Virus record (IMG/VR): IMGVR_UViG_3300034062_004313
Span: 32,001-96,000 of that record
Direction: 5' to 3' (one strand)
Source: a virus
Length of the DNA stretch: 64,000 bases
Shown here: piece after piece, positions 1 through 64,000 of the stretch
Position numbering within the stretch: the stretch's first letter is position 1
Layout: each line of letters begins with the position of its first letter
Translations under genes and position numbers: made by a program
Notes under the pieces: generated by a model
What the model saw: the letters and a program-made list of their open reading frames with translations, nothing else
Database searches by the model: none
Told to the model about the DNA's origin: nothing

Positions 1-272
1 TTTTTAATTACTTTACCTGCTGTAGACATTATTCTTTTATCTGGATTCCAGCAATCTGAATAATTTAAAGTTTCTATCTTTTTTTTATCAAGAAAACTTA
101 TCATATTATGATTATCTCTTGCTATACCAAAATAATTTCTATAATCTTTATGTTCTTCATCTAAATTTAACTCAAATATTTTTAAAAATTCTTCTTTAAA
201 TTCTTCTTTTTCTGAATCTAATACAGAACATATTCTATGTCTTAATTCATCTGAAATTGTAATATATATCAT
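1..272 (-). CDS. hypothetical phage protein, runs off the window edge (MIYITISDELRHRICSV...RIMSTAGKVIK)
   Basis: Manual translation: ATG at 272 overlaps the TGA of the 269..514 ORF and the frame is open to position 1. Confidence 0.7.
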   Translation of the reverse strand, partial: MIYITISDELRHRICSVLDSEKEEFKEEFLKIFELNLDEEHKDYRNYFGIARDNHNMISFLDKKKIETLNYSDCWNPDKRIMSTAGKVIK

Positions 273-1307
273 TCGAATAGTTTTCCTTGTTTTTTATTTT
301 GAAAATTTAATTGTTCTCCATCCATAAGCATAATTTCATCCTTAACTATAGATAAATGCACCAATGCACTAAATACTTGTTCATATAAAAGAGAAGACGG
401 GATAGCTTTCCCGTCTAAGTCTTCTTCAAGTTCTTTCTTATATGCTTTTAATGCTGGTTCTGCTTTCTTTATTAATATTCTTAAACTTTGTTCTACTTCT
501 TTTTTTAATTTCATATTAAATCTTTTATATCAAATCCATCTGTAAAATATTCTACACCGCTATATTTACCAGAAGCTGTAATAATAAAATCACCATCTTT
601 ATAAAACCTTATGATATTATATACTATCTGGTCTTCTGGTTCAAGAAATAGATTTTTATTTTCTTTATACCATTCTTCATCAAGGAATGCCCAATCAAAA
701 TCTCCTTCTATAAAGTCTTGTAATTCTTCTTCTACATCAAAAAATTCTACACCAAAGTTTGCAAAATATTCTAGAGAAAAGAAATCATCTTTAATATTAT
801 CTATTGTTTCTTTACATCTAAGAAGAAAATCTTTATTAACATAGAATATACAAACATCTATATTTAAAAATTCATCATTATTAAATGCTTTTGCTATTAC
901 TATTCCTGTGTTTTCTTTACTAAATTTCATTTATTTTTAAATTTTTAACAATTATTTCATTCTCAAATGCATATGGAATTATACTCGTTATCTTCCATAT
1001 TTTCATCAAACTCTTTTTTAAGTTTTAAGTATTGTTCATATCTCTCTTTCTTACTTTCTTCTCTTTTATTTTTCCAGAATAGTTCTCTTTCTTCTATTTC
1101 TTCTGGAGTTTCTTCTATATCTCTATATACTGCTATAAAAGTATTTTCATTATCATCAAATCTATTAGGATGCTCTACTACAATATAATCAGTTGATAGT
1201 AAATCTACTTCAAATTTAGACACTCGAATTTTATCATAATGTCCATCTAACTCTTTTTCAAAAATGCACTTGTTAATAATCATATTTATTCTTTCTTTTA
1301 AACCAAC

Positions 1308-1589
1308 TCATGATTCGTATTTAGTTTGTATTATTCTTGAATCTTGTATAATTCTATCTTTTGGGCTTGCACAAGCTTTTAAAAGAACATGAGAGTCTTC
1401 ATTATGCATATGTAATCCTATCCACCACATTTTTCCTTGAAATTCTCTAAGTCTTATCCATTTGTACATGTAATAATGTTTTCTACCTCTACCTTGTTCA
1501 TTTACTCCTTTAAAGTGATAAATTTGTAGTAGGTCATATTCTTTTATTTCTCTTCCTTTTCCATCAAAATAAGGTGCTTCTATTTCCAT
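1308..1589 (-). CDS. YopX-like hypothetical protein
   Basis: DGKGREIKEYDLL resembles the YopX D-x-N-G-K-E-I-Y-E-G-D-I motif. Confidence 0.4.
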   Translation of the reverse strand: MEIEAPYFDGKGREIKEYDLLQIYHFKGVNEQGRGRKHYYMYKWIRLREFQGKMWWIGLHMHNEDSHVLLKACASPKDRIIQDSRIIQTKYES

Positions 1590-2335
1590 TAAAAATAAAA
1601 ATCTGCTGGAATCTCTTTGGGTTCCATTGTTATTGAATCATTTTCATACCACCACTTCAAATCAAAACCATTATTATCTTTTACGATTTTAGCTACATTC
1701 CGAAATGTGTTCTCACTATCCCAATCAGTTTGATTATATGCTGCACTAGCTGGATGGTCAAGCTTAAAACATCTTTGAAATGGATATAACCACTTTTCAA
1801 CTTTATGTGTGTTTTTTCCCAAGAGTATAACTGGAACTCCTGTAACACCTATAATATCCTTTATAAATGCTTCTGTGAATGGTTCCCACAATTTGTTATG
1901 ACTTTCAGCTTTCATATGTTCTACAGTAAGCCCAAAGTTATACATTAATACTCCTTCTTTACCTAAATAGGATAAATCACATTTACGTTCTATAATTTGT
2001 TCAGGAAACTCTTTCTGTATACTATCATACCACTTCTCTAATGAAGGTTGTTCTTTATTAGTATTTGAGCAAGAGAGAGCTATACCATCAGCAATTATCA
2101 CTTTTTCCTTTGTTATAGAGTGGTAAGGACATAAACCCACGACCAAAACCTTTAGATTATTATAATCACATTCTTTGAAAGCTCTGAATGTTTGTGTACT
2201 ATCAGGAAATATCTTCTTTCCACGTTTGCTTAATAGTTGTAATTCTGCTAATATTGGTTCTAAGTGTTGAACCACTCCTTTTTGTTGGAGTGGTTCAAAC
2301 CAAGAACTTAAATTTTCTTCTAAATTTTTAATCAT
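1589..2335 (-). CDS. ung: uracil-DNA glycosylase (family 1-like)
   Basis: Motifs IFP, FRAF, KVLVVGLCPYH (GQDPYH variant), ADGIALS, QPSL, EGVLMYN, HPAS. Confidence 0.85.
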   Translation of the reverse strand: MIKNLEENLSSWFEPLQQKGVVQHLEPILAELQLLSKRGKKIFPDSTQTFRAFKECDYNNLKVLVVGLCPYHSITKEKVIIADGIALSCSNTNKEQPSLEKWYDSIQKEFPEQIIERKCDLSYLGKEGVLMYNFGLTVEHMKAESHNKLWEPFTEAFIKDIIGVTGVPVILLGKNTHKVEKWLYPFQRCFKLDHPASAAYNQTDWDSENTFRNVAKIVKDNNGFDLKWWYENDSITMEPKEIPADFYF

Positions 2336-2546
2336 AATCTTCTATTTCTGGTTCATATACTTCTGCTCTATAATCAACTTTAAAAAAGAAATCATCAATC
2401 ATATTAATATGAGTTTCAAATCCTTCATCTGATTTATCCCAATCTCCACATAATGCCATTTCTGCATCTATACGAAGAGTATTAAGTATTTCACAAGATT
2501 CTTTTAAATGTTGTTCTGTTTGATGTAATTTTTCTACTATATTCAT

Positions 2547-3341
2547 CTATGAATAAATTAAATGATTTTCAAAACTATCTTCCATCATTTCAAAATTAAT
2601 ATCTTCTATACTTTGCCTAATAAACCTATCTTCAAATTCAGAAGTGATAAAATCAGTAATATCCCTATGATGTTTAAAATAATCAGTAGGATGTGCTCTT
2701 TTAGCAACATGTGTTAGGTGATTGTAAAATTCCCATGCTGTATTATTATTACCACCATAATCATAGGTTGGCTTATTAATCTCTGCTTTCAAATCAGACA
2801 TTTGACGAGGATTAAGAATATCTTGTGTAATGAACATTCTTCCACAAAGTTCAGCCATTTCAATATGAGAAACATCAACCTTCTTCAAATTCTCACGAAG
2901 GTCTACTAATTCCTTAAATTCATCTACTGCTTTTTCCATTTCCTTATCAAATGTTAAGAATGCTTCAACATCAACATCTCCCATATGCTTACGCTTATAG
3001 TTAAACTTATCTCCTGCTATCATACCATTATCACAAACGAATACAGAAGCACCCATCGCATACTTGAATGATGTCTTCTTATTATAACTATTGATAAATG
3101 CTACCATAAGCCCCATTTCACTATCACCATGATTTAATGTAAAGCTACCAGTAGCAATATTACCACCTTCTGCTGATTTATAAACCTCATTCCTTACATG
3201 ATAACCAAACTTACTAAATGTATTCTTCATGTTCTTTATTGCTTCATCATGTGAAACAACCGTATACCTTCCACCTTCAAAATTTGGAAGTGTTACTGCG
3301 CTTAAAAATCCTTGTTCTACAAATTGTGTTTTACGTGCCAT
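2547..3341 (-). CDS. DUF932-like protein
   Basis: Motifs YTVVSH, FINSYNK, VFVCDNGM, KRKH, TAWEFYNHLT. Confidence 0.7.
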   Translation of the reverse strand: MARKTQFVEQGFLSAVTLPNFEGGRYTVVSHDEAIKNMKNTFSKFGYHVRNEVYKSAEGGNIATGSFTLNHGDSEMGLMVAFINSYNKKTSFKYAMGASVFVCDNGMIAGDKFNYKRKHMGDVDVEAFLTFDKEMEKAVDEFKELVDLRENLKKVDVSHIEMAELCGRMFITQDILNPRQMSDLKAEINKPTYDYGGNNNTAWEFYNHLTHVAKRAHPTDYFKHHRDITDFITSEFEDRFIRQSIEDINFEMMEDSFENHLIYS

Positions 3342-3866
3342 AATTTTAATTTATTGTAATTGTTTTTTCTTCTATTTTTTGTTCTATAATTTCTGCTATT
3401 TCTTCAAAAGATACCCCTTCATCATTTTTATTAGCTAAATCCATCCATTCAACATTTCCTATTAGTTCATCAAATAAGCTGTAATTATATCTTTTACCAT
3501 CTAATAACATATAATCATCAGGGTCAGACTGGGAGGCAAAAGAGCAATATGGTTCAAATCCATTAATTTTAGCCCATACACCTAAACAGCAAAATCCTTT
3601 ATTATCTGTAAGAGTTCCTTGACATTGTTGATAATCTCCACTGCGTAGAGCTTGTATCCATTCTTTTTTATTTACTGATACTTTCATAAATTAAATTGTG
3701 AAATTTTCTTGTATTTCTTTTTTAATATCTACTAATTGATTTATTAAATCTTCTAAATCTTCTAAATCATCTAATCTAATGATAAATTTATTAAAATCTA
3801 ATAATATAGATTTATTTATTAAATCTCCATCTTTATCATACTCATTTACTGAAAATAATATTTCTT

Positions 3867-4214
3867 TCATTTTACCACTTTAAATAATACTTTTTCTATT
3901 TTGTATCCTTGATTAATAAACTCCTTTAAACTATTCTGATTACAATGTGCATAAACTTCTTTATGTGTATCTCCAATAAGAAAGTTCCTATAATTACAAA
4001 GAAGTTTATATATACCATGTCCTCTATGTTCTTCTTTAACATAATCATGACATAAGTATATAACATGTTCATGTTCTACCCATCCTGCTATACCAACTAA
4101 TACACTATCTGTATTAAAACATCCTATATAGTTAGCATAAGCATCAATTAAATCTGGCTTTATAAGAAGAAACTCTTCTTTAACTTTATTAAGATATATT
4201 CTTTCTAAATTCAT
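3867..4214 (-). CDS. GNAT-family acetyltransferase
   Basis: Acetyl-CoA motif YVKEEHRGHGIYKLL and NQNSLKEFINQGY. Confidence 0.75.
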   Translation of the reverse strand: MNLERIYLNKVKEEFLLIKPDLIDAYANYIGCFNTDSVLVGIAGWVEHEHVIYLCHDYVKEEHRGHGIYKLLCNYRNFLIGDTHKEVYAHCNQNSLKEFINQGYKIEKVLFKVVK

Positions 4215-4437
4215 ATTTCATTTTTTAACCAAACCACTATATCTCCTCTAAAATCTGAACTAATTCCCATTTTTGCACTACAAACTAAACATTTTTTATA
4301 AATGTAAGTTTTCTTACTCTTTTCAAGAACTTTATAATAAAACTCTTCAGAATATTTTTTATCACAATTAGGACATTTAAAATCTGTCTCTGCTAAAGAT
4401 AATATTCCATTAGGTATAAGTATTGAATGTCCCATAA

Positions 4438-4950
4438 CTACCAAGGTAAATCATCAATTAAATCACTAATTACTTTCATACTATTTTCAATATCTTCTTT
4501 ATGTTTTGGATTCTTTTCAGCATAACATTGTTTTGCTTGTAGAACATAATTAACATTTTGTATACATATTTCTCTTCCAAGAAATTTCACCTTACTATGT
4601 TGAAGTTCTTCTTGACTAACTTTAAAACAGCAAGTATTAACACCCTTAATTTTAACACTTGTTCTTTGAATTGGTTCTCCATTCATATCTGTTACTGTAT
4701 CAGATTCTACTGTAGTATCACCATTTTCAGTAAACATTTTCCAAAAACCACTTTCTCTACCCCTACAATAATCCAAACTATCTCCTTTTATAAAGAACAA
4801 ATCAATATCTTTTACAGGTCTATCTATAAGATTAATAGCATTTAAAGCTATACTACCACCAAATATTGCATGGGGCATATGTTTAATAATTAAATCAATT
4901 GCTCCCAATATTTCGGAAGATACATTTCCTTCTTTTTCTAAATTATTCAT
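4438..4950 (-). CDS. Pol-beta-superfamily nucleotidyltransferase
   Basis: FGGSIAL...RPVKDIDLF (GS plus DxD) and C-terminal KHKEDI. Confidence 0.7.
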   Translation of the reverse strand: MNNLEKEGNVSSEILGAIDLIIKHMPHAIFGGSIALNAINLIDRPVKDIDLFFIKGDSLDYCRGRESGFWKMFTENGDTTVESDTVTDMNGEPIQRTSVKIKGVNTCCFKVSQEELQHSKVKFLGREICIQNVNYVLQAKQCYAEKNPKHKEDIENSMKVISDLIDDLPW

Positions 4951-6754
4951 TTTATATTATTTATGATTTCTTCCCACTCTTCTTTTTTAATATATCCTGT
5001 TTCACCCGCATAATATTTTGATTCTTGTAACTTTTGAATTTTATTTACATGATGTTTAGTAAATTCTATCATTAATGTTTTTACTATTTTAGAATCTATT
5101 GCTTTTAATTTTTCATAATTAAAACCATAAGAAATAGAATTTTCTTTATTTATTAATTGTTTTGCTGTCATAATAATTCTATTTGTGGTGCATTTAAAAT
5201 ACTATCTCTATTTATTGTAAAATCTACAGGAATATAGTCTTCATATCCTATATCTTCAAAAAAATGATTACGATATTCTGTACTTTTAACTTTATCATCG
5301 TCCACAGGGTCTAAATAATCTTTTCTAATTTTTACATTTTCAACTACATTAAGTCTATCTAACTTAATCATTTCTTTTGCATATTCTTTCATTGCTTGTT
5401 CTACAACTCCTTTTCTCCAAATAATATGATTGTATTCATCTATTTCAAGATGATTTTTTAATATTTTATCTGCTGTCATAATTTTTCATTATTAAACCAT
5501 TTTCCCCAATATTCTTTTTCGTGAGGATTTTCTTTTAAAAAGAAAATAATCATTTCATCTATAAACTCTTGATAAGAATATAAATCATTTTTTAAATGTT
5601 CTAATATTTCTTCTTCTGTCATAATTTTACTATTTTACTTGATACTTGTTCATATTTTCTTTTTCCAACCTTCTTTAATTTAGTTTCTACAATAACATTA
5701 AGATTTCCATATTCATGTCTATTATTAATTGCTTCTTGTAATGTATCACACACTTCAAAACAATAAGCATCATCTGGACGGTCTATATATCTACTATCAT
5801 ATATTTCGTATACTGTCATAAATTTGTATTGATAAAATTCTTTAAAATCTTAATTTCATTTTGTAATGCTTCATATCTCCTACCACTTGTCCATTGACTG
5901 CTGCAATCTTTTTCAAGTTGTTTAATTTGCCATTCTAATATAGGTTTTGCATATAGTTTAGGTAACCATCGCCTTTTATCAAACATAGGTAATGTTCTAT
6001 ATTCAATAACATGATGAACATGTGGAAAGTTTTTAAAATCAATCATTTCAATATCCATATCAGAAATACATTGTTCAATTATAGACTCACTTCCAAAATC
6101 TCCTTGAGTAATCCATTCTTCTTTTAATTCTGGTAATTTACCATTAAAGTGATTTTTAATAATTGTATTAGCTTCTTCTGCAACTTCCCATAATTGTTTA
6201 AACTTCTCTAATGATATTTCTTTCCTAAATTGAGAATATCCTGAATAAAGATTATATGAAGCATTATATTTTCCACCTTCACTTGTTAAAGCTCTTGAAT
6301 AAATATTTCTATTATATGCAATTTGCTTCATGGATTTTTTATAGTGATTATCTGCATGAGAACAAGAAACCGTATGTTCTAATACATAAATTTCACCATC
6401 TTCTATAAAGAATTTTTCATAATATACAGCATTCATATATGCAGCAGCATGATACCTATCAAATGTATGACTACCAAAGCATTTACCTTGAAATTCTTTA
6501 ATCAATCCATCTAATTCTTGAATCCTATAATTATTCTTTTCTTGTTGTTTAGCATCTGCTAAAGCTTTTTCGGCTTGTTGTACTGCTGTCATAATTTAAT
6601 TTTTAATTCTTGAAGAAAGTTGATAAATATATCTACACTTATATCATTTATTTCTAAATGGTGTGTTTCAGATAAAGGATATTCTCCAAAGAATTTTATT
6701 CTAAGTCTTGTCTTTTCTTCAATTCTAATTCTTTCTAGTTGGTCTTTATAATAA

Positions 6755-7774
6755 TTATACTCTTCCATTTAATTTAATTTTTAATAAGTAATCCAATGCT
6801 TCTAATCCATATCCTTCAACAAAATCAGCAGGGTCTTCTATATCTTCATTCTTATAATGATGATTATCAATATTAAACCAATCCCAACCTGTACTTTTTG
6901 TTATTTCAATAGAAGTAGCTTTACCTTGTGGGTCTGTACCAAACCCCATTATGTTATGTTCTGTAATAGCATTAATTCTCTCAACATTATTACTAAGTTC
7001 TGGAATTAACATTATTTTTGCATTCTCACTTTGAGTTGATATACTGTGATAATTCAAATAACGAGCTACTAATTCATCCTTTTGACTCTTCCAAGTAAAC
7101 ATGTAAGAGAGTTTTTCAGGTATGTTCTTATATCTATAATAGTTCCATAAATAAGAATTCTCCATACCACTTCTCCATTTATCTCCCTTGCCTACATTTG
7201 GACCAATTCTCATTATCTTTGCTCTTTGTATATCTTCTGCCCAATAACCAAATGTTAATTCTCCTTCAGTTTTGGGTTGAACCTTCTTATTTATAGCCCA
7301 TTTATCTACTCTGAATAGATTATTTTCTCTAAGGAAAGTTTCAGGTAAATAATATTTATCCCAATAAGCTGCATGTGCTTTATCGAATGGTATATCATCG
7401 AATTCAATATATGGAATATCTTTTTCAATTGGTGTAGATTTAATATTTTGAATAATAGGTTTATATTCTTTAATTTTCGTTGCTAATCCTAAATCTTGAA
7501 TGATTTTACTCATTGCTTCAGAAAATGTTAATCCATATCTTTTTTGTACAAATGCTATTGCATTACCAGTCCAGTTATCCCCTCCGTAGTCAATTCCAAT
7601 CCAACTCCCATTTACACTCTGTTTAACTCTAAAGCTTGGAGCATTTTTTTCAGTTCTGAATGGGGAAAAAATATTCTTTCTTTGAATTTGTCCTAATTCA
7701 TATTCAAAAATATTTCTTCCACCATCAGTCATTTCTAATATCTTCTTCGGAGTAAAGTTTGTTGTTCTGCTCAT
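6755..7774 (-). CDS. DNA primase (crAss-like, degenerate zinc-binding N-terminus plus TOPRIM-like domain)
   Basis: SPFRTEKNAPSF, DYG, GNAIAFV...FSEAMSKI, KSQKD, QSE, DPQG, EDPADF. Confidence 0.8.
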   Translation of the reverse strand: MSRTTNFTPKKILEMTDGGRNIFEYELGQIQRKNIFSPFRTEKNAPSFRVKQSVNGSWIGIDYGGDNWTGNAIAFVQKRYGLTFSEAMSKIIQDLGLATKIKEYKPIIQNIKSTPIEKDIPYIEFDDIPFDKAHAAYWDKYYLPETFLRENNLFRVDKWAINKKVQPKTEGELTFGYWAEDIQRAKIMRIGPNVGKGDKWRSGMENSYLWNYYRYKNIPEKLSYMFTWKSQKDELVARYLNYHSISTQSENAKIMLIPELSNNVERINAITEHNIMGFGTDPQGKATSIEITKSTGWDWFNIDNHHYKNEDIEDPADFVEGYGLEALDYLLKIKLNGRV

Positions 7775-8604
7775 ATCTTTCGTATTCTAATGATTGTAAT
7801 GCTACTTCTTCTGCTAATGCACTACATCTTTCATAATCTTCTAATAAATGTTCTACTCCTTCAAAGCTAATATCGCTTAATAATTGATTATCAAACCATA
7901 TTTGCATAGTATCTTCTTTTGTAGAGTAAGTAATATGTTCGAGAAACTTTTCTTCTTTTGTCATTTCTTTAAATTATTTAAATGTTCTTTATCCTGTAGA
8001 GTGCCCGCAAAGTTTGTTGTTAACTAAATGTAATTTTTCTAATTTATTCATAGTTTAACATATTTATCATACTTACCTGAATAAGAATTAATATATAGTC
8101 TCCATTTACCTACAAACATTTTCTTAAATAGTTTAGTACCGAGTTTTACAATTTCTTCTTCTGTCCAAAAACCATTTGTTTTATCACCTATTTTACATCT
8201 TAACCATCTATCTCTATCATAATGTTTATCATGTTCTAAGTCTCTTTCATCAACAGGTCGAACTAATTCTAAATTTAGAAAATCTCCATATTTAGGTTCA
8301 GTACCAGATGTAAAAGCTCCACTTACTGAAACTTTTCCAATTTGTTCTGGAGTTTCACAAAAAGATAAACTATAAGATTTTATTCTTCCATAGTAATGAA
8401 TTGCTCCTATTGAACCTAACCAAGAAGTTATATATAATTCTACATTTCTATATCCATCTTTATCATATGAAGGATAACATATAACATCTTTTTCATACTT
8501 ATTTTTTAAAACTATATCCTTTCCAAAATCATATGGTATAGGAAATTCCCAATGATTATTATAGTCTCTAAAGTGGTCTTCTATTTTAAATTTCTTTGGC
8601 ATAT

Positions 8605-9075
8605 TTATTTTTTAATTGAATATATCACTTCTTCATCTTTTGATGTTCCTTTATGGTCTAATAATATTTTATTATCATCCCATCTTCCTAAATCTTGATA
8701 TTTTGTTACATTTTCAGGAATTGTAATATATAAAACTTCAGCTTCATCATCCATATAATCTATACAAGTTTCAACAAAATTAGAGTGACATGGACGAGCA
8801 AATAAAAATAAAGCTTTCTTTCCTAATCCTTTAATTAACTTTTCAGAATTTTCTACTGTCTCAGGCCACCATTGAATACCTTTACTTATAAATTTAAATG
8901 TATTAACATGAAATAAAGGATATGGTTCTATACACATTATTTTAGCTCCTATAGCATTCATTTCTAATGCAAATTCACCTGTACCAGCACCAACATCCAC
9001 TATAAATCTATCTCCTGCATAATCCTTAATCCATTGTTTTAATTCCATATTAGGAATAAAAAATCTAATTCCCAT
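8605..9075 (-). CDS. class I SAM-dependent methyltransferase-like protein
   Basis: Motif I IVDVGAGTG followed by CIEP. Confidence 0.65.
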   Translation of the reverse strand: MGIRFFIPNMELKQWIKDYAGDRFIVDVGAGTGEFALEMNAIGAKIMCIEPYPLFHVNTFKFISKGIQWWPETVENSEKLIKGLGKKALFLFARPCHSNFVETCIDYMDDEAEVLYITIPENVTKYQDLGRWDDNKILLDHKGTSKDEEVIYSIKK

Positions 9076-10011
9076 TATAACTATTTATAAAATTATCAAA
9101 ATCAATATTATTTATAGAACACCAAAACATAATTGTGTCTTTTTGCTCTTTATTAGGTTTTTTAGCTTCTCCATAAACTTTACTATTCTTACCAGTCCAT
9201 GTTAGTATTCTAATCCAATTAAGTTTTTCTAATGCTACATATGGATAAGCACTTAATATACTTCCACATATCTTTTCTATTTCATCATTAGCTTTAAAAA
9301 AGTCTCCTTTATTCTTCCATGTAAAATATTCAGAAGCCCATACGTTATGATTCATATAACTACATTCATATAAATCACCATCTGGATTTATCCAAGCATT
9401 ATCTACTCCTTTATATTCTTTAGTCTTCAGTGGTTTCATATGTTATTAAATCTGGATTAAACATTTCAAATACTAATTTACCATTTTTATATCCTTGATA
9501 TGCTATTTTTTGTTTATAACCTTTAATACATCCAATATCAAATTCTTGTTCACTATCTACCCAATTAGATTGTATTTCATCTACATGATTAATGCAAGGA
9601 GAATTAGGTACTACTAAAAAATATACATCTTGATTTGTTTGTATGCTTTTAATTTTCATTATTAGTATTTTCAAGTTCTGTAATTACATTCTCTAAATCT
9701 TCAACTTCAACTTCTAATTCACTAATTCTACTCTTTAACTTTTCATTTTCATCTTCTAAATCTGTATATTGGTCTTTAAAATTATTAAAGAACTCTATTG
9801 CACTATCAAATGCTCTTTCTGTACTTCTATCCATGATATGTTTATAATAATGATTTGAATCTATTTCCTTTTTCAATTAAATATTTAAGTGCTTCAATAT
9901 GTTCACTTTGAATTTTTATAGTTTCTTGAAGCTCTTTAATTAATAAATTCTTTACTTCTATTAATTGACTATTAATATCTAAAAGCTCTAATATTTGAGA
10001 TTGTTCTTTTG

Positions 10012-10818
10012 TTAATATTCCCATTTTTCTGGATTTAATTCTTTTACATTTTTAAAATCAGATTCTTCAAACTTTTTCAATCTTCCTAAATAATAATGTC
10101 CTTTAAGTCCACTATATTCATTCTCAAGATTCTTTTTATACTTAGTCCATGTAGGAAGAGTATATTTAGAGAATGTTCCTGTATTAATCTCTGCAAGCAT
10201 TTTAACAGGAAGGAATTCTTTCCACACCTTCTGATGCAATTCTTCATCTGCATATAATAAACATACTAAATGATACTCTCCTGTATCTGGAATATCCTTC
10301 TTTAATCTACCTATATCTCCTTGTAATAGTTTGTCCCAATTAAGAAATATATTAGCTTGAGGGTCTTTCATGTTCCTATTCAGGAGCATTTTTCTTAAAT
10401 GTAGCACTTCTTCTTCTCCCTTACGTGCTATATGATATTCTTTATCTCCTATTATTTCTTTATTGGTTGGTTTTCCATCAACCCATACAACATTTTCGAA
10501 TTGTTTAAAGCTATCCCATAAATCGTCTTCTGTATTAGCAGGTTGTGTATCTCCTACACAATTGATATACTTTTTTATACCAGATTTATATTCAATATTC
10601 TCATCAGAAATGTATATAGTATACTTATAAATTTCATCTGATAAATCTTGAAGATATATATCTATCCTAGCATGGTTTACACCATTTCTTTCCCAAGTGT
10701 AAGGTTTAAAATCTTCTGGATATTCTCCTGTAAGTTGTTCTATTTCTTCTTCGTCAATATTTATTCCAACAATCTTCATTTTTTGGAATCCTGTTTTCAA
10801 ATGACTATAATCGTTCAT
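10012..10818 (-). CDS. crAss-type putative ssDNA-binding protein
   Basis: TGFQKMKIVGINIDEEEIEQL, ARIDIYL, KYINCVG, ARKGEEE resemble a conserved Crassvirales replication-module protein (recognised from memory). Confidence 0.45.
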   Translation of the reverse strand: MNDYSHLKTGFQKMKIVGINIDEEEIEQLTGEYPEDFKPYTWERNGVNHARIDIYLQDLSDEIYKYTIYISDENIEYKSGIKKYINCVGDTQPANTEDDLWDSFKQFENVVWVDGKPTNKEIIGDKEYHIARKGEEEVLHLRKMLLNRNMKDPQANIFLNWDKLLQGDIGRLKKDIPDTGEYHLVCLLYADEELHQKVWKEFLPVKMLAEINTGTFSKYTLPTWTKYKKNLENEYSGLKGHYYLGRLKKFEESDFKNVKELNPEKWEY

Positions 10819-13360
10819 CTTTACGTTTTTTCATTTGTTCATTTAATAATTCTCTTAGTAAATTAGTGTTGATTTCTTCTAAATAAAAACTCGGAAAACT
10901 TTCTGGAATTCCATATTCATCAAAACAATACGCTCTACCATTTTCATCTAAGAAACAAAGTTCATCTTTAATTTCTCCTTTAACAATCTTAATTCTTAAT
11001 TCTAACAAAGAAGTGGAACAATACTCACCATATAATTCCCTATCAGGAAATGTATATATCTTTTGAGTTTTAACTTTATAATCACTCATATTTCTTTTTT
11101 AAGTTTTCTAACAAGGTTCTTTCTCGTTTCTCTTGAGCTTCTTTTCTATTTTTAGCTGCTAATTTAGCACTTTCACTCCTTTTCTTATCTAAATCCAATC
11201 TTTTTTGAAGCTCTTCATCTGTTTCCCATCTGTAAACAGTAATTTCTAAATCTTTATCACCATCATAACCATATTTAATACCCATTTCTATTTTTGCATA
11301 TTCTTCGAATGGTGTACAATATACTGATTTTTGTATTATATCACATGCTTCTTTAAGTCTATCTTTTATTCCTAATATATTTTTAGCTACTTCTTCAATA
11401 TCTCCATAGAGTAAATTAAAATCTAAATAGATATATGGAACATCTCTTATTTGTACTAATTGTTTATTTATATTTTTGTCCATACCAAATTAAGAATTGA
11501 TTAATTGCATGTACTAACTTTTCTTTATTATTATCTGTATCTTCAAAAGCTTCCCACATAGCTAAGTGTACATCATTAGTTTCAGTTCCTAATATAAAAT
11601 TTTCAATAGATTTAATTTGAATAAACCTATTTATTTTTAAATAAACTTCCATAATCCAATTCCAGTCTGAATGAAATTTTAAATCTTCTAATAATATCAT
11701 ATATCTTAAAATTACTTCTCCACTTTCAAAATGATTTATTTTACTAGTTAATTCTTTAGAAAAAGGAGTTTTAAATAAAGATGTGTCTATTTTATACATT
11801 AAATTTGAACTTTCAGGATATGCTCTAATATATTTCATATCCTTTAAAAATTCAGCACATCTTTTATTAAATTCTATTATTTCTTCTTTATTCATTTACT
11901 TAATCTTTAAATGAAAATTTCCATTATATAATATTTTTGCTTGTTTTGGTAATGGTTTATAACTATCTGATGTATATAATGTAGGATATTCAGAATTCAT
12001 TAACCAAGTAGGTTCTACATCAATTCCAATTATATCTTTAACCCATTCTCTACAGGTTTCTATACTATCTGCTGCTGTAACTATAACAAAATGAGATTTA
12101 TAATCAGGAAAAGAACCTTCTCCTTTATATTCACTTACATATATTTTGTTCATACTTCTATTTCTGCTTTTTGCATTATTAAGAATAATTCATTCGATTT
12201 CTTAACTATATAATCTTCTATATCAGTAAGATTACTATAACAATATGTACCATCATCTTTAAAAAGCATCATATCAGCTTCAAGATTTTGTAATAAATTT
12301 GTATATGATTCTTTTAGTAACAATAAATTTTTAAGTTTCTCTGTCATATTTCTTTTTTAGGTAAATTATTAAATAATAAAGTTAGTATACTGGACATAAA
12401 CATACCAATACCTAACATATTAACTTCCAATGAATTTTTAATAAAAATCATTAGTATTGCAGAAAGAATTAATATAGAAATATTTACTACATTAGTTATA
12501 TCTTTACTTGTCATAATTTACTTCTATTTTTGAATTAATTATTTTTCTTAATACTATACATCTTTGTTCTTGTCTTTCAACAGCAAGTTGCCACATTATT
12601 ATTTCCTTCTTTAATTCTAATATCTTGCTTTCATATCCTGCATTAGAAGTTCTTTGCATACTTAAAGAATCTTCATATGCTTCTTTACTTATCATTCTTT
12701 CAGCTTGCCATTTAGCACCTTCAATAAATGAAGAGCTAAAACCATAGAAATTACCAACTTTTGAAGTAAATTCCTTATTTAGTTCTTTATTAGCATAATT
12801 TCCAGCAGCTTCTTCAAGTTCTTTGTTTATCATAATTTATTTTATAATTTTACATCCATCTTTATTAGTTATACCAAAACCATTCCATAATTGATAATAG
12901 AATAAACCATTCTCTTCTTTTATGAATGGGAATATATCACTACTATATTTAGATTTATCTAATTTCATCATATTAGTATACCAAAATATTTGTATCATAA
13001 TTTATTTTTAAAATAATTATATACTTCTGGTATATGTTTTTTATAATAAGATTGATTTTCCATACACCATTTTTTAACTTCTTCTGATGTTTTAAATGGT
13101 TTAATATGTGATTTTCCTGATTGAATCATATTAAATAACCATTCAAGTTCATCTATAAAATCTTTAACGAGCCATCCTTCCCAAATGTGTTTATTTAGAT
13201 TCATTTATTTTTACTTCTCCAAAGTTTTATTGCTTCTTTTATAGTATAAAAAAAGAATTTTTCTGAATTTATATTTATGCATCCATTTCTATATTTATAA
13301 GCATAAATATCTTTTCTTATTTTAGTTTTACTAATTGGTTCTTCAAATAAAATCATAATT

Positions 13361-13389
13361 AAAAAACCCCCTGTATTTCTACAGAGGGC
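13361..13389 (-). terminator. intrinsic terminator downstream of 13406..14221
   Basis: Minus strand GCCCUCUGUA-GAAA-UACAGGGGGU followed by a U tract. Confidence 0.8.
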
Positions 13390-13405
13390 TTTATTTTGAG
13401 GTTAA

Positions 13406-14221
13406 TTAATCTTCATCCTTTACACTATCCCAATCAACAGGATAGTCATCGGGAGCATCTTCATCTTCTTCCTTCTTCACTTCAACTGGTTTTGTTATAT
13501 ACCATTCAAAGTATTCTTGGAAAGCTTTATCCAATGCTACAATTTTCTCATTATCTTCTGCTGAAATAGGTTCTCCAAGCTTATAAACTGGTACACTAAA
13601 TTTCATTGCATCATTACTTCTTATAGTAGACTTATTGATTTCAATCCAATTGTCATAGAGTTTATCACTATATACTTGTGTGAAACCAAACCATCCGGCA
13701 ATACGGTCTTCAAAATCCTTGCTCTTCAAATCTACACCACCTGAAAGTTGACTTCCCTTCAATTGAAGGTTCCAAATTTCAAATTCTCCTTCATTATCCA
13801 CTACAATATAAACAGATTGATGCCTTTTAACAGAGAGAGATTTAAGTTTATCCTTCACCTTTGAAGAATCTCCAGCTTTAAATTCATATAGTTTACCATC
13901 CTTATTACGTATAGTAACTACCATATTCTTATCACCTTCTGAAAAACGCCTGTTCCTAACTTCATTACTCCATGCACCCTGTTTAGTAGTTTCATTATAC
14001 CCTTTAAAATTAAAGGTGTCAGGTTCAATCACTGCAAACCTAAATGGTAGCTTTACAGGAACGTTTTCTTCTGTCACTTTATCATAAAAAGTGAAATTAC
14101 CACCAACTAATTTCTTAATTTCATCACCATCACTGTCTGTTGTAATCTTGTAAACGCTTTTCCATTGCAAATACTTTTTACATGGACTTTCTTTAATGTT
14201 ACTGCTTGTTGTTTTACTCAT
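13406..14221 (-). CDS. putative ssDNA-binding/recombination protein
   Basis: Motifs PCKKYLQWKS, FTFYDK, LPFRFAV, SNEV; acidic C-terminal tail; dedicated terminator. Confidence 0.45.
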   Translation of the reverse strand: MSKTTSSNIKESPCKKYLQWKSVYKITTDSDGDEIKKLVGGNFTFYDKVTEENVPVKLPFRFAVIEPDTFNFKGYNETTKQGAWSNEVRNRRFSEGDKNMVVTIRNKDGKLYEFKAGDSSKVKDKLKSLSVKRHQSVYIVVDNEGEFEIWNLQLKGSQLSGGVDLKSKDFEDRIAGWFGFTQVYSDKLYDNWIEINKSTIRSNDAMKFSVPVYKLGEPISAEDNEKIVALDKAFQEYFEWYITKPVEVKKEEDEDAPDDYPVDWDSVKDED

Positions 14222-14400
14222 TCTATTTTTGTTTAATTGTTAATACTTACTTAAATCTATTTCTTTAACTGTTTTATCTAAAGTTAATTTAGCTTCTTTA
14301 ATTTCAAATTGTTCTATTATTTTATCTTTAATATCATCATATATTTCTAAAACTTCTCGTAAGCTATAAGAACTATCAGGAACTAAAACTATTTCTATTT

Positions 14401-14937
14401 TCATTTTACTTGATATTTAACTCCACGACAAATAAAATAGTTAATCGTCCTTGGGTCTACTAAACGATTTCTTGTATCATAATCTTTAGATGGGTCTTTT
14501 GCAATTTGCATATCTACAAAATGTAACCTACTATTAACATCAAGGCTACCAAAATGACGACCAACCATTAATCTTTCTTCTCCTTCTAATGCTCTTTTAA
14601 CAGTGGCTTTGAATGCTTTTTCAACATCTTTAGGAGCAGTGTTATTATGAGTATTCATAATTTCCAAAAGTACATCTTTAGCATCTACCTTTTTGTTAAA
14701 ATTAACTGTAATTGCCACTGCTGTACATGTCATAAATTTCTCAATAACTTCTGTTCTTGAAAGAGTTTCTGTTTTTTCAAATTCAGATGCAGAAGAAAGA
14801 AAACTTTCTGCATATCCTTTATTCACTTCAATTTCTTCACCATCATCATTTTTCAAAATAACTTGATTTCCATTAACTGTTTTTACGGTGTAAAATTGCG
14901 TTTCTGACGCTACATCACCAATTTTAATTGTTTTCAT
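14401..14937 (-). CDS. conserved phage hypothetical protein
   Basis: 178-aa ORF ending RLVDPRTINYFICRGVKYQVK, adjacent to the vWA gene. Confidence 0.6.
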   Translation of the reverse strand: MKTIKIGDVASETQFYTVKTVNGNQVILKNDDGEEIEVNKGYAESFLSSASEFEKTETLSRTEVIEKFMTCTAVAITVNFNKKVDAKDVLLEIMNTHNNTAPKDVEKAFKATVKRALEGEERLMVGRHFGSLDVNSRLHFVDMQIAKDPSKDYDTRNRLVDPRTINYFICRGVKYQVK

Positions 14938-14943
14938 ATTTAC

Positions 14944-15783
14944 TTATTTGTTTAAAACTTTTTTATAAAATCCTGTACTTACATCTTTCTTTTCAATTAC
15001 ATTCTTAGTATATGTATTTAATGCTTCTGTACGAACTGTCATAGACATTTTCAATCCAGCACCTGTTCCATCATAACTTTGTGTATTACTTCTATCAATT
15101 TTCAGATTTTGAATAGATTCTTCAACATCTTGTGTTGTACCTACAAAAGTAATTGTAAAATTCTTACTATTAAGTTCTTCTATCAATTTTGACACATCAT
15201 TAGCAGAATATACTATTGAGTGATTATTCTTACCATCAGTAATAATACTAACTATAATCTTTTCATTTTCAGGAATATCTTTTAAATCATTTAATGTCAT
15301 TCCTACAGCATCATATAATGCTGTCATGTTATCTGTTACAATTTTCTTAAATTTTGGAGTTTTAGATAGGCGATATGTATAATTATCTACTACTGTATGA
15401 AATGTTCTTAACGTGTAAGTATAATTTACATCCTTAGTATTTAATACTTTTTCAATATCACTTTTAACCATTTCATTTGCAGCAAATATTTTACTATCAC
15501 TATCACCCTTTGTAAATCCATCATCCATACTTCCACTTCTATCTACAATATTAACAATATGAATTGTAGGAATATCTTTTACTTTAGTCTTTTTATTAGA
15601 TTTTTGTAAATAATCATCTACTTTTTGTAAATAATTATCTACTTTTTGTTTTGCATCTTCAAAAGGATATTCATTTTTTGTTTTAAAGTAATTCTTTAAA
15701 AATTCTACTGTTAATCCTTCTCTTTGAGCTAGTACTTCTTTTCTTTGTTTGTTTGCTTTTGTAAATTGATTTTTGTTTACCAT
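14944..15783 (-). CDS. von Willebrand factor A domain protein
   Basis: MIDAS motif IVDRSGSM, plus MTALYDAVG and IITDGKNN. Confidence 0.85.
   Translation of the reverse strand: MVNKNQFTKANKQRKEVLAQREGLTVEFLKNYFKTKNEYPFEDAKQKVDNYLQKVDDYLQKSNKKTKVKDIPTIHIVNIVDRSGSMDDGFTKGDSDSKIFAANEMVKSDIEKVLNTKDVNYTYTLRTFHTVVDNYTYRLSKTPKFKKIVTDNMTALYDAVGMTLNDLKDIPENEKIIVSIITDGKNNHSIVYSANDVSKLIEELNSKNFTITFVGTTQDVEESIQNLKIDRSNTQSYDGTGAGLKMSMTVRTEALNTYTKNVIEKKDVSTGFYKKVLNK
15601..15648. repeat. in-frame 21-nt tandem repeat in the vWA gene (QKVDNYL QKVDDYL QK)
   Basis: tttttgtaaataat(c/t)atctac repeated about 2.3 times. Confidence 0.8.
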
Positions 15784-15932
15784 ATAATCGTTTTAATAAT
15801 AATTTATTCTTTTCCCATTGTAACCAATAACTATTTAATTTATTTGGATTTTGCTTGTGTATCTTAATATTTATTTTATACCATCTAATTAAATTTAGTT
15901 TGGATGCCATAATCTAATCCATTTTCGTTCTG

Positions 15933-15964
15933 TAAAGTTACTGAAAATAGTGTAATAAAACAAA
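15933..15964 (-). promoter_or_regulatory. Bacteroidota primary-sigma-type promoter
   Basis: Minus strand TTTG-N20-TAACTTTA (consensus TTTG-N19-21-TAnnTTTG). Confidence 0.55.
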
Positions 15965-16709
15965 AATATTTCACCACTTTCTTCATTTTTTTCTATGCTT
16001 GGTCTTATAGCAATTTGAATAAATGCTATAATAGCTAAAGGTATTAAGAGATATGCTAACATTTGTATTCTTCTTTAATTATTTCTATAATTTCTTCTTT
16101 TTGAGCTTTAGTAAATAAAGGGTCTTTTAATTTTTTCCAAGTATTTAAAGGACTAAATCTGCTACCATTTGTATATATTACATAAGGTGTATTATTATAC
16201 CATTGTATTTCTTTAATAATTCCACTATTAGTTCTATCTTCCAATTTAAAAATTTCTCCGTCACTAAGACGTTTAACACTACCTATAGTCCAACGTTCTT
16301 TACAAAATCCTTCTAACCAAGCATTTATATTACTTTTATCATTTAAAATTTCATAATTCTCTTTGTATGATTCTGTTGGTTCAAGAGTTAATATTTTCCA
16401 TTCTTTCTCTTTATATTCTATCCATGTACCATCTTTAAAATTTGCATTTACTTGTTTAATAGGGTAAGTTGTAGAACCTCCTCCATCAAAGTTCCAAGAT
16501 ATAGTAACTAAATCATTAACTACCTTTTCTATACAATATTTACTATGATATTTTGTAGTAAACTTAGTACCTACAGGTACACATAATTCTTCTTTCTTCT
16601 TAGGTATATACCATTTATTTTGATACCATACTCCATTTGATATAGGATATATATTATCTGTTTCTTCAAATTCTATTCCATCTATTGTTATATTCATAAT
16701 TCAAATTTT

Positions 16710-18050
16710 TCATTTTACTCTTTCTCTTTTAATTCTTAAAATTTCTTCCCTAATATGGTTCGTATTTGAATTCCAATTGGTATTCTTTAAACACCATATT
16801 AAATAATTATCTGGAGCATCTGTAACCTTTTGTCCTTCATACTTACCAAAATTGAAATATACATTCCATTCATCAGATTTCCAAGGACGAATATGTTTTA
16901 TATCAACATCGCTTAAAAGTCTATCTTGACTATATACATTCCAATCTCCTAAACTATTCTTTTTGAATCTAATATCTTCAAGTTTTCCGAACCTATTATA
17001 ATTACCAGCTAAATCTGTTATGATACATTTTTCTTTTAAAAGATGAATTCTTGTACCTCTTCCACCTCTTTGTGTAACATTAGATAAGGAAGCTGTAGGA
17101 TTAGCATCTATAATGTGACTTATTTCAGGATAATCAAATCCAATTGCAAATATTGAAACATTAAAAACAGTTCTTATAAGTCCTGCTTTATATTGTGTTA
17201 CAATACGTTGCCTTTCTTTATCAGGCATTCCACTATATACACATGCTGAATTAGGAACTCTTGCTGCTAATGCTTGTGCTTGAGCTATACTTTTAACAAA
17301 TACTAATATAGCATTGGAATCACTATCTATAATACGATTGATAATTCTTTGTTCTATATTATTATTCTTATAAAATCTTTCTATACTATCATCTGTATAT
17401 TCTGCTCCAGTACTATTAAAAACTAATCCACCTGTATCCCAATCGAATAGTTCATATTCCAACTTGCTCCAAAATCCCTGTTTAACAATATCTTCTACTT
17501 GCATAAGATAGATAATATCTTTAAACATAGGTCTTGTAGAACCACGTTTGGTTAACATCTCCACCTTTGTATATCTGTTTCCACTAAAATCTGTTCTTTG
17601 AGCAAGTTTATATGGAGTGGCTGTTAAACCAAGTATTTTTTTAATACCACTTTCCTTTATAAACTTTCTATATTGACCTACATCTCTTGATGCTGTATGT
17701 ACTTCATCGAACAAGCAGTTTTTATAACCCATTCTTTTAAATTCAGAAGCATATTTAACAGCAGTTTGTATAGTAGCATATGTAGACTTTCCAAACTCTT
17801 TTTGTTTGAAGGAAGCAGAAAATATAGAAGCTTCACCACCAAAACCAATCATCTTTTCATAGTTTTGACCAAGAAGCTCCTTTGAAGTTGTTAAAATTAT
17901 TGTATTCCCTTCTATTTGTTTTGGAATAAGCGCACAGAGCAAACTTTTTCCAAAGGCTGTCGGGCATACCATAAGACTTTCAAAGTTCTTTTTATCAAAC
18001 TCTGAAAGTCCTATATTAACTGCTTCTTCTTGATATGGTCTTAATATCAT
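16710..18050 (-). CDS. SF2 (DEAD/SSL2-like) helicase with C-terminal FGKY domain
   Basis: LRPYQ, PTAFGKS, DEVH, GLTATP, GFDYP, QRGGRGTR; C-terminal FNFGKYEGQ...NYLIW. Confidence 0.9.
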   Translation of the reverse strand: MILRPYQEEAVNIGLSEFDKKNFESLMVCPTAFGKSLLCALIPKQIEGNTIILTTSKELLGQNYEKMIGFGGEASIFSASFKQKEFGKSTYATIQTAVKYASEFKRMGYKNCLFDEVHTASRDVGQYRKFIKESGIKKILGLTATPYKLAQRTDFSGNRYTKVEMLTKRGSTRPMFKDIIYLMQVEDIVKQGFWSKLEYELFDWDTGGLVFNSTGAEYTDDSIERFYKNNNIEQRIINRIIDSDSNAILVFVKSIAQAQALAARVPNSACVYSGMPDKERQRIVTQYKAGLIRTVFNVSIFAIGFDYPEISHIIDANPTASLSNVTQRGGRGTRIHLLKEKCIITDLAGNYNRFGKLEDIRFKKNSLGDWNVYSQDRLLSDVDIKHIRPWKSDEWNVYFNFGKYEGQKVTDAPDNYLIWCLKNTNWNSNTNHIREEILRIKRERVK

Positions 18051-18862
18051 TCATCCATTTTTAATGGTTTAAACTTTTCTTTTTTAATCACAATTCCTTC
18101 TTTCAACAAAGCTATACATTCTCTCTTACAATATTCGTTAAAAACAAATGCTTTATAAAAATTTTCACGCATATACCTTTTGAATGTATATTCAGCACTA
18201 TCTCCTTCTTGTATTGGAATACGTAGTATTACTGGATGTATTTTAAATTCTTCTTTCAAATATTGTATACTTTTTGCATTTTTGTATATTTCATACATAT
18301 GTTTAGCAAATCTTTTATTAAAATGGTCTTTCACACTACAATAAAGAAGAAATATTTCTACTTCTCCTATTAGTTCTCTGCCGAATGCTGCAACTCTACG
18401 ACCATCTTCTAAATATCTCTTAAAATTTTTCATTCTTTTAAATATGCTGGTAAAATTAAATAATAACCATTTTCATAATGGTCTTTTGGTATAACATATT
18501 CTTTTAAATACATTTGTGCTTCACCTTCAGTATCAAAATTTGTTTCTTTAATACTAAATGTTTGAATTTCTTCTGTAGAAGATTCACCATTTCTAGCATA
18601 ATAATCAGTTGAAGGAACATGTACTTCTTTATAATCAAAGTAACATATTATATACTTCTTTTTCATGCTTCCAAATCTAATAGGTTACCAATTGTTTTTA
18701 ATGAACCTGCTAATTGTTTAGCTAAACTTATTAATGCTTCTCTTTCTAAAGATTCTAACCATATATCTTGAGTATGTTCTTGACAATCTTCAAAACAAGT
18801 TGGTGTTTTTTTATCTTCTCCATCAAACTTATCAAATATATAAATTCCGCTTAAATTTCTTC

Positions 18863-20212
18863 TCATTTTTTAATCTTTTGTTTTGTAAATTCTGCTAAGT
18901 CCAAAAGTACATTCTTTTTTCCTACTAAACTAAAATATGATACTAAAAATTCTGCAAAATCTGCATCTACATCAAATTCTTTATCTATAATAATACATTT
19001 ATTGTATTTATCTTCAATAGACTTTTGACCAAATATTGATGCTTGTTTAATATCACATTCTATATGAATATCATAAATTCTTTCAATTTGGTCTTTTATA
19101 GATTCCTTTGTTTGATTGAATATTGTACATATTACTTCAGTTGGAGTAGATTTTATAGTAACATTCTTACTATAAGTCCACATGTCATCACCAATACTCC
19201 TTAATACTTTACCACTACTATTATATAGTTTATGACATTTAATATTCTTCTCTAAATCTTTGAAAGTGTGTGGTGTACAATATTCAAACTTATCTTCAAA
19301 ATACTTAACAAGAAAATTATTAGGACTATAGAATGACACTTTATTTAAAACATCATTCTTATCTAAATATTCTTCTTCACGAATAATAAAACTTGCTAAA
19401 GTATTATCATTAGTATATTGTAAATATCCTGTTAATTCAGATAAAACACTCCAATAATCATTTAGCATACGTCTTTCATCTATCTCTCCAAATTCACTAT
19501 TAAAATTAAAGAAAGACTTTTCATTTACATTCTCATAAACAAGTATACCTTTCTTATATATTCTTAAATGACCATCTGGACTTTCAAAAATATAACCCTT
19601 AATATTATCATAATTATCTTTTATTGGTAAATATACTTCATGATTCTTAGAATTAAGTATATATTTATCTCTATCTAACCAAACTTGATAAAATAGATTA
19701 TGTTCATCAAAGGTTAATGTTATTTTAGTCCCATTAATATCTAAAGAATAAGAATCACTATCATTTGTATAATATCCACCTTCATCAAGCATATTACTAT
19801 ACAACTCTCTCCATGCTTGCCACAGTTCCCAATTATGTCCTAATTGTAATGCAAATCCTGTATGAATATCTGATTCTTCTGTAGTTCCCCAAGGTTCTAC
19901 ATATGAATTACCACATGGAGTTTTAGTAACATGGAATGATATTAATTCTTTACACTTATTAGTATAATCACATTCTTCATTCCTTATGAATGGTTCATAT
20001 AAGTAAGAATAAGACTGTTCTTCTTTATCAGTAGACTCTTTATATACCTCTATTGTAATATCAACATTATTTCTTAAAAGAAGAGCAATAGCATATTTTA
20101 ACCCACTGTCAAATGACCCAATCTTACTATCATCTGTTCTTTTTGAACTATCACCCATACTACTTATGTCAATAGGAGATAAAAGAGTAGGTGTTATAAA
20201 ATTTATTTGCAT
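18863..20212 (-). CDS. GHKL/HATPase-fold ATPase-like protein
   Basis: MGDSSK...IGSFDSGLKYAIALLLR, and later RELYSNMLDE (N-box placed after the G-box) and GTKITL. Confidence 0.65.
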   Translation of the reverse strand: MQINFITPTLLSPIDISSMGDSSKRTDDSKIGSFDSGLKYAIALLLRNNVDITIEVYKESTDKEEQSYSYLYEPFIRNEECDYTNKCKELISFHVTKTPCGNSYVEPWGTTEESDIHTGFALQLGHNWELWQAWRELYSNMLDEGGYYTNDSDSYSLDINGTKITLTFDEHNLFYQVWLDRDKYILNSKNHEVYLPIKDNYDNIKGYIFESPDGHLRIYKKGILVYENVNEKSFFNFNSEFGEIDERRMLNDYWSVLSELTGYLQYTNDNTLASFIIREEEYLDKNDVLNKVSFYSPNNFLVKYFEDKFEYCTPHTFKDLEKNIKCHKLYNSSGKVLRSIGDDMWTYSKNVTIKSTPTEVICTIFNQTKESIKDQIERIYDIHIECDIKQASIFGQKSIEDKYNKCIIIDKEFDVDADFAEFLVSYFSLVGKKNVLLDLAEFTKQKIKK

Positions 20213-20217
20213 AATAT

Positions 20218-20249
20218 AAAACCGTCTGTAAATTTCTCTACAGACGGCT
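20218..20249 (-). terminator. intrinsic terminator-like hairpin
   Basis: Minus strand GCCGUCUGUAGA...UUUACAGACGGU followed by U residues, downstream of 20268..20567. Confidence 0.65.
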
Positions 20250-21510
20250 ATTTAATTTAATGTGAATTTAAAAATTTACTGTCTTATCTTCTTCTTCTGT
20301 GTAAAACTGTTCAATAAAATCTTGAATAAGTTCTTGTTCTTCTATAAGTTTTTTAATTTCTGCAAACATTATCTTAACTTCTGCCATTGTTACTTCACCT
20401 ACATTACTCAATCTTTCTTGAATTTTTTCCATCTTACCTTCAATCTCATACTCTAAATCTGAAATCTCTTTGTTGAATTTCCTTAATTCTGTGTTAACTA
20501 CTTTCTTAAATACCACTTCACTCTTGTTTTCTTGTGCTCCTTGTTGGAGAAGTTCTAAACGTGTCATAATTGTTGATTTTTTATTGTTTTTAAAATTAAC
20601 TCTGTTACCTTTTTAATATCTACTACTTGTATAGATTCTGTTTTAGATAATGGAAATTTCTTTTTAGTTGTAACTAAAATTTTCTTAATTTCTTTTTCTA
20701 AATTCATTATATTCTTGTTGTTTTTAATTCTTCTGCAATTTTTCTATATGCTTGTTCTTGTTCTTCCATTCTTTTTTTAACTATTTCAATAAGTTCTCTT
20801 CCTTGTTTTTCAAGTTCATATTCATTATTGCTTCCATTATGTCTGAGCCTATTTGCCGTTACATATACTTTTGCAATATCATTAATAGATAAACATCGAA
20901 TATCTTGAAGAGTTTTAATTTTATCTATATCTACACTCACTTTAATCCATTCTACACTATCTTCTACTACACATGCTGGAATAAAATCATTATTTTCATT
21001 AGTATAGCACATATTTTCTCTTAATAAGCTTTCATCAGGCCAAACTATAATGCCACTTTTTCTATGCTTGTATTTCATTTTGAATTTTTTAATACTTCTT
21101 CTATAGCTATTTTTAAATCTTTTAAACCTTTTCTTGTTATAGGACCGATTGTTGTAGTATTAAATCCTAAATCTCTTTTAGTTGCTCTACTATCTTCTTT
21201 TGGATATATTGCATTATCCATCATAGAAACATATCCTGTATTATTAATTAAGTCTATATTAATTAAATAAGTTCCTAAAACAATTTGCTTTTGAACGAAT
21301 TTCATTTTATCTTATTTAAAATCATTTGAGTATGAAGAAATATAGTTTTACCACAATTAGTTTTATATGGTGCTGGATTATTATCAATATTCAATAGAAA
21401 ATGGACAAATGCCTGATGAAAACTACGTTCATCAAGTATTCTTGTGTCACAACTTTTGCTTATGTTATCAATATAATATTGATATGCTTTTTGAATGTTT
21501 ATTTGCATAA

Positions 21511-22695
21511 TTATTTTTTAGCATCATATCCAAGTGACATGTACTTGCAGGAAAAGTTATGATTTTCATCTCTAATAACTATACCTTCTACCATATTATC
21601 TCTGAAGTAAGTTTCACATTCTTCTTTAATTTCTTCAATAGTGTTAAAAGTCTTATCGAAAACCAAATCTGTTATAGGAACATTTAATTCTGTAGTAATT
21701 CTTTTAAACTCTTCTTCTCCAAGCTTTATAGATTGGTCTTCATATTTACAAACATTAAAGAATTTAATTCCTACAGGAAGTTTAGCATGTGGATTGTTCT
21801 TGTTACCACTTCCTTTCATGTTTTGACCATAAATTTCACCCTGAAGTACTATGTTGACATTGTTTTTCTTACAATAAGATTCTAATAAATCAAGATATTT
21901 CATTCCATGTTTAACAAAATCACTGTCATTAGGTACTTCTTCGTAGAAATTTAAATCAGGCTTAGTCCAAAATAACACTTTTTCTAAGAAAGTTTTATTA
22001 CGTCTTCCTGTAACCTTTTTTGTAGATAGTGGTTTACCTTGATTACGAGAAGCAATTCCTTTTTTACCATCTTTATACCACTCTGTTATAGAGCTACCAT
22101 CAATTTTAACACGACCAATAAGTCTTTTAGGAAGAATCTTCTCAAAATGTTTAACTACATTATTAAAATTCTCTTCATCTGTTTTAACTACTCCATCTGG
22201 AAATTTAGTAGAGGCTCCACCTTTAATTCCAGCACCAGATTTATCATCAGGTTCTTCATATTTAGTAATTCCTAATTCTTGTGCTAAATCTAAAGTAGTT
22301 AAAGGTAGATTATGACCATGAGCAGTCATTCCTGTATAATCTTGAACTTCTTTATATTGTAATAATATACCATTACTATACACTGGAAATCCATCTCCAC
22401 GATGTAAATTAAACTTCTTAGCACGAATACGTCTTGGTAATCCATTTGTTTTTCCTAACATACTCTTGCTTTCATCTCCATTAGGACGAATGAACGATTC
22501 GAATAGTGGAATATCTGAAACACAATAATCAGGAAATATTAATACTGCTTTATCTCCAACTTTATAAATATCTTTTTGACTAACTAATTCATATCCAAAC
22601 TCTTCAATAGTGAGCAACTCTATCGAGTTGGCTTGTTCTTCTCCTTTAAATAAGGGAATCTTTTCTTTTATTATAACAATTTGTACGGCTTCCAT
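21511..22695 (-). CDS. ATP-dependent RNA ligase, DRB0094/Rnl5-like, with N-terminal OB domain
   Basis: KVGDKAV in the N-domain; motif I KIDGSS; ASRN; LQGEIYG; KFFNV; EGIVIR; CKYMS. Confidence 0.85.
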   Translation of the reverse strand: MEAVQIVIIKEKIPLFKGEEQANSIELLTIEEFGYELVSQKDIYKVGDKAVLIFPDYCVSDIPLFESFIRPNGDESKSMLGKTNGLPRRIRAKKFNLHRGDGFPVYSNGILLQYKEVQDYTGMTAHGHNLPLTTLDLAQELGITKYEEPDDKSGAGIKGGASTKFPDGVVKTDEENFNNVVKHFEKILPKRLIGRVKIDGSSITEWYKDGKKGIASRNQGKPLSTKKVTGRRNKTFLEKVLFWTKPDLNFYEEVPNDSDFVKHGMKYLDLLESYCKKNNVNIVLQGEIYGQNMKGSGNKNNPHAKLPVGIKFFNVCKYEDQSIKLGEEEFKRITTELNVPITDLVFDKTFNTIEEIKEECETYFRDNMVEGIVIRDENHNFSCKYMSLGYDAKK

Positions 22696-24387
22696 TATTT
22701 TTCGTATTTAGTTAATATTAAAATAACTCCTGTTAAAAATCCTGCTGGCATCCACCAAACAGCATATAATAATATCAACCACCAATTTCCTACTAAAGCA
22801 CTTAATACTATAGGAAATATCCATATAGCTATTATTATTAGTATTGATAATGTAATTATTATTGTTTTCATTCTATTTGTTTTAAAAGTTCTTCTATTTT
22901 ATCCATTACTTCTAACAATTCGTATATTTTTCCTGAAATAAAATCTGTACGTTGTAATGATTCTAAATATTCAACTCTTTGTTCAAGTTCTTCATACAAC
23001 TCTTTCATAATTCAAATTTCTTTTTAAATTTATCCCAATCTAAATCATCAAAATGATTCGAAACATCTTTTAATATTTCTTCAACATCTTCCCATTTTAC
23101 ATATTCTCCATCATGTTGTTCTTCCATTCCTGCTGAAATAGAGTCGAATTCTGTATTTACATATAAATCATATCTTTTCATAATACAAAGGTTTTAAAAT
23201 AAGATTAATACGGCAATTAATAAAAAAATCAGTAGGTTTTCCTATTTCCATACCCTCTTTAAAAACTAACCATTCTTTATTATTTTGACAATATGCTATT
23301 TCGTAATTATTTATTTTATATCCTCTATTAGGAACGTAATAATTTCCTCTGAATATAGGAGCATACTGTTCTTTAAGTAATCTCATAATTTCTCTTTAAG
23401 TTTATTATACACTGTATAAATACCTAAATCCTTAGCTTTATTTAAAGCAGTTAATGCAAATTGAATTTTTTCCTTTCTTACAAATTCAGAATTAGCTCCT
23501 GCTATGAAGTCTTCTATTGCTGAATTAGCTAAGTCATCTGTTTTTACAGGGTCAGTAAAATTATTGATTTTTATTCTCCATCCATAATTTCTAGCTTCTT
23601 CTTGTAAACTCATAATTAATGCCTCCAATTTAAATTTAAATCTCTAATATTAGTTAATGCAGAAGTGTAGTTTTCATAATTCTTCCAATCTCCTCCACAA
23701 TTATATACCACTCTCACTTGTTCTGTAGTCCATTCAGGAACTTCTTTTACAATACCATTCTCCCATCTATCTTCATAACCATCTGTACTTATTCCATCTT
23801 CTTCGAATATTGGTACAGAATTTCTATAATGAGAAGGGAGATAGTGTACTTTATCTCCCTTTTTAAGTTTTGCTATATCTATCATTTATAAAGATTTTAA
23901 ATAGAAATAAGTTTTAAACAATTGAAGTTTTCTTTTTATAGATTCATAGTATTGCATAGACTTAGACCATTCTGATTTAGCAGACATTTGTGCCATTTCA
24001 CCTTTAGTTTAAGCATATTTAATTGATTATAATAACTAAAAAATTAATCAAATATCCATTCAATTAACCATTTGTTGCTTTTGCGATTTATTATCCTATA
24101 TAATAATATCCACATCAAAACAGGCATACTTACTAAAACAAGTATTATTTTTAGTAAGCACCCAATAGCAATCATTGTTGCTTCCGAATAAAACATTTTA
24201 GTTTATTTATTTTAAGACCATTCCCACCAATTTGATTTTTTATGAACACTACCTTTTCTAACCTTTTTGTTGAAAAACCTCTTCCAGAATTTACCACATG
24301 GTTTAACAAAAAAACTTTGAGCAGGAGTATTTAAATTTTCCTTTGTTTTCTTTTTGTTACCTAAAAAGACTTTTAATTTATCTTCAT

Positions 24388-25293
24388 TCATTTTAAATGT
24401 TTTTCAAATGGATATAAATCTGTACTTCCATTATTATAATCTACGTATCTATTAGTTTTAGGATTAAATCTCATTTTTACTGTACCGGGCAATCCTACTA
24501 ATTTTTGTTTCTTAATCTTTTCAGATTTAAAAATTACATAAGTATCTGTTTTATCTTTAGCATAATTAGGTCTACATACTATAATAACATTATCTGCTGT
24601 ATCTGAATATGTACCACCCTGTTTAATAGTATATTTAGAAGGTTCTGGATAATTACCTGTATCATCTTTTTTAGGTGTTTGCTGATGCATCACAAGATGT
24701 ACTGATACATCTGGAAAATCCACTACAAAGTCATTAAGATAACCCATGAAGTAGCCTCCAAATAAGTCATCCCTATCTGGACTTTCTTTACTACGAGTGA
24801 TACGAATATGTGGGTCTATAATAAATCCATAGAGAGAGGGGTCTTTTTCTTTCATTCCTCTCCACAACTTAACAAGATTTTCAATTGTATTATCAGGAAG
24901 TGGGATATGAATGAAAATGAATAAATCCTTTAAAATCTCTAAACATTTAACATATAAATCTGGTCCAATAAAATTTGGATTATCTTTGTCAGTAGATTTA
25001 CCTGAAAGAGTATGAATAATTTCATCATAAAACCATTCAGCAGGACTATCTTCTGGAGCATAGAATACAAACTTTTTCTTTTCTTCCAATGCTTTAATAA
25101 GAGCAAGGAACCTTATCATAGTTCCTTTGCCTTCATTATTATAACCTGTCCAAATATTTACTTCTCCTTGTCTCCATGTCCACACTTGGTCAATTTCATC
25201 AATATAACATGTAGTTCCCTTAACATGACCATTGAGTAATGTTTCTACCATATGTTCCTGAACATCTCTTATTCTTATTACTCTTTTACTCAT
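24388..25293 (-). CDS. DnaB/SF4-like replicative helicase (ATPase domain only)
   Basis: Walker A TGYNNEGKGT, Walker B FIIDP, LVMHQ, DTADNVI, KIKKQKLVG. Confidence 0.85.
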   Translation of the reverse strand: MSKRVIRIRDVQEHMVETLLNGHVKGTTCYIDEIDQVWTWRQGEVNIWTGYNNEGKGTMIRFLALIKALEEKKKFVFYAPEDSPAEWFYDEIIHTLSGKSTDKDNPNFIGPDLYVKCLEILKDLFIFIHIPLPDNTIENLVKLWRGMKEKDPSLYGFIIDPHIRITRSKESPDRDDLFGGYFMGYLNDFVVDFPDVSVHLVMHQQTPKKDDTGNYPEPSKYTIKQGGTYSDTADNVIIVCRPNYAKDKTDTYVIFKSEKIKKQKLVGLPGTVKMRFNPKTNRYVDYNNGSTDLYPFEKHLK

Positions 25294-25597
25294 ATTAATT
25301 ATTCACTACTTAAATATTCTAATCTTGATTGTAAGTTTTCTATTTCTTCTTGAAGTTCTTGTTTTTCTAATTCAATTCTTTCATCATACTCTCTTTTACG
25401 TAATTCAAATTCTTCAATAGTTTCTCCTTCCATTTTATAACCAGAAATTGTAGATACTTTATTATATGTATTTAATTTTATAAATTCTGCTCCTGAATTT
25501 TTAATCCTATTAAATACTTCTTCAAAATCAGCTATTGACATTCCATCAAGAATGCTCAATTCGTGTATTGTTTGTTTTTCAATTATTTCTTGTTTCA

Positions 25598-26206
25598 TTA
25601 GAAAAAATCTTTTTTAGTTAAAATTACTTTTGGTTTTTCTTCTACGTAATTTTCATAATCTAATGCCATATCAGAACCTTTTTCATTTCCTTCTTTAATT
25701 ATATATCGCATGATTTTTTGATTACGTATTTCACAATGTTTTAACAAAAGCTTCTCAATACGCTCCAAATCTGTCATAGTATATTTTCCTATGAACTTTT
25801 TAAGCTTACCTTCTAAATCTAATACACCACATAAATAAGGCCATTTTTGTACTTTACCATCAAATACAAGATTTGGACTATTACTACCTGTCAAATTTAA
25901 TAACTTATCTTGTAATTTCCTATGTAATTCTGCTACCCATTGTGAAAAGGATAAAGGTTTCTGAACTTCTTCTGAATTTTGTTTATTATTATCAACATTT
26001 TCTTCATTTTTGTTAATTATATTAAACATTGTAACTATTTCCTGTCCTTTATCTGATAGCACTTCACCATCTATATATCCTTTTGCTTTAAGAATATTAT
26101 AATATCCTGTAAGTCGGTTTACTTCAGGTAAATTATTAATATTCTGAAGGACATATAGATGATTGAAATCCAAACCACTTGCAAATAAAAATTCTTCTTT
26201 AATCAT
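25598..26206 (-). CDS. replication-associated hypothetical protein upstream of the helicase
   Basis: Winged-helix-like stretch LKAKGYIDGEVLSDKG and its position; function inferred only. Confidence 0.35.
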   Translation of the reverse strand: MIKEEFLFASGLDFNHLYVLQNINNLPEVNRLTGYYNILKAKGYIDGEVLSDKGQEIVTMFNIINKNEENVDNNKQNSEEVQKPLSFSQWVAELHRKLQDKLLNLTGSNSPNLVFDGKVQKWPYLCGVLDLEGKLKKFIGKYTMTDLERIEKLLLKHCEIRNQKIMRYIIKEGNEKGSDMALDYENYVEEKPKVILTKKDFF

Positions 26207-28282
26207 TAATTATATCTTGTTTATACTTCTCAAAATCTACACCCTGTCTTTCTTTTTCAAACTTTACTAATTCATATAATCCAATCAATAAAGTATGAGG
26301 TATACTAATTGTATTGTTATCTTTATCAGTATATTCTATACGATTATATTGTGGATTACATGATATTCTATCTTCTAAATGGAATATTCCGTTTCTAATT
26401 ATCATAAATCTTTATTATTCTTATCACTAAATAAATACATTAATACCATTATAAGTAAAACTATATATACTGCTACCATAAATCTTCTGAATGTAATTCT
26501 TTAATTGTATTAAATCTTCCTCTATCAATCTGTCCTGCTAAGAATGATATGAATGCTGCTTCTATACGGTCTACAAAACGATTTTTTGAGGTTAAAAAAC
26601 CTTGTACATACTCTCCTACACTATTTTCTCCATTTGTAACTCCCCTAAGACCAGTTACAGCATTTAGTTGTTGTATACAATGAGGATGCCTATGACCACA
26701 AAAAACAACTCCTTTATCTATATTAATAGGACTTCTATTTAAATCAATTTCTTTCTTTAAAGGTATTTCTTTGTACCAAATTGCAGAACATAATATATAC
26801 TCAACTTGATTGTTTATCATGATTGTATAATTAGTCCATTAGGAAAATAAGATTTTTCATATTCTGTCATACTATTACTTACACTTTCCCAATCTGATAC
26901 AACAGGAATAATTGTACTCACTTTTAAAATTTCTTTATAAACAGCATTAATAAGTTCATTTTGATGTATTTGATTAATACTGCTTGAATACATATTTATT
27001 GATTCAAGACGAGTTATTCTATCTTCAATTTCTTTCTTACCTTCTTCTGTTAAATATATACCTTTCATTATGTTACATTTTCAAGTGGATAACAGTTTAA
27101 TATTGATTCTTTATCTATACATATCCAGAAGTCTTCTAAATCTTTAATGTCTTTTCTTGTTATTTCTTGTGGTACTACTTCCCATTCTTCTTCATCTAAT
27201 GGTTGTACATTCAAACCACCTTTTTCACTAGCACATATTAATGCAGCTTGTACATGTAATCTACATAAGTATTGAAACATATGTTGATAATCATTAAATT
27301 CACCTGAAGATTCTAATTCTTTCCATGTTGGTATTTTCATTTTAATAATTCTCTTATTTCAATTAATAAATAACGACATTCAGTTATCATATCTCCATCT
27401 TCACCATGAGTGTAGTCTTCCATATGAGCTAATTTTTCATCTATATTATCAATTTTCTCCAAAATAATTTCATTCATATCCATTAATTTCTATTGAAAGT
27501 GTCCAAAATAACCAACCAAAATAAATACCATATCTGTTATCATAGTCTCCATGAATTTGAAGTTGTGGAAGTATATCAAAACACCAGAAATTAGGATTTC
27601 CATTCTTTTTAGATTTATACCATGCATCAAGTGTAACTTTTATTTTATTTGACATATTGTATCATATCTTTATTTGTATAACCCCATACATTAGGATTAT
27701 TATGTTCACAATATTTTAACACTTCTCTACCAGATTCTAAAACTTCTTCTTCAATAACTTCGTAGGTTATATCCCAATATTTTCCGTACAATTTAAATAA
27801 GTGATTCCATTCTTCGGTTTCACTCATTAAGTTTCCATTCATCTTAAACTTAAATTTTCTATTTTCCATTCTACAAAGTTATGTCAAAATATGTTAAGAA
27901 GTCTATAACTTACTACCAAATTTTTGATAGAGTTTTCCTAACTTCAATTGAATTTTATCAATCTCTTTTTGAGCTTTCTTATGATTCTGAAAAACATAAT
28001 GTTGAGACAAAACTACATCTATAATATCTTGTGTAGATGATAATCTATCAACTATTTCGTGATAATGTCCTTTATTTAGTTTCATAATTCTGTATTTAGT
28101 ATCCTTTCTTTAACCTTTTGTAAATATTCTATTGCTGCACTAATATGTTGCATGTCTAACCATGCTACACTATTACGATGGTTATTTACTGCTATATCTA
28201 TACCATATCCTTGGTCTGTAAAATACAAACCATCTCCTATATGTTGTGCTGGAATTAAATCTTTCATAATTTACTTGTTATT

Positions 28283-29173
28283 TCAATTAATTTTTTTAAA
28301 GTTTTCAAACCATTCTTTTACATCAAAGCTATTACCTAATTTTAAAGATTGTAATTTTAACGTGTGTTTGTTGAAAGTGTTTAATAAATCAAATACTTCT
28401 TCCTCACTATACATTCTATCTACTTGGTATTTAGTTCCATTAATAAAAGATTGTATACAATGAGCAGCATAACTCGTATTGTTAAATCCAGATTTTTTAC
28501 AATCTTGATAAGCAGCTTCTTCAAGCGTTTCTTGTTTAGGATTTTTACATTTTACATTTACAAATCCTCTACATTCTGTATCACAAATGCATTCTGATTG
28601 ATATTCTTGTTTAGGTTCTTCTTGTGGAATGATGATTTTAAACCGTGTACCGAATTTAGGTTTATTACCGTGTTTGTACCAAAATTCTTTGTCATAAACA
28701 GACCAATTACCATAACCATCTTTGTATTCTATTTTAACTTCTACTTGTTCACAACTTGGATTCTTAACAAACCACTCTAAAAACTCATCATCAATAGCTT
28801 GAACACCATCTTTGATTAAGTCTGGGTCTGTTGTTAGGATTATTTTTTTACAATATCTAATTTCATGGGTTAAGTTATTAAAAGAAAATAATAATTGTTG
28901 CCCGTGCTCAACATTACCTAATTTTATATTAGAAGGTTTTACTATATAATAGTTATTATCGTTGATAGGATTTCCTTTTAAATCTATGCACCCTGTAACA
29001 TAATCAGCTATAACCCAATCTCCTTCTTTAATTTCTTCTGAAGAAGTGATGTATACGTGTTGGTTAATGGCTGGATTACCAAAGTTTTCATTACTTAATC
29101 TTAATTCTGAATTACAATTAAGTTTTACTAACCTACTTGGTTTGTCTGTTGGTAACAGATGTATGTTTTTCAT
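28283..29173 (-). CDS. modular hypothetical protein (Flavobacterium-phage-like family)
   Basis: MKNIHLLPTDKPSRL...KIILTTD...ETLEEAA...MYSEEEV; paralogous segments occur elsewhere in the window. Confidence 0.7.
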   Translation of the reverse strand: MKNIHLLPTDKPSRLVKLNCNSELRLSNENFGNPAINQHVYITSSEEIKEGDWVIADYVTGCIDLKGNPINDNNYYIVKPSNIKLGNVEHGQQLLFSFNNLTHEIRYCKKIILTTDPDLIKDGVQAIDDEFLEWFVKNPSCEQVEVKIEYKDGYGNWSVYDKEFWYKHGNKPKFGTRFKIIIPQEEPKQEYQSECICDTECRGFVNVKCKNPKQETLEEAAYQDCKKSGFNNTSYAAHCIQSFINGTKYQVDRMYSEEEVFDLLNTFNKHTLKLQSLKLGNSFDVKEWFENFKKIN

Positions 29174-30044
29174 ATTATTTGTTTTTAACTATTTCTATTA
29201 ATTTTTTAAGACAAGTAAGTTCTACTTCTTCGTAAGTTTTAAATGCAAACCCTCTTTCAAAAATTAAAATATTTAATTTTTCATTATCTAAACGATTTCT
29301 AGGGGTATCTTGCTTGCACTCATCCATTAAATTACTATACAAATCTTCTTGTCCTGTAATATCATTTTGTTCTCCCTTACTTATGTCAAAATGAAAATAG
29401 TTATTATGTATACTCTTATAAAAATAATTTTCTTTTCTTATTTGCACATGTAAATCATACTTATCTCTAAACCATCTAAATGCTTGTGAGAATGTTGGTC
29501 TAAGAGTAATGCCATCACCTTGTCTATCAAAAGATTTCAAATAAAACTTTTTGTTTAGGAAATGTCCAAAACAAGGTTTATCAAAACCTAATTCTTTAAG
29601 TTCTACTGCTTGTTCGTATGGGATGAATTCTTTTTCCATTATTTTTTAAAGATTTTATCTAATTTTTTAGCAACTTTAGGTTGTTCTTCATCTGAAATAG
29701 AGTCAAAATAACAATTTAATTCTTCATAAGCTTTTTTATATTGAGCTTTTTCTTTTTTAAGAACTTTAATTTGTTCTTTCAATTTTACAACTATCGGTAT
29801 AGAAGCTTTCATAATCCTATTTCTTTTTTAAAGAGTTCCAATTGAGATGTTATTGATTTTATATCAACACATTCATAAATCCTATCAATTTTAACATTCT
29901 CAACAATTCTATTAGTATATTCTTCTAATAGTTGTTTAAGTTCTTCAGGAGTAAATACAAATGCTTCAAAAGACTTATCATGAAAATGATAATCTTCTAA
30001 TTCTACTTTAGTAGGTATATAAACTGTTTGTAACTGTTTCATAA

Positions 30045-30473
30045 TTATTGATTTTTTCTATTCCCAAACATAAAACCTACATTAAAACACCAAAAGTATT
30101 TAGATGCAGTTATTTCACCAAAACCTCCATACACCTGATAACGAATGCCAAAAACAGGCTTTATCCTTTTTTCCAGTTCATCATTCTTGTTATAAAGAGA
30201 TAGTTGCTGAATGCCCATAACAGGGGCAACGTATGATTCTTTTTGCACGTCAATCCAATGAGCGTAATTAACCTTTATACCGGCTGTTTGGTAACCTGTG
30301 TAGTTCACTTGATATGTTCCTAATAGAGTTATCCTTTCGTGAAATAATTGCGCAACCCCAACCTCCGCAACGCCCTGCATTCCCCATCCTGTCATACCTA
30401 ATGCAATAGCTGCTACTGGTTTTATTTGACCATATGTAGCAGTACTAATTAACAATAATATTAATGTTTTCAT
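30045..30473 (-). CDS. secreted outer-membrane beta-barrel-like protein (likely start MKTLILL at 30473)
   Basis: Signal-peptide-like MKTLILLLISTATYG-Q, alternating amphipathic strands, terminal strand FNVGFMF. Confidence 0.55.
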   Translation of the reverse strand: MKTLILLLISTATYGQIKPVAAIALGMTGWGMQGVAEVGVAQLFHERITLLGTYQVNYTGYQTAGIKVNYAHWIDVQKESYVAPVMGIQQLSLYNKNDELEKRIKPVFGIRYQVYGGFGEITASKYFWCFNVGFMFGNRKNQ

Positions 30474-30648
30474 AATTATAAAAGTGGATTTACTATTTTC
30501 TTTTTCTGAATTAAGTTCAAAACTTAGATTATTTTTCATTTTCTTTTTTTACAGGGTGGAAATAATGTTTGCCATATAGCCATTAATCCTATGAAACTTT
30601 GTCCACAAACCAATACCATATACGTACTATATATGTACGCATAAATTC

Positions 30649-30680
30649 GTATATTATTATAAATCCTATTATTTTCCAAA
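30649..30680 (-). promoter_or_regulatory. TTTGGA-N-TA promoter-like element
   Basis: Minus strand TTTG-N20-TAATATAC, same spacing as the other four TTTGGA elements. Confidence 0.4.
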
Positions 30681-33600
30681 ACATTATTCAAAAATTGCTG
30701 TTATTTTACATGGTTCTTTTATACAAAATCTGCATTCGTTTTCAGCTTCTATATAGTTATTATATTTAGTAGCAAATATCCAACCTCTAAATCTTTTTTG
30801 ATTACTATCCCAAAAAGCTTGTGTTGGGACAGTTTCTATTACAAAATATTGTTTCATATTCTCCATAATTATTCATTAGTAAATATTGTTTCTTAAACTT
30901 GTCAATAATTATCATCTTCACATTCAATATTTAGATTCATAAATCAAAATTGTTTAGTTCAAGTTTATCCCATATGGGACCAGTATAACCGCTTTCTTCT
31001 ACAAATTCATCATAATACTTATTACATTCTTTTTTAGTACCTTCTTTAAGAACTTTAAAACCTTCTCTTTGAGATGCAAAATCTAATTCTGTTTCATCTA
31101 TAAAATGCAGTTGTTGTTGATTATCAAGAATTACGTAGTGATTCATTTTCTTTTTCTTTTGGTGTTAGTCTTATTAAAGTTGTATCCCATTTATTACCTT
31201 CTTCATCTTCTACTCTACCAAATAATTTTCCTTTGCTTAATAATTTAACTATAGAAGAGTTGTTATATTCTTTATCTAAAACATAATATTCCCCTACATT
31301 TAAATCTTTACTCCAATCTATCATGTATTATATCTTGATGGTAATCTAAGAGCTTCAAGTTCATATTTAATAAGAGCATCTTTATCTAATTTAAAAATTA
31401 AATCAGCAATATATTCTCTTATTTTTAAATAACCTATAATTTCTGGATTATCAGAAACATTAGCCCAATTAATTTCTATTTGCATAGTGGATTATTATAC
31501 TGTTTACGAATAAGAGAATCGGGAAAACATTCAATCATAGCTTTCTTCCATGCAGTTTTCATAGAGTATATTTTATTTCTTTCTTCTATACTCTTCTTAA
31601 ATACACTCCTATCTATAGGTTCTTTATATCCTTTATTAATTTCCTTAAATAATTGCTCCCTTTTTTGAAGAGCATTTGCAATATCATTATTATCTTTAAA
31701 AATGCTATGTTCTGTTAATGTAGTTACCATACTATAAATGTTTCTTTTTTAGAATTTTTTAATAATTTATGATTATTATCCCATACAGGATTCTTATTAC
31801 CATCAATGAATACAGATGGTATCATAGTTGTTCGTATACCTTTTGGTACTAAATCAGAGTTTTTAGGCTCTGATTTAGTATTAAAGATAGATTTTATTAG
31901 TTTTAACATAAATTAAATGTTTTAGCCAAAATTAAATCTATATCTTTTTTTGAAGACTTTGGATTTAAGATGTAATTAATAAAATTCTCTGACTTACGTT
32001 CAATTTCTTTTTCATTTTTCCAAGCAGGATGAATATCATTCAAATTACCTTCTAACAATTCATTTCTTTGAGAACGAAGTTCCTGCTGAAACTTTTCAGC
32101 CCTACGAGTTTGTGAAATACTTAATTGATTTGCTTTACAGCTAAATACTTTTGTACCGAAATTTTGATAAATTTTTGATGGAATTTGCATAAAATTTAAT
32201 TTAATTTATTTAAAACTTTGTTAATTGTTTCTAAAGATACACTCCAACGATGACTACTTGTTACATCTTTAGCTCCACATCCTAATACAACATCAGCTTT
32301 AGAATGCTCTGCTACAATCTTTGCAGATTTCCAAAAATCATTAAAAAATACATGTCCATCAATAATTGTTGCTCCATTTGCTATGATTATTTCATATTTG
32401 CTGTTGTCAAGCATTATCTTGTCATCTTCATAAACAGGTTCGAACCACAAGTCTAACACTCCTGCTTCTGTTAATTTTTCAATGTAATATTCATTAGGAT
32501 TATTTATCATTATTTCAGCAAATGATTTGTCCTTATTCCAATTTACATTTACATTTACTATATTTTCACAAGCAATTCTGTATTGAGTCTTAACTAACTT
32601 ATAACCAATAATTTTTTTCATGTTTATTTCTTTTAATACGTATTTTTTGAATTGTTCCATTGTGATTTTAACATATTCTTTATCTATATTTTTACTATGA
32701 GAATGATATCTTTTATCTGAATCATAAGCATTATCTGGATAAGATATGAAATAATCACTATGGTCTTTTGTCCAATTCTTAATAATTTCTAAATTTTCTT
32801 CTGTTTCAGGACATACATACCATTTTTCAGGTAATACATATCCATTTACACATTCATTCCAATGTTCTAATGTGATTATAGTAGGATTATTATTAAATCT
32901 CATTATATCATAATCTGAATTAGTACCACCCCATTTAGTATTTCCGTCATATCCATAATAATATAAATAATCACAACCTCTCCAAAGTGAATCATATTCA
33001 TCAGATAACCACTCTATATATTTTTTCCATAAAGGATTTTCTTCATTTTGTTGTATTACAAAGTATTTAGGTAGTTCCATAATTTAAATTTAATTGTATG
33101 CTTTTAATTTGTTTATTTAACTGAACCATTTTCCATCTACGTACTGATATTTGAAGCTTATTAATATAATTATATAATCCATCAAAATCTTTCGATTGTC
33201 CTACGTAATACCAAGTGTTCTTAATAAGTTTTCTATATGGTTCTTTAATATAATTTGCTAAAGCATATTCCTTTGGTAATGGAAAGGTAGCTCTATAATG
33301 AGATAATTTACCATTATCGTAAAGAATTGTCTGAATACATTTTGTTTGTACTGTCATAACTTTTTGTGGATTAAAATAATTTCACATTTTTGTTTAAGTT
33401 CTCTTAACAAATCAACTTCCATATCTAATAAAGGAAGTATAGTGTGATTTGTAATATACAAATAGATGTAAATATGCTTGGCTTTTCGAATACGAATGTC
33501 ATATACACCAGATGTTTTTAAATAATCTTTATATTTCTTATTTAAATAATCTTTTATATAGTGATTAAAATACCACTCTTCTTCATTAAACCATTTTAAA

Positions 33601-36600
33601 AATTTATCTTTCCATTCTTCAATATATTCTTCATATGTATCACATTTAGACTTTCTAAACATAAATGGTATATAAAAGAATATCATTGAGAATTTTAACG
33701 GTTCGTATTTCTGCTTTATACATAATATAATGTTAAATGTTATGTATAAAATCAATATTATTTTTAAAAATGTCATAAAATAGTTTTAGTGGAAATGTAA
33801 AGAGAGTAGGATATTTCACCTACTCTCCAATTTAATTATTTTGAAAGCATAGCTTCCAATTCTTTCATAGCCATTCTTTTAATATACTAATACGTTTGTT
33901 AATAAGTTCAATTACTTCATCTTTTGATTCTGCATAATATGGAGCTTTAAACCAAAAAGGTATCTGCGGATTGTCTATATTTCCCTGACTATCACAAACT
34001 TTAAAGTCATTTATTAAATCTTGTATAGTATAATTTTTTTCAAAACCTTCCATCATTTTACAAACTCCAAAATCAGCATTATGAACTCGTAGTATCTCTT
34101 TAATATCAAAAAGATTCTCTTCAAATTTAATAAGTTTTAAAACTTTCAAATACTTATTAATTGTTATTTTAGCAAATTTCTTATACTTCTTTCTTGTGAA
34201 GTATAAATTAATTTTCGAGTACATTATATACGAGATTTTAAAGTTAATAATTCTTTTTGAATACGTTTGGTATCAGATTCTGTTAAAGGAATATCATTAC
34301 CTGTAGTTACTGCTGTTAATTTAGCAGTTCCTTTTTCTGTTTTAAATCCAGATTTTAACTGATTTTCTAAACGGTTGATTACTTTAACTCTACGTTGAAT
34401 TGTTCTCTTATCTTTAGGATAGTTAATTACTGCTTGAACCTTAACATCACTCTTAACTCTTTTGCTTTCTTCAAGCTTATTAAGCCAATTAACTGTTTCT
34501 TGCAATCGTGTAGATTGTGCAGATGAACCGCCTGTTTGAGCTTTTCGAGCTTGGTTACGTGTTAAACCACCCCTTGCATCTCTAATTTTTTGCCTATTGC
34601 TATGTGCCATTTTATTTGTTTTACGTCCATTGTAATATTACAACTTCTTTCGTTAAAAATGGGTGGAGTATATACTCCACCTTTATCTTTCAATATGAAA
34701 TTACTTCTGTTATGTAATCAATATAATTATCAGCACTGAATATTATAAACTTACCCTTTTGTTCAAATGTGCTATAAAGAGAATGTGGTCCATCTTTTTG
34801 AAATCCACCAACATTTATAAAATGTGGAGTTTTAAAGAAAACAATATTAAATTCTTCATTCATATCTATATCCTTTGAAGAATTACAATGTGAACCTGTA
34901 TACTTTATTTTAACTACACTTCCTGTTTTTAATTTATCATAATCAATAATAGATTTATTATATTCTTCAATTTCTTCGGGAGTAGCAAGTCTAAAACAAT
35001 TAGAATAATTGATGTAACCAATTATACAAAAACCATCATTTAACTTTAAATATTTTTCATCTTGTTCTATTTTATACACTTGTCCTACAATAGGTGAACA
35101 CATATTCGGTTTTTTAATGCAATATAGATAATCACCTATTTTAAATTTAAAATTATTTCTCTCTCCAAATATCTCATCTAAAAGAATACATTGGTCTTTA
35201 TTTGCTACTTCATATCCAGCATCAAGTTCTTGTTGAGTGAATGTAATGTTCTGAAATACATCTACTCTACTTAAATATTCTGCTACCTTCTTCTTCCATC
35301 CACAACTATTACTTATACTTGCATGGATACGAATAACATCTTGTATAGGAACTGTTAATTTTTGCATTGTTTCTTTTTTTAATGTTAAATATTTATTTCT
35401 GAATTGTTTTATTGAAATTTCTTTATATCCCGGTTGTATTTTATTGTAACAATAATCTTCTGTATGACTAACAGGGGGAAAATGAGCATATAAACCTAAA
35501 TCTTCATTCCAATTTCCACTATTATTTCCTATTAATTCTATTATGTAATCTGCTACTTCTTGAAGATGTATAACACACAATTTTTCAGGAAATACTTCTA
35601 TACCACAATATTCAAGGAATATATCTTTATCCCATGTTTCAAATATAGTTCTATTATAATCTGATTTCATATAAGTAAATGATAATAATTTATCACGTTC
35701 ATTATAATTATTTACTAAATACTCCCGATTTGTTTTATTTATATCTTTATATTCTTCTTCAAATCCATTTTCAAGAAGAACATCTCTAATTTCATTATAT
35801 TGCTCCTTAGAGCATTTCATAGCGATTGGTTTTATCATCTTATTTGTACTTTTGGTATGTCATTAATATCTTTACAAATTATAGGCTCTGCAAATTCTCT
35901 TTTAATTTGATAACCTATTTCTCTGAAAAGTGGTATAAATTCTGTCATAGCACATGTTGTTGCCATTTCTAAAGAATTATACCCTAATGTTCTATGACCT
36001 GCATTGTAATAGTAATCACTAAAATTTAAATCAGCAATATCTAAAAGATATACAATAGGGTGATATGTTTTTCTATCTTCAAGATATATTATTTTAAATA
36101 ATGCTTTCATAATTGTTTTGTGTTTTCTATTTCAAATACGGATTCAAGAAACCATTCTTTATTAAGACTATCGGGAAGTGTTATTATATATCCCTTTTCA
36201 ACATCTTCTGATTCTTCTGGTTCTTTATAGAACATTGTGAATTCAATTTCACATGGGTCATCACCATTATCAAGAAGATTTAAGAAGTCTACTATACGTT
36301 CTTCAGGAATAAATACTTTCTTTCTTAATGATAAGAGTAATTCATCTACAGTTGGACCCACTTTATCATATTTCTTAGATTTTTCCCAATCTTTTTTAAT
36401 CTTTTTTGGATTAGTTTCATCTAAGTATTTCTCTAATTCTTCAAACATGTTCATTTAAATCAAGTTTAACTTTTTCCATTAGTAATATGATTTCTTTCAT
36501 TTCATCTATTGTAATATCAAAGAAATTTTCATCTTCATAATTAAATATAACTCCAATTGGAGTTTTCTCTATATCTCCTAATATTACATCTTTAGATTTA

Positions 36601-37256
36601 GAATAAACATAATAACGCTCAAGAAAGTCATTATAATAAAAAGGTTTTAATTCCATAATAATATTGTTTCATAATGGTAAAACTTTAATTTTATCCCATT
36701 CATCAATGATAACTGGTCTTAGTAAAGGGTGCAATGCTCTCATATATTTTAAATGAGGAGGTGTTATTAATTCTTCTGGAGTTGGTTGAGTTTCCCACCT
36801 TTTAATTTCTTCTAAAGAAGCAGGTGTTATGTTCTCTTTTACCATACGTTTAAGTGTATGATATCCAGTACATTGTTTATCTTCTGATAAACGAGGTTCG
36901 TAAAGCCCATCACAATATTTGTGACAGAATTCATTAAATGTTTTCGGTTTCATTGTAATGTTTTGAGATTTTTAATACATTTATGAAACATTCCATAGCT
37001 TCTATGTTATTTTGATTAAAATTTTCATAGGATTTAATAACTTGTTGTTTGTCATTTATTAAAACCAAGTCACTAATATTTTCCCCTTTAACTACAAAAA
37101 CCATGTGATTTTCAAGCTTTGGTAAATTAACTTTTTGTTGATTCTCCAAAATCATTTTGAAATAAGGGTCAACATACCACATAGTCACTCCATTATTAAA
37201 ATCTGGTTTTGTATTTTCGAAATCTATAAGTTTCCACATAACGTAGTTTTATGAAA

Positions 37257-37298
37257 GAACAGGTACTAAGTCATAAGACTGTTCCCCGTTCCACCAAT
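37257..37298 (-). ncRNA. loop-E/bulged-G hairpin, copy A
   Basis: GGAACGGG-GAAC-AGUC-UUAU-GACU-UAGUA-CCUGUUCU; covaries with copy B. Confidence 0.65.
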
Positions 37299-37751
37299 GA
37301 TTTAAAATAATATTAATAATACGGTTATCATACCTATTAAAACCTTTACAACATCTTGTTCTGTAAAGACTTTTAATAATTTTCCTGTCGGTGATACAAA
37401 ATAGGTCATAAATAATTATTTATAAATAAATAAAAACATCCATGCTCCTAATAGTAATAACCAAGGAGATAATATAGTTATAATTGATTTTTCATACTTA
37501 TTTCTATATTCATCTTTAATATCAGTAATATAACTATGTACAAAACAATGTACAAAAAACGCTATACCAGTATATTGATACCAAGTTAATTTTGGAAAAT
37601 CAGGAAATATTGGTAATATATACCAATCTGCAATAATAGTTGTTACATAACCCCATGAAAATGCTCCGTATATTACAAATACGAAAACAATAAAAGCTGC
37701 CGCTATAAATTTTAATAAGTCTTTCATAAAAATTAATTGAAGGTGGAAAAT

Positions 37752-37820
37752 ATGCCACGTTTTTAGTACCACAAAACAGTGCTTAAAAGTGTAACCTTTT
37801 GGTGGGTTGGTTACTACCCC
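37752..37820 (-). ncRNA. pseudoknot RNA motif, copy 1
   Basis: GGGU-A-GUAACC-A-ACCC-ACCAAAA-GGUUAC-ACUUUUAAG plus a downstream hairpin; covarying copy at 48359..48429. Confidence 0.7.
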
Positions 37821-39314
37821 AAGAATTAATAGCTATTTCTTTTTTAAAGCATTTTTAATTTGCTCTAAAGTATAGCATCTTATACCATTAATCCAGAAAT
37901 ACATATGTTTTATTTTATTGTACCCAAACGGAAGTCATATTTGGCTCAATATCACAAGCAAGCTTTCTGAAATATTCAAGATTAAACTTACCATTAGGAT
38001 AAGTGTTCTTTGCAGTTTGTTGCACTTGCACTTTTCGTAGAAGGGAATGCTTATTATTAGCATTGCCATAGATAAATAGTGTTACCATAACATTTGTTTT
38101 ATTGATGAAAAATTATTTAAATAACCAAATAAAAGGAATATGACGCAAATTATACACACTAAAAGAATCAGATTTTCTAGCTTTCCAAATATATCCTATA
38201 ATATCTATAACTGTTAAAAGGATAATAATTAAACCAATTGATATGTTCATAATTATTTAATTAAAATAGGACACCACATGGGAATTTGAATTTTACTTTC
38301 TTCATGCCACTCTACAGCACCTTGTATTTTTTTATTTTCTTTGGTACATATCCAATCATCCATTCTATCCCAACCATCTGTACTATATCGATTAGCTGTT
38401 TCAAAATATGGACATTGTTTGCATGATTTAACTTCTATTGATATTTTAGCCATAAAATTGATTTTATTGATTAATTAATTTATGGTCTTCATAATAACCA
38501 TTACCACTAAGTATTCTTTCGAAGAGTTCTTTATTAGGTTCTGGTAGTTGTATAAGGGTGATATATTCTTCAGTACCTTCAGGTTTTGTTTTAATCTCCA
38601 TATTTGAGAGTACACTCTTGTATTCCCAAATTAATGCTTCAATAGGACTTAGATTTTCAGGTTTACCTATTTGCCATACAATTTCTCTATGAAGATTTTC
38701 CATGAAATGTTGTAATCTATCAGGTAGACATATATTCATAATTTCGAACATGTCATTAGCAACATAGATTAATGTATCATTGGTTGCTAATTCATAATCC
38801 CATCCACAACGTATAGCCCATATTCTTTTTAAACCTTCAAAGAAATTTACATCATTAGGTCTTTTATACCATCCCTTACAGTACAGAACTATATGTCCTT
38901 GTATTGGTTCCAATAATATTGGTTTCATAAAAATTTTTAAAGATTTTGCTCAATCCAATTCTCTCTTACTGTATAATGACAATCGGGTTTACTTTGTCCA
39001 TGTATCCATGCCTGTGTCATAAGATTATGTACTTCTTTTTTAGTATACATTTTATCAGAAGATTTATTCAATTCTTCAACAATATGTTCCTTAGCTTTAT
39101 TAAGATAATATGCTCTTTCATGATATTCAAATATACCATCATCCTTTGGATAAGCAGCATAAACAGTATTACCAAAACATTCTGCTCTAAAGTAACCATG
39201 TCTAAGTCTTAAATAACCAACTTCCATATCATTAAGAAATACATCGTATTGTTCAGGACAGGCTCCACATGTTTGAACTAGTTCTAATTCATTTGTTGTT
39301 ATCATAAAATTGTT

Positions 39315-40022
39315 TTAAAGATTCTCTTTACAAAACTCAATTACTTCATATTCAGGAGTATATCCTTTCGATTGCATAGCATTACGAATAAGATTTATTA
39401 CTTCTTCTCTTGTCCAACTATCTTTAATTGGTCTTATAGTAATGGTATTATCCTTAGCTACTTTAAGTATGTGATAAATATCTTTATGCGCCCAATATCT
39501 TATCCATATTTTACCTATAGGTGGAGTTATATCAAAATTTCTTTCTCCTGTTTGTTCACAATACCAATGCTCTTCAAAAGTTTTTTCTTCATATTCAACC
39601 ATCACTTCTTTTATTATATTACTTTTATTATATTCAGTAATATATTTTTCAATGAATGATTTAGATGGTTGTGGTAAATGGTCATAATGTGGACTATTCA
39701 TTTGCATTGGATGAATATTCAGAATATCTGTTGTAGCTATTACTTTTTTAGCTAATCCACTTAATCTTCTTGATTCTGATATTCTGTTGTTAGAATTAAA
39801 TAGTTCAAAAGAACCATCTGTCCAACACATAATATAAGGTAATATTTCACCATCTTTTATTGGTTCATCACTAAGGAAATAAAGATGTTGATGAGTCCAT
39901 GAACCATCAGGAACTTTTTCTTTCCAAATAGGTCGGTCTCCTATATAAAACAGCCTCGAACCTTTTGCAATAACTCCTTCTTTTTCTGTAGGTAAAAGAA
40001 TAACCTTTGTTTGTTTTAACAT
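39315..40022 (-). CDS. modular hypothetical protein, paralog of 28283..29173
   Basis: LLPTEK, QHLYFLSDEPIKDG, KKVIATTD, SFIEKYI, WTREEV. Confidence 0.65.
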   Translation of the reverse strand: MLKQTKVILLPTEKEGVIAKGSRLFYIGDRPIWKEKVPDGSWTHQHLYFLSDEPIKDGEILPYIMCWTDGSFELFNSNNRISESRRLSGLAKKVIATTDILNIHPMQMNSPHYDHLPQPSKSFIEKYITEYNKSNIIKEVMVEYEEKTFEEHWYCEQTGERNFDITPPIGKIWIRYWAHKDIYHILKVAKDNTITIRPIKDSWTREEVINLIRNAMQSKGYTPEYEVIEFCKENL

Positions 40023-40047
40023 AACATAGTTTTTAGTTTTAACAATA

Positions 40048-40518
40048 TTGAAGATTTATCAAATCTCCTGCACAATGTTGTCAGAGGTGAATCCTTGATG
40101 TAAAAGGAGAACTGCTACTTAAAGCTTCATTCACAATTACCACATAACAACTACTTATTTATATTGCTACAAATAAGGCATATTTCTTATAGCTGATTAG
40201 ATTTATCATTATTCATGGCCACATGGGTAGCGTGGTAGGTAGGTATCCCTGTATTCAGTCAGATATTATTCCCCCTTGTTGTCTAATACTTCATATCGCG
40301 TTTAGCTTATGCTGCCACTCTAAACTTTCGTTTAGCCCTTTCGGGACATTCTGTACTTAGATTATATACTCCAATCATCCTCCGGTCCTAACAGTTATAT
40401 CTAGTATAACATACATTAGCGGGATAGTATTTTCCAGAATGCTTTATATTCTCTACCAAATAACTTGCAAGATAGAACTACGAATTTGCAACTTCTGTTA
40501 TTTGTATTTATTTGGTAT
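40048..40518 (-). ncRNA. candidate large structured ncRNA (~470 nt)
   Basis: No long ORF; raised GC; three GNRA hairpins that read correctly only on the minus strand; long-range stems. Confidence 0.65.
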
Positions 40519-40521
40519 GAA

Positions 40522-40665
40522 TTAATTAATTAAATGAGGACCATCTGTTATAGTTCTGGTTCCTCCTTCTGATATCATACTTATAGCCTCCCTTAAACTT
40601 TGGGCTATAACTGTACAAGTGATTTGTTCACCATTTGTACTAATAACTTGCGCTGTGTATTTCAT
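40522..40665 (-). CDS. 47-aa small protein (MKYTAQVISTNGEQITCTV...)
   Basis: Manual translation; AT-rich leader before the ATG. Confidence 0.55.
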   Translation of the reverse strand: MKYTAQVISTNGEQITCTVIAQSLREAISMISEGGTRTITDGPHLIN

Positions 40666-40680
40666 AAAATAGATTAAAAA

Positions 40681-40721
40681 GATAGAAGGTGCTCACTCAT
40701 TGAGCTTTCCCTTCCACCAAA
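40681..40721 (-). ncRNA. loop-E-like hairpin, divergent copy C
   Basis: GGUGGAAGG-GAAA-GCUC-AAU-GAGU-GAGCA-CCUUCUAUC with the same UUGGURGAA 5' flank. Confidence 0.45.
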
Positions 40722-41008
40722 TTATTTAATTATTCCAATGTGATATTTACAACAAAAATATAAAAAGATTTATCATTAGTAATCATTTGCAGACCAAGCA
40801 TAATCAGACCATTCGTCTCCGCTTGTTCCTTGTGGTTTTAATGAAGGAGATTCGATGTTTGTTTTTCTTTTCTTAACTTGTACTTTATACTTACTTGCTT
40901 CCTTGCTATGACAAATCATAAATTTACCATTATTCTTATCAGCAAAATTTCTTGCTTTTTGTTCATTATGAAATCTGATTGTTACTGTTCCCATATTATA
41001 AATGTTTA

Positions 41009-41051
41009 AGAACAAGTACTAAGTATTACTACCGTTCCCTGTTCTACCAAT
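41009..41051 (-). ncRNA. loop-E/bulged-G hairpin, copy B
   Basis: AGAACAGG-GAAC-GGUA-GUAA-UACU-UAGUA-CUUGUUCU. Confidence 0.65.
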
Positions 41052-42551
41052 TATTTACATCCAAAATCTTCTGCATCATATTCAGCTTCTAAATCATCCA
41101 TATCATCATTAAACAAATTAGCCATATCTCCAGCTAATTCAATATTATGTGAGCATGATTTAGGAAGTCTTTTTGTTTGAAGAATAATCATTTTGAGCGT
41201 ATTTCTTAAATGTTCTATAGACATTTCATCTATGTCAATAGATTTACCATTTTTCATTGTCCAATATACTGTCATAATGTTACCCATTTATGTTGTTCAT
41301 TCTCATATTCTTTAATCTCACTTATCCATTCACCATATACAGTATCAGGTTCCCAAACCACTTTATCACCCAATAATTCTTTTAACCATACCATAGGTAC
41401 AGCTACAGAGATTTGGTCTAATGCTATCTCATATATATCCACATTAAACACTTTATTAACAGCAGTGGAGTTTGAACTCCATTCACCACCATGACCCGGA
41501 CGATGTTTTACATTATGTGTAAGAAAACCAAATGTATGAACTGGTATTCCTTCAGGATGTTCATATTTTGTTAATCTATAAATACCACCATCTTCATCTT
41601 TAGTAATAGTTTCTTTATTATCCAACCATTTAGGATTTAAAGAATTATTACCATCACCAGAATACAAATATATATTCCAATGTTGATTAAAATAACAGAA
41701 TTTTATTTGCATATGAATTATTTAATTATTCTAAAATATTTTTCCAACAAGTTTCTCTCCAATCAGGCCAAGTTTCTTCACATTCAGGTTGATGGTCTTC
41801 TAATGTAGAACCAAAAAAACCATTTTTCCAAGCATTGCTGACTAATTTATCAGCTTCACTTTGTTTTTGAACGTGATAAACTTGCCATACCAGTCCACCT
41901 TCATGATTTCGTATCATTAAGGTTTTTGGATAAATGTTATCATTTGTTATGTCTGTGTACATAAAATAAGTTTTAAAGTGATTGTGATTTTTTCTTGTAA
42001 CATTTCATAGCATAGTTATAAAACTCAATATCCGAATCAGCAACAACTAAACCACAAAATCTTCTACCATTACTCCATCTAAAGAATGTGCAGGGTTTAT
42101 CAAAGCATATACATGAATATATACCATCTCCTAATTTATCAGATAACCAACGTTCATCTATTTCTTCAGGGGTTAATTCTGATTTCAATAAAGAAAATAT
42201 GTCATATCCATTCTTTTCTTCTAATTCACCATGAAGATAACACCATGATGCTCTTACAACATCTTCGTATTTAGCACCACGATATTCACCATCAATATTT
42301 TCTGGTATTATTGTTAATGTTCTCATAATTTTTTAGCTTTTCTTTTTGCATTACGCTCATTAATAGCCCACACTTCAACACCATCAATTTTGAATTTCTT
42401 TAAACCATTAGGTATAATATCCTTTGGTTGTGGTTCAGGTGCTGGGCGATGTTTTGGTTTTTCTCCTGCAAACACTTGTTCAGCACCAAACATAGCAGAC
42501 ATCATATATAATCCTAAGAGTGATTTCATTGATTTCATAAAATTAGTTTAA

Positions 42552-42591
42552 GAGCTTAGGTTCAAGGTATTTCTACCTCTCCCCTAAACTC
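42552..42591 (-). promoter_or_regulatory. intergenic hairpin with purine-rich 4x4 internal loop and GAAA tetraloop
   Basis: GAGUUUAGG-GGAG-AGGUA-GAAA-UACCU-UGAA-CCUAAGCUC. Confidence 0.5.
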
Positions 42592-42597
42592 AAGATT

Positions 42598-43263
42598 TTA
42601 AATAATATTAATATCATACATTCTTTGAAAGCCTGTAGGCATTATCATACGATAAGCTCCATTTGTTTCAATTACATCTCCAACACAGGTTGACCTTATA
42701 CCAAGAGCTTCATATTCAAGACTAAAGTCATTTTGTGCTTTTTTGAAAGCATCATCTAAAGAATTAGCATATACATTAGCCACTTCTTTGAACCGAATAT
42801 CTAATTGACAAAATGTATTTAATTCTGAATTTGCAGGATGATATACACGATACTTTTGAAGTGATGTTATAGGTTCTTTTTCATCATACACTCTTTCATC
42901 TTCATAATTATCCATTTCTTCATCTAACATGTCCTGAAATAAATCATCTAAGCTTTCATCTACATCATCATAATATTCACTTAACATATTCCCTTCAATG
43001 CACATTTCCACTTCATCAAGAATAAAGTCAATGAAATGATATGTAAAAGAACTATCTTTAAGCTCTTTAAGAAAGTTGTAATGTTTCTGGAATTTCTCAA
43101 CATCTTCTTCATGTGTACTTGAATTAAAGCACATGTTCTGAATTGTCACCTGTACTGAAACCAACAAATGACTAATAGCTCCATTTGCTTCTCTATAAGC
43201 AGAAATAATAGGAATAAGCTTATTAAGAGTGTTCTTAATAGCTTGTAATGTTTCTTTTTTCAT
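42598..43263 (-). CDS. hypothetical protein with C-terminal YodL-like domain
   Basis: LDDAFKKAQN...RSTCVGDVI (RSxSVGDV motif). Confidence 0.5.
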   Translation of the reverse strand: MKKETLQAIKNTLNKLIPIISAYREANGAISHLLVSVQVTIQNMCFNSSTHEEDVEKFQKHYNFLKELKDSSFTYHFIDFILDEVEMCIEGNMLSEYYDDVDESLDDLFQDMLDEEMDNYEDERVYDEKEPITSLQKYRVYHPANSELNTFCQLDIRFKEVANVYANSLDDAFKKAQNDFSLEYEALGIRSTCVGDVIETNGAYRMIMPTGFQRMYDINII

Positions 43264-43294
43264 AAGTTTTATTTGAGTTTAATAAAAGATTATA

Positions 43295-43326
43295 TTTGGA
43301 ATATTGAGTTTATTTATGTATATTTG
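43295..43326 (+). promoter_or_regulatory. Bacteroidota primary-sigma promoter for 43344..43949
   Basis: Exact TTTG-N20-TATATTTG. Confidence 0.75.
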
Positions 43327-43343
43327 TATAAATTAAACTCAAT

Positions 43344-43949
43344 ATGATATATTTTATAGGAAACAAAGAACAAGATATAGTTAAGATAGGAAAAACTAAA
43401 AATGTTGAAAATAGACTTTGGGAAATAAATACTCACTGTCCTTATAAATGTGAGTTATTCTTAACTATAGATGGAAAAGAAGCTATTGAAAAAACAATAC
43501 ATGAAATGTTTAATCAATTTAAAATGAACGGTGAATGGTTTCAATTTTCAACTGAAATTCAAGATTTTATAAATAATCCAAAAGAAATAGTATTAAATCC
43601 TTTGTTTAAAGATTTTAATATAAATACTTCATATTATAATAATGAAGACTTAAAAATCGTTGAAGATTTATACAAATTGAAAAAATCCAATATTGAAATC
43701 TCTGAAATAACAGGATTAACTATACATCAAGTTAGAAGAATTATAAGAAATAATCAACTTGCTAGAAAATATAGAGAATATAAAGGAACAACTATTGTTA
43801 GTTCAGAACAAGACTTTCAAAGAAATAAGCGTAAAAAGTATAGAACTCTTTATAAAAAAGGGATAATTACTAAAGAAGTATTATTAGAAGAACTTGCAAA
43901 ATATCCAACTAAACGTAATTGTCCCAAAAATACAATTGAATATACCTAA
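43344..43949 (+). CDS. T5orf172/GIY-YIG-like nuclease with C-terminal HTH (putative free-standing homing endonuclease)
   Basis: MIYFI, VKIGKT, RL..I, EKTIH, GEWF; HTH SNIEISEITGLTIHQVRRII; lone plus-strand gene in a minus-strand region. Confidence 0.8.
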   Translation: MIYFIGNKEQDIVKIGKTKNVENRLWEINTHCPYKCELFLTIDGKEAIEKTIHEMFNQFKMNGEWFQFSTEIQDFINNPKEIVLNPLFKDFNINTSYYNNEDLKIVEDLYKLKKSNIEISEITGLTIHQVRRIIRNNQLARKYREYKGTTIVSSEQDFQRNKRKKYRTLYKKGIITKEVLLEELAKYPTKRNCPKNTIEYT

Positions 43950-43952
43950 ACC

Positions 43953-44040
43953 TAATAAATAGAGAGTAATGTCAAGCAATGAACAAAAGTTCGGCAACGC
44001 TTTTCATAAGTATAAACTAACATTACTCTCTATTTATCAG
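43953..44040. repeat. long inverted repeat between convergent genes
   Basis: ataaatagagagtaatgt ... acattactctctatttat (18-bp perfect arms). Confidence 0.8.
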
Positions 44041-44066
44041 ACCTAATCCTATTACGGATTATGCAC

Positions 44067-44360
44067 TCAATCTTTAAAATAATCTTTTACTAAATCTCTA
44101 CCTGAATAATCTTGTCTTGAACAAGCATCATCTAAAATGTCATTTGGGCAATTTTCACAAAGCTTAGAAACAAGCTCCATATTCTTGTTACACAAATCTG
44201 ACCACAATACATACAAGTTTGTTCCCTTTAAAGAAGGAACCTGTTCCAACTTAATAGCAATTGGAATACTGTATTTTAAGTTTTCAGGAGAGAACAATTC
44301 CATAAGAAATGTCATTGCAACTGGATTTCCTTTTGCATAATTCATAATCATACCAATCAT
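44067..44360 (-). CDS. conserved phage hypothetical protein (likely start at 44360)
   Basis: YAKGNPVAMTFL...LKGTNLYVLWSDLC; the ORF-track extension to 44402 overlaps the ribozyme. Confidence 0.7.
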   Translation of the reverse strand: MIGMIMNYAKGNPVAMTFLMELFSPENLKYSIPIAIKLEQVPSLKGTNLYVLWSDLCNKNMELVSKLCENCPNDILDDACSRQDYSGRDLVKDYFKD

Positions 44361-44374
44361 AATAATAATTTTTG

Positions 44375-44443
44375 AGTTTGACATCATTAATGTTTCGTCC
44401 AAGTCTGGTCACAAACTGATTTTATACTCTTCTTGGCTGAGTT
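44375..44443 (-). ncRNA. hammerhead ribozyme, type I, G3:C8 variant with kissing loop
   Basis: AGUUU-GUGACCA-G(ACUUGGA)C-GAAAC-AUU AAU GAU-GUC^AAACU; upstream ACUC(AGCCAAGAA)GAGU loop is complementary to loop II. Confidence 0.7.
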
Positions 44444-44557
44444 TATAGTCTTGTCTAATGGAACATTAAAGACTTAAACAAGGCTGCTAATCCATCAATA
44501 ATATATGCATTACTGTCATAGTTATTAATATAGCACTTACAGCACCTTGTTGATTAA

Positions 44558-44794
44558 CTAAAGACCTAAATAATCCAATTGTTCTTGAGTAACTCCTGTT
44601 GCTTTAGCATATTCAGCTAAAGTTATTTCTTCACAAGAAATGATAGGACATGTCTCTACAATAGGAAATTCATCTTCTGCAATTGGGTCATAATACCAAT
44701 CTATATTAACATCAATAGATGTTAAATTAGGTGTAGTAGAATAATGAATAAAAGGCATTCCATGCTCTTCATGTATATATTTAAAGAATTGCAT
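44558..44794 (-). CDS. small acidic hypothetical protein (likely start MQFFKY)
   Basis: ORF track; start reassigned because the upstream part is structured RNA. Confidence 0.6.
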   Translation of the reverse strand: MQFFKYIHEEHGMPFIHYSTTPNLTSIDVNIDWYYDPIAEDEFPIVETCPIISCEEITLAEYAKATGVTQEQLDYLGL

Positions 44795-44903
44795 AATAAG
44801 TGTGATGCTGATTAGACAACATCGATTTATTAACAAATTAATAAAATTCTCTAACCTTATTACAGGAATTACAGAGAATACCATTACGGATGTGGAATGA
44901 CAA

Positions 44904-44981
44904 CTATTGCCAATCCCACTCTTGCAGTCCTTCTAAGGTGGTTACACCAATAGAAGTAATAATCAAAGCAGTATGTTTCAT
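44904..44981 (-). CDS. possible 25-aa peptide MKHTALIITSIGVTTLEGLQEWDWQ
   Basis: A-rich leader (AAUAAAAGC-AUG); stop codon in the loop of a hairpin. Confidence 0.3.
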   Translation of the reverse strand: MKHTALIITSIGVTTLEGLQEWDWQ

Positions 44982-45037
44982 GCTTTTATTATTTAGTAAT
45001 GAAGAAATCTCCCTGTTAACGTACAGAGAATAAAACG

Positions 45038-45256
45038 TTATTTACCTTTGAAGTCTTCATCAAAACTACTATCAAATAAACATCCTAATGCAACACATAT
45101 TACTATTGTTCCCAACACACAATAAGCAGGATGTTGAGCCACTTCTCTGAAGCTGCCACCAAATAATCATGCAATAGCAGGAACAATCGAATACAAGAAA
45201 CAGTAGCATATAACGTATACCACTGTAAGAACCATAAAACGGATTAACTTTTCCAT
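45038..45256 (-). pseudogene. 72-codon two-TM membrane protein ORF interrupted by one in-frame TGA (45167-45169)
   Basis: MEKLIRFMVLTVVYVICYCFLYSIVPAIA*LFGGSFREVAQHPAYCVLGTIVICVALGCLFDSSFDEDFKGK. Confidence 0.55.
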
Positions 45257-45343
45257 AACAGATAAATATTTAAAGAATGAATAAACATAGAAAAGCATAT
45301 ACACAAGTCCTTGACAGGAGAGTGTATATGCCCTGTGAATAAA

Positions 45344-45733
45344 TTACAACGGAAACTTAAACTTAAACCAACCAAAGGACTTAGCTCTAATAAAACATTG
45401 AGCTATACTAATATGTTCACAAGATTCATCTCTGAAACCTGTAATATGATTATCAACACCTTGTTCAGGTTTTATAGTAGTATAACCAACTTTTCGAACA
45501 TATCCACCACCATGTTTCTGTTCTACAATAAATGTAGTACCAACAGGAGATGTGAGAATATTAAAGAGATTCTTACTCTGAAAAGAATAAGTGTGGTCTT
45601 TAACATAATCAGAATTACTTAAAGAACGCTCTTCAATAGGACAATTATAATCTACATGAATAGAATAATACTTATCAATAACCTTATTGGCTTGATTAGC
45701 ACTAAGCTGAATACAGGAAATGAACTTTTCCAT
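45344..45733 (-). CDS. hypothetical protein (likely start MEKFISC)
   Basis: ORF track; A-rich leader directly after the hammerhead. Confidence 0.65.
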   Translation of the reverse strand: MEKFISCIQLSANQANKVIDKYYSIHVDYNCPIEERSLSNSDYVKDHTYSFQSKNLFNILTSPVGTTFIVEQKHGGGYVRKVGYTTIKPEQGVDNHITGFRDESCEHISIAQCFIRAKSFGWFKFKFPL

Positions 45734-45752
45734 TTTAAATATTTTATTGTTT

Positions 45753-45808
45753 TCTGTTTCGATGCTCAATTACATCATCATCAGCAAAGAGAATACTCTT
45801 TGGACAGA
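45753..45808 (-). ncRNA. hammerhead ribozyme, type III
   Basis: UCUGUC^CAAAGAG-UAUU-CUCUUUG-CUGAUGA-U-GAUG-UAAUUGAG-CAUC-GAAA-CAGA; all three stems pair. Confidence 0.88.
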
Positions 45809-45921
45809 TTAGCATATACTGCGGTTTCAACATGGGAATATGATGTCAAAATGATATTGTTTTGATATCAAATGAGTGATTCTATACCCTATTTGTACTC
45901 ATGTCAGTGCAAATTTGTACT

Positions 45922-45937
45922 TGTTTCACGTGGAACA
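45922..45937. promoter_or_regulatory. parS-like site (ParB/Spo0J binding)
   Basis: TGTTTCACGTGGAACA, 15/16 to the palindromic consensus TGTTTCACGTGAAACA; intergenic. Confidence 0.75.
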
Positions 45938-46023
45938 TTATATAATATCTACATGTATTAATACACTATTTATTAGATATTATCTAATTCAATTTAAAAT
46001 ATGCCGAGAAAATACAAAACCAA

Positions 46024-46068
46024 TTTGATATTATTCAACAATTGTTCATATTATTGAATAATATCAAA
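46024..46068. repeat. perfect 15-bp inverted repeat
   Basis: tttgatattattcaa-N15-ttgaataatatcaaa. Confidence 0.85.
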
Positions 46069-46104
46069 ATTAAGCTCTTTTTATGGGTGGATTTGGGCTG
46101 ATTT

Positions 46105-46134
46105 AAAAAAGGACAGGGATAAATATCCCCGTCC
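46105..46134 (-). terminator. intrinsic terminator after 46158..46670
   Basis: GGACGGGGAU-AUUU-AUCCCUGUCC-UUUUUU. Confidence 0.85.
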
Positions 46135-46157
46135 GTTATTCTTCAATCATCATCCCA

Positions 46158-46670
46158 TTAAGGAGTCGGAACTGCATTCTCCTGCAATTCAGCAGTGGCA
46201 GTCACTTTCTTTTCCTTCTTTTCAGGAGTTACACCAGCCAAAGCTTGTGTCAAAGCAGTGATACCGGCAAGGTATTGGTCAGCCCTTTGCTTTTGAAGGT
46301 TACGTCCACGGCCTTTAAATGGGACATTTGTCAGCCACACATTAGGTGAGCGTGTCATTTTGCCAGCAGAATCGAACTGTGGTTTTGCCACATCGAACTT
46401 CATAGCACCTTCATACTTGCCTGTGGCATCATCATAACCCTTCAGGAATTCTTCAAATTCATCTTCACTGATGCGTACTTCTGTACTTTTTACCGGAATC
46501 CTTACGCCTGTAGGAGAAATATAATTCTCACTTGTAGCTTCCACCTCTTCACTGAGGATAAGAATTACGGTGTCTGCATTTACACCTGATTGAGTGTCAA
46601 TAGTTTCCACTTCAATTGTGGTCTTCCTCATACGGGACAAACCTGCTAATAGCTCATGTTTAATAGCCAT
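46158..46670 (-). CDS. hypothetical protein, GC-enriched, probably early/highly expressed
   Basis: 170-aa ORF flanked by terminators on both sides. Confidence 0.75.
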   Translation of the reverse strand: MAIKHELLAGLSRMRKTTIEVETIDTQSGVNADTVILILSEEVEATSENYISPTGVRIPVKSTEVRISEDEFEEFLKGYDDATGKYEGAMKFDVAKPQFDSAGKMTRSPNVWLTNVPFKGRGRNLQKQRADQYLAGITALTQALAGVTPEKKEKKVTATAELQENAVPTP

Positions 46671-46741
46671 AATGTTTACTTTTTGTTTAATTAATAAAAA
46701 ATCTATGTATCATCTAATATGTAGCCTTGCTTGTTTGGTTT

Positions 46742-46780
46742 AAAAAAATAACACAAACCCGCAAAGAGCTTGTGTTATTT
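46742..46780 (-). terminator. intrinsic terminator after 46808..47215
   Basis: AAAUAACACAAGCUC-UUUGC-GGGUUUGUGUUAUUU-UUUU. Confidence 0.75.
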
Positions 46781-47603
46781 GTAAGTGAATACATTAGTGT
46801 TGTAGTATTATCTGTTTTCTAAATTGGCTTCAATTTCTTTTTTAAACTCAACTTTATCCAATTCCATCTGAATCCTGTCTTCTGGAGTTATTACACCATC
46901 AAATATATCTGGATATTTACGGCAGATTCTTTGAGCAACCTTCCCATCAATCATCATTTTTAACCATTTCTGGTAATTGGATTCAAAACCAAGAATGATG
47001 TAAACATACCCTTTGATATCCTTTCTGAATGGGTCAGGTCTGTTATAATGGTCATCAAGATTGAGATAATTCATTTTAACATCATAATTCTTGAGCCTTA
47101 TTTCAACTCCTTGAACATAGCAGTCAGAAACTTCATCAAAGAAGAATACATTATCAATTACTTCTTTGTTCTGGAATATGAGCTTCATAAACTCATTTAA
47201 TGCATAACTAGTCATAATATAACAAGGATAGTAAGATATCAGCTTTTATTTTATAACCAACGATAATATTGAGTGTTCCCATTCATTCCAAAGTACTGAT
47301 TATCAGTAGTGTGTTCAGCTTTTACACCAAATGCAATCCAAGTTCTGTAATAGTCATCATCAGACATATTAAGAGACTTCTTTACACTGATATCAAATCC
47401 CATAAGCTTATTTATCATGGTTTGATAGTTAAACTCTGAAACATATACTTCTTTTGGAAAATTAGGATGATGTTCAGTATTAACATCAATAGTCAATTTG
47501 ATACATTCCTTTTTAGGTTCAAAATACTTGCTTTCTGTTGTGTACAGCATAAAAGATAATTTGTGGGAGAGAGTTCATCACCCTCTCCCGATTAGAAAAT
47601 GGG

Positions 47604-48299
47604 TTACTTAACAGCATAAGGATTAAAATCACCAAATACTTCCTTGTACTTTGCATCAGAAAGAATACCATGAGCTTTACGAGCTTCATTCTTGAGAGCA
47701 TTCTCTGCAACACCAAGAATCTGTAAACTCCTGCGTGAAATGGCTACAACCTTCACATGTTCAGCAAGCCAAACAGTACCATCCCAATTCTTCTTAGCCT
47801 GATAAGCATCAATCATACACTTATCAAGACTCAGTTCAATTGCCTTTGTTTGTTCACCACCAGCAGTTTCACAATCCAAATCCAACTCTGTAGCACTAAC
47901 CAAATCACTCTGAGCAATCTCAAGAGGAATCTTGATAGTATCCACAGTGACAGAGAACTTCTCGGATATTTTCTTCCCCTGAACATTCATCCTTATCTGG
48001 TAAGTGCTATCAATGGTGATAGGTTCGAACAGCTTGAAGATGATGTTCACCTTCTTTTCACCATCAGGCTTTGTGTTATGCAACTCTCCCACCTTAGCAA
48101 AATCACCAGCAAGCACAGCTTCTGCAAGCTCCTTAGTGTGAGCAGCCTTGTCCTTACCAAGTTCATAGACTTCTTGGTCATAGAACCAACCCTTGTAGGA
48201 ACGACCAAATGTTCCGTTATCATGGTCAATGCTAGACTTAGCACTTACATTTTCCAGAGCAGTCTGGAAGCTTTTCAAATTCAAAAGACTCGTTTTCAT
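47604..48299 (-). CDS. hypothetical protein, GC-enriched, probably early
   Basis: 231-aa ORF, preceded by pseudoknot copy 2 and followed by a GGGAGAG/CUCUCCC hairpin. Confidence 0.75.
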   Translation of the reverse strand: MKTSLLNLKSFQTALENVSAKSSIDHDNGTFGRSYKGWFYDQEVYELGKDKAAHTKELAEAVLAGDFAKVGELHNTKPDGEKKVNIIFKLFEPITIDSTYQIRMNVQGKKISEKFSVTVDTIKIPLEIAQSDLVSATELDLDCETAGGEQTKAIELSLDKCMIDAYQAKKNWDGTVWLAEHVKVVAISRRSLQILGVAENALKNEARKAHGILSDAKYKEVFGDFNPYAVK

Positions 48300-48358
48300 A
48301 AAATTGATTGAAGAATGATTCCCTTATTCTTTATTCTCTACTTGGGATTGAAAGAGAT

Positions 48359-48429
48359 AACAGCATTTCTTTAGTCCTTAGAATAGCTGTCCTAAAACTG
48401 TCACCTTTTGGCAGGTTGATGACTACCTC
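48359..48429 (-). ncRNA. pseudoknot RNA motif, copy 2
   Basis: AGGU-A-GUCAUC-A-ACCU-GCCAAAA-GGUGAC-AGUUUUAGG plus an ACAGC...GCUGU hairpin. Confidence 0.7.
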
Positions 48430-48933
48430 TAATTAAGAAGATTAATGTAATTTCAACTGTTTTGCAGAGAAATATACCCCTTCTTGTTTAACAACATCCC
48501 AATAAATGAGATGATTTAGACAATTAGTAGTCCAAATTTGGGTATTGAACTGACCGTAGTCAGATACTCCACCTCTTTCATGGAGTATTTTAGAATCATT
48601 ACTAACTCTTGCAGATTTAACTGCATTACCTGTCAATGTTCCAAAGAACGTTGTTCTAATTGTCATAATATGTCGTTGCCTGAATAGACAGGTTCAACTG
48701 ACCCTTATTGTGATGGATATAAACATATTATTTTGACTTTTCTTTGTAATACAATTTTTACATTATTAATAGAATGAACATAGGGGTAGACCCGGTTTCA
48801 CTTTCTTAACAAGGCATCATTTATCTTACTGTTCTCCAGCTTCACACATAAAACTGATAGGGGGTGTACACACACTTCTTATGTATTCCTATATGTTAAC
48901 ACCTTCTTAAAAAAATTATAAAAAATAGAAAAA

Positions 48934-48965
48934 TTTGGAGTTATTAACTTTTTAAGTTATTTTTG
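48934..48965 (+). promoter_or_regulatory. Bacteroidota primary-sigma promoter at the strand switch, near-leaderless transcript
   Basis: TTTG-N20-TATTTTTG, ending 4 nt before the ATG at 48970. Confidence 0.7.
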
Positions 48966-48969
48966 TCCC

Positions 48970-49587
48970 ATGTCTCAATTAAATGCCAACACTCCTTATA
49001 TATATTGTTATATAAGGAAAGAAATTACGGGATTAGAGAATGATATGGAGGGGTATATCTTTGGAGTGAAGTCTCAATTGAATTATCCTCTCCTTTTTCA
49101 TTTTCAGTCTTCTATAGGAGCTATATTTTGGAATATTCCTATAAGTGGTTTTGTGCATAATTTGGAATATGAAGATTTGGATTTATCTATTCTCGAAACT
49201 TGGGATTGCCAAAGTAATGCTATATCTGTTTTATGTTTTAAGTTTCTTCAGCATAAGAGAGTGGATGTATTTTGTAGAGATGGTATATGGAGGAGTGGAA
49301 TTTATCACTTCACTATAGATGATTACGAAACGGATGTTAATGAAATAAATGTGGGTTATTCTCAAGATATGGATAGTAAGTGTTTTCACTTTATAGAACT
49401 TGATAATGGAAGATTTTGTGTGCATCCTAATAATATATTACGTTGGCATAATGCTGATTTTATTCATCCCTACGATAAAGAAAACCCTCCAAAAATAAAG
49501 TTGAATAATCCCAGAGTTAGTTCTGAAGATGTAGATTTATCATTTGCTAAAAGTGCTTATTATTTAAAATATGAAAGAACCAAATAG
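48970..49587 (+). CDS. conserved phage hypothetical protein
   Basis: LNANTP, LLFH, IPISGF, WDCQS, IELDNGRFCVHPNN. Confidence 0.7.
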   Translation: MSQLNANTPYIYCYIRKEITGLENDMEGYIFGVKSQLNYPLLFHFQSSIGAIFWNIPISGFVHNLEYEDLDLSILETWDCQSNAISVLCFKFLQHKRVDVFCRDGIWRSGIYHFTIDDYETDVNEINVGYSQDMDSKCFHFIELDNGRFCVHPNNILRWHNADFIHPYDKENPPKIKLNNPRVSSEDVDLSFAKSAYYLKYERTK

Positions 49588-51319
49588 AGTACGTAAGAAT
49601 CCTATACAATATAATATACAGTTAGATGAAGAGCAAAAGGCTGGTAAAGCTATAATTCTTCAATATCCTATTACATTAATTACTGGTCAGGCTGGATGTT
49701 TAGGATTAGACACAGAAGTATTAATGTATAATGGAACTTTTAAAAAAGTTCAAGATATTGTTGTAGGTGACCAATTAATGGGACCAGATTCTAAGCCTAG
49801 AAATGTATTATCTTTATGTAGAGGCATAGACCAAATGTATTGGATTAGACAAAATAGAGGAATTGATTATAGAGTTAATAGTAATCATATACTATCATTA
49901 ATAAGAGTTCAAACTGCAAAATATCCAAGAATTGCAGTTGATGGTGTAAGAAAACAAGATTTTTCAAGACCTCCTATTCATCCTAAAAAGGAAACAGTTA
50001 CAAATATAGAAGTTAATAGATATTTTGATTTGGGTTCTAAAAAACAATATATGGGATATATTTCAAATTGTCTTTTCTTTGAAGAAAAGAATTTATCAAT
50101 TGACCCATATTATTTAGGACTTTGGTTAGGAGATGGAAGTAAAAATTGTATAAGAGAAATTACAGCAGCAGATTCTGAAATAATAAATTATTTAATTGAC
50201 AAAGGAGCAAGAGCTAAATTAAATAGTAAATATGCATGGTTATTACCAATAAATTTAGAAACAGTTGAGTCTTTTAAAGATTTATTTTCAATTACAAATT
50301 CTTCAAAATTACCTGAAAAATTTATACCTAATGATTATTTGTTTAACTCAAAAGAAAATAGATTAAAATTGTTAGCTGGTTTATTAGATAGTGATGGACA
50401 TTATATAAAAGATGGAAAATATTATGAAATAATAGTAAAAAATAAAAGATTAGCAGATAATATAACATTTCTATGTAGAAGTCTTGGTTATAAAACTAAT
50501 CAAAGAGACAAGAAAGCTAGTATGAAAAGAGATGATGGTACTATATATAAATGTATTGTTCAAAGAATATCTATAATGACAGAAGATATTATACCTGTTA
50601 TTATAGATAGAAAAAAGAATGAAATTGGTTCTGATTTTAAAAATAGAAAATACACAGGATTCAAAATAGAAAAAGATATTATTGATAATTACTATGGGTT
50701 TACACTTGATGAAGATAATCTTTTTTTATTAAAGGACTTAACCGTTACTCATAATTCAGGTAAAAGTTTAGTTGCTCTACAGACTGGATTGGATTTTGTT
50801 AATAGTAAGATGGGTAAGATGGTATTAACACGTTCTTTAGTAGAGGTTGGAGATGAATCAATGGGTTATTTACCCGGAGATGCTAAAGAAAAGTTAAGTC
50901 CTTATTTAGAAGCAGCAATGGAGAATCTTGAGAAATGTATGTCAAGACAAGAGATTTTAAAGCTTGTTAATGATAATAGGATTGTTGCTGGTCCTGTAAA
51001 CTTCATGAGAGGTAAGACTGTAGAGGATGTGCTTATTGTAGAAGAGGGACAAAATCTTACTATAGGACAGATGTTAGCAGTTTTAACAAGAACTGGTAAG
51101 GAGGGTAAGATTATTATTACTGGTGACTTGGCTCAAAAGGATAGAAGAAAGGAAAGAAGTTATGGAGCATTGGACTTAGCAATTGATTTAGCTAAGGACT
51201 TACCTGAATATATAGGATGGGTAAAACTTAATGGTCAGCATAGACATGATGTGGTTAGTAAGATAAATGACTTAATTTATTCTGATAAATATAAAAATAG
51301 GGTATTCCCTGAAAACTAA
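49571..51319 (+). CDS. phoH: PhoH-family ATPase containing an intein
   Basis: Spliced P-loop GQAG|SGKS, LTRS, MGYLPG, FMRG, EEGQN, LTRTG, ITGDLAQKD, HRHDVV. Confidence 0.9.
   Translation: MKEPNRVRKNPIQYNIQLDEEQKAGKAIILQYPITLITGQAGCLGLDTEVLMYNGTFKKVQDIVVGDQLMGPDSKPRNVLSLCRGIDQMYWIRQNRGIDYRVNSNHILSLIRVQTAKYPRIAVDGVRKQDFSRPPIHPKKETVTNIEVNRYFDLGSKKQYMGYISNCLFFEEKNLSIDPYYLGLWLGDGSKNCIREITAADSEIINYLIDKGARAKLNSKYAWLLPINLETVESFKDLFSITNSSKLPEKFIPNDYLFNSKENRLKLLAGLLDSDGHYIKDGKYYEIIVKNKRLADNITFLCRSLGYKTNQRDKKASMKRDDGTIYKCIVQRISIMTEDIIPVIIDRKKNEIGSDFKNRKYTGFKIEKDIIDNYYGFTLDEDNLFLLKDLTVTHNSGKSLVALQTGLDFVNSKMGKMVLTRSLVEVGDESMGYLPGDAKEKLSPYLEAAMENLEKCMSRQEILKLVNDNRIVAGPVNFMRGKTVEDVLIVEEGQNLTIGQMLAVLTRTGKEGKIIITGDLAQKDRRKERSYGALDLAIDLAKDLPEYIGWVKLNGQHRHDVVSKINDLIYSDKYKNRVFPEN
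49697..50755 (+). mobile_element. 353-aa intein with LAGLIDADG homing endonuclease
   Basis: Starts CLGLDTEV and ends VTHN before Ser; LAGLIDADG-like motifs YYLGLWLGDG and LLAGLLDSDG. Confidence 0.92.
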
Positions 51320-52699
51320 TGGAAAATAAAAGCTTAGTAGATAAAATGAAACCCTTACAGATATTATATAATCTGGATAAGGCTGGTGTAAATGTGGAGA
51401 ACTTACATATCAGTACATTTACTAAACCTTTAGAAGAATCTGTAGAACAATGGTTGGGTAGAATATTTGATAATAATAAAGAAGTATTTGGAGAATACAC
51501 AAAAGAAGATTTTATAAATAATGCATTATATGGACGGTAGAACATTTATTGACAATTTAGAAGATATCCCTTTAAGGGATGATATTAAAAGTATGTCTTT
51601 AAAAAGTCAGAAAAATCTTGAAAATTGGATTGATACTTTAACAAATTCTATATTTCCAAAAGAATGTATAGATACCCCAATGTTAAAATTTAAAGATGTA
51701 AATGATGGAGATGGTTTCAAGATAGAATATATTAATCCAAGAACTCAAGAAAAACAAGAAATTTTAGATAGAGAGAGAGGTATATTTTCTTATACAGAAT
51801 ATTTAACTGAAAATCAGAATAATAAACCTATATTTGCACAATAAAGTTAATCGCTTTATCAAGCATAATCAGGTTTATTATGGAAAATAAAAGAAAAATA
51901 TGGAAAAACTTATAGCAACGATATATTGTCTTGATAAAGAAGATACTATAACTTATGGAGAACTTATGAAAGATAAACTTGGAAAAGATATTGTTATTCC
52001 AAAAAGATTAGCAAGTTTAAAACTTCGTAAAAATAAATTAATTCAAGAAGATTATATGCATAAAGATTATATAGCTGGAATTGACCCATACTTAGATGAT
52101 AATAGTGTTCATTTTTATCAAAGGGAAGGAGATATGGATAATCTTCCTGAATCTACTATTACATATTCCAATACATCTCCAGAAGAATTAACAGAAATAT
52201 TTATGAAACAACCTATTCAGTTACAACAATATGTAACTATAGAAGAGGCTATAAAGAAGTTAACAGAAGAATTATCACAGGATGAAGAACATTATATAGC
52301 TTGGAAAGCTGCTATTGCTATGTCTTTTAAAGATGAAGTGTATAGATTAAGACCTGTTACTAATAGATGGAATAGTGACATTGTTCATAAAATTGCTAAT
52401 AAAGCAGCAGATAACTTTTTAAAACAATTAATAGGATGAATACCAAAGATTTAATATTATATAATGATAATCTTCTACCTAGTCAAAAAATAGAATTTCT
52501 TATATCTGGTAAAATACCAAAAATGGCAGATTATATGGAAGTAGCAGAAAGGGTTTATTATCATGTAAATCCTGAAACTAAAATGGATGTTCCTAATTCT
52601 GCTTATATTACTACAGAAAAATGGTATCATGAATGGTGTAGAGATACTGAAACTGATTTGGATTTATTTAAATGGATACTTAAAAATAAAAAATAAACA

Positions 52700-53227
52700 A
52701 TGAAAACAAAAATTTTTGAAGCTTTAGGACAAGCTTCTATGTGTTGGTCTGAAATTCCAAACGGAGTATTTGATTCTTCTAAAGTATTAGAAGTAGGTAA
52801 TGAACTACTAAAAAGTGTTTATACTACAGAAGGAGTACAAGAAATAATAAATGATTTAGATGGTTCTGAAATAGAACTTATTAATGATAAGTGGCATAGT
52901 TTCAAAGAACTTTATGAATTCAGGAAGATGTATAATGCTGCTTTGTTCAATGAATGGGCTAATCATACTTGGGTTAGAAAAATACAAGGGGATACTGTAA
53001 CAGGTATAAAATTTAGTGTCCATAAGTCATGGAAGCATTATGATGGAGAACTTTGTTTTGGTGGAGGATGGTTTATAGTTAGTGCTATGTTACCTACAGG
53101 ATTGATTTCCAATCATTATGAAGCTAAAGATTGGGATATGTTTAAGATTCCTGAAGTTGAGAAAGCTCTTTTCGAGTATGATGGACATACAGGACAAGAT
53201 GTATTGAATCGTTTAAAACAATTATAA
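52700..53227 (+). CDS. WDGH-domain-like protein
   Basis: HSFKELYEFR, HKSWKHYDG, GWFIV, ISNHY, YDGHT. Confidence 0.6.
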   Translation: MKTKIFEALGQASMCWSEIPNGVFDSSKVLEVGNELLKSVYTTEGVQEIINDLDGSEIELINDKWHSFKELYEFRKMYNAALFNEWANHTWVRKIQGDTVTGIKFSVHKSWKHYDGELCFGGGWFIVSAMLPTGLISNHYEAKDWDMFKIPEVEKALFEYDGHTGQDVLNRLKQL

Positions 53228-54694
53228 TGATAATAACAATAGATAGAAATAATGAAGAAAGGCAATGTCCTATCATAACAATTGATACTAGAAAGTGTTA
53301 TTCCGAATATGCTGTTAGAAATTGTCTTGAATTAGCATTAGAATTAGAGGGTTACTCTGAACAGGATATTGATAGAGTATTTAATTTACAAAGAGATTTA
53401 GTTTGTAAACAAGAAGACTTAACTTAAAATTATAAATATGAAAAATAAAGAATTGTACGGATATATTTTTTCCTATAATTGTTTTACAGATAGATGGATG
53501 GCAACAAATAGAGATAATTATTTTAAGCTCTGGAATGAAGGTTTAAAAGAAGAGGTTCTTGAAAGTAGAAGTATAAATTCTCTTCAGGAGTTGATTATTA
53601 AGGGTAAAGGAGATTTAAGAACAATTTTAAAATTAAAGGAGGCTATATGACATATTTTGAAAACTTCTTTAGATTTCCAAGTGTGGAAGCTGATATGGAA
53701 AACGAATGGGTAAAGAAAGCAAGTGCTGAAAGCATGAGTAAAGAACAAGAATTTAATGTAGATTATGTTATTTCCATGACTGAAATTAGTTCAGATAATG
53801 AAGTGATGTCTATATCAGAAGGATGGTATCCTAATGAATATAGCTTTAATGATGTAAAACAAACACATAAATTTCCATGTACAAGGGTGAACTTTTCAAT
53901 TGAAGGAGACTTTCTTGTTAACTGGCCTTTAAAAGAATTTAAAGTTAAGTGGCAAAAATTTCAAGATAGTCTTCCACAATTAGAAGTGATAGAGTTAAAT
54001 GAAGAAGAAGCAAAAGATTTAATTAACAAATACAAAAAATAATGAAAAATCAACTTAATGGAGCTACCATTCAAAAGCAACAACAAGAATATGCTACAAA
54101 GAAAGAGATGTTAGCAGAAGTGGAAAGATATGAACTTGCTGCTAGAAAGTTTAAAGCAGAGTATGAAATGATGGAATATGCTATGAAAGCACATGAACTA
54201 AAGCCTACCTATAGAGAATTTGCACAAAAAATTATGCAAGAAGCTCAGGAAGCAATGGCTAAAATGCAGGAGAATCCAGATATTACTGTTGAGGAGGAAC
54301 AACAAGATGCTTAAAGGAAATGGAAAGATGTATAATGATAAGTATAATGCTCCAGATACATATACAGATATGGATGGGCAAAGTAAAAACTTCACTCACA
54401 TCAATTACAGTAAAAAATCAAAAATGTCTTTCCAAATGAAAGAAGAGCAAGATTTACAAGAGCTTTTAAAAGCAGACAAATTACGTATACAAGAAGAAAT
54501 ATTAAATCTTCCAGCAAGCATGTTTCCTATGGAATTTCAGGACTTTATTATAAGAGATATTCCAAATGAAAAGATTATATGGAATGAATCTATGATAAGA
54601 GATGAAGGTACACCTTTTACAACACTCCTTTCTTTAAAAACACTAACTTCTAATAGGTTAGAACACTATGGTCCAAAAGCATACTAAAAATAAT

Positions 54695-54726
54695 TTTGGA
54701 AATTTAAACTTTTTTCGTTATTTTAT
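54695..54726 (+). promoter_or_regulatory. promoter-like element before the packaging/head block
   Basis: TTTG-N20-TATTTTAT, 8 nt before the ATG at 54735. Confidence 0.55.
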
Positions 54727-55110
54727 ATAAAACCATGTACTTAATAATTCAAGAGCAAAAACCACATGTACTCAAAGACAAATATTCTGTCTTAAAGGTT
54801 TATCTATATTTACAAATGCTGAAAAAAGGACATGCTCCTTTGGATAATGATATTGACATACTATGTGAATTATTCTTTGCTGGAGGTTATTGTGGTATAA
54901 AGGAAAAGAAATGGTTTTATAAAACAGTGATAGACAAGAAGTTACGTAATTCTGAACAGAGTATAAGTAATAAACTAACCGAATTCTTTGAAAAGAAGGG
55001 ATATATATTTAGGACTGATAGAAATTGTGTAGAGCTTAATTACGATTTCTTCCCAAAAGAAGGGATAGTAGGAGATGTAGAAGGAATTGGTTTATCTTTA
55101 AAGGTGGCAC

Positions 55111-55515
55111 ATGCAAGCTGATATAAAAACAATCTGTAAGAAATTATCAAAAGAAAAGAATATAGATTACAATCTATTAAAGGCTGTGGGTGATACAGTA
55201 TTTAAAGAAACTAAAAAAGTTCTTAATAATCCTCCCAATCTTATTATTAACTTAAAAGGTTTAGGAAGGTGGTATTTAAGAAAGCAACAGATGGAAAGGA
55301 AAATAGAATACCTTGAAGATTACTATAAGTATGAATCTGGTGTTCTACCTGAACCATTGGGTAAGTATTGGGAAAATAAAGAAGTAAAGGAAAAGCTTGA
55401 AGCCTTACTACCTGTTTATGAGAAATATTTAAATAGAAAACAAGAAGTAAGAGATTTAAGAGTGGAACTTGGATTTACAAAAATCATAGAATTAACAGAT
55501 GATGAAGAGGATTAA
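55111..55515 (+). CDS. HU/IHF-like DNA-binding protein
   Basis: ICKKLSKEKNI...VGDTVF...INLKGLGRW; position typical of the crAss-like capsid block. Confidence 0.6.
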   Translation: MQADIKTICKKLSKEKNIDYNLLKAVGDTVFKETKKVLNNPPNLIINLKGLGRWYLRKQQMERKIEYLEDYYKYESGVLPEPLGKYWENKEVKEKLEALLPVYEKYLNRKQEVRDLRVELGFTKIIELTDDEED

Positions 55516-55864
55516 ACACTATATAAAACTGCTTTGTTCAAGAAAGTATTGGACTTGGAGTAATTTTAAAGGAGTTGTACAAGCCTATTTTCGTAAGACT
55601 AAATATGAATATATGGGATATAAAGTTCCGAAGCATATTCATGAACAATATATGTGGAGAGAGATTAAAGCTAAGAAGTGTATAGATAATATAACATGCT
55701 TAAACTGTGATTGTTACATTAAAGAAAGAATCCTTGAAGATAGAGGATGCTCTATAATGGAAGGTAAGGGAAACCTTGTAGGTAAACAAGAACCTTGTTA
55801 TCCAGATTTAATGAAAAGAGAAGTATGGAACAATTATAAAACTAATAATAAAATAAAAATATGA
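55499..55864 (+). CDS. Cys-rich (zinc-binding-like) conserved crAss-like protein
   Basis: EQYMWR...CIDNITCLNCDC...C...CYPDLM...W. Confidence 0.5.
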   Translation: MMKRIKHYIKLLCSRKYWTWSNFKGVVQAYFRKTKYEYMGYKVPKHIHEQYMWREIKAKKCIDNITCLNCDCYIKERILEDRGCSIMEGKGNLVGKQEPCYPDLMKREVWNNYKTNNKIKI

Positions 55865-56154
55865 TATTAAACTTACCAACCAAAATAGATTTTGGTCAAA
55901 TGAAATTTGGTAGCTCTTATAGTAGAGATTACATAATTAAAAACACTACAAATCAAGGGATTAATATTACTGATTTTTCTAAAAGCTGTAGTTGTGTACA
56001 AGCTTCTTTAAAAGTGAGTCACCTATCTCCAAATGAATCCACTACTATAAATGTCACTGTAACTCCGGGTTCTACAGGATTATTCAGTAGAAGTATGGCA
56101 TTTAAAATAAATGGGCAATCATATACAGTAACATTAACAGGACATGCAAGTTAA
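55861..56154 (+). CDS. DUF1573-like Ig-fold protein
   Basis: IDFG, IKNTT, SCSCV, LSPNES, LTLTG. Confidence 0.7.
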   Translation: MILNLPTKIDFGQMKFGSSYSRDYIIKNTTNQGINITDFSKSCSCVQASLKVSHLSPNESTTINVTVTPGSTGLFSRSMAFKINGQSYTVTLTGHAS

Positions 56155-56917
56155 ATTTATAGAGAGTACCCATCAATATTTAAGTGATAAAGGAGAGCTT
56201 ACATCTGTTTCAAAATTCGTAAAAGGTTTTGAAGTTGAGAAAGATTGGAAAAAGATTGCTGAAAAGAATGTAAGGAACCTAAAGAAATATAAAGGTATAA
56301 TAAAAACTGTAGACCAAGTTCTTAAAGAATGGGAAAATAAAAGAAATCTTGGAAGTGCTGCTGGTACAATATTACATGAAATAAAAGAGAAGCAAAGAAT
56401 AGAATCATGCTCTAATATTAAACATTCTGGATTTAAAGGAGAAGATGGTGGAAAGGTGAGCTTTGATTTATCTTTATTAGAAGATGGTTATATTTATCCT
56501 GAACTTATGTTATATGATTTTGATTATATGGTTTGTGGTCAAAGTGATGAAGTAGAAATTCTTGATAGAAAGATTAATATCATAGACTATAAATCAGATA
56601 AGAGTATAGATTTTAAAGCCTATCAAACAGAATGGACAGAACCTGAATATCTATTACCACCTTTAAATCACTTACAAAATTGTAATGGTAACCTATATGC
56701 TCTAAAGATGTCCTTATATATGTATATGGCATGGAAACAATGCAGAGGAAAGTTTAAACCCGGCAAGATAATACTCAAATGGTGTCCTATAGAACGTGAT
56801 GAAGATGGTATACCTATATTATATGATGGAATACCAAAAATAATAAAAGAACAGGATATAGAACTTCCATATATGAAACAGGAAGTGTTAAAAATGCTAG
56901 AATGCTACCAAAAATAA
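56144..56917 (+). CDS. PD-(D/E)xK exonuclease
   Basis: FIESTHQY, TSVS, GTILH, PE, CGQSD, IIDYKS, YALKMSLY. Confidence 0.8.
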   Translation: MQVKFIESTHQYLSDKGELTSVSKFVKGFEVEKDWKKIAEKNVRNLKKYKGIIKTVDQVLKEWENKRNLGSAAGTILHEIKEKQRIESCSNIKHSGFKGEDGGKVSFDLSLLEDGYIYPELMLYDFDYMVCGQSDEVEILDRKINIIDYKSDKSIDFKAYQTEWTEPEYLLPPLNHLQNCNGNLYALKMSLYMYMAWKQCRGKFKPGKIILKWCPIERDEDGIPILYDGIPKIIKEQDIELPYMKQEVLKMLECYQK

Positions 56918-57423
56918 TTGATTATGATACGGATACTAAGCAAATACAATTAACCGAAAATGCTTATGTCATTCCTGAATTAAGAAATCTTATAGATAAA
57001 TATCCAGATAATTATGTACCATATGTTACATACGTATATTTAATGTGTGGATATAATAGCCCTTATATTAATTTACCAGATTCTGAAAGACAGGAGCAGG
57101 TAATATTTGATGTTCAAGAATTATTCACAGACTTTGACCCCTTCGAACCATTATTAGAAAAGGCGGTGGAAAAACTGAGTGACTTATATAAAAGTCCAAT
57201 TATGAAATTAGCTGAAGAGCTTGGTAATGAAGTGGATAGATTCAGAAAGATTCTAAAAACTGAAGCTATTGTAACTGGACCAGAAGGTAATTTCAGAGAA
57301 AGAATGGCTCTCTTAGAGAAAATTGATAAGATATCAAGTTCTTATGCAAAGGTAAAAGAACAAGCAAAAAAAGAAATGGATGATGATGGTATACGTGGTG
57401 ACCATGAAATAGGTATGTACTAA
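56902..57423 (+). CDS. conserved protein before terminase (possible small terminase subunit)
   Basis: Position, NSPYINL motif, helical C-terminus ending IRGD; function inferred. Confidence 0.45.
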   Translation: MLPKIIDYDTDTKQIQLTENAYVIPELRNLIDKYPDNYVPYVTYVYLMCGYNSPYINLPDSERQEQVIFDVQELFTDFDPFEPLLEKAVEKLSDLYKSPIMKLAEELGNEVDRFRKILKTEAIVTGPEGNFRERMALLEKIDKISSSYAKVKEQAKKEMDDDGIRGDHEIGMY

Positions 57424-59723
57424 TGTTTTTTAAATTCCCCTTAAAAATACCAAGATGGAAATCTTCTACTAATGAGTGGGATTACCAAATTTTTGATAAT
57501 AAACAATCCTTTATAGATTATATGTGGAAGCAATTTAAACTTCCCGGAGAATATAATTTAAGAGAAGATATTAACTTAAAGATACAAGAAGAGGGTATTA
57601 AATATACCAAAACTGCTAATCCAGAAACATTTCAAGGTGGTCGTTACCACAATTATGTCAAGGGTAGCATACATTATAAGAATTGGCACACTGCTCAAAA
57701 AGAGAAGGTTTTATGTGGAGTGATATATGATGACTTTTATATCCCCCCTTATTATCATTGGTATCTAAACTTTTGCCCATTCTTTGATGACATAAAAATG
57801 TTATATAGATTTGGAGATGTGTGGGATACAGATTTATGGTATTTCCACTATCTCACTTTATGTCTATTACTAGGTAAGAATGTTTATGGTGTTAAGGGTA
57901 GACAGAAAGGATTTTCCTTGAAACATATGGCATTTCTATATTGGGGATATTGTTGGTTTGGAGGTGGTGTATATACTGTAGGAGCATATGATGAGAGTCT
58001 TGTTGATAAATCTTGGATATTCTTAGAGAGATATAGAAATCACATAAATAAATACACTCCTTGGAAAAGAGGACCAATTAAACCTAAATCCTTAGAATGG
58101 GAAGAACTTATTGAAACCAAGAAGGGTGGAACAGTTGGAGGTGGAGCAAAACTCTCTGGAGTTACATTCAAACAAAGTCCTACAAAAGATGTAGGGGGTG
58201 TTCAAACAATATTCAATTATGAAGAACCCGGAGTTAGCCCTACAATAACCCAAACATACTCTTTTATAAAACCTGCTATGAAAAAGGGGTCTGTAAAGAC
58301 TGGTATATTTGTAGCATGTGGTTCTGTAGGTAATCTTGAACAAGCAGAAGGATTAAGACAGATGGTATATAATCCTGCTTCTTATGATGGTCTTCCTGTT
58401 AAAAATATATGGGATGAAGATGCTGGACCAGATGACACTTGTGCCATATTTATATCAGAAGCATATTCTATGCTTGGTGAAGATTATCACTTTGATGATT
58501 ATGGTAAAGTGGTTGGTGGTTCTGGTAGACCATTCATTGATAATGCTGGTAATTCAGATATTAAATTATCATTAGAATGGATTGCTGAAAATGATAAACT
58601 TCTTCAAGTCTCTAAAAAGAGTGAAGAAGAAAAGCAAATTGATAGGTCTCAGAAATGTACAAGCTTAAAGCAAGCATTTGCTGAAAGAAAAATATCCTAC
58701 TTTCCTGTTGCCAAATTAAAAAGGAGACAAGAACAATTAAAAATATTAGAGAGTGAAGGAAAGTTAAAGCATCGTAAAGGGTTATTATATATTGATAATG
58801 ACGGTGTTATAAAACTTGATGAAAAGGATAAAGGAGAAGAACATGGTTATCCTATTAATCCAGCTTGGGAAGATAAAAGAGGATGTGTTACAATAATTCA
58901 TGATTGTGAACCAAATCCTGCTAAATATAGATATTTTGTTGGAGTGGATACAGTGGAAGCAGATGAAACAACTACATCTGATTCTATACAAACAGTTGAT
59001 GTATTTGAAGGACAAACCACTGTTAAGGATGAACATGGTAGAATATTAAGAATAGAAGGTGATAGACTTGTTGCTACTTATAGAGGTAGATTTAATCCTG
59101 TAGATGGTGGAAATGAACAAGCATGGCTCTTAATAAAAAAGTATAATGGTTACTGCTATCAAGAAAGGAGTAAGCCAAACTTTCAATCTTACATGAAGAG
59201 AAATGGTTGGGCTGAACAATATTTAGCTAAGGAATCAGAAGTGCAAATATTCAAAGATGTAAACTTCTATAAAGAAAAGCCTGATAGTGGATTATATGGA
59301 TTTACTATCACTTTAAATAATCAAATATGGGAAACCTTTAAGAAGATAGGAAGTGAATATCTTCATTCTGAATATGATAGGCAAACTATAACAACTGAAG
59401 AAGGGGATGAGAAATCAATAAAAATATATACAGGTATAGATAGAATTGAAGACTATTGGTTATTGGAAGAATTTATTCAATATGCAGAAGATAAATCTGG
59501 AAGACCTAAAAAGAATACAGATAGGTTAATTTCATTCTTTGCAGCTTTGATACTTTCGAAGGTGTTCCAAAATAGTCACAACTCTATAAGAATAGAACAT
59601 AGTCAAAAAGATGTACCTAAAAAGGTATATTCTCCGAAACCTGTAAATATGCTTGGTGGTGTGAGTAAAAAAACGTATAATAATACTAAAGGGGTCAGAA
59701 AAAGACCTATATCAATGATATAA
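57423..59723 (+). CDS. terL: terminase large subunit
   Basis: Walker A KGRQKGFS, Walker B YEEPG, nuclease GVD, C-terminal NTDRLIS. Confidence 0.9.
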   Translation: MFFKFPLKIPRWKSSTNEWDYQIFDNKQSFIDYMWKQFKLPGEYNLREDINLKIQEEGIKYTKTANPETFQGGRYHNYVKGSIHYKNWHTAQKEKVLCGVIYDDFYIPPYYHWYLNFCPFFDDIKMLYRFGDVWDTDLWYFHYLTLCLLLGKNVYGVKGRQKGFSLKHMAFLYWGYCWFGGGVYTVGAYDESLVDKSWIFLERYRNHINKYTPWKRGPIKPKSLEWEELIETKKGGTVGGGAKLSGVTFKQSPTKDVGGVQTIFNYEEPGVSPTITQTYSFIKPAMKKGSVKTGIFVACGSVGNLEQAEGLRQMVYNPASYDGLPVKNIWDEDAGPDDTCAIFISEAYSMLGEDYHFDDYGKVVGGSGRPFIDNAGNSDIKLSLEWIAENDKLLQVSKKSEEEKQIDRSQKCTSLKQAFAERKISYFPVAKLKRRQEQLKILESEGKLKHRKGLLYIDNDGVIKLDEKDKGEEHGYPINPAWEDKRGCVTIIHDCEPNPAKYRYFVGVDTVEADETTTSDSIQTVDVFEGQTTVKDEHGRILRIEGDRLVATYRGRFNPVDGGNEQAWLLIKKYNGYCYQERSKPNFQSYMKRNGWAEQYLAKESEVQIFKDVNFYKEKPDSGLYGFTITLNNQIWETFKKIGSEYLHSEYDRQTITTEEGDEKSIKIYTGIDRIEDYWLLEEFIQYAEDKSGRPKKNTDRLISFFAALILSKVFQNSHNSIRIEHSQKDVPKKVYSPKPVNMLGGVSKKTYNNTKGVRKRPISMI

Positions 59724-62500
59724 TGGCGCAAACTAAAATGATATGGAGCAGTGATTTGTATAAAGGATTTAAAACAAATTCTGCCCAACAACTAAAAATA
59801 GACGACCTTCTTCCTTTTAATTTCTTAGTGGAAAAAGAAAAAGGACCGGATTGGATAAGAGCTGTAGCAGATTTCTATGAAACTGCTGGATGGGTTAATG
59901 TAGAAAAGAAAGCTTACGGTATTCAAAGAAATTTTGATTTACGTTATTCAAAGCTGAATCCATCCGATTATATTGTTGGGCCATCTCACTATGATTATTA
60001 CTTAGCTGCTGGACTTGATGTTGCTATTGGAGAAACTTCTCCTATACAACAATTCTATCCATTAGTAGATAATATTGTAGACTTACTAAGAGGAGAATAT
60101 GTTAAGAGAGATAATAGTATGTTAATTGAAGTGATAGACCCATATTCTCAAAATGAACTATTTGAAAAGAAAGAGAAAGAATTTGAAGGAGTGATGATGA
60201 GTTATTTAGAAAAACAGATACAACTCAATCTTCAAAAATCAGGACTTGCTCCATCTCAAGACCAAAACTTAAATCAACAATACGAACAGAGTTATCAAGA
60301 TGCTATGAGACAACTTACAGAAGTTGAAATGGCATCTAAAAAATATAGAACCACAGGACAAAAGTGGGCTGAAAAGGTTTTAAAGGTACATGACCAAAGA
60401 TATAATTTACACGAATTAGAACCAGATGGTTTTGAAAGCTCTCTAATATCAGATAGATGTTTTTATCATATTGACTTATTAGAAGATGATTTTAAATTAG
60501 AACTTATAAATGTTAAGTGGTGTGATTATCACAAGGGACCAAATGTTAAATATGTTTCAGAAGGAGACTACTTTCTTTGGTTTGAATTTATGAGCAGTGG
60601 CCAAATTATAGATAAGTTTGGTACAAGAATGGAAGAAAAGGATATAGATAAGCTAAAAGAAGTTTATTTAAAAACCTCAAATCTTGTTGTACCCGATGGT
60701 CAAAGAGCTATACAAGGTGCTTATTATGACCATAGTAAACCTTGGAGTGAAGCTACAGATTTGAATCCTAATATGAACAATGCTTTATTAGGTAAAGAAC
60801 TTGCTTACTCCTACATGCGTTCTCCAAACTTTGACCACAATGAAGATGTGGATATACTAAATCCTGTTTGGGGAAGAAGAGTGACAGGTAAGCCACAAAT
60901 GTTTAGAGTGATGAGACTCTATTGGAAGAGTATGAGAAAGATTGGTTGGCTTACTAAAATAGATAGGTCAGGAGTTATGTCATATAATGATTGGGTAGAT
61001 GAACATTTTGTAGTGACAGAAGAACCTAAATATGACCACACTTTAATAAAAGAAAAGAAGAAGGATAATTTATTATATGGAGAACATATTGATTGGACAT
61101 GGGTTCCTCAATGGAGACATGTGATTAAAATTTCTCCAAATCAAAAGCATACATTCTGGATGAATTGGAATGAAACATTTGAAACCATATATATTGATGG
61201 AGCACCTGTTAAGTTTCAATTTAAAGGAGATAAAAGTCCATATGGATGTTTACCACCTGTTGAAGGTGCTGAATTTAGCTGGATGAATACTGGACCAGTT
61301 TCTTTAGTAGATAGACTTAAACCAAAGCAAATACTTTATAATATTTGCATGAATAAAGTACCTAAAAAGATATTGGAAGATTTTGGATTAAAACTCGGTG
61401 TACATAATTCTCTTGTTACAAATGGTTCTACATCTGTTCAATCTGAAGTTGACCCACTTATGGAATTTGAAGAAAGACTTAGAGAATCTCCAATATTTAA
61501 TTATAGTACAGATATGGATACATTGAGAGCTATAGGACAACCTCCTAGACCTGAATTGTATAACATGTCCACTGTACAAGATGCTCAAGCATATTTACAA
61601 TTGGCAACATTTGTTAAAGAGAGTGCTGGTGAAGATGTTGGTATAACAAGACAACGTACAGCTAAGATGCAAGCTTCTGAAACTGCTACAGGAATACAAC
61701 AAGCAATAAATTATTCTGAAACTCAAACAGAGAAATATTTTGAGAATTACAGTAATTTAATGACAAGAGTGAGACAGCGTATGTTAGATGCTGCTCAATT
61801 TTATAGCACATTTGTTCCTTCTTCAAGAGATATATATCTTAATGAATATGAAGAGAATGTATTTCTTGAAATGGATGGGATGCAAAATCTGCTTCCACAA
61901 TATTTAATAAAGGTGACTTCCAGACCAAATGTTAAGGAAGCCTTGAAACAAATTAAACAATTCCTATTCGAAGAAAATACTCTTCCTATAAAACCTTCTG
62001 ATAAGATACAAGCTTTCTTTAATAATAGTCAGGCAAGAATAATAGAACTTTTCAAAGAAGGTGAAGCAGAACAAGTTCTTAGAGAAGATAAACAAAGAGA
62101 ATTTGAACAATCTATGCAACAAGAAAAACTTGCTCAACAAGAAAGATTAGAACAAGATAAGAGAGAAAGAGAAGATAATAATAAAGAACTTGATAGAGAG
62201 AGCAATGAATATATTGCTTCTATAAGAGCATTGGGTGGAGTTCAAACTGATGCTAATGTAGACGGTACATTAGATGCTGCTCAAAATATGCAAATATTAA
62301 TGAAGCAAAAAGAGATGCAAAATAAAGCAATGCAACTTATAGATGAAAGACAATCCAAACGTCAAGAAGCTATAGAGACTAATCTACTTGAAAGAGAGAA
62401 GATTGCTGGTAAACTTGAAGAGACAAGAATGAAAACTGAAGCTCAGAAGTTTGTTGCAAAAGAAAACAAACAAAAGCATGAAGTAAAGAAAAGGAAATAG
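59723..62500 (+). CDS. portal protein (crAss-like)
   Basis: 925 aa directly after terL; QFYP..NIVDLLRGE..KR, SLVDRLKP.QILYNI, GITRQR, ETATG; coiled-coil tail. Confidence 0.88.
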   Translation: MAQTKMIWSSDLYKGFKTNSAQQLKIDDLLPFNFLVEKEKGPDWIRAVADFYETAGWVNVEKKAYGIQRNFDLRYSKLNPSDYIVGPSHYDYYLAAGLDVAIGETSPIQQFYPLVDNIVDLLRGEYVKRDNSMLIEVIDPYSQNELFEKKEKEFEGVMMSYLEKQIQLNLQKSGLAPSQDQNLNQQYEQSYQDAMRQLTEVEMASKKYRTTGQKWAEKVLKVHDQRYNLHELEPDGFESSLISDRCFYHIDLLEDDFKLELINVKWCDYHKGPNVKYVSEGDYFLWFEFMSSGQIIDKFGTRMEEKDIDKLKEVYLKTSNLVVPDGQRAIQGAYYDHSKPWSEATDLNPNMNNALLGKELAYSYMRSPNFDHNEDVDILNPVWGRRVTGKPQMFRVMRLYWKSMRKIGWLTKIDRSGVMSYNDWVDEHFVVTEEPKYDHTLIKEKKKDNLLYGEHIDWTWVPQWRHVIKISPNQKHTFWMNWNETFETIYIDGAPVKFQFKGDKSPYGCLPPVEGAEFSWMNTGPVSLVDRLKPKQILYNICMNKVPKKILEDFGLKLGVHNSLVTNGSTSVQSEVDPLMEFEERLRESPIFNYSTDMDTLRAIGQPPRPELYNMSTVQDAQAYLQLATFVKESAGEDVGITRQRTAKMQASETATGIQQAINYSETQTEKYFENYSNLMTRVRQRMLDAAQFYSTFVPSSRDIYLNEYEENVFLEMDGMQNLLPQYLIKVTSRPNVKEALKQIKQFLFEENTLPIKPSDKIQAFFNNSQARIIELFKEGEAEQVLREDKQREFEQSMQQEKLAQQERLEQDKREREDNNKELDRESNEYIASIRALGGVQTDANVDGTLDAAQNMQILMKQKEMQNKAMQLIDERQSKRQEAIETNLLEREKIAGKLEETRMKTEAQKFVAKENKQKHEVKKRK

Positions 62501-62527
62501 TTATATTATCAAATTGAAATTTAACAA

Positions 62528-62559
62528 TTTGGAAAAATAATTTAAAAAGTGTATTATAT
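62528..62559 (+). promoter_or_regulatory. promoter-like element before scaffold/MCP
   Basis: TTTG-N20-TATTATAT. Confidence 0.55.
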
Positions 62560-62581
62560 ATTATAAAACAAAACCAATATT

Positions 62582-63727
62582 ATGCAAACAGAAAAAGCTG
62601 CATATGATGATTTCTTCGGATTGAATGATATTCCTACCGAAGATGTGATTATTCAGAAAGACAATAATTTTAGCACTACAGGAAATGGAGATTTTGATAT
62701 TCTAAATCCATTAGAAAAAAAAGAAGAAGTTATTGTAGAAAAGAAAGAACAGAATCAAGAAGAAGTTGATATTCTTGAAAGTGATAAAAAAGAAGAAAAA
62801 GAACAAGAAGATATTACAAATATTGTAAACTTCTTTCAAGAAAGGGTTAAGAAGGGAATATTTTCGAATCTTGTTGATGAAGAAGGAAATGATGTAACGC
62901 TATCTAAAGTTGAAGATATTGATAGTTTCTTAGAAGCAAACTTTAATTACAGAGTAGAAAAGGAAAAAGAAACTCTTGAAACAACTTGGTACGAAACAAA
63001 AAGTCCAGCATGGAAAGCAGTTGCTCAATATGCTGATTACGTTCAAGACCCAACACAACTTATTCCATTCCTTCAAGGTGTTAATAACATAATGAACATT
63101 TCTGAAGTGGATGAAACCACAATAGAAGGAGCAGAAAGCATTGTAAGATTTAAAATGCAAGCTTCTGGAGATGATGAAGAAACTATAGAAGAACAGATTA
63201 AGATTCTTAAAGATTCAGATAAAATTGTTGATATAGCAAAAAGATATAAACCTGCATTAGTTCAGAGTGAAACTCAAAGACTCTCACAAATGCAAGAAAA
63301 AGCTAAAAAGGACCAAGACCAATATATTGAATCCGTTAGAGCCTATGAAAAGTTAGCTATAGAAAATATTGAAAAGCCTTTATTTGGAGAGAAATTAAAT
63401 CAAGAAGAGAAAGCAATTATATATGATATGATTGCTATCCCAAATCAAGAACTAGGTGGATACGCTATATTTTCAGCAATAGATGATTTGTATGAAAAGC
63501 AAGACATGGAAACCCTTAGAGAAATAGCTCTTCTAATAGCAAATAAACAAAAATTCTACACTTATGCTTCAAAAGCTGCAACAGTTAAAACAGCAGCAGA
63601 TTTGCAAAGAAAGCTTAGAGTACAATTAGAAAGTGATAAAAAAAGTTCATCGAAAGATGACCCTGAAATAACAAATGTAAAAGCCCCTACATATAAACAA
63701 CAAGGCAAGCCGAGATTCGGATTTTAA
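62582..63727 (+). CDS. acidic scaffold-like head protein
   Basis: Acidic and helical; lies between portal and MCP as in crAss-like phages. Confidence 0.6.
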   Translation: MQTEKAAYDDFFGLNDIPTEDVIIQKDNNFSTTGNGDFDILNPLEKKEEVIVEKKEQNQEEVDILESDKKEEKEQEDITNIVNFFQERVKKGIFSNLVDEEGNDVTLSKVEDIDSFLEANFNYRVEKEKETLETTWYETKSPAWKAVAQYADYVQDPTQLIPFLQGVNNIMNISEVDETTIEGAESIVRFKMQASGDDEETIEEQIKILKDSDKIVDIAKRYKPALVQSETQRLSQMQEKAKKDQDQYIESVRAYEKLAIENIEKPLFGEKLNQEEKAIIYDMIAIPNQELGGYAIFSAIDDLYEKQDMETLREIALLIANKQKFYTYASKAATVKTAADLQRKLRVQLESDKKSSSKDDPEITNVKAPTYKQQGKPRFGF

Positions 63728-63740
63728 AAATTGAAATAAA

Positions 63741-64000
63741 ATGATAAACAACAAAGTAGGACTTGGGAGTTTAGGTCATCCCGGTATTTTTATCGGTCAG
63801 ACACGAGTGAAGGGTTTGACAAATCACCTAGATATCCCTTATGTAACAGCACTCGAAGGTGCTCAAACCGACAAATTAGACTTTGGTGTGCTTGATTTGT
63901 GGGCACTTAAACAAAGAACTGATTCCCCACTTCTATCTTTAGCAGTGGAAAACGCTCAGATTATCTATACTGATGCGGATTATTACACATTCGAACTTCC
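63741..64000 (+). CDS. major capsid protein, N-terminal part (truncated by window)
   Basis: Manual translation MINNKVGLGSLGHPGIFIGQT...NHLD...DFGVLDLWALKQRTDSPLL; position after portal and scaffold. Confidence 0.75.
   Translation, partial: MINNKVGLGSLGHPGIFIGQTRVKGLTNHLDIPYVTALEGAQTDKLDFGVLDLWALKQRTDSPLLSLAVENAQIIYTDADYYTFEL

What the first reader, a model, noticed from the sequence alone, without database searches (positions are those of the whole stretch)
37752..48429. Unassigned pseudoknot RNA motif in two covarying copies 10.6 kb apart
Seen: copy 1 (37752-37820) is GGGU A GUAACC A ACCC ACCAAAA GGUUAC ACUUUUAAG. Copy 2 (48359-48429) is AGGU A GUCAUC A ACCU GCCAAAA GGUGAC AGUUUUAGG. Both stems show compensatory changes (G-C to A-U in S1, A-U to C-G in S2). 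Loop lengths are identical (1/1/7), and CCAAAA and UUUUA are invariant, so AAAA/UUUU pairing could make it a kissing-hairpin fold instead. Each copy is followed by a hairpin carrying GG(U)ACUAAA, starts about 13 nt after a stop codon and precedes a new gene. Inference: a functional element. Options are a new self-cleaving ribozyme (given the neighbours), a nuclease block, a translational operator, or a mimic of type III toxin-antitoxin ToxI pseudoknots, whose topology is similar.
Basis: partly seen in the sequence, partly recalled or inferred. Interest (0 to 1): 0.78.

Follow-up and report, generated by a model that had tools for sequence, protein, structure and literature searches.

The report
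Rare pseudoknot-plus-hairpin RNA module in phage
Two gaps between genes of an uncultured 156-kb freshwater phage carry the same small folded RNA, a 29-base pseudoknot followed by a hairpin; one unrelated metagenomic contig carries it too with compensating base changes, so it is a real RNA element matching no Rfam family, and its job is still unknown.

Summary
The motif lies on the minus (coding) strand. Copy 1 has its pseudoknot at 37791-37819 and its hairpin at 37756-37781. Copy 2 has them at 48400-48428 and 48360-48390. Pattern, descriptor and covariance-model searches find exactly two copies in the 155,874-bp genome.

Rfam 15 has no match. Eight IMG/VR pattern scans found no further copy, and one GTDB scan gave only chance matches. 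One scan of 241 million metagenome records gave a single true third member, L043. It keeps all 10 pseudoknot pairs. It adds a third Watson-Crick type at one S2 pair (A-U, C-G, U-A) and a G.U at the S1 closing pair. It has the same 9-nt hairpin loop (AAGGACUAA) on an unrelated stem. Its flanking proteins are unrelated to the phage's.

The G.U pairs fit only the sense strand, so the structure is an RNA feature. The function is unresolved. My best guess (about 0.3) is an intercistronic mRNA processing and 5'-stabilising module. Rivals are a factor-binding site (antitermination or translation), a new ribozyme, an RNase P site or tRNA-end mimic, and a riboswitch. The ToxI-mimic and AAAA/UUUU kissing readings are disfavoured.

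This scan has noted other phage leader pseudoknots on other DNA, but none with this sequence.

The parts
37791..37819 (-). Copy 1 H-type pseudoknot: S1 GGGU/ACCC, L1 A, S2 GUAACC/GGUUAC, junction A, L3 ACCAAAA
   Evidence: Read directly. Pattern and covariance-model hits. All 10 pairs standard.
37782..37790 (-). Copy 1 linker ACUUUUAAG
   Evidence: Partly conserved as A-[CG]-UU-(UU)-A-[AG]-(G).
37756..37781 (-). Copy 1 hairpin: CAC(U)GUUUU / AAAACGUG with 9-nt loop GUGGUACUA
   Evidence: ViennaRNA fold, -2.9 kcal/mol.
37820..37832 (-). 13-nt A/U-rich spacer between stop TAG (37833-37835) and the knot
   Evidence: Shares GCUAUUA..U...UGG with L043 by eye.
48400..48428 (-). Copy 2 pseudoknot: S1 AGGU/ACCU, L1 A, S2 GUCAUC/GGUGAC (one U.G), junction A, L3 GCCAAAA
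48391..48399 (-). Copy 2 linker AGUUUUAGG
48360..48390 (-). Copy 2 hairpin: ACAGC-UA-UUCU / AGAA-AU-GCUGU with 9-nt loop AAGGACUAA
   Evidence: ViennaRNA fold, -7.0 kcal/mol.
48429..48441 (-). 13-nt A/U-rich spacer between stop TAA (48442-48444) and the knot
37416..37727 (-). Gene after copy 1: 103-aa membrane protein. The ATG lies 92 nt after the knot start.
   Evidence: ORF list. phrog_2169 membrane protein, E 6.6e-6. A 103-aa gene is called on a strain contig.
47604..48299 (-). Gene after copy 2: 231-aa orphan protein. The ATG lies 129 nt after the knot start.
   Evidence: No family and no homologue beyond its own strain.
48442..48666 (-). 74-aa ORF before copy 2. It is the first gene of the leftward block, next to the divergent gap 48667-48969.
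37833..37904 (-). 23-aa ORF before copy 1 (coding status uncertain)

Best explanation
The element is a transcribed, sense-strand RNA module of about 65-70 nt. It consists of a compact H-type pseudoknot, a short U-rich linker and a hairpin that presents a conserved 9-nt loop.

I think it most likely works as an intercistronic mRNA processing and stabilising module. In this model the polycistronic leftward transcript is cut in the A/U-rich single-stranded stretch just 5' of the knot by a host endonuclease. The knot and hairpin then form a protected 5' end for the downstream message. Expression and lifetime of the genes behind it are thereby uncoupled from the gene in front.

Shown: the fold, its strand, its copy number, its intergenic position, and its independence from flanking gene identity.

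Inferred: that it is cut or protected at all, and which enzyme is involved.
For: The structure is real and at RNA level.
- All 10 pairs are kept in 3 members.
- One S2 pair has three Watson-Crick types and the S1 closing pair has G-C, A-U and G.U.
- The G.U pairs would be A.C mismatches on the other strand.
- Nucleotide changes do not follow a coding pattern: 4 of 6 are non-synonymous in the only shared frame (read).

Position fits an intercistronic element.
- The module always lies in an unusually long gap between co-directional genes of a tightly packed operon, on the sense strand.
- Its distance to the next ATG varies: 92, 129 and 137 nt.
- The flanking genes are unrelated.
- An A/U-rich unpaired stretch with UUAAU/UUAAA precedes the knot in all three.

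RNA processing elements are nearby.
- The same operon holds a near-threshold RAGATH-1 hammerhead at 44375-44443 (52.5 bits, E 1.8e-7).
- In L043 the module directly follows a tRNA T-arm-like hairpin (GGGUUCGAUUCCC).

The knot geometry, S2 of 6 bp with a 1-nt L1, is that of the compact CPK-1 scaffold (PMC3835772).
Against: - There are no transcript-end data of any kind, and no RNA run could be listed.
- There are only three members, and S1 is 4 bp with a single covarying pair.
- Most stem bases and both loops are invariant. That looks more like specific recognition by a partner, or a catalytic or ligand-binding core, than like a generic roadblock.
- The 13-nt distance from the stop codon is not kept in L043, where it is 67 nt.
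- The host and its RNases are unknown.
- Nested-fold energies are not better than shuffles (z +0.8 and -1.1). That program cannot model pseudoknots.
Confidence: 0.3

Rival explanations
1. It is a recognition site on the nascent or mature mRNA for a trans-acting factor. One form is processive antitermination in the style of lambda nut or HK022 put. The other is a translational operator in the style of T4 gene 32 or regA.
For: - The layout is bipartite: a sequence-conserved element plus a hairpin with a conserved loop on a free-varying stem.
- There are two copies per genome, one just after the first gene of the leftward block.
- An intrinsic-terminator-like hairpin lies downstream at 46111-46134.
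- 23 of 29 knot positions are invariant, which suggests sequence-specific recognition.
- The knot geometry resembles the gene 32 operator knot (PMC535899; PMC3835772).
Against: - No candidate binding protein was found, and the flanking proteins share no significant similarity.
- Both copies lie in the same transcription direction 10.6 kb apart, not one per operon.
- The knot is 92-137 nt from the start codon with a structured hairpin between, not an unstructured UUAAA tract.
- The downstream genes are not SSB-like.
Confidence: 0.2
2. It is a new class of small self-cleaving ribozyme.
For: - It has a small pseudoknotted core with many invariant loop and junction bases and a peripheral hairpin of free sequence, as in pistol or twister.
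- It lies in a phage operon that also holds a hammerhead-like element.
Against: - It matches no ribozyme model in Rfam even at E<=10.
- No cleavage site can be inferred.
- From general knowledge, most conserved motifs found near ribozymes are not self-cleaving.
Confidence: 0.1
3. It mimics a tRNA acceptor end. It would then be either an RNase P cleavage site or a decoy for an enzyme or defence toxin that reads tRNA 3' ends. The ToxI-type antitoxin mimic belongs with this group.
For: - The 3' strand of S1 is followed in all three members by N-CCA, with N being A, G or U. This resembles a discriminator base plus CCA.
- S1 stacked on S2 gives a helix of about 10-11 bp.
- Bacterial RNase P cuts H-type pseudoknots that carry an RCCA (PMC12710915).
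- T-arm-like hairpins sit next to the L043 copy.
Against: - The CCA is inside L3 and runs on into S2, so it is not a free 3' end.
- The base before S1 is an invariant G, not the usual U.
- None of the phage's 19 tRNA genes encodes CCA.
- For ToxI: no tandem array, no ToxN gene and no similar array in GTDB genomes.
Confidence: 0.1
4. It is a riboswitch aptamer, a small pseudoknot of preQ1-I size, with the hairpin as part of a switch.
For: - It has a roughly 30-nt H-type knot with an A-rich L3 and conserved junction adenines.
- The knot's UAGUN can alternatively pair with the hairpin loop's N'ACUA, as A-U, C-G and U.G in the three members (read).
Against: - Pattern matches are absent from 185,579 bacterial species genomes, and only one further copy exists in metagenomes.
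- The downstream genes are unrelated to each other.
- No terminator or start-site sequestration is linked to the fold.
- There is no Rfam riboswitch hit.
Confidence: 0.07
5. It is a DNA-level site (protein operator, origin or primosome signal) or a conserved sequence without structural function.
For: - Sequence identity is high.
- Small A/T palindromes sit just upstream: AATAGCTATT in copy 1 and AATAGC-N6-GCTATT in L043.
Against: - Five of six variable positions between the copies, and all free positions in L043, preserve interleaved pairing.
- The G.U pairs are strand-specific.
- The hairpin stems covary completely.
Confidence: 0.08

Closest known systems
[quoted passage not shown]
   Same: - It is a phage intercistronic leader with a compact H-type knot of about 28-29 nt.
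- S2 is 6-7 bp and is crossed by a single-nucleotide L1.
- From memory of Du, Giedroc and Hoffman 1996, a 7-nt loop crosses S1.
- The knot lies at the 5' end of the leader, well upstream of the start codon.
   Different: - There is no sequence similarity.
- An extra A lies between the stems.
- The knot is followed by a structured hairpin with a conserved loop, not by an unstructured UUAAA/UAAA tract.
- The downstream genes are a membrane protein and an orphan, not an SSB.
- It occurs twice in the genome.
Lambda nutL/nutR and HK022 putL/putR antitermination RNAs
   Same: - There are two sense-strand copies per phage genome in early transcripts.
- One lies just after the first gene.
- The module combines conserved sequence with a hairpin whose loop is conserved.
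- It is independent of the neighbouring gene.
   Different: - There is no boxA/boxB or put similarity and no N-like protein.
- Both copies lie in one direction.
- The host is probably a Bacteroidota member, where no such system is described.
ToxI, the type III antitoxin RNA
   Same: It is an H-type pseudoknot unit of about 36 nt that begins AGGU...ACCU (from memory). Phage-borne mimics of ToxI are known.
   Different: - ToxI works as a tandem array next to toxN.
- Here there are two single units 10.6 kb apart, no ToxN-family gene, no Rfam hit and no matching bacterial array.
preQ1-I riboswitch aptamer
   Same: It is of similar size and has H-type topology with an A-rich third loop.
   Different: - There is no match to the Rfam model.
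- S2 is 6 bp rather than 3-4.
- It is absent from bacterial genomes.
- There is no queuosine gene context.
Coremin / xrRNA-C exonuclease-resistant motif of plant and fungal RNA viruses (PMC10520033)
   Same: It has two structured elements joined by a short conserved spacer. The L043 linker GUUAA resembles the coremin spacer GUUAAACUAC. A nuclease-blocking role is conceivable.
   Different: - There is no 3-bp hairpin with a YGAD or YGNNAD loop.
- The first element here is a true 10-bp pseudoknot.
- The second hairpin has a conserved loop, whereas coremin hp2 is conserved in structure only.
RNase P pseudoknot substrates and the TYMV tRNA-like structure (PMC12710915)
   Same: It is an H-type knot with a helix end followed by N-CCA.
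   Different: The CCA is internal (in L3), there is no T-loop, and there is no 3' terminus.

Membership tests
Any Rfam 15 family (4227 models) | Covariance-model score at or above the family's gathering score | tested here: not met
   No hit in the window at gathering score. Only noise at E<=10 on 3-kb and 106-nt stretches around both copies.
CPK-1 type pseudoknot | S2 of 6-7 bp crossed by an L1 of 1-2 nt | tested here: met
   S2 is 6 bp and L1 is a single A in all three members. Definition from PMC3835772.
CPK-1 type pseudoknot | No nucleotide between the two stems, giving direct coaxial stacking | tested here: not met
   One invariant A lies between S2's 5' strand and S1's 3' strand.
T4 gene 32-type translational operator | The knot is followed by an unstructured tract of more than 40 nt with UUAAA/UAAA repeats reaching the ribosome-binding site | tested here: not met
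   A stable hairpin follows after 6-9 nt. There are only scattered UAAA, partly inside stems. Operator description from PMC535899.
T4 gene 32-type translational operator | The regulated gene encodes the ssDNA/RNA-binding repressor itself | tested here: not met
   The downstream genes are a phrog_2169 membrane protein and a 231-aa orphan with no Pfam or PHROG match.
ToxI / type III antitoxin | Tandem array of 34-36-nt repeats | tested here: not met
   Model R1 and pattern searches find two single units 10.6 kb apart.
ToxI / type III antitoxin | Adjacent ToxN-family endoribonuclease gene | tested here: inconclusive
   PF13958 has no match in the whole phage genome. The control genomes did not ring either.
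preQ1-I riboswitch | Match to the aptamer model and queuosine-related gene context | tested here: not met
   No Rfam hit. The downstream genes are unrelated.
Known self-cleaving ribozyme classes (hammerhead, twister, twister-sister, pistol, hatchet, HDV-like) | Match to the class model | tested here: not met
   No hit at E<=10 at either copy.
Self-cleaving ribozyme (any, including a new class) | Site-specific self-cleavage | not testable with these tools
   Needs an in vitro transcription and cleavage assay.
nut/put antitermination sites | Modifies RNA polymerase so that it reads through terminators | not testable with these tools
   The only support is positional analogy and a terminator-like hairpin downstream.
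Coremin / xrRNA-C | hp1 with a YGAD or YGNNAD loop, a conserved spacer, and hp2 | tested here: not met
   No such hp1 is present, by reading against the consensus GUCCGAAGACGUUAAACUAC.
RNase P substrate / tRNA-like structure | Helix end followed by single-stranded RCCA, and cleavage at the helix 5' edge | tested here: inconclusive
   N-CCA follows S1 in all three members, but it is internal to L3. Cleavage is not testable here (for the requirement).

The most novel reading that the evidence does not exclude
The knot-plus-hairpin is an autonomous RNA device that punctuates phage polycistronic mRNA. It would be either a new class of small self-cleaving ribozyme, or a pseudoknotted mimic of the tRNA acceptor end that recruits RNase P to cut the message at its 5' edge.
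Probability: 0.15. Interest if true: 0.8.

Novelty: new variant of a known kind. Interest (0 to 1): 0.42.

Why it matters
Phages of Bacteroidota-type hosts, which largely lack Shine-Dalgarno pairing, are abundant. How they control and process their long early transcripts is almost unknown.

This element has a defined fold, strong sequence constraint and clear testable mutations. It could expose a new way of cutting, protecting or reading phage messages.

Its value is limited for now. Only three copies are known, and none is in a cultured phage.

Tried and rejected
Searches for more members:
- Eight IMG/VR pattern scans relaxed different parts of the motif or used flanking and terminase proteins as queries. 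They gave only chance hits.
- The GTDB species-genome scan gave 17 chance hits, none with full pairing.
- blastn against 50,697 phage records found nothing.
- Megablast of the 14-kb region found nothing.
- The 231-aa protein and the L043 108-aa protein have no homologues beyond their own strains.
- Strain variants of the phage (L004-L010, L079-L082) carry identical motifs, so they give no micro-variation.

RNA runs: no RNA holder was listed.

Extra copies in the genome: a loose descriptor search gave no more than chance. A search for stand-alone hairpins with the loop motif found none.

A conserved peptide was rejected. There is no start codon, and copy 2 and L043 have in-frame stops. Four of six changes are non-synonymous.

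Frameshift or readthrough stimulation was rejected. A slippery A-AAA-AAG exists only before copy 1, 19 nt away. Copy 2 has two in-frame stops. L043 is 67 nt from its stop.

A CRISPR-repeat mimic was rejected, because no arrays were found in the GTDB scan.

A duplicated upstream gene was rejected. Local DNA alignment of 300 nt upstream is no better than shuffles, and the protein similarities are insignificant.

The shared start-region block CUUCAAUYAAUUUU(U)AUGAAA of the two copies beats shuffles. It resembles the general start context of this phage's genes (repeat family D5), and L043 lacks it. It is probably not part of the module.

The ESM Atlas search on the 231-aa protein gave scores below 0.9, which is uninformative.


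Full report
WHAT IS THERE

The window is bases 32001-96000 of a 155,874-bp IMG/VR virus record with 26-36% G+C. Its terminase and portal match PHROG families. The terminase is about 24% identical to those of Flavobacterium phage FpV4 and several crAss-like phages. I therefore take it to be a distant crAss-like phage, probably of a Bacteroidota host; this is inference. Near-identical strains occur in several metagenomes (JGI, ENA and Logan records).

Genes from about 48.7 kb leftwards are on the minus strand, and the motif is on that strand too.

- Copy 1: knot 37791-37819, linker 37782-37790, hairpin 37756-37781.
- Copy 2: knot 48400-48428, linker 48391-48399, hairpin 48360-48390.

This includes the two double compensatory changes, the 1/1/7 loop lengths and the 13-nt distance from a stop codon.

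IS IT MORE THAN CHANCE?

- The 28-nt pattern occurs twice, against zero in 100 shuffles.
- The whole genome holds exactly these two copies by pattern and by a loose structural descriptor.
- A covariance model built here scores them at 84.5 and 81.9 bits, with the next best hit under 10 bits.
- Starting from copy 1, six random substitutions keep all ten pairs in about 1% of trials.

A THIRD, INDEPENDENT MEMBER

Eight scans of IMG/VR found no further copy. One scan of GTDB species genomes gave only chance matches. One scan of 241 million metagenome records gave 42 pattern matches.

Across both large scans there were 58 chance matches, and none has all ten pairs. One locus does. This is L043, a 1355-bp contig of 35% G+C. 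Its knot reads GGGU A GUUACC A ACCU UCCAAAA GGUAAC.

- It gives the S2 pair at position 3 a third Watson-Crick type. The three members have A-U, C-G and U-A.
- It turns the S1 closing pair into G.U.
- It puts a third base (U) at the first L3 position.

Six nucleotides after the knot comes a hairpin, GUGGUUU[AAGGACUAA]AAACCAC. Its loop is identical to that of copy 2 and its stem is unrelated. The three hairpin stems share no sequence but all fold with a 9-nt loop.

L043's three ORFs have no detectable similarity to any part of the phage genome. They have no family and no homologues. DNA similarity does not extend beyond the module.

The module is therefore conserved on its own, in unrelated gene contexts. 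Selection acts on the sequence of the knot and loop, and on structure only in the hairpin stem.

STRAND AND LEVEL

The U.G pair in copy 2 and the G.U pair in L043 would be A.C mismatches on the opposite strand. The fold therefore belongs to the sense strand, which means the mRNA.

In the one frame shared by the three copies, four of six variable positions change the amino acid. There is no start codon, and copy 2 and L043 have in-frame stops. A peptide is therefore rejected.

Nested-fold energies are unremarkable, as expected for a program that cannot model pseudoknots. Each stem alone is stable as a hairpin, at -2.2 to -5.5 kcal/mol.

NOT A KNOWN FAMILY

Rfam 15 gives nothing at gathering score. 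It gives only noise at E<=10 on 3-kb and 106-nt stretches around both copies.

The knot's geometry, S2 of 6 bp crossed by a single A, is that of the CPK-1 type, whose founder is the T2/T4 gene 32 operator knot. It differs in having one A between the stems. The T4 operator's unstructured UUAAA tract and SSB gene are absent here.

The ToxI reading fails on three counts. There is no array, no toxin gene (with a silent control) and no model match. The coremin consensus is not met.

HOW IT MIGHT WORK

The facts to explain are these.
- The module is on the sense strand, in long gaps of a tightly packed operon.
- Its distances to the next ATG vary (92, 129 and 137 nt), as do its distances from the previous stop (13, 13 and 67 nt).
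- The neighbouring genes are unrelated.
- There are two copies per genome, one right after the first gene of the leftward block.
- The knot and loop are nearly invariant.
- An A/U-rich unpaired stretch lies just 5' of the knot.

Two context clues point to RNA processing. The same operon holds a RAGATH-1 hammerhead-like element just under Rfam's threshold (52.5 bits against 56.3, E 1.8e-7). In L043 a tRNA T-arm-like hairpin sits directly upstream of the knot.

I therefore favour an intercistronic processing and 5'-stabilising module, at about 0.3. The rivals are:
- a factor-binding site for antitermination or translational control (0.2);
- a new self-cleaving ribozyme (0.1);
- an RNase P site or tRNA-end mimic (0.1);
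- a riboswitch (0.07);
- a DNA-level site or no function (0.08).

The RNase P idea is suggested by the invariant N-CCA that follows S1, and by the RCCA dependence of RNase P on pseudoknot substrates. It is weakened because the CCA is internal and because no phage tRNA gene encodes CCA.

Two possible tertiary or alternative pairings were seen by eye. UAGUN of the knot can pair with N'ACUA of the hairpin loop, as A-U, C-G and U.G. NCC of L3 can pair with GGN' of the loop in two of three members. Three sequences cannot test either.

RELATION TO EARLIER NOTES OF THIS SCAN

Other follow-ups report small pseudoknot leaders on early genes of other phages. None shares sequence with this one. They show the kind is recurrent. 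They are not evidence for the function here.

VERDICT

This is a real RNA family that matches nothing in Rfam, with three known members: two copies in this phage and one on an unrelated metagenomic contig. Its fold is well supported and its function is open. It is a new variant of a known kind, the phage mRNA leader pseudoknot. Interest is moderate.

Noticed in passing
window 44375-44443 (-): RAGATH-1 hammerhead model matches over its full length at 52.5 bits (gathering 56.3), E 1.8e-7. The core reads UGACCAG where the consensus has CUGAUGAG. This is probably a variant hammerhead in the same operon.
   Followed up: partly
window 45753-45808 (-): The second hammerhead proposed in another first-stage note gets no Rfam hit at E<=5.
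   Followed up: partly
window 37255-37304 and 41008-41057: A 50-nt intergenic repeat, 82% identical, lies on the sense strand just after stop codons. It forms a hairpin with GAAC...UAGUAC flanking a small inner stem-loop. Its CUUAGUAC is complementary over 8 nt to the hairpin loop of copy 1 (GGUACUAA). This may be coincidence.
   Followed up: partly
L043 about 533-555 (-) and about 945-1003 (-): Two intergenic hairpins carry a canonical tRNA T-arm (GGGUUCGAUUCCC). The second has an 8-bp acceptor-like stem but no D arm. ARAGORN calls no tRNA.
   Followed up: partly
window 37833-37835 (-): Gene callers on two strain contigs read through this TAG and call a 162-aa ORF that runs across the knot into the membrane-protein gene. 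The 32 codons between TAG and ATG are open and in frame. No suppressor tRNA was found among the 19 phage tRNAs.
   Followed up: partly
window 49571-51319 (+): The PhoH-like ATPase gene carries homing-endonuclease/intein domain hits (Hom_end_hint, Hom_end) in precomputed Pfam data.
   Followed up: no
genome 105720-110999 (outside the window): ARAGORN finds 19 tRNA genes in clusters. None encodes the 3' CCA.
   Followed up: no
window 38186-38193 (-): The only Bacteroidota-type -7 promoter-like box (TATATTTG, with a T-rich -33 region) near either copy lies about 365 nt upstream of copy 1, inside a 45-aa ORF. None is seen between 48430 and 48970 upstream of copy 2.
   Followed up: no
window 46111-46134 (-): A strong intrinsic-terminator-like hairpin (10 bp, 6 G-C, followed by a T run) lies 2.2 kb downstream of copy 2.
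   Followed up: no

What the first reader, a model, noticed from the sequence alone, without database searches (positions are those of the whole stretch)
40048..40518. ~470-nt ornate non-coding RNA candidate embedded in the early operon
Seen: one of the largest gaps without a credible ORF in a very gene-dense genome. On the minus strand it has adjacent hairpins CCC-GAAA-GGG (40336-40345) and CUAAAC-GAAA-GUUUAG (40320-40335), plus CUUAUUUGUA-GCAA-UAUAAAUAAG (40154-40177). A GCAUUCUG/CAGAAUGU stem (40442-40435 with 40353-40346) encloses a multibranch domain. There is a 5' UACCAAAUAA/UUAUUUGGUA stem and a 3' hairpin at 40050-40068. GNRA loops read correctly only on the minus strand. I see no hallmark of tRNA, tmRNA, RNase P or group I/II introns. 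Inference: a large phage ncRNA, comparable in kind to GOLLD/ROOL-type RNAs, possibly a new class.
Basis: partly seen in the sequence, partly recalled or inferred. Interest (0 to 1): 0.75.

Follow-up and report, generated by a model that had tools for sequence, protein, structure and literature searches.

The report
New pseudoknotted phage RNA family
The gene-free gap in this lake phage holds a real folded non-coding RNA whose roughly 130-base core is kept by compensating mutations in about 20 distantly related phages and matches no catalogued RNA family; what it does has not been tested.

Summary
Alone it folds no better than shuffles (z -0.4). I found 21 other lineages, one in a GenBank phage isolate (Lbo-JY46); no Rfam match in any. 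All share a ~126-nt core of six helices: 52 invariant positions, a bulged-G motif, a GYAA-capped 8-bp stem, and a probable 3-bp U-turn kissing pseudoknot. The nine top-ranked covarying column pairs are all predicted pairs (five pass a tree-based null); no reading frame is kept. The rest is lineage-specific insertion, including both GAAA hairpins; the anchored span is 151-444 nt. It is single-copy, patchy among crAss-like phages, and neighbours vary (tRNAs, other RNAs, unrelated genes), arguing against cis-regulation. Best guess (0.4): a stable trans-acting RNA that binds a protein or ribosome partner during infection; rivals are a new ribozyme class (0.2) and an RNA-only multimer (0.15). It is not ROOL or GOLLD. 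No expression data. First-reader notes on two other genomes share words with homologs and may be unexamined members.

The parts
40046..40523 (-). Whole ncRNA, from the conserved 5' motif to the end of hairpin P6
   Evidence: Motif order shared with homologs; a profile HMM built without the window finds it at E 8e-13 (5' half) and 8e-6 (3' half)
40454..40517 (-). P1: conserved UACC/GGUA base (40517-40514 with 40457-40454) plus variable extension
   Evidence: 18/18 paired at all 4 positions, three positions with double-sided changes
40443..40453 (-). J1/2 A-rich linker ending URUAAA
   Evidence: Conserved in 20 members
40346..40442 (-). P2 (8 bp, 40442-40435 with 40353-40346) topped by a GAA/AGUA bulged-G (loop E type) motif (40434-40432, 40357-40354), then a variable extension
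   Evidence: 100% of cells paired, 6 of 8 pairs with double-sided changes on a sequence-only alignment; motif identification from established consensus; extension shared with L107 and L122
40360..40362 (-). Pseudoknot strand AUC in the P2 internal loop, pairs with GAU of loop L6
   Evidence: AUC/GAU becomes ACC/GGU in one clade and AUU/AAU in L122; 59 of 60 cells paired; two independent events only, not individually significant
40320..40345 (-). Lineage-specific insertion: two GAAA tetraloop hairpins
   Evidence: Absent in 18 of 19 other aligned members and in a close lake relative (run X9 contig 17); L124 and L139 carry other insertions here
40313..40319 (-). Near-invariant linker RGUGGCA
40178..40312 (-). 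P3: GCAUA/UAUGC base with a 125-nt variable extension
   Evidence: GCAU/AUGC to GCUA/UAGC covariation, best pair E 0.08
40156..40175 (-). P4: 8-bp stem with GYAA tetraloop (40167-40164)
   Evidence: Two top-ranked covarying pairs; 6 of 8 pairs with double-sided changes
40077..40151 (-). P5: sequence-invariant base helix with variable extension
   Evidence: 95.5% paired, no double-sided change: pairing is plausible but not proven by covariation
40070..40076 (-). Invariant linker AUUGUGC
   Evidence: 20/20
40050..40068 (-). P6 terminal hairpin; loop has invariant U before the GAU triplet (40060-40058), UNR U-turn consensus
   Evidence: Hairpin folds better than shuffles in 20/20, mean z -3.7; UNR in 20/20
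39315..40022 (-). Downstream 235-aa ORF (phrog_15656, unknown function); neighbour, not an obligate partner
   Evidence: follows the RNA in 3 of 22 lineages; RNA absent before 5 other informative homologs of the ORF
40522..40665 (-). Upstream 47-codon ORF; its stop codon overlaps the RNA's first bases
   Evidence: no homolog found, so its reality is open

Best explanation
An autonomous non-coding RNA gene of crAss-like phages. SHOWN: six helices and a conserved core, four to five sites that accept insertions of 0-150 nt, minus-strand RNA character, single copy, patchy spread, changing neighbours. INFERRED: it is transcribed with the surrounding accessory (probably early) genes and cut out as a stable RNA (where a tRNA follows, RNase P cleavage would make the 3' end). 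It folds into a compact core locked by the L6 U-turn kissing contact, the bulged-G motif and probably docking of the GYAA loop on a tandem C-G receptor such as P1; the variable helices point outward. It then acts in trans by presenting its invariant surface (GGCAGC, P5, AUUGUGC, GAA/AGUA) to a conserved protein or ribosome-related partner, as a decoy or scaffold that helps host takeover or counter-defence. The partner is unknown.
For: Covariation: nine top-ranked column pairs are all predicted pairs, five with E<0.1 under a tree-based null; 0/500 shuffles reach the observed pairing on sequence-only alignments and slid controls fall to 28-66%. 52 of 126 core columns invariant at 80% mean identity. 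Spacings between anchors vary in all frames. One copy in G000 and in each carrier; none in 10 other terminase relatives, two of them at least 90% complete. Carriers have TerL only 23-28% identical, one 66%. 3' neighbours: tRNA within 1-5 nt of the RNA end in 3 lineages, phrog_15656 in 3, other RNA modules or unrelated ORFs in the rest. The slot before phrog_15656 holds a different RNA (L169) or a tRNA (L167) elsewhere. P5 stays sequence-invariant while P2, P4 and P6 covary, which points to a recognised surface.
Against: No expression, processing or binding data. No candidate partner gene co-occurs in the flanks I examined. An invariant surface fits an active site or an RNA-RNA interface equally well. 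The pseudoknot rests on two independent changes, one shared with a whole clade (E 3.75). GYAA docking is not supported by covariation. Part of the core alignment was anchored by hand, and the tree-based null is my own R-scape-like script, not R-scape.
Confidence: 0.4

Rival explanations
1. A new ribozyme class: the invariant core is an active site that cleaves or ligates RNA, probably to separate RNA, tRNA and mRNA modules of long phage transcripts.
For: Invariant core with freely varying peripheral helices. A 3-bp U-turn kissing contact like the VS ribozyme I/V interaction (PMC4138328). A URUAAA linker after the 5' hairpin resembles the A-rich linker in the Pistol and RAGATH-1 hammerhead consensus. 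Ribozyme-rich setting: RAGATH-1 hammerhead 4 kb away (E 1.3e-6, below gathering score), Pistol in L071, Hatchet and a group I intron in related phages. It sits between modules.
Against: No Rfam ribozyme match even at E<=1. Single copy per genome. Core larger than most small self-cleaving ribozymes (own knowledge). Where a tRNA follows, RNase P already makes that end. No cleavage site can be named.
Confidence: 0.2
2. An RNA-only multimer that works like ROOL or GOLLD: the L6/P2 kissing contact and the GYAA loop act between molecules to build rings or cages.
For: ROOL and GOLLD are phage RNAs near tRNA islands, and a ROOL kissing loop first read as tertiary proved to be intermolecular (PMC12286853). 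Covariation cannot tell cis from trans pairing. tRNA adjacency in 3 lineages.
Against: Core is far smaller than GOLLD (many members over 800 nt). One kissing contact only and no palindromic loop. Bulky insertions at five sites would have to fit a lattice. No ROOL or GOLLD model match.
Confidence: 0.15
3. A cis-acting leader (riboswitch, attenuator or RNA-stabilising element) for whatever lies downstream.
For: Always in the sense of the flanking genes; ends about 20 nt before a start codon in several members, with phrog_15656 three times.
Against: Downstream neighbours are unrelated genes, tRNAs or other RNAs; phrog_15656 homologs mostly lack it; no conserved terminator or alternative pairing seen.
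Confidence: 0.1
4. Not a functional RNA: a decayed intron or gene, or a DNA-level element.
For: Unremarkable folding energy in the window; extensions fold only weakly (mean z -0.6 to -1.3); two members (L105, L139) lack part of the 5' half.
Against: Compensatory changes, G-U over A-C bias 31:1, conserved GNRA and UNR loops; no interrupted gene; in a close relative all listed differences fall in the P2 extension.
Confidence: 0.04

Closest known systems
ROOL and GOLLD RNAs (Rfam families; cryo-EM in PMC12286853)
   Same: Orphan structured RNAs of phages, sometimes beside tRNA genes, with pseudoknot or kissing contacts and variable peripheral regions
   Different: No covariance-model match; conserved core ~126 nt and total ~200-490 nt versus over 800 nt for many GOLLD; one 3-bp kissing contact; multimers untested
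Neurospora VS ribozyme I/V kissing loop (PMC4138328)
   Same: A U-turn hairpin loop offers three bases for Watson-Crick pairing to a distant loop
   Different: Partner here lies in an internal loop beside a bulged-G motif; no VS core or cleavage loop; structural analogy only
Pistol, Hatchet, RAGATH-1 hammerhead and theta ribozymes of phages
   Same: Occur in the same phage group and regions (first three found here); invariant core with variable stems; A-rich linker after a 5' hairpin
   Different: No model match; no CUGAUGA/GAAA or other known catalytic motif; larger core; single copy; theta ribozymes are HDV-like (PMC10879173)
Group I introns (phage IA type)
   Same: A GCAUA/UAUGC helix followed by a GNRA hairpin superficially recalls P7 and P9
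   Different: The helix closes a freely variable hairpin with no P3 or P8; no interrupted gene; no RF00028 match although the model finds a true intron in L066

Membership tests
ROOL | Match to the Rfam covariance model | tested here: not met
   No match at gathering score or at relaxed E-value in the window and eight homolog loci
ROOL | Multiple pseudoknots in a large conserved fold | tested here: not met
   One probable pseudoknot, a second only hinted; core 126 nt
ROOL | Homo-octamer nanocage | not testable with these tools
   Needs cryo-EM or mass photometry
GOLLD | Match to the Rfam model; many members over 800 nt with a conserved 3' domain | tested here: not met
   anchored span 151-444 nt
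GOLLD/ROOL | Often near tRNA islands in phages | tested here: inconclusive
   tRNA directly 3' in 3 and within 1 kb in 3 more of 23 loci; in G000 the tRNA cluster is over 33 kb away
Group I intron | P3-P7 pseudoknot core with P8 between the P7 strands | tested here: not met
   Region between the two strands is 31-146 nt of unrelated sequence, a plain hairpin in L102
Group I intron | Interrupts a gene or tRNA | tested here: not met
   Flanking ORFs and tRNAs are separate and differ between members
Known self-cleaving ribozymes (hammerhead, twister, twister-sister, pistol, hatchet, HDV-like, glmS) | Match to the family model | tested here: not met
   the same scans detect Pistol, Hatchet and RAGATH-1 elsewhere
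Self-cleaving ribozyme (any class) | Site-specific self-cleavage | not testable with these tools
   No RNA run was listed; needs an in vitro assay
tRNA, tmRNA, RNase P RNA | ARAGORN or Rfam match | tested here: not met
Structured ncRNA (general) | Compensatory base changes and no conserved reading frame | tested here: met

The most novel reading that the evidence does not exclude
A new class of natural ribozyme (or a new RNA-only machine) with a six-helix core locked by a VS-like U-turn kissing loop, used by crAss-like phages to process or control their RNA-rich early transcripts.
Probability: 0.2. Interest if true: 0.9.

Novelty: new variant of a known kind. Interest (0 to 1): 0.6.

Why it matters
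It adds an uncatalogued RNA fold with unusually many invariant nucleotides, the profile from which new ribozymes and RNA machines have been found. The kind (orphan structured phage RNA) is known; this family was not found in Rfam 15 or in my literature searches, though one large viral-RNA candidate set (PMC10690425) could not be checked. It is directly testable: the natural minimal member (L102, about 190 nt from the 3' strand of P1) is easy to transcribe, and a deposited phage isolate (Lbo-JY46, PP438436.1:8502-8931, unannotated there) carries a full copy, so expression and partners can be studied in infection.

Tried and rejected
Single-sequence folding: uninformative. blastn of the window against phages: no homolog; a short homolog did find Lbo-JY46. 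Patterns built on the GAAA hairpins gave nothing, chance hits or a 100% identical copy, because those hairpins are an insertion. Ten terminase-related IMG/VR phages: no copy by blastn, nhmmer or covariance model; most are fragments. Bacterial genomes: the P2 pattern gave 0; the 3' pattern gave three chance Nocardia hits and one phage-like contig in a Saccharibacteria bin; exact patterns miss divergent copies and a model search of Bacteroidota genomes could not be set up. No RNA holder listed, so expression is untested. Supplements of PMC10690425 not held; a motif text search gave only an unrelated flavivirus paper. Group I, RNase P and T-box readings were considered and dropped (the loop-E motif has the opposite orientation to a T-box specifier loop by my recollection, and the triplet pairs internally). 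An anticodon-decoy reading of L6 was dropped because its triplet covaries with an internal partner. Promoter: a Bacteroidota-type TAnnTTTG box at 40760-40753 lacks a clear -33 box and is within chance; sigma-70 scan at background. A second pseudoknot (AYAA with UUGU of the invariant linker) has one consistent change only (L106).

Full report
Setting. The window is bases 32001-96000 of a 155,874-nt virus record seen in lake metagenomes. Its terminase matches Flavobacterium and crAss-like phages at 22-25%, so a Bacteroidota host is inferred, not shown. The finding lies in a run of short minus-strand genes; 40023-40521 is the largest gap in the window.

Observation. The sequence alone is not exceptional: folding z is -0.41, and Rfam and ARAGORN find nothing. 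The case therefore depended on homologs.

Finding homologs. Patterns from the GAAA hairpins failed. Walking along the contig of a close terminase relative and fetching DNA around homologs of the downstream ORF gave two loci with the same ordered motifs. Patterns from those motifs found more in IMG/VR, one in a phage-like contig inside a bacterial bin and one in the GenBank phage Lbo-JY46, in an unannotated gap. That makes 22 lineages with the window; 20 are complete enough for the core alignment. A profile HMM built without the window recovers both halves of the window's copy. Two close relatives in another lake run keep the core and differ in the extensions, one lacking the GAAA insertion.

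Anatomy (window coordinates, minus strand). P1 (40517/40454), an A-rich linker, P2 (40442/40346) topped by a GAA/AGUA bulged-G motif and an internal loop carrying AUC, the linker RGUGGCA, P3 (40312/40178), P4 (8 bp, GYAA loop), P5 (40151/40077), the invariant AUUGUGC and the terminal hairpin P6. P1, P2, P3, P5 and the P2/P3 junction take insertions of very different length; the span from the A-rich linker to AUUGUGC is 151-444 nt, 379 in the window.

Evidence that it is RNA structure. In 126 core columns, 52 are invariant and mean identity is 80%. With a G-test, background correction and a null that redistributes substitutions along the tree, the nine best column pairs are all predicted pairs and five have E below 0.1. 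That alignment was anchored by hand, so I repeated the count on plain MAFFT alignments: 91-93% of cells pair, no shuffle of 500 reaches that, and slid controls give 28-66%; P2 is 100% paired with six of eight pairs changed on both sides. G-U cells outnumber A-C cells 31 to 1 and P6 folds better than shuffles in all 20. Anchor spacings vary in all three frames, excluding a conserved peptide. The pseudoknot is weaker: AUC/GAU becomes ACC/GGU in one clade and AUU/AAU in L122, two events. The L6 triplet always follows a U in a UNR context, as in the 3-bp U-turn kissing loop of the VS ribozyme. P5 does not covary; its sequence is under constraint beyond pairing.

Distribution and context. One copy per genome. 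Absent from ten other terminase relatives, two of them near complete, yet present in phages whose terminases are only 23-28% identical to the window's: an accessory, mobile module. Downstream lies a tRNA within 1-5 nt in three lineages, a phrog_15656 gene in three, and other RNA modules or unrelated genes elsewhere. Upstream lie at least three different conserved RNA modules or none. The slot before phrog_15656 holds another RNA family in L169 and a tRNA in L167. This argues for an autonomous unit rather than a gene-specific leader. These phages are rich in RNA elements: a RAGATH-1 hammerhead 4 kb away, Pistol, Hatchet, tmRNA and a group I intron in relatives.

How it most likely works. Shown: fold, conservation, modularity. 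Inferred: transcription with the accessory genes, release as a stable RNA, a compact tertiary core with outward-pointing variable helices, and action in trans through the invariant surface on a protein or ribosome-related partner (0.4). A new ribozyme class (0.2) and a ROOL-like multimer (0.15) remain open; a cis leader (0.1) and non-function (0.04) are unlikely; the remainder is unassigned. No sequence test available here separates the first three.

Comparison with known families. No Rfam family matches the window or eight homolog loci even at relaxed thresholds, while the same scans find true ribozymes, tmRNA and introns nearby. It may work like ROOL/GOLLD in being an orphan phage RNA near tRNAs with kissing contacts, but it is not a member: no model match and a much smaller core. 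It is not a group I intron despite a P7/P9-like look. Literature searches found no description, but the candidate list of PMC10690425 could not be inspected, so an earlier unnamed prediction is possible.

Verdict. A real, uncatalogued family of structured phage RNA with untested function. Interest 0.6.

Noticed in passing
L069:9450-9760, L066:9130-9490, L169:1990-2215, L043, L032, L045: A second uncatalogued RNA family in related phages: a CCUU-GAGA-AAGG hairpin whose loop is complementary to a downstream UUCUCA (probable pseudoknot; loop and partner both changed in L107), ending in a helix with CCCUACUC. No Rfam match at gathering score in L066/L069. Its 5' domain also stands upstream of our RNA in L072, L102, L103, L107, L124. 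Not in G000.
   Followed up: partly
L067, L071, L077, L078, L097 (one type); L102, L103, L107, L113, L124 (another type), directly 5' of the RNA: Two versions of a helix-closed module abut the 5' end of the RNA and may be homologous to each other; the window has instead a GAGG/CCUC hairpin at 40564-40537, inside the 47-codon ORF, like L072 and L136.
   Followed up: partly
L069:10590-10780, L075, L067:10720-10930, L071, L097; and L069:11200-11330, L073, L075, L082: Two further conserved non-coding modules recur next to the RNA; these phages carry chains of RNA modules in changing order.
   Followed up: no
window 44375-44443 (-): RAGATH-1 hammerhead-like ribozyme, E 1.3e-6, just under the gathering score.
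   Followed up: partly
window 40683-40721 (-): Hairpin followed by a U run just before the 47-codon ORF; could be a terminator or processing signal, which leaves the transcription unit of the RNA unclear.
   Followed up: no
L136 (PP438436.1): Lbo-JY46 is recorded as a Leptolyngbya phage but has a terminase related to this crAss-like group and a TAnnTTTG box 39 nt before the RNA; its true host may be a Bacteroidota companion.
   Followed up: no
L139 (CAYPVU010000046.1): A phage-like contig with terminase homolog and the RNA sits in a Saccharibacteria bin; probably mis-binned.
   Followed up: partly
L030:10238-10627 (-), L032:504-1029 (-), L042:11166-11350, L071:12349-12409: Group I intron-like gap and tmRNA-like gene in G008 (by eye), Hatchet in G003 and Pistol in G011 (Rfam).
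   Followed up: no
L105 and L139; L134: L105 keeps only the 3' half, L139 has a rearranged 5' half, and L134 has a duplicated 5' start, suggesting recombination at module joints.
   Followed up: no
window 49571-51319 (+): PhoH-like ORF with an inserted region matching intein-bearing terminase profiles, probably an intein.
   Followed up: no

Follow-up and report, generated by a model that had tools for sequence, protein, structure and literature searches.

Two conserved hammerhead ribozyme motifs precede start codons in a freshwater crAss-like phage

Introduction

[quoted passage not shown] The role proposed in that study was the processing of long phage transcripts; circular or spliced products were also considered and looked for, but were not detected. 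A 2019 review treats the role of self-cleaving ribozymes in phages as still open, a processing role having also been proposed in print (PMC6765202). In the RAGATH-1 type of hammerhead (Rfam RF03152), the loop of a 5' hairpin pairs with the loop of a 1-bp stem II, and the motif further contains an AUAAAAU linker, an open stem I, GAAAC, a stem III hairpin and GUC. Engineered insulators such as RiboJ carry a hammerhead between promoter and start codon, which trims a variable leader and stays on the message as a 5' hairpin. Type III hammerheads of viroids and satellites have an open stem III and closed stems I and II, with a loop 1 that starts with U and a hexaloop 2 that ends with A, the two bases forming a loop-loop contact (PMC2632901).

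We analyzed a stretch of 64,000 nucleotides (the window) that covers bases 32001-96000 of IMG/VR virus record IMGVR_UViG_3300034062_004313. A first-pass annotation had marked two co-oriented hammerheads around a multi-gene segment, taken as a candidate self-excising and possibly circular mRNA, and knew of no phage system with such a layout. The layout has been described (Perreault et al., 2011; PMC3088659), and the locus is not a new kind of system. Like the prophage clusters, it has several co-oriented hammerheads of mixed types in gene gaps, flanking single genes or short blocks of non-constant identity. Unlike them, it lies in a lytic-type 156-kb crAss-like freshwater phage, one of its hammerheads has an inserted U, and the other has a G3:C8 swap in the core. 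The reading that we prefer, with a probability of about 60%, is that these are two independent genuine hammerheads, each acting as a cis processing site in a leader or gene gap.

Results

Genome and locus

The record is 155,874 bp long and is rated complete. The source genome is that of a freshwater crAss-like phage of lytic type, with a GC content of 27-33%. It contains portal and terminase genes, and the terminase shares ~24% identity with its counterparts in Flavobacterium phage FpV4 and gut crAss-like phages. Freshwater metagenomes have yielded contigs of the same phage, whose DNA is present in JGI samples 3300020530 and 3300002835. No close relatives were found in IMG/VR with ORF1, the gene downstream of the ribozymes or the terminase as query, nor among named phages by blastn. 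Genes run on the minus strand up to ~48.3 kb of the window and on the plus strand beyond, and the ribozyme region lies within a block of small unknown genes adjoining this strand switch. It is because of this position that the ribozyme transcript may be early. Just downstream of the ribozyme region, a T5orf172/MUG113 gene (GIY-YIG-like, homing-endonuclease-like; window 43344-43949) lies on the plus strand between minus-strand genes. The phage also encodes an Rnl2-type RNA ligase (PF09414, phrog_968; window 21511-22695, minus strand), and a search of its genome for RtcB found none.

Both hammerheads of the first-pass annotation are present at the predicted sites on the minus strand, which is the coding strand here, as judged from their sequences and from family and Rfam evidence (Table 1). 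The layout between them was also borne out: the segment from 45802 to 44380 is 1,423 nt long and holds the four ORFs named in the annotation and several hairpins.

Table 1. Features in and around the ribozyme region (window coordinates).
Feature	Position	Strand	Remarks
Upstream terminator-like hairpin	46111-46134	minus	Intrinsic-terminator-like; ends upstream gene 46158-46670; -17.6 kcal/mol, z -5.3
Non-coding region upstream of HH-up	45812-46110		~300 nt; palindromes and promoter-like site
HH-up	45753-45808	minus	Type III hammerhead; cut between 45803 and 45802
ORF1	45344-45733	minus	129 aa, unknown function; nine homologues, 63-100% identity
Terminator-like hairpin	45293-45334	minus	Followed by UUUUCU; between the ribozymes, right after ORF1
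Hydrophobic ORF	45038-45256	minus	72 codons; in-frame TGA at 45167-45169; from translation
Short ORF	44904-44981	minus	25 codons; called gene (3753-3830) in L010, a JGI contig of the same phage
78-aa ORF	44558-44794	minus	Unknown function; gene call
HH-down	44375-44443	minus	RAGATH-1-type (type I) hammerhead; cut between 44380 and 44379
Downstream gene	44067-44357	minus	96 aa; large conserved phage family, at least 133 homologues

Neither ORF1 nor the 78-aa ORF matched a Pfam or PHROG family. For the ORF broken by TGA, no homologue was found among the fetched related loci and no suppressor tRNA among the 19 tRNAs of the phage; read-through, recoding or two short ORFs are possible. The family alignment of the 96-aa downstream protein places its start at the ATG at 44357. 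A 105-aa database version would start at an ATG inside HH-down (44358-44384, minus strand) and span the cut; it was rejected because the alignment favors 44357.

The hairpin that follows ORF1 has 13 bp and a U-tract, with a folding energy of -20.8 kcal/mol (z -5.86) that none of 200 shuffles equaled. If it terminates transcription, the two ribozymes are on different RNAs. Upstream of HH-up, the palindromic word GATATTAT/ATAATATC occurs several times in the non-coding region, among others as a 19-nt inverted repeat at 46024-46068. The region also has a direct repeat ATTTGTACT and one sigma-70-like site at 45879-45907 on the minus strand. It looks like an operator and promoter region. Because this DNA with its palindromes and sigma-70-like site follows an upstream terminator, HH-up probably lies in the leader of a new unit.

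HH-up is a type III hammerhead with an inserted U

HH-up has a stem III of UCUGU/ACAGA with GUC, a stem I of 7 bp closed by the loop UAUU, and a stem II of 5 bp closed by the loop AAUUGA and followed by GAAA. A single extra U, between A9 and G10.1, follows the core sequence CUGAUGA, and all hammerhead core positions are present (C3 U4 G5 A6 N7 G8 A9, G12 A13 A14, A15.1-U16.1 and H17). The three-way junction is also the minimum-energy fold (-14.6 kcal/mol, z -2.6). A descriptor scan of the whole genome found HH-up as the only type III candidate. Among 200 order-2 Markov genomes, none had a candidate with stems of 7, 5 and 4 bp, and two had one with 16 bp in total as in HH-up.

Viroid work indicates that such a core insertion is tolerated. 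The CChMVd (+) hammerhead, in work of De la Pena and Flores from 2001, is said to have an extra base between A9 and G10.1, the place of the insertion in HH-up. From this and from its strict conservation in the HH-up family, we take the inserted U to be tolerated. HH-up also shares the stem arrangement and the two contact bases of the viroid and satellite hammerheads. It is unlike them in being encoded by a DNA phage before protein genes, in having a loop 1 of just 4 nt, and in going unmatched by the Rfam type III model RF00008.

The Rfam searches deserve some comment. RF00008 gave no match to HH-up even on a 101-nt query at E-values up to 10, nor did it find HH-up in a genome-wide search, and the window had no Rfam match at the gathering score. 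Genome-wide at E-values up to 0.05, no ribozyme family other than that of HH-down was matched; tRNAs were matched as well. The result with RF00008 suggests an insensitive model rather than an absent motif, since two type III candidates with canonical cores in a related contig likewise went unreported by Rfam at E-values up to 1. These two (L007:7881-7960 and L007:8874-8937) lie in gene gaps and were found by descriptor scan only; the second scored just 21.9 bits with our model R1. The curated type III model thus seems to under-detect phage hammerheads of the HH-up group.

At least 25 distinct type III hammerheads make up the family of HH-up, in which the extra U after A9 is invariant in 25 members and the loops UAUU and AAUUGA are fixed. 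Metagenome contigs were searched with a pattern that consisted only of the core plus U, loop 2 and GAAAC; UCUGUC and loop 1, which are common to the family, were absent from the pattern. More than 119 stretches matched, of which 24 are full hammerheads distinct from one another, many of them located on environmental contigs from JGI (Ga-prefixed). The remaining matches, mainly stretches of human-gut crAssphages, lack stems I and III and are apparently coding; they were rejected as chance matches, as were a few others that also lack the stems. The crAssphage stretch is conserved in many human-gut contigs of 94-98 kb (within L081-L192) and matches the core and loop 2 pattern exactly. In an assumed frame it would read LMMEELNSETMI if coding, and it is a trap for ribozyme searches that rely on a pattern only.

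The alignment of the 25 sequences has 98.1% of its pair cells paired, compared with 73.8% in shuffles, a paired fraction that is inflated because the members were chosen partly by pairing. Changes on both sides were found in 13 of 17 pairs, and the covariation score was 0.70 versus 0.22. Slid registers pair at 36-47%, so that neither shuffles nor slid registers approach the real values. A covariance model (R2) built from 23 relatives, with the HH-up of the window left out, scored HH-up at 82.1 bits (E 4e-21) and found it as the sole copy in the genome. A direct comparison is offered by an orthologue in front of an ORF1 homologue with 68% protein identity (L023). There the loops, core, extra U and stem III are unchanged, whereas every one of the seven pairs of stem I and two of the pairs of stem II have been replaced by other base pairs. 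Throughout the family, the first base of loop 1 is always U and the last base of hexaloop 2 is always A, the same two bases as in the published contact (PMC2632901). The strong purifying selection on catalytic core, loops and pairing indicates that the activity of the RNA has been kept. Judged by sequence and conservation, HH-up is a genuine hammerhead.

HH-down is a RAGATH-1-type hammerhead with a swapped core pair

HH-down matched RF03152 over its full length (1-77) with 52.5 bits, below the gathering cut-off of 56.3, and with E-values of 6e-6 over the window and 4e-9 over the genome. All parts of the RAGATH-1 architecture can be recognized, from the 5' hairpin, whose loop forms a CCAAG/CUUGG pseudoknot with the loop of the 1-bp stem II, through the AUAAAAU linker, stem I and GAAAC to stem III and GUC. 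Apart from its score, HH-down differs from RAGATH-1 by one extra base before stem I and by its core, which is GUGACCA instead of CUGAUGA. This core has the substitutions C3G, U7C and G8C, so that C3:G8 is swapped to G3:C8 and Watson-Crick pairing is kept.

Canonical relatives help to place this variant. A canonical copy from another phage (L065), which scores 69.2 bits, is identical to HH-down over its first 27 nt and in GACUUGGACGAAAC and differs from it in stems I and III; a further relative (L066) forms its pseudoknot from GCUUG/CAAGC. Covariation of both pseudoknot and hairpin is seen in L065, L066 and 12 further copies from IMG/VR. Among 13 aligned copies of the HH-down type, four of the five pseudoknot pairs and two of the four hairpin pairs show changes on both sides, and the copy in the window fits this pattern. 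Positions 3 and 8 are C:G in 12 of the 13 distinct copies and G:C only in HH-down. Scans of IMG/VR with exact patterns found no further copy with the swapped core, compared with 15 canonical ones. The swap itself has a precedent in full pairwise mutagenesis, where C3G+G8C alone among the double mutants of the CUGA-turn part of the core rescued activity (PMC9901934), and a natural U3:A8 covariation has been reported (Perreault et al., 2011; PMC3088659). By its architecture and covarying pairs, HH-down is a true hammerhead.

Its activity may nevertheless be reduced or lost, given the score below the cut-off, the weak stems, the fold and its standing as the sole G3:C8 copy among 13. The stems are short and A-U rich, and the minimum-energy fold of HH-down alone is not a hammerhead and is no better than that of shuffles (z -0.24). 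HH-down could accordingly be seen as a decaying relic, inactivated by the three core substitutions and the weak stems, in which case only HH-up would work and nothing would be bracketed. The rarity of the core in the alignment and in IMG/VR fits such decay, but the essential bases at all other positions of the core are intact, and so are the 5-bp pseudoknot, GUC, the 5' hairpin and both stem I and stem III. Moreover, any base is allowed at position 7, positions 3 and 8 have regained a Watson-Crick pair in the form of the active double mutant, and HH-down is identical in the three independent contigs of the same phage that reach it (L009-L011). We therefore regard a relic as unlikely and favor a second working processing site.

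Ribozymes occupy a fixed place before start codons

Relative to start codons, the two motifs have similar positions. Between the end of HH-up and the ATG of ORF1 there are 19 nt, and the cut of HH-up lies 69 nt before this start codon; HH-down ends 17 nt before the ATG at 44357, with its cut 22 nt before it. In 17 of 26 copies of the HH-up family (25 in related contigs and the one in the window), 16-36 nt separate the end of the motif from an ATG with which an ORF begins, and the motif often lies 12-50 nt past the preceding stop codon. The first-pass annotation treated the two ribozymes as a coupled pair. Their different architectures, the position of each ~20 nt before its own start codon, and the other ribozyme classes carried by ORF1 orthologues speak against such coupling.

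The genes that follow the family members are unrelated between contigs, and only L023 shares ORF1. Conversely, other ORF1 homologues have other elements: one is preceded by a pistol-like element (L022; 26.4 bits, P1 loop complementary to the junction), and another lies between an upstream hammerhead of type I and a downstream pistol-like element (L008). Since ORF1 homologues have differing ribozymes and the cargo is unrelated, what stays constant is a site for cutting ahead of a start codon, and not the ribozyme, its partner or its cargo.

This exchange of genes and ribozymes could also be explained if the ribozymes mainly mark the borders of exchangeable DNA gene modules, either traveling with small accessory genes or as recombination scars of these, with RNA cutting secondary. 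The endonuclease-like T5orf172/MUG113 gene on the opposite strand just downstream would suit such traffic. Mere borders, however, would not account for the strong purifying selection on core, loops and pairing, and the fixed spacing to start codons indicates a role at the RNA level. Module borders are an improbable main function.

Ribozyme pairs in relatives and the question of a circle

In the window and in relatives, at least two co-oriented self-cleaving ribozyme motifs lie in gene gaps within a few kb, as in clustered phage ribozymes. Co-oriented pairs or arrays were found in L007 (two type III, 973 nt apart), L008, L159 (hammerhead and twister-P1), L161 and L187 (two family members ~440 nt apart in each), G024 (three) and G026 (two). 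The first-pass annotation had asked whether related phages keep paired ribozymes around orthologous genes; among the relatives compared, neither the partners nor the enclosed genes are conserved.

Several RNA elements were observed beside family members. In L161 (595-1034) and L187 (884-1320), RNA with no plus-strand ORF longer than 31 aa lies between two members of the HH-up family that have the same stem III. The flanked stretch is 86-89% identical between the contigs, has a fold z of -4.2, and recurs in part beside a hammerhead in L100; it is a candidate non-coding RNA released by ribozymes. A partial match to GOLLD RNA (L167:1959-2355; 105 bits, cut-off 150, E 1e-26) lies ~1.6 kb downstream of a family hammerhead on the same strand. 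The twister-P1 match in L159 (934-1000, minus strand; 61.4 bits, cut-off 67.2, E 2e-11) is ~800 nt downstream of a family hammerhead, also on the same strand.

Hammerhead cleavage leaves 5'-OH and 2',3'-cyclic phosphate ends, which fit the ligase RtcB. Read-through RNA of the window could in principle be cut by both co-oriented ribozymes and the 1,423-nt piece circularized by a host RtcB-type ligase. The first-pass annotation added that the ligated junction would rebuild a hammerhead. A 3-bp stem III could indeed form there, but the complementarity is trivial, since both sites read UGUC and, GUC being nearly universal, have just one further base in common; the two ribozymes also differ in type. 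Such a circle is highly improbable: a terminator-like hairpin lies between the sites, no RtcB was found in the phage, whose RNA ligase is Rnl2-type, although the host may have one, the architectures of the ribozymes are unrelated and each ribozyme goes with a start codon of its own, partners and enclosed genes vary among relatives, and Perreault et al. (PMC3088659) sought circular products of such arrays without detecting any. Circles with a rebuilt hammerhead would be more plausible for the ~440-nt RNA of L161 and L187, whose geometry is that of a viroid-like monomer, yet for the phage group as a whole host ligation of hammerhead-bounded RNAs is just as improbable. If it did occur, the circles would be a DNA-phage-encoded counterpart of viroid-like or retrozyme circles.

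Discussion

As far as comparison of sequences can tell, the two motifs are conserved as hammerheads, and so is their placement relative to start codons. As two independent processing sites, they would act on their messages in different ways. HH-up would cut in the leader of ORF1, whose message would keep it at the 5' end in the form of two hairpins. HH-down would stay on the 3' end of the upstream RNA, and the message of the downstream gene would keep a 22-nt unstructured leader with a 5'-OH. Each gene would thereby gain a fixed 5' end, whatever was transcribed upstream, and the stability or translation of each message would probably change. We infer that both motifs cut in vivo and that this affects expression in a host of the Bacteroidota type. 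The 1,423-nt segment would then be a by-product of two nearby sites and not an excised unit.

The annotated self-processing of the transcript into defined pieces is in part upheld by these results. Processing is the natural reading of two true hammerheads, and it is plausible and already published; a single 1,423-nt unit does not agree with the hairpin between the sites or with the other ribozyme classes at the orthologous slot. RiboJ-type insulators resemble the phage elements in having a hammerhead in a 5' leader, but RiboJ is a synthetic device and the shared purpose is an analogy.

Three points are new: Rfam misses a type III subfamily with an inserted U, a G3:C8 swap occurs naturally, and one ribozyme class can replace another at an orthologous slot. 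Because the subfamily escapes the curated model, such elements are probably under-counted in crAss-like and freshwater phages. HH-down provides a natural G3:C8 version of a tertiary core pair for which Perreault et al. (2011) reported natural U3:A8. Together with the spacing of ~20 nt to the start codon, the class exchange and the other new points make a message 5' end that is set by a ribozyme a directly testable idea.

Follow-up and report, generated by a model that had tools for sequence, protein, structure and literature searches.

A predicted extra-U type III hammerhead ahead of an orphan phage gene, and its relatives in other phages

Phages commonly encode self-cleaving ribozymes, whose function is an open question (PMC6155905, PMC6765202); phage hammerheads flank small genes and have been proposed to process long transcripts (PMC3088659, PMC6155905, PMC6765202). 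The closest described systems to the element reported here are the RF00008 type III hammerheads (PMC3088659, PMC6155905), with which it shares a three-way junction that is open at stem III, the core and the G10.1-C11.1 pair; like the bacterial and phage members of RF00008, it is intergenic, lies beside small genes of unknown function and has another candidate ribozyme nearby. Unlike them, it has a U after A9 and a conserved pair of loops (UAUU and AAUUGA).

An insertion at the identical place in the core occurs in natural ribozymes that cleave. A passage of PMC1636495 (citing De la Pena & Flores 2001) describes an extra A10 between A9 and G10.1 in the CChMVd (+) hammerhead, and the hammerheads of Penelope-like elements have an extra nucleotide at A9/G10.1 that is compatible with activity (PMC4209133). 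Whereas these are viroid and eukaryotic retroelement RNAs, the insertion here is a U and its carrier would be the mRNA leader of a DNA phage. Published alignments acknowledge insertions of 1-2 nt beside CUGAnGA (PMC10085705); no description of the A9/G10.1 insertion was found in the main text of Perreault 2011 (PMC3088659). The earlier note on this DNA had held that some natural viroid and satellite hammerheads tolerate an extra nucleotide at this junction, and the CChMVd (+) example in that passage agrees, as does the Penelope case.

The exchange of self-cleaving classes between similar locations was the premise for the discovery of pistol and related ribozymes (PMC10085705, introduction). 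Like the ribozyme-rich phage neighborhoods that contain RAGATH-1 (RF03152) and pistol (RF02679) ribozymes, the DNA analyzed here (the window, 64,000 nucleotides of a phage record in IMG/VR) has candidate hammerheads of two topologies 1.4 kb apart, and, at loci orthologous to it by the downstream gene (P0001), the type III hammerhead is replaced by a motif that resembles RAGATH-1 or pistol. Unlike in those neighborhoods, the pistol-like matches and one RAGATH-1-like match (in locus L008) are below the Rfam gathering scores, and the RAGATH-1 copy in the window has a G3-C8 core pair.

RiboJ, an engineered insulator, consists of a type III satellite hammerhead between a promoter and a ribosome-binding site, plus a designed hairpin. 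By analogy, the ribozyme in the window would trim a variable leader just upstream of a translation start and stay on the 5' end of the mRNA; unlike RiboJ, with its added hairpin, the arrangement is natural and its effect on expression is a predicted one.

The element and its orthologous copy

The element (Table 1) has the complete core by the definition that we used for comparison (PMC3088659, methods), that is, C3 U4 G5 A6 N7 G8 A9, G12 A13 A14, A15.1-U16.1 and H17. The pairs that flank the core are intact (1.1-2.1 C-G, 10.1-11.1 G-C, 15.1-16.1 A-U), and the strict consensus of an uninterrupted junction between A9 and stem II is broken by U45777 alone. The topology is that of type III, in which loops cap stems I and II but not stem III, both in the fold and in the alignment to a covariance model of phage relatives (R1, described below). 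The minimum free energy (MFE) fold of 45812..45748 (ViennaRNA) is the exact hammerhead three-way junction (-14.6 kcal/mol, z -1.8); in a 176-nt context, the MFE fold retains stems I and II, and stem III is lost to long-range pairing that has a low frequency in the ensemble. The gap to the start codon at 45733 is present as the earlier note had reported it, except that it counts 19 nt instead of 20.

Table 1. Coordinates of the features of the locus, in window positions
Feature	Position	Strand	Basis or remark
Upstream gene, 170 aa	46670..46158	minus	
Intrinsic-terminator-like hairpin, 10 bp, with T-run	46134..46111	minus	follows gene 46670..46158
Cluster of inverted and direct repeats on GATATTAT	45937-46073	none	19-nt arm pair 46024-46068
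Promoter-like site (putative)	45907..45879	minus	-10 part GGGTATAGAAT at 45889-45879
Predicted type III hammerhead ribozyme with extra U	45808..45753	minus	sequence, MFE fold, model R1
Stem III, 5 bp including A15.1-U16.1	45808-45804 with 45757-45753	minus	sequence
Predicted scissile bond, C17/C1.1	between 45803 and 45802	minus	GUC triplet, C17 = 45803
Stem I hairpin, 7 bp, loop 1 UAUU	45802-45796 with 45791-45785	minus	sequence, fold
Core box CUGAUGA (C3-A9)	45784-45778	minus	invariant in 32 relatives
Extra U at the A9/G10.1 junction	45777	minus	sequence
Stem II hairpin, 4-5 bp, loop with AAUUGA	45776..45761	minus	sequence, fold
Stem II pairs, 4 bp plus a possible U.G	45776-45773 with 45764-45761	minus	
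Core G12 A13 A14 (GAA)	45760-45758	minus	invariant in relatives
A-rich spacer, 19 nt, without Shine-Dalgarno	45752..45734	minus	ribozyme 3' end to ATG 45733
ORF P0001, 129 aa, orphan phage protein	45733..45344	minus	gene after the ribozyme
Terminator-like hairpin between the two ribozymes	45226..45200		
RAGATH-1-type (type I) hammerhead candidate	44443..44375	minus	RF03152

In AT-rich DNA, such an element might be a chance match to the hammerhead consensus: very many windows were scanned, so some random matches are expected. We scanned the 155,874-bp genome with a type III descriptor that allowed at most one inserted base and required stems of at least 4, 3 and 4 bp, and 45808..45753 was the only match. 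Whole-genome shuffles that preserve dinucleotides satisfied the relaxed descriptor in 2 of 150 cases and gave an equally good match, with stems as long, in 0 of 150. Shuffles alone are no guard against the look-elsewhere effect of scanning very many windows, so we relied on comparative evidence. The covariance model R1, which was built from the alignment of 32 extra-base phage copies with the window copy excluded, matches the window element over its full length with 58.8 bits (E about 1e-13). A second R1 match in the genome (G000 24314-24375; 18.7 bits) is in coding sequence and lacks GAAA; we rejected it as chance.

An orthologous locus, L137, in which the homologue of P0001 is 68% identical, has a hammerhead at the same site that scores 64.9 bits and ends 16 nt before the start codon (the ORF as called is over-extended through the ribozyme). 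The two ribozymes are identical at 42 of 56 positions, compared with 37% identity for the upstream intergenic DNA. All 14 differences are within stems I and II and retain pairing; they comprise six double changes and one change of G-C to G-U, that is, four double compensatory changes and the G-C to G-U change in stem I and two double compensatory changes in stem II, where the loop is identical. No change affects the core, the extra U or either loop, and the spacer is identical at 15 of 19 positions. The earlier note would have given up its assignment had the core positions varied in homologous phage loci; in L137, the core is kept while the stems change in a compensatory manner.

Relatives in other phages and the extra U

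An exact search of IMG/VR found six contigs, of which four are distinct; the pattern specified the core with its extra U, the sequence of stem II and the length of the loop, and left stems I and III free. In these contigs, stems I and III differ in sequence, all of them pair perfectly, and the flanking DNA is unrelated. After a wider IMG/VR search and a stem filter, about 42 distinct type III hammerheads of phages remained. In the alignment of 32 copies, 97% of the cells are paired and 18 of the 20 pairs have changed on both sides; 0 of 500 shuffles reached this level of pairing and no slid register comes near it. Part of this pairing is imposed by the stem filter; the outer pairs that the filter did not require pair equally well, and the exact-search contigs and the L137 comparison are free of this bias. 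Given dozens of covarying relatives, the score from a model that lacks the window copy and the compensatory changes in the orthologous copy, we judge the chance-match reading to be refuted by these sequence comparisons and give it hardly any credence. Instead, the sequence evidence (the core as read directly, the leave-one-out R1 match, the covariation and the L137 copy) identifies 45808..45753 as a genuine type III hammerhead with one extra U, as the earlier note had proposed; it is a known kind of element, and the locus adds a well-supported example of a hammerhead in a freshwater phage.

Certain loop pairs recur in the family despite changing stems: UAUU/AAUUGA (the class of the window copy) in seven distinct copies and GUGU/AAAA in eight. 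This is the pattern expected of a tertiary contact between loop 1 and loop 2; it would be consistent with such a contact and is not structural proof of it.

The placement of the family is also recurrent. The median distance from the 3' end of the ribozyme to the next ORF that begins with ATG (at least 50 aa) is 27 nt, the distance is within 60 nt in 29 of 42 cases, and the start codons belong to many unrelated genes. Because many copies are located only 7-50 nt downstream of the preceding ORF, the family members appear to be general processors ahead of cistrons, not markers of the start of a transcription unit.

In several single phage contigs, type III hammerheads occur in twos or threes, 400-5000 nt apart (L042:10420-11242, L005, L025, L053, L114 and L123). 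The arrays mix extra-U and insertion-free copies, and RF00008 reports the insertion-free ones only. Five near-identical stretches in two variants (L224-L228; Clostridia MAGs, Chitinophaga and a Mycoplasma MAG, all unrelated assemblies), found in prokaryote genomes with the pattern of the loop class, match the core and loops. They have no stem I, so we rejected them as hammerheads, and they give no clue to the host; contamination common to the assemblies or a mobile sequence that they share may account for them.

The frequency of the extra U was read from a less biased sample, in which the search pattern did not demand a U: among the 80 IMG/VR loci listed, 56 copies are stem-valid type III hammerheads, 32 of them with no insertion, 21 with an extra U and three with an extra A. 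Since the U is present in 21 of the 56 sampled copies and since the two forms coexist in single contigs (e.g., L005, L042 and L061), the extra U is a frequent natural form in phages. De la Pena and Flores reportedly found that a U at the A9/G10.1 insertion site accelerates cleavage.

The check that the earlier note had suggested, a search with the Rfam hammerhead models, came out negative: RF00008 has no match to the window either at its gathering score (48.5 bits) or at E<=10, and a search of the window and 15 loci with Rfam at the gathering scores gave no matches. Locus L042 serves as a control for this outcome; RF00008 assigns 46.7 and 33.8 bits to its two canonical copies and leaves its extra-U copy unreported. 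On the basis of this control, we attribute the miss to the inserted U; the fault is that of the model, not of the RNA. This is evidence that a single inserted base keeps Rfam-based annotation from reporting a sizeable fraction of the type III hammerheads in phages, and both the size of the extra-U subclass and this blindness are modestly new.

These observations also bear on the possibility that the inserted U leaves the structure dead or very slow, so that it would be a structured leader or a protein-binding site only. Core insertions usually harm hammerhead activity (PMC3088659, section 8), and the window copy is one that Rfam does not recognize; however, the miss is explained by the model, the sampled extra-U copies have intact catalytic bases and covarying stems, and the natural hammerheads with an extra nucleotide at the same site are active (PMC4209133 and the passage of PMC1636495). 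We therefore hold an inactive element to be very improbable.

The downstream gene and a possible exchange of ribozyme classes

Homologues of P0001 are 57-79% identical to it, with one distant homologue at 31%. The protein has no match in Pfam or PHROG; its AlphaFold2 model has a pLDDT of 90, and in the PDB Foldseek finds nothing at E<=0.001 and the best VIA-align Z is 3.7. Residues C31, C105 and H107 are invariant. Among viral and metagenome contigs, no related locus was confirmed by searches that started from P0001, P0002 or alignment A3, and blastn of the region against deposited phages gave no match.

Other self-cleaving classes occur at the orthologous loci. In L008 (78% identity to P0001), a type I hammerhead that resembles RAGATH-1 (L008:2729-2819) is located about 190 nt upstream of the gene; its core is canonical and its score of 30.6 bits is below the Rfam gathering score. 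The same locus has a pistol-like motif (L008:3598-3645; 27.5 bits, gathering score 34.5) downstream of the P0001 orthologue and directly before the next ORF. In L136 (79% identity), a pistol-like motif (L136:310-403) ends 17 nt before the ATG and scores 26.4 bits against the gathering score of 34.5. Farther upstream, set apart by an inserted hairpin that seems to be located between P1 and P2, are a hairpin that could plausibly be P1 and a pseudoknot of 6 bp. In six of ten distinct loci, no ribozyme is recognizable upstream of the P0001-family gene, so the gene does not need one.

As orthologues carry other self-cleaver classes in the same intergenic region, their sequences point to cleavage itself as the selected property. 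The orthologous swap of ribozyme classes is modestly new. It is possible, and we stop just short of calling it probable, that the extra-U hammerheads form an abundant subclass of their own in phages (roughly four in ten of the type III copies sampled), which has its own conserved loop pairs and is invisible to Rfam, and that three self-cleaver classes (extra-U type III hammerhead, RAGATH-1 type I hammerhead and pistol-like motif) are exchanged at one site directly ahead of the P0001-family gene. If so, cleavage as such, just before a start codon, is what is selected, and the P0001 site is a compact natural system for testing the function of phage ribozymes. With differing classes or none upstream of the gene, the family offers a natural comparison for effects on insulation, stability and translation.

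The window has its own second ribozyme candidate, of the RAGATH-1 type, 1.4 kb downstream of the type III hammerhead in the same string of genes. In a lenient Rfam scan of the DNA that follows P0001, it matches RF03152 over its full length with 52.5 bits (gathering score 56.3; E 1.5e-7). In its core, the usual C3...G8 is flipped to G3...C8, which is still a Watson-Crick pair, and, as is typical of the RAGATH-1 family, the loop of its 5' hairpin is able to base-pair with the substitute for stem II. Cleavage is predicted between 44380 and 44379; this point is 19 nt, and the 3' end 14 nt, from the ATG (at 44360) of a 97-aa ORF. When the whole genome was scanned for type I and type II hammerheads with the canonical core, nothing was found, and this copy was missed because of its G3/C8 core; RF00163, RF02276 and RF02679 gave nothing credible in the whole genome, and no other G3-C8 RAGATH-1 copies were found in IMG/VR. 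A natural G3-C8 copy of RAGATH-1 is modestly new.

Proposed role and genomic setting

We consider it quite probable, from the sequence comparisons, that the element is a functional extra-U type III hammerhead that would cut its leader after C17 with the help of a loop contact and leave an insulated message. The hammerhead would be transcribed within the leader of P0001, and the folding of its junction would be helped by a putative contact between the conserved UAUU of loop 1 and AAUUGA of loop 2. Self-cleavage after C17 (45803) would give an upstream RNA that ends in a 2',3'-cyclic phosphate and a downstream mRNA whose first nucleotide, 45802, bears a 5'-OH and opens the stem I hairpin, which stem II follows; these ends are dictated by hammerhead chemistry if cleavage occurs. 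After the cut, what had been the 3' strand of stem III would be single-stranded before the start codon, together with the 19-nt A-rich, unstructured spacer. Insulation would then consist in one defined 5' end and 5' UTR, whether the RNA came from the gene's own promoter or from read-through transcription, and this 5' end may alter the stability or the translation of the mRNA.

The most likely role is constitutive cutting of leader or intercistronic RNA. Insulation appears to be the best-supported consequence, because of the tight, recurrent placement before start codons and because the ribozyme classes are interchangeable. Stabilization by the 5'-OH and the hairpin, which the earlier note had suggested, is possible, and so is the opposite effect; which of them a 5'-OH would bring about depends on the RNases of the host. 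In Bacillus, the cleavage products of the glmS ribozyme are degraded through their 5'-OH.

By the same chemistry that insulation would use, the ribozyme might mainly lower or tune downstream expression, either because the 5'-OH is attacked by a 5'-3' exonuclease of the host or an enzyme of the RNase J type or because the retained scaffold hinders ribosomes; that the ribozyme is dispensable in many orthologous loci would suit a tuning element. However, a conserved, unstructured A-rich spacer beside the start codon looks made for translation, and the copies of the family are directly before the start codons of many unrelated genes; we consider tuning as the main role unlikely.

Less likely still, by a clear step, is that the locus is a mobile RNA or DNA module, in which cuts at 45802 and 44380 would free a 1.4-kb RNA that can be ligated or circularized or in which the 56-nt module itself spreads. 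Two ribozymes 1.4 kb apart on one strand and a phage-encoded RNA ligase would suit the first form. For the second, an identical 56-nt hammerhead is present at L001:3962-4017 and at L002:1130-1185 and L006 although neither flank is related between these contigs, which is what movement of the module from locus to locus would look like. However, a search by Perreault et al. for circular or spliced RNAs from paired phage hammerheads was negative (PMC3088659), the two ribozymes have a terminator-like hairpin between them, and the ligase gene is distant. Insulation remains our preferred reading, with an inactive ribozyme ranked marginally behind the mobile module.

The setting upstream of the ribozyme contains, where the earlier note had described a strong terminator, a strong terminator-like hairpin after the 170-aa gene. 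The note had also placed a parS/inverted-repeat region here: the inverted repeats are present, and the parS label found no support. To judge from their sequence, the GATATTAT repeats look like operators; they are partly conserved at L137:15-70. The motif AGTACAAAT, which is duplicated upstream, has no significant enrichment in the window. A promoter-like site precedes the ribozyme, as judged by a sigma-70-type consensus (the host is probably a member of the Bacteroidota, with other promoter rules), and its -10 part, GGGTATAGAAT, is shared with the DNA ahead of the L137 ribozyme. On the strength of this site and its shared -10 part, a transcription start roughly 70 nt before the cut is plausible.

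A Bacteroidota host is likely from sequence similarities: the terminase and portal proteins have distant counterparts, at 24% identity, in Flavobacterium phage FpV4 and crAss-like phages, and the spacer without a Shine-Dalgarno sequence fits such a host. The G+C content of the window is 26-33%, and its DNA is present in lake and freshwater metagenomes. Among the public runs that contain the window DNA, no RNA run is listed; in four DNA runs, the contigs are identical to the window with no variants, so population-level covariation is not readable from them.

Two further genes in the window are of note. The RNA ligase gene (PF09414, phrog_968; 21511-22695, minus strand) is 23 kb away; its product could matter for RNAs whose ends are made by ribozymes. 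A T5orf172/MUG113-domain gene (43344-43949, plus strand) is convergent with the string of genes that the two ribozymes punctuate.
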